From positions 1-22,290 of the IMG/VR virus record IMGVR_UViG_2526164629_000012: a DNA stretch of 22,290 nucleotides; one strand, 5' to 3'. The notes beneath the pieces are model-generated. The model searched no databases, was not told the DNA's origin, and saw nothing but the letters and a program-made list of their open reading frames with translations. Source of the stretch: a virus. Taxonomy: Duplodnaviria > Heunggongvirae > Uroviricota > Caudoviricetes. Every line of letters starts with the position of its first letter. Within the stretch, counting starts at the first letter, position 1. Positions 1-22,290 of the stretch are shown one piece after another. Made by a program: the position numbers and the translations under genes.

Positions 1-171
1 TGATTAATACAGTATTTAATACAGAGCCGTGTTTATTGAGTCGGTATTCAGAGTCTGACCAGAAATTATTAATCTGGTGAAGTTTTTCCTCTGTCATTAC
101 GTCATGGTCGATTTCAATTTCTATTGATGCTTTCCAGTCGTAATCAATGATGATTTTTTGATGTTTGACAT
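1..171 (-). CDS. ea10: Ea10-like early-left protein, N-terminal part; gene runs off the window start; frame is offset by one base across a homopolymer near the start
   Basis: Minus-strand translation of 1-150 is a continuous protein-like frame (IIIDYDWKASIEIEIDHDVMTEEKLHQINNFWSDSEYRLNKHGSVLNTVLI); the only plausible start (ATG, MSNIKK, 169-171) is out of frame by one base across the T6 run at 154-159; position left of ral matches lambda ea10 as recalled. Confidence 0.4.
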
Positions 172-191
172 CTGTTCATATCCTCACAGAT

Positions 192-217
192 AAAAAATCG
201 CCCTCACATTAGAGGGC
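192..217 (-). terminator. Rho-independent terminator candidate downstream of ral on the leftward transcript
   Basis: Inverted repeat GCCCTC(200-205)/GAGGGC(212-217) with a 6-nt loop; on the minus strand it is followed by a run of six T (plus-strand A run 192-197). Confidence 0.45.
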
Positions 218-353
218 AAAGAAGATTTCCAATAATCAGAACAAGTCGGCTCCTGTTTAGTTACGAGCGACATTGCTCCGTGTATTCACTCGTTGGAATG
301 AATACACAGTGCAGTGTTTATTCTGTTGTTTATGCCAAAGATAAAGGCTACCA

Positions 354-554
354 TCAGGCAGCCTTGTTGTTCTGTTTGTCAAGTTCTCTGGCAATCATTG
401 CCGTCGTTCGTATTGCCCATTTATCGACATATTTCCTATCTTCCATTACAGGAAACATTTCTTCAGGCTTAACCATGCATTCCGATTGCAGCTTGCATCC
501 ATTACATCGCTTGAATTGTCCACGCCATTGATTTTTATCAATAGTCGTAGTCAT
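354..554 (-). CDS. ral: Ral restriction-alleviation protein
   Basis: 66-aa ORF MTTTIDKNQWRGQFKRCNGCKLQSECMVKPEEMFPVMED... matches lambda Ral as recalled; correct position and strand relative to sieB and N. Confidence 0.85.
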   Translation of the reverse strand: MTTTIDKNQWRGQFKRCNGCKLQSECMVKPEEMFPVMEDRKYVDKWAIRTTAMIARELDKQNNKAA

Positions 555-624
555 ACGGATAGTCCTGGTATTGTTCCATCACATCCTGAGGATGCTCTTT
601 GAACTCTTCAAATTCTTCTTCCAT
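538..624 (-). CDS. Small acidic ORF (28 aa) overlapping the ral start, lambda orf28-like
   Basis: Minus-strand ATG at 622-624 gives MEEEFEEFKEHPQDVMEQYQDYPYDYDY then stop; below the ORF-track size cutoff; same place as the 28-codon ORF upstream of ral in lambda. Confidence 0.3.
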   Translation of the reverse strand: MEEEFEEFKEHPQDVMEQYQDYPYDYDY

Positions 625-767
625 ATATCACCTTAAATAGTGGATTGCGGTAGTAAAGATTGTGCCTGTCTTTTAACCACATCAGGCTCGGTGGTTCTCA
701 TGTACCCCTACAGCGAGAAATCGGATAAACTCTATTCACCCCTACAGAGAGCAAAAGAGAAACGCCG

Positions 768-1349
768 ATGAACAACTCATGGTGGCAGGAACTAATGCAT
801 TTTTTCCTGCAAGGAATGACACTTAAACAGTTGATTCATATGCTAATCATCCTGATCATATTGATTATTGTTATGCCGGTAAGCGTAAAAGAATGGATAA
901 ACCTGCATAATCCAGAAATCCTTCCTCATTACTGGATGTATTACATCCTGTTGTTTTGCGTTAGCTATGTGCTTAACGGCGTTGTTAATTCCGCTTATCA
1001 CGCTGTGACTGAAAGAATTGAGGTATCCGCTGCTCAGAAGCGCAAATCTAAAGAAGAAAAATATGTGCAAGATTTGTTTGATTCATTAACTCTTGGAGAA
1101 AGAGCGTATTTGGCATTCGCTGTAGCCGCTAATAACCAGCTACAAACGGAAAAGGGAGCTCATGAATCAATTTCATTGCTCAAAAAAGGACTCCTCGTTC
1201 GAAGGCCTCCTGCTGTTGGATATCCTGATACCGACCGTTTCGTTATCCCTGAAAGCTATAGACATGAGTGCTACATTAGGTTTGCCGGGAAGGCAGACAG
1301 CCTTATGGATGAACTTATCGCTCAGGATAAGCATGGCAAAAACAAGTAA
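768..1349 (+). CDS. sieB: Superinfection exclusion protein B
   Basis: 193-aa ORF MNNSWWQELMHFFLQGMTLKQLIHMLIILIILIIVMPVSVKEW... matches lambda SieB as recalled; hydrophobic N-terminal segment; lies between ral and N on the opposite strand. Confidence 0.85.
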   Translation: MNNSWWQELMHFFLQGMTLKQLIHMLIILIILIIVMPVSVKEWINLHNPEILPHYWMYYILLFCVSYVLNGVVNSAYHAVTERIEVSAAQKRKSKEEKYVQDLFDSLTLGERAYLAFAVAANNQLQTEKGAHESISLLKKGLLVRRPPAVGYPDTDRFVIPESYRHECYIRFAGKADSLMDELIAQDKHGKNK

Positions 1350-1365
1350 TTAGCAAATGAATTTA

Positions 1366-1638
1366 TCATCTCGCCGTCAGTTGTTTTGATTTCCGGTAGC
1401 CTGCCGCGTAAAGAGCTACGTTCGGAAGACAAGTTGAACCTTCATATTTTCTGGTCAACGTTGTCAGAGTTATCACTTCTGCTCTCATTGCTGGTTTGCG
1501 CTTGCATTGCAAGACCACTCGTGAAGGGGTTGGCCTGTGTAGCTTGTCGGAGCTGATCGCCTCCTGACTTTGCAGATTTGCGCGACGAGCTCTACGGCGA
1601 GAAGCTGCGGTGCCTTTAAATTCTGTTTTTCTGGACAT
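1366..1638 (-). CDS. N: N-type transcription antiterminator (P22 gp24-like)
   Basis: Internal ATG at 1636-1638 preceded by GGGAGGAA; arginine-rich motif GTAASRRRARRANL near the N-terminus; C-terminus ...VALYAAGYRKSKQLTAR resembles P22 gene 24 protein as recalled; nutL lies upstream. The ORF-track 5' extension to 1710 is rejected. Confidence 0.65.
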   Translation of the reverse strand: MSRKTEFKGTAASRRRARRANLQSQEAISSDKLHRPTPSRVVLQCKRKPAMRAEVITLTTLTRKYEGSTCLPNVALYAAGYRKSKQLTAR

Positions 1639-1736
1639 GGATTCCTCCCGAATAAACTTTGGCGATGCAATCTCGAAGCTCCTCCTGAGACGGTTGCTTC
1701 GGCATTGCATCCCACAGCTTATGTGGTTGGGTGATC

Positions 1737-1784
1737 TGGCTTTTCAGCCACGTAGTCGAGAGTCGACGTTGTTTAAAGAGCCTG
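1737..1784 (-). promoter_or_regulatory. nutL: nutL: boxA plus boxB hairpin
   Basis: Minus strand reads boxA-like GCTCTTTAAACAACG (plus 1768-1782) then boxB hairpin TGGCT-GAAA-AGCCA (plus 1737-1750), upstream of the N start. Confidence 0.5.
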
Positions 1785-1825
1785 CCAGTCTGTTCCATTT
1801 GGCTTCCAGCGTCCTGCTGACGGTT

Positions 1826-1858
1826 AAATAGTACGATATGTACTTTACAAGATCAATA
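1826..1858 (-). promoter_or_regulatory. pL promoter with overlapping OL operator candidate
   Basis: Minus strand: TTGATC (plus 1851-1856), 17-nt spacer TTGTAAAGTACATATCG, TACTAT (plus 1828-1833); the spacer shares the core AAAGTACATAT with the pR spacer; flanking inverted repeat AGTACGATATGTACT. Confidence 0.4.
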
Positions 1859-2045
1859 CAATTTGTTGTAAGTTGGCGTGGTTTTTTATAACGCTTTGTA
1901 TTTAATAGTGTTGTTTTTTAGCGTGGATGTATTGTCTCGGCGATGTAAGGAGAGATCAGAATTGCGTGGTTTAGTGGGTTGCATCTATTTATTTTTCAAT
2001 AAATATAATTGGTTATGTGTTTTTAGGTGGGCGAACGTGAGGCAA

Positions 2046-2069
2046 AGAAAACCCGGCGCTGAGGCCGGG
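2046..2069 (-). terminator. Rho-independent terminator closing the cI-side leftward operon (tImm-like)
   Basis: CCCGGC(2052-2057)/GCCGGG(2064-2069) stem with 6-nt loop; on the minus strand followed by TTTTCTTTGC; directly after the stop of the 250-aa gene at 2075. Confidence 0.55.
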
Positions 2070-2074
2070 TTGTA

Positions 2075-2827
2075 TTATGCTGCAAGTCTCTTAATCCAAG
2101 TCTCTCTTTTGGAGAATGGTAGAACTTGGCTTGATTCATGGAAGAGTAAGGAGAGTTGTTGCATTTGATCACCAATTGCTTCGCTGTCTATAACAACAAA
2201 TCTGTTGTTATACTCCTCACTTGAAGCTTTAAGATCAATTAGTTTCCCAAGCAATGAGTAAGCACTATTCCAGCTTCCTCCGTGTTTCACGCTTGATGTA
2301 AAAACGTATTTAGGTATGTCGGTTTTTATTGTTACAGGGACGGTAATTTGATGTCCACTCAAGCCATATACGTTTTCACGAAGAGAAAGTGCGTCTCTAA
2401 GCTCTGTGTGATATAGATAATCAATAACCATACTTTCAAACTTTTCAGCTTGAACTGGCTGATACCAGTCTAACGACAAAGTTGATGCGAGTATACCAGC
2501 TCTAATTATGTTCGATGTAATCGCACCGACATCCTTTTCTGTTGCCCAAGCAATGATTTCTCCTCGAGCATTGAGTTCTGCGCCTTCTTTAAGCAGTAAT
2601 TGTCGTATCTCATCAAGTCGTTTTTTGGTAAGCGAGATCCCTCTTGCCTCCATATTCATTAAGGCATCGCATCTGTCACTAACTAAATACCTACCATTGA
2701 CTTCACGGATAAAGGCACCGACATGCTCTCCATCATCACAGTAAGTGAATGGACTGATAATTCTCAAGGTCTTGCCTATTGGATGGCATTCGAAACCTAG
2801 TTGTGAGATCACTGTTGAGCACATCAT
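2075..2827 (-). CDS. Hypothetical protein, 250 aa; second gene of a two-gene module in the rexAB position; no family recognised
   Basis: Long ORF in AT-rich DNA; ATG at 2825-2827 overlaps the upstream gene's stop (ATGA), implying translational coupling; terminator immediately downstream. Confidence 0.75.
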   Translation of the reverse strand: MMCSTVISQLGFECHPIGKTLRIISPFTYCDDGEHVGAFIREVNGRYLVSDRCDALMNMEARGISLTKKRLDEIRQLLLKEGAELNARGEIIAWATEKDVGAITSNIIRAGILASTLSLDWYQPVQAEKFESMVIDYLYHTELRDALSLRENVYGLSGHQITVPVTIKTDIPKYVFTSSVKHGGSWNSAYSLLGKLIDLKASSEEYNNRFVVIDSEAIGDQMQQLSLLFHESSQVLPFSKRETWIKRLAA

Positions 2828-3261
2828 ATTCCAAACCCCATTTGCCCCGACTCATCTTCAAGCGGTAAAGGTATTCTCCCAGAGTAAGTTATGTTCAGAT
2901 GTTTACAGAAGTAATTCCAATACCCTACCAGGTCATCTGGGTTTATGTCATCTTCGATTGGAAACGCTATTCTATCACTATAGTATCCAGCTTCTTCATA
3001 GTATACATGGTAGTGAGCACCGTAAATGATATCTTGGTACTTCGGATGATCGACCTTGTAACTATTCGTGTGTTTGTCAAAGTGATAGGTATCTACCGCG
3101 AAAACCCTCTTGTTATGATAGAAAGCAATAATATTTATTTTAGGGTAAGAAATCGGGTCATCAGGTTCTGAATCCTGATCTGGTTTCCATTTCAGTTCAA
3201 ACTTTAGCCCTTGTATAGGTATACAATCCTCATCAAGGGGATGATATGAGCTTGTAGCCAC
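2824..3261 (-). CDS. Hypothetical protein, 145 aa, acidic and Tyr/His-rich; first gene of the two-gene module in the rexAB position
   Basis: ORF in AT-rich DNA on the same strand as cI, 158 nt downstream of it; the only in-frame start is GTG at 3259-3261 with no clear Shine-Dalgarno, so the start is uncertain. Confidence 0.7.
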   Translation of the reverse strand: MATSSYHPLDEDCIPIQGLKFELKWKPDQDSEPDDPISYPKINIIAFYHNKRVFAVDTYHFDKHTNSYKVDHPKYQDIIYGAHYHVYYEEAGYYSDRIAFPIEDDINPDDLVGYWNYFCKHLNITYSGRIPLPLEDESGQMGFGI

Positions 3262-3419
3262 ATATCAGAGCGACTTGGTTTCTGTTTCCATTTAACGCCA
3301 GAAAAGTTAACTATTTTTTTACAATAAAGTACTTTATCAACTTCTACTTGGCTTGGCTGATAATCATCTATTTTTGCCAATGTTTACCGCCCTGTAAATT
3401 GTAGATAAAAGTGGTTTCA

Positions 3420-4079
3420 TCACCCAAACGTCTCTTCAGGCCATTGGCTGGCGATAACTTTCCCCACAACGGAACAACTCTCATTGCATGGGATCATTGG
3501 GTATTGTGGGTTTAGTGGCTGTAGAAACACCTGACCGCTATCCCTGATCAGTTTCTTGAAGGTAAATTCATCACCACCAAGTCTGGCTATGCAGAAATCG
3601 CCGGGCTCAACAGCTTGCTCAGGGTCAACCAGAATTAACATCCCGTCAGGAAAGCTGGGTTTGGAACCTGTTGGTGCGGTCATTGAGTTACCTTCAACCT
3701 CAAGCCAGAATGCAGAGTCACTGGCTTTTTTGGTTGTGCTTACCAATCTCTCCGCATCGCCTTTGGTAAAGGTTCTGAGTTCTGGAGAGAACATCCCAGC
3801 CTGAACATGAGAAAAAACAGGGTACTCATATTGTTTTTTAACTGGGGCCGATGAGTATTCGCCAACAGGTGAAAATGTCCCGTCGTGGTTGAATGATATG
3901 TTATCAATACCAAGGTATTTAAACACCACACCAATATCACTAAGAGATGGATGACGAGATCCGCGCAACCAGTGTCCAATCCCACCCTGCGTCATACCTA
4001 GCTCTTCGGCTAACTTCTCTTGAGTTATGCCGAGCTCTTTCATTCTGGATCTAGCCAGTTCATACCATTTCATTTTCAT
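3420..4079 (-). CDS. cI: CI prophage repressor, LexA-like S24 self-cleaving type
   Basis: C-terminal ~135 aa ([136 protein letters not shown]) matches lambda cI as recalled; N-terminal HTH domain differs from lambda; start placed at the internal ATG (MKMKWYE). Confidence 0.9.
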
Positions 4080-4099
4080 GTCCTTATTATTACGCTTTG

Positions 4100-4170
4100 T
4101 ACTGGAACCATCCATGCACAATGTGTATTTTTACTTGTATTCTTAAAGTACATATTGTATTTTTATTCGT
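4100..4170. promoter_or_regulatory. OR operator region with divergent pR and pRM
   Basis: pR candidate TTGTAT (4135-4140), 17-nt spacer, TATTTT (4158-4163), then GGAGGG and the cro ATG at 4189; spacer carries AAAGTACATAT (4145-4155); repeated TGTATTTTTA motifs at 4124-4133 and 4156-4165. Confidence 0.45.
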
Positions 4171-4188
4171 GTTTACTATGGAGGGCAT

Positions 4189-4404
4189 ATGAGCAACCTA
4201 CGAAAATATCGAGAGTCACTGAATATCTCTCAAACAACACTTGCTAAGGCAGTTGGATGCACACAGGGAGCTATCGGACATTGGGAATCTGGTCGTCGCT
4301 TCCCAGACCTTAAAACATGCCGTGCTCTTGTTGCATGCCTAAACAAGTTAGGCGCAAAAGTCAGTCTTGATGACGTGTTCCCGCCGGAACATAAAGCCGC
4401 TTAA
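4189..4404 (+). CDS. cro: Cro-like HTH repressor
   Basis: 71-aa ORF with HTH (ISQTTLAKAVGCTQGAIGHWESG), strong SD GGAGGG, divergent from cI across the operator region. Confidence 0.8.
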   Translation: MSNLRKYRESLNISQTTLAKAVGCTQGAIGHWESGRRFPDLKTCRALVACLNKLGAKVSLDDVFPPEHKAA

Positions 4405-4414
4405 TAAGCGGATC

Positions 4415-4460
4415 CGCTCTTTGTAACAACGGACATTCGTCCTACGTCGCTGAAAAGCGA
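4415..4460 (+). promoter_or_regulatory. nutR: nutR: boxA plus boxB hairpin
   Basis: boxA-like CGCTCTTTGTAACAACG (4415-4431) then boxB hairpin TCGCT-GAAAA-GCGA (4447-4460); close match to the nutL elements on the other arm. Confidence 0.5.
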
Positions 4461-4545
4461 GTTCCAAGATATCTGACCAACTAAGGCCATATGCGTTTCC
4501 ACGCATACCTTTCAACTAACTATTCACTATTGGAAATCTTAAGAA

Positions 4546-4842
4546 ATGGAAAGAACAAGTTACAGCAAACTATCACAGCGTGACGTTGATCGCGCAGAAA
4601 CAGATTTACTTATCAATCTGTCAGCTATTACCCAGCGCGGTCTGGCAAAGATGATTGGCTGTCATGAATCGAAGATAAGCAGAACGGACTGGAGATTTAT
4701 TGCTTCGGTCTTGTGTGCTTTCGGAATGGCATCAGACATAAGTCCGATTAGCAGGGCTTTTAAGTATGCGCTTGATGGACTCACCAATAAAAAACGCCCG
4801 GCGGCAACCGAGCGTTCTGAACAAATCCAGATGGAATTCTGA
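4546..4842 (+). CDS. cII: CII transcriptional activator
   Basis: 98-aa ORF; C-terminal LTNKKRPAATERSEQIQMEF matches lambda CII as recalled; N-terminal two-thirds divergent. Confidence 0.8.
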   Translation: MERTSYSKLSQRDVDRAETDLLINLSAITQRGLAKMIGCHESKISRTDWRFIASVLCAFGMASDISPISRAFKYALDGLTNKKRPAATERSEQIQMEF

Positions 4843-4874
4843 GGTCATTACTGGATCAATCCACAGGAGTCATT

Positions 4875-5773
4875 ATGACAAATACAGCAAAAATACTCAA
4901 CTTCTGCAGAGGTAACTTTGCCAAACAGGAGCGTAATGTGGCAGATCTCGATGATGGTTACGCCAGACTATCAAATATGCTGCTTGAGGCTTATTCAGGC
5001 GCAGATCTGACCAAGCGACAATTTAAAGTGCTGCTTGCCATTCTGCGTAAAACCTATGGGTGGAATAAACCAATGGACAGAATCACCGATTCTCAACTTA
5101 GCGAGATTACAAAGTTACCTGTCAAACGGTGCAATGAAGCCAAGTTAGAACTCGTCAGAATGAATATTATCAAGCAGCAAGGCGGCATGTTTGGACCAAA
5201 TAAAAACATCTCAGAATGGTGTATCCCTCAAAACGAGGGAAAATCCCCTAAAACGAGGGATAAAACATCCCTCAAATTGGGGGATTGCTATCCCTCAAAA
5301 CAGGGGGACACAAAAGACACTATTACAAAAGAAAAAGAAAAGATTATTCGTCCGAGAATTCTGGCGAATCCTCTGACCAGCCAGAAAACGATCTTTCTGT
5401 GGTTAAACCGGATGCTGCAATTCAGAGCGGCAGCAAGTGGGGGACAGCAGAAGACCTGACCGCCGCAGAGTGGATGTTTGACATGGTGAAGACTATCGCA
5501 CCATCAGCCAGAAAACCGAATTTTGCTGGGTGGGCTAACGATATCCGCCTGATGCGTGAACGTGACGGACGCAACCATCGCGACATGTGTGTACTGTTCC
5601 GCTGGGCATGCCAGGACAACTTCTGGTCCGGTAACGTGCTTAGCCCGGCCAAACTCCGCGACAAGTGGACCCAGCTCGAAATCAACCGTAACAAGCAACA
5701 GGCAGCCGTGACAGCCAGCAAACCAAAACTCGACCTGACAAACACAGACTGGATTTACGGGGTGGATCTATGA
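4875..5773 (+). pseudogene. O: Replication initiator O, frameshifted as read (possible homopolymer sequencing error)
   Basis: N-terminal 4875-5335 (MTNTAKILNF...KDTITKEK) and C-terminal 5340-5773 (RKDYSSENSGESSDQPENDL...WIYGVDL) both match lambda O as recalled but sit in frames offset by one base; the shift is at the A5 run 5332-5336. Confidence 0.85.
5222..5345. repeat. ori-lambda-type origin: four iterons plus AT-rich region, inside O
   Basis: Four tandem ~20-bp inverted-repeat iterons of the form TCCCTCAAAACGAGGGA (5223-5310), followed by an A-rich tract (5311-5345). Confidence 0.85.
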
Positions 5774-6471
5774 AAAACATCGCCGCACAGATGGTTAACT
5801 TTGACCGTGAGCAGATGCGTCGGATCGCCAACAACATGCCGGAACAGTACGACGAAAAGCCTCAGGTACAGCAGGTAGCGCAGATCATCAACGGTGTGTT
5901 CAGCCAGTTACTGGCAACTTTCCCGGCGAGCCTGGCTAACCGTGACCAGAACGAACTGAACGAAATCCGCCGCCAGTGGGTTCTGGCTTTCCGGGAAAAC
6001 GGGATCACCACAATGGAACAGGTTAACGCAGGAATGCGCGTAGCCCGTCGGCAGAATCGACCATTTCTGCCATCACCCGGGCAGTTTGTTGCATGGTGCC
6101 GGGAAGAAGCATCCGTTATCGCCGGACTGCCAAACGTCAGCGAGCTGGTTGATATGGTTTACGAGTATTGCCGGAAGCGAGGCCTGTATCCGGATGCGGA
6201 GTCTTATCCGTGGAAATCAAACGCGCACTACTGGCTGGTTACCAACCTGTATCAGAACATGCGGGCCAATGCGCTTACTGATGCGGAATTACGCCGTAAG
6301 GCTGCCGATGAACTGACCTGTATGACAGCGCGAATTAACCGTGGTGAGACGATACCTGAACCAGTAAAACAACTTCCTGTCATGGGCGGCAGACCTCTAA
6401 ATCGTGTTCAGGCGCTGGCGAAGATCGCAGAAATTAAAGCTAAGTTCGGACTGAAAGGAGCAAGTGTATGA
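5770..6471 (+). CDS. P: Replication protein P (DnaB helicase loader)
   Basis: 233-aa ORF MKNIAAQMVNFDREQMRRIANNMPEQYDEKPQVQQVAQIINGVF... matches lambda P as recalled; start overlaps the O stop. Confidence 0.92.
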   Translation: MKNIAAQMVNFDREQMRRIANNMPEQYDEKPQVQQVAQIINGVFSQLLATFPASLANRDQNELNEIRRQWVLAFRENGITTMEQVNAGMRVARRQNRPFLPSPGQFVAWCREEASVIAGLPNVSELVDMVYEYCRKRGLYPDAESYPWKSNAHYWLVTNLYQNMRANALTDAELRRKAADELTCMTARINRGETIPEPVKQLPVMGGRPLNRVQALAKIAEIKAKFGLKGASV

Positions 6472-6758
6472 CGGGCAAAGAGGCAATTATTCATTACCTG
6501 GGGACGCATAATAGCTTCTGTGCGCCGGACGTTGCCGCGTTAACAGGCGCAACAGTAACCAGCATAAATCAGGCCGCGGCTAAAATGGCACGGGCAGGTC
6601 TTCTGGTTATCGAAGGTAAGGTCTGGCGAACGGTGTATTACCGGTTTGCTACCAAGGAAGAACGGGAAGGAAAGATGAGCACGAACCTGATTTTTAAGGA
6701 GTGTCGCCAGAGTGCCGCGATGAAACGGGTATTGGCGGTATATGGAGTTAAAAGATGA
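6468..6758 (+). CDS. ren: Ren protein
   Basis: 96-aa ORF MTGKEAIIHYLGTHNSFCAPDVAALTGATVTSINQAAAKMARAGLLV... matches lambda Ren as recalled; start overlaps the P stop. Confidence 0.85.
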   Translation: MTGKEAIIHYLGTHNSFCAPDVAALTGATVTSINQAAAKMARAGLLVIEGKVWRTVYYRFATKEEREGKMSTNLIFKECRQSAAMKRVLAVYGVKR

Positions 6759-6783
6759 CCATCTACATCACTGAGCTAATGAC

Positions 6784-6815
6784 AGGCCTGCTGGTAATCG
6801 CAGGCCTTTTTATTT
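6784..6815 (+). terminator. tR2-like rho-independent terminator between ren and ninB
   Basis: 8-bp stem AGGCCTGC(6784-6791)/GCAGGCCT(6800-6807), 8-nt loop, followed by TTTTTATTT. Confidence 0.7.
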
Positions 6816-6831
6816 GGGGGAGAGGGAAGTC

Positions 6832-7272
6832 ATGAAAAAACTAACCTTTGAAATTCGATCTCCAGCACATCAGCAAAACGCTATTCACGCAGTACAGCAA
6901 ATCCTTCCAGACCCAACCAAACCAATCGTAGTAACCATTCAGGAACGCAACCGCAGCTTAGACCAAAACAGGAAGCTATGGGCCTGCTTAGGTGACGTCT
7001 CTCGTCAGGTTGAATGGCATGGTCGCTGGCTGGATGCAGAAAGCTGGAAGTGTGTGTTTACCGCAGCATTAAAGCAGCAGGATGTTGTTCCTAACCTTGC
7101 CGGGAATGGCTTTGTGGTAATAGGCCAGTCAACCAGCAGGATGCGTGTAAGCGAATTTGCGGAGCTATTAGAGCTTATACAGGCATTCGGTACAGAGCGT
7201 GGCGTTAAGTGGTCAGACGAAGCGCGACTGGCTCTCGAATGGAAAGCGCGATGGGGAGACAGGGCGGCATGA
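6832..7272 (+). CDS. ninB: NinB recombination protein
   Basis: [66 protein letters not shown]... matches lambda NinB as recalled; start at the internal ATG 6832. Confidence 0.9.
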
Positions 7273-7451
7273 GACGACAGCGACGAAGTTTCACCGACAT
7301 CATCTGCGAAAACTGCAAATACCTTCCAACGAAACGCTCCAGAAATAAACGCAAGCCAATCCCAAAAGAATCTGACGTAAAAACCTTCAACTACACGGCT
7401 CACCTGTGGGATATCCGGTGGCTAAGTCATTGTGCGAGGAAAACAAGGTGA
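7269..7451 (+). CDS. ninE: NinE
   Basis: [51 protein letters not shown]... matches lambda NinE as recalled; ATGA overlap with the ninB stop. Confidence 0.8.
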
Positions 7452-7603
7452 TTGACCAAAATCGAAGTTACGAACAAGAAAGCGTCGAGCGGGCTTCAGT
7501 GTACACTGAGTGGATTCTATCTAGGCTTAGTGCATACAGAAGATTGCTGGTAAAGGACATGCCAGGCAAAACGATGAGGACTGATATTTATGAAAACATC
7601 TGA
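7448..7603 (+). CDS. ninF: NinF-like small protein, divergent C-terminus next to the cargo insert
   Basis: GTG start overlapping the ninE stop (GTGA), preceded by AGGAAA; 51 aa; only the motif QESVERA resembles lambda NinF from memory. Confidence 0.4.
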
Positions 7604-7954
7604 TTTTTTACTGTTCTTGCATGCGGTACAGGAGGGGCTTTGACCGGGCATTTTATCGTGAATATTTTCACTTGGTATTTCTTTGGTTTTAGAGATTACT
7701 TCACTCGATGGGTTTTAAATAGTTTTCGTCGGTTTATCGGGTGCAAGCCTGATATGAGAATTTATAAAGATGAAAAGAATTGATTGTTAATGTGTTATGA
7801 GGTTTTTTGTTGTGAGTTTGTAATTTGCTTTTATAGAAATACATTAAGTAAATATAATTAAATATTCAAATTGTATATGTATGCGACATGTTGGTGTTTG
7901 GTCGCATACACTGTTGAATATTTGGCTAATGTTATATCAATGTAGAGTTAAAGT

Positions 7955-22290: not shown

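What the first reader, a model, noticed from the sequence alone, without database searches (positions are those of the whole stretch)
2075..3261. Uncharacterised two-gene operon in the rexAB slot between cI and N: candidate anti-phage exclusion module
Two overlapping minus-strand genes (145 aa then 250 aa, ATGA stop/start overlap) lie directly downstream of cI on the same strand and end at a terminator (2046-2069), the same layout as lambda cI-rexA-rexB-tImm. The DNA is much more AT-rich than the flanking lambda-like genes, indicating acquired cargo. The cI-to-N interval of lambdoid prophages is known to carry variable superinfection-exclusion systems. Neither protein resembles RexA/RexB or any family I can name. 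Gene 1 has only a GTG start with no Shine-Dalgarno, so its start or intactness is uncertain.
Basis: partly seen in the sequence, partly recalled or inferred. Interest (0 to 1): 0.85.

Follow-up and report, generated by a model that had tools for sequence, protein, structure and literature searches.

The report
Broken candidate defence pair beside cI
Where phage lambda keeps its rexAB exclusion genes, this E. coli prophage carries a conserved but untested two-gene candidate anti-phage module, and the first of its two genes is broken by a one-base deletion in this copy.

Summary
The layout is real. On the minus strand, cI (3420-4121) is followed by a two-gene cassette and then by the lambda Timm terminator (2050-2071). 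Homology to lambda resumes exactly at the terminator hairpin.

The 145-aa "gene 1" is not a gene as drawn. It is the 3' part of a 185-aa gene that starts at TTG 3380, 40 nt after cI. One G is missing at 3234, which shifts the frame. Of 239 complete E. coli genomes with the cassette, 237 have the intact gene.

Gene 2 (250 aa) is intact. It is a Pfam DUF1828 protein whose model resembles YbjN/secretion-chaperone folds and restriction-endonuclease folds. The canonical nuclease motif is not conserved.

The two genes are adjacent in all 94 loci examined, with overlapping stop and start codons. In 85 of them a cI-like repressor lies just upstream; 33 repressor types are represented.

Both proteins hit the two components of PADLOC's untested candidate PDC-M24. 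No experimental study was found.

Verdict: a plausible, catalogued but unvalidated prophage defence candidate of unknown mechanism, probably inactive in this window.

The parts
3420..4121 (-). cI-type prophage repressor (HTH plus Peptidase_S24). It is the upstream gene of the presumed operon and is context, not cargo.
   Evidence: Pfam Peptidase_S24 E=1.3e-28 and HTH_3 E=2e-10. RefSeq annotates 3420-4115 as a LexA family protein.
3204..3380 (-). 5' fragment of gene A. It starts at TTG 3380 and encodes 48 native codons (MAKIDDYQPSQVEVD...AHIIPL), then 10 out-of-frame codons and a stop.
   Evidence: ORF list. Alignment with ev207, Nissle 1917 and 13E0767. Translation of the intact gene. The N-terminus is conserved across genera. 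The family HMM matches this ORF at profile positions 2-51.
3234..3234 (-). Frameshift site: one G of the GG in CCCCTTGGAT is missing.
   Evidence: Alignment A1 and coordinates. Only 2 of 239 complete E. coli genomes share this allele.
2824..3261 (-). Only codons from about 3233 downward (residues 50-185 of the intact protein) are in the native frame.
   Evidence: HMM positions 47-178 match this ORF. PHROG 2017 E=3.9e-53. Weak hits to DUF6978 (E=2e-4) and PDC-M24A (E=2.8e-4).
2075..2827 (-). Gene B, intact, 250 aa. It has a DUF1828 N-terminal domain and, by inference, a restriction-endonuclease-like C-terminal domain.
2040..2071 (-). Timm-type intrinsic terminator (hairpin 2050-2071 plus T tract). 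It is the right-hand boundary of the cassette, and homology to lambda starts here.
   Evidence: Terminator scan. 110/122 identities to lambda beginning at AACCCGGCC. Annotated as Timm in HK542 and mEp332.
2072..3419 (-). The exchangeable cassette as a whole, between the cI stop codon and Timm.
   Evidence: Phages with lambda-like cI and Timm match only the two flanks. Lambda, HK542 and mEp332 carry other genes in the same interval.

Best explanation
This is a mobile two-gene accessory cassette of temperate phages, a divergent relative of PADLOC candidate PDC-M24. It occupies the rexAB slot and is most likely co-transcribed with cI from the repressor promoter in lysogens.

The likeliest role is defence of the lysogen against other phages by two soluble proteins made together through translational coupling.
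- A is a 185-aa beta-rich protein with an invariant Asp/His cluster (D97, H104, N106, H123, H125), which I read as a metal site.
- B is a 250-aa protein. I read its YbjN/secretion-chaperone-like DUF1828 domain as a binding or sensing part, fused to a restriction-endonuclease-fold domain.

Proposed mechanism: an A-B complex stays silent until an infecting phage is sensed, then attacks nucleic acid or another essential target, in the manner of abortive infection or a toxin-antitoxin system.

In this window a 1-bp deletion truncates A and uncouples B from its translation, so the module is probably inactive here.

Shown: the anatomy, the frameshift, strict pairing of A and B, linkage to repressors, purifying selection, the PDC-M24 hits and the fold resemblances.
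Inferred: co-transcription with cI, complex formation, the metal site, any nuclease activity and the anti-phage role itself.
For: Slot:
- The flanks are homologous to lambda-type cI and Timm, and the interior is replaced.
- The same slot holds lambda rexAB and Salmonella BTP1 bstA, which is transcribed from the cI promoter.
- Only 40 nt and no predicted terminator separate cI from A.

Pairing:
- A and B are adjacent in 94 of 94 loci, including relatives at only 22-28% identity.
- Stop and start codons overlap in all 56 distinct sequences of the pair. A starts with GTG or TTG in all Enterobacterales-type copies.
- dN is 0.1-0.7, while dS is above 2 or too saturated to compute.

Linkage to repressors:
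- 85 of 94 loci have a cI-like repressor within 400 nt upstream on the same strand.
- These fall into 33 clusters at 70% identity.

Defence association:
- All 11 B family members hit PDC-M24B (best E=1.8e-15, full length).
- A members hit PDC-M24A weakly: three models matched by 4, 3 and 1 of 18 members, best E=2.4e-4.
- PDC-M24 was nominated by embedding in BREX, DISARM or RM loci.

Folds:
- It also matches many PD-(D/E)xK nucleases: Can2 10.0, NgoMIV 8.8, PspGI 8.8, AF1548 8.4.
- A has conserved D97, H104, N106, H123 and H125 across remote homologs.
Against: - No experiment exists for this family in the searched literature.
- PDC-M24 itself is untested.
- The A hits to PDC-M24A and DUF6978 are weak, cover only about 60 C-terminal residues and fall below Pfam's cut-off.
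- B lacks a conserved canonical PD-(D/E)xK triad. K173 and D214 are lost in remote homologs, and only D198 and H159 persist.
- A has no structural relative that would suggest a chemistry.
- Promoter-like sites are no more frequent than chance, so transcription is unproven.
- The remote relatives' neighbours are mobile-element genes, not defence islands.
Confidence: 0.5

Rival explanations
1. The pair is a toxin-antitoxin type addiction module that stabilises the prophage rather than excluding other phages. A would be a poorly translated toxin (GTG/TTG start) and B its translationally coupled neutraliser.
For: - The architecture is a compact two-gene operon with overlapping stop and start, and a weak start codon on the first gene.
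- Loss of A with B intact is tolerated in at least two sequenced strains, as expected if A is the toxin.
Against: - No hit to any known toxin or antitoxin family in Pfam, NCBIfam or PADLOC.
- No HTH or DNA-binding antitoxin domain is present.
- The near-exclusive placement after prophage repressors and the PDC-M24 embedding in BREX, DISARM or RM loci fit defence cargo better.
- Many TA systems are themselves defence systems, so this rival overlaps the main explanation.
Confidence: 0.15
2. The pair serves the phage's own lysogeny or induction control, or is a host-fitness moron unrelated to phages. For example, it could modulate repressor cleavage, SOS response or host physiology.
For: - Tight linkage to 33 different repressor types could reflect a functional tie to repressor biology rather than just a well-expressed slot.
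- YbjN-family proteins such as AmyR, which resemble the DUF1828 domain, are regulators.
- Another prophage function, the sRNA svsR, has been mapped to the 3' end of cI in a related icd-integrated prophage.
Against: - The cassette is dispensable. Phages with homologous cI and Timm carry other genes in the slot.
- Some remote homologs lie without an adjacent repressor.
- The PDC-M24 relatives sit inside BREX, DISARM or RM loci, not in prophage control regions.
Confidence: 0.2
3. In this window the locus is simply a decaying remnant with no current function, whatever the intact family does.
For: - The frameshift at 3234 removes the conserved N-terminal 49 residues of A, including invariant K22 and W31, from the rest of the protein.
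- The 145-aa ORF has only a GTG start and no Shine-Dalgarno sequence.
- Translational coupling to B is lost, because the 5' ORF stops at 3204, about 380 nt before B's start.
Against: - B is 100% intact here and differs by one residue from the Nissle and ev207 protein.
- The lesion is a single recent event, seen in 2 of 239 genomes.
- B might act alone or be expressed independently.
Confidence: 0.7

Closest known systems
PADLOC phage defence candidate PDC-M24 (two-gene cassette FAM_00129>>FAM_00065; Payne et al. 2024, bioRxiv 10.1101/2024.01.29.577857)
   Same: - Both are two adjacent same-strand genes in the same order.
- B matches PDC-M24B over its full length (E=6.1e-10; family best 1.8e-15).
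- A matches PDC-M24A models.
- Both systems are untested.
   Different: - The A match is weak (E about 2e-4 to 7e-3) and limited to about 60 C-terminal residues.
- This branch lives downstream of prophage repressors, whereas PDC-M24 was found embedded in BREX, DISARM or type I RM loci.
- PADLOC's own system-calling thresholds were not run.
Lambda RexAB abortive-infection system
   Same: - Same slot: directly after cI, same strand, ending at the homologous Timm terminator.
- Both are two genes and are presumed to be expressed in the lysogen.
   Different: - No sequence similarity by BLASTP or by family HMMs at E<=10.
- RexB is a polytopic membrane protein (51 hydropathy windows above 1.6), whereas A and B have none.
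- A membrane-depolarisation mechanism is therefore not expected.
BstA of Salmonella prophage BTP1 (Owen et al. 2021, PMC8585504)
   Same: It is a prophage defence gene lying downstream of the repressor gene, sharing its promoter, and found behind diverse repressors.
   Different: - BstA is a single protein with a cognate aba self-immunity element.
- The only PADLOC-DB models A and B hit are the PDC-M24 ones.
- No self-immunity element was looked for here.
PD-(D/E)xK (restriction-endonuclease-fold) nucleases, including the CRISPR ancillary nucleases Can2 and Card1
   Different: - Sequence identity is 6-13%.
- The canonical D...(D/E)xK residues are not conserved across the family.
- No CARF domain or cyclic-nucleotide partner is present.
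DS-6B, the DUF3037 + DUF1829 partner of a HipA-like kinase (validated system DS-6 of DefensePredictor, bioRxiv 10.1101/2025.01.08.631726)
   Same: - By my recollection of Pfam architectures, DUF1829 is the domain that commonly follows DUF1828.
- One of 11 B-family members hits DUF1829 (E=0.049).
- DS-6 shows that a DUF1829 protein can be part of a working defence system.
   Different: - The DUF1829 hit is marginal and absent for the window protein.
- The partner genes are unrelated: a kinase there, the A protein here.

Membership tests
PADLOC candidate PDC-M24 | Component B matches the PDC-M24B HMM | tested here: met
   Window B: E=6.1e-10, residues 2-248 against profile 4-253 of 256. All 11 family members match, best E=1.8e-15.
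PADLOC candidate PDC-M24 | Component A matches the PDC-M24A HMM | tested here: inconclusive
   E=2.8e-4 to 7.7e-4 for the E. coli protein, covering only residues 104-163 of 185. Three PDC-M24A models are matched by 4, 3 and 1 of 18 members. The Pfam DUF6978 hit of 22 bits is below the 29.6-bit cut-off.
PADLOC candidate PDC-M24 | A and B adjacent on one strand, in the order A then B | tested here: met
   Adjacent in 94 of 94 loci, with overlapping stop and start codons. The cassette is listed as FAM_00129>>FAM_00065.
PADLOC candidate PDC-M24 | Demonstrated anti-phage activity | not testable with these tools
   The authors list all 145 PDC systems as untested. No later paper was found.
Lambda RexAB | Sequence homology to RexA and RexB | tested here: not met
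   BLASTP best E=0.99. The family HMMs find no hit at E<=10.
Lambda RexAB | A multi-pass membrane component (RexB-like ion channel) | tested here: not met
   Maximum 19-residue Kyte-Doolittle hydropathy is 0.45 for A and 1.19 for B, against 2.39 for RexB. A and B have no window above 1.6.
Lambda RexAB | Position between cI and Timm on the cI strand | tested here: met
PD-(D/E)xK nuclease superfamily (protein B) | Restriction-endonuclease-like alpha/beta core fold | tested here: met
PD-(D/E)xK nuclease superfamily (protein B) | Conserved catalytic D...(D/E)xK residues | tested here: not met
   Residues invariant across remote homologs in the C-terminal half are W121, F130, V134, G155, S157, G158, P164, T177, G194 and D198, with H159 nearly so. 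K173 and D214 are not conserved.
Pfam DUF1828 (protein B) | Score above Pfam's gathering threshold | tested here: met
   33.5 bits against a 22-bit cut-off, residues 26-110. All 11 family members match.
Type II toxin-antitoxin systems | Homology to a known toxin or antitoxin family, and toxicity of one partner neutralised by the other | tested here: inconclusive
   No hit to a toxin or antitoxin family in Pfam, NCBIfam or PADLOC. Toxicity cannot be tested here. The natural A-frameshift allele with intact B shows only that loss of A is tolerated.

The most novel reading that the evidence does not exclude
The intact A-B pair is a true anti-phage system with a mechanism not yet described. Its catalytic or signalling partner (A) would have a fold with no solved relative and a conserved Asp/His metal site. 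It would work with a DUF1828 protein that couples a chaperone-like sensing domain to a degenerate restriction-endonuclease fold, hard-wired to prophage repressor expression. This would give DUF1828 and DUF6978 their first function. It might also account for part of the unexplained resistance of E. coli Nissle 1917 to lambdoid phages.
Probability: 0.3. Interest if true: 0.65.

Novelty: new member of a known kind. Interest (0 to 1): 0.45.

Why it matters
If the intact pair defends against phages, it would add a validated system to the cI-N slot alongside RexAB, BstA and (from memory) 933W Stk. It would also give a first function to two domains of unknown function, DUF1828 and DUF6978.

The cassette is common: about 4% of complete E. 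coli genomes, including Shiga-toxin phages and the probiotic strain Nissle 1917. It also occurs in Salmonella, Klebsiella, Yersinia, Providencia, Xenorhabdus and Aeromonas.

The window supplies a natural loss-of-function allele of gene A. That is a ready-made control for such experiments.

For annotation, the 145-aa "hypothetical protein" called in RefSeq for strain 13E0767 is a frameshift fragment.

Tried and rejected
- RexAB homology is rejected: no similarity and no membrane segments.
- The HK542 and mEp332 genes in the same slot are unrelated to A and B (hhalign probability 0.2% or less). They hit nothing in PADLOC.
- Sequence searches against solved structures gave only noise for both families (E 0.29 and 0.54).
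- NCBIfam gave nothing.
- Foldseek against viral structure predictions gave no hit at E<=0.001 for A.
- The afdb50 fold library was unavailable.
- A genome scan with the remote alignment A4 failed for lack of conserved stretches. The closer alignment A2 gave five loci.
- A programmed frameshift in gene A is rejected, because 237 of 239 genomes have one continuous frame.
- Internal promoters: the promoter-like sites found (5) do not exceed the chance expectation (5.9).
- Literature searches for DUF1828, DUF6978, PDC-M24 and the RefSeq protein accessions found no functional study. The DefensePredictor preprint has no supplement held.
- The Nissle 1917 study (PMC5987069) tested only the neighbouring "pr" gene. 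Its supplement merely lists two hypothetical genes between sieB and cI.

Full report
**1. What is in the sequence**

The left third of the window is the immunity region of a lambdoid E. coli prophage. On the minus strand lie cI (3420-4121; Peptidase_S24 E=1.3e-28 plus HTH_3), two ORFs at 2824-3261 (145 aa, GTG) and 2075-2827 (250 aa, ATG), and N (1366-1710; N_peptide E=2.3e-32). Further left are sieB on the plus strand (768-1349) and ral (354-554). On the plus strand to the right lie a cro-like gene, cII, O, P and ren.

The two ORFs overlap as ATGA. An intrinsic terminator lies 4 nt after the stop of the 250-aa gene: stem 2050-2071, 8 pairs of which 6 are G-C, followed by a T tract.

The window is 99.9% identical over 1-7496 to E. 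coli 13E0767, and over 316-7496 to OkiPb01716. It is mosaic beyond that.

**2. It really is the rexAB slot**

Homology to lambda starts exactly at the terminator hairpin (AACCCGGCCTCAGCGCCGGGTTTTCTTTGCC) and runs for 110/122 identities. In lambda this sequence lies at the end of rexB. The equivalent element is annotated as Timm in HK542 and mEp332.

Phages with lambda-type cI and Timm match only the two flanks of the query. Between the flanks:
- Lambda has rexA and rexB.
- HK542 has two genes (144 and 206 aa) with no detectable similarity to the window pair (hhalign probability 0.2% or less).
- mEp332 has a single 345-aa gene.

The cassette is therefore window 2072-3419. The cI-N interval is described in the literature as a mosaic site for accessory and abortive-infection genes. 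BTP1 bstA is transcribed there from the cI promoter (PMC8585504, PMC7067206).

The cassette has 39.4% GC against 46.2% for cI and 50.1% for N, but sieB and ral have about 41%.

**3. Gene 1 is frameshifted here**

In phage ev207, in Nissle 1917 and in most genomes, the gene after cI is 558 nt (185 aa). It starts at a TTG 40 nt after the cI stop. The window lacks one G (TTGGAT to TTGAT) at 3234.

The native reading frame therefore runs from 3380, shifts at 3234 and stops at 3204. The 145-aa ORF is the remainder, and its first eight codons are out of frame.

The full-length N-terminus (MAKxDDYLPSQxEVD...) is conserved at 59-71% overall identity in Klebsiella, Salmonella, Yersinia, Buttiauxella and Xenorhabdus proteins of 183-187 aa. 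The long form is thus the real gene.

An 81-nt probe across the site finds 239 complete E. coli genomes. Only two, 13E0767 and OkiPb01716, carry the deleted allele. RefSeq either calls the 145-aa fragment (13E0767) or leaves the gene out (OkiPb01716).

The lost N-terminal 49 residues include K22 and W31, which are invariant in remote homologs. They form confidently modelled secondary structure. The 5' ORF stops about 380 nt before gene B's start, so translational coupling to B is also lost. That last point is an inference.

**4. A conserved, mobile pair**

I call the genes A (185 aa) and B (250 aa).

*Distribution and pairing.* Eighty IMG/VR prophage contigs, five genomes of other genera and four metagenomic contigs with remote relatives were collected. 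The remote relatives share 22-28% identity in A.
- Family HMMs find A immediately upstream of B in 94 of 94 sequences. A is in one frame in all but the window and 13E0767.
- In all 56 distinct sequences of the pair, the stop of A overlaps the start of B. Most do so as ATGA, and the others by 1-13 nt.
- A begins with GTG or TTG in every Enterobacterales-type copy.
- dN is 0.1-0.7 while dS is above 2 or saturated, so both genes are under purifying selection.

*Linkage to repressors.* In 85 of 94 loci a cI-like repressor ORF ends within 400 nt upstream on the same strand. These repressors fall into 33 clusters at 70% identity. Nearly identical E. coli cassettes sit behind different repressors (L040, L041). 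A remote pair also follows a Peptidase_S24 gene. The cassette therefore moves among immunity regions as a unit.

*Family size.* A's family is very small. A profile search of 1.84 billion representative proteins gave 20 hits.

**5. What the proteins look like**

*Protein B.*
- It is a bona fide DUF1828 protein and belongs to PHROG 1960, of unknown function.
- Its AF2 model (pLDDT 80, pTM 0.51) has two halves.
- From the order of secondary structure I assign the first class to residues about 10-118 and the second to about 127-250. The tool gave no aligned ranges, so this assignment is an inference.
- The canonical nuclease residues are not conserved. Across remote homologs only D198 (and H159, nearly) persist in the C-terminal half. 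The N-terminal half keeps D32-G33-E34, D51, R70 and G89-E90.
- One family member hits DUF1829 marginally (E=0.049).

*Protein A.*
- The intact-form model has pLDDT 82 and pTM 0.81 and is beta-rich with one long helix.
- K22, W31, R92, D97, N106, G121, H123, H125, F158 and P173 are invariant across remote homologs, and H104 nearly so. I read the Asp/His cluster as a possible metal site, which is an inference.

Neither protein has a membrane segment or any similarity to RexA or RexB.

**6. Relation to known systems**

In PADLOC-DB the only hits are to the two components of one candidate, PDC-M24.
- B hits at E=6.1e-10 over its full length. All 11 family members hit, with a best E of 1.8e-15.
- A hits at E about 2e-4 to 7e-3, over its C-terminal 60 residues only. 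Three PDC-M24A models are matched, by 4, 3 and 1 of 18 members.

Pfam DUF6978 is hit by 6 of 18 A members, all below the cut-off.

PDC-M24 is one of 145 candidates nominated because their genes lie embedded in BREX, DISARM or type I RM loci. The authors state that these are untested.

I found no paper that assigns a function to DUF1828, DUF6978 or these proteins.

Nissle 1917 carries the intact pair next to cI, in its icd-adjacent prophage remnant. The study of that strain's resistance to lambdoid phages cloned only a neighbouring "pr" gene. It concluded that other factors must exist.

**7. Interpretation**

The best reading, with confidence about 0.5, is a prophage-borne, cI-linked two-protein defence or abortive-infection module. 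It is a divergent relative of PDC-M24, and its chemistry is unknown.

Nuclease action is suggested only by B's fold and is not supported by its motifs. A may be the catalytic partner.

The rivals are a toxin-antitoxin addiction module, which overlaps the main reading, and a lysogeny-control or host-fitness moron.

For this particular window, the module is most likely inactive because A is frameshifted (about 0.7).

**8. Verdict**

- It is a new member of a known kind. Interest is moderate.

Noticed in passing
window 7955-9727 (-), with the surrounding stretch from about 7500 to 10790: A 590-aa minus-strand ORF with no Pfam family lies in a very AT-rich stretch (29% GC at 7651-7950). It is inserted in the nin region between ninE/ninF and ninG, opposite to the flanking genes. 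Related E. coli genomes annotate 'hypothetical protein | HNH endonuclease' here. It could be a second moron or defence candidate.
   Followed up: partly
window 2824-3261 (-); NZ_CP020107.1 locus tag EC767_RS18200: RefSeq annotates the 145-aa frameshift fragment as an ordinary hypothetical protein (WP_244427978.1) in strain 13E0767. In OkiPb01716 the gene is left out altogether. Neither record flags a pseudogene.
   Followed up: yes
window 3420-3500 (3' end of cI): A 2026 paper (PMC12803456) places a 77-nt sRNA, svsR, at the 3' end of cI of NC-SV, a lambdoid prophage integrated at icd. It credits svsR with protection against virulent phages. The Nissle 1917 relative of this window's prophage also lies next to icd. 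I did not test whether this cI carries svsR or whether NC-SV carries the A-B pair.
   Followed up: no
window 768-1349 (+) and 354-554 (-): Two further accessory genes lie just left of N: sieB (superinfection exclusion B, Pfam E=2.5e-22) and ral (restriction alleviation, E=4.2e-45). The cassette therefore sits in a stretch already dense in phage-interference genes.
   Followed up: partly
window 7497-22290 and 1-315: The window is mosaic relative to the two genomes that share its frameshift allele. Identity is 99.9% up to 7496, followed by rearranged or replaced segments. In OkiPb01716 an IS66-family tnpA abuts ral where the window has different sequence.
   Followed up: partly
L001-L010 and L016-L095, start of gene A: Gene A uses a non-ATG start (GTG or TTG) in every Enterobacterales-type copy. 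GTG copies from other genera carry a GGAT-containing motif (ATGGAT or ACGGAT) 12-14 nt upstream. A conserved weak start may set a low A:B ratio.
   Followed up: partly
L004 1472-2523 (HK542) and L005 1457-2494 (mEp332): Other occupants of the same cI-Timm slot also have no PADLOC hit and appear uncharacterised. These are HK542c105/c104 (144 and 206 aa) and mEp33204 (345 aa).
   Followed up: partly
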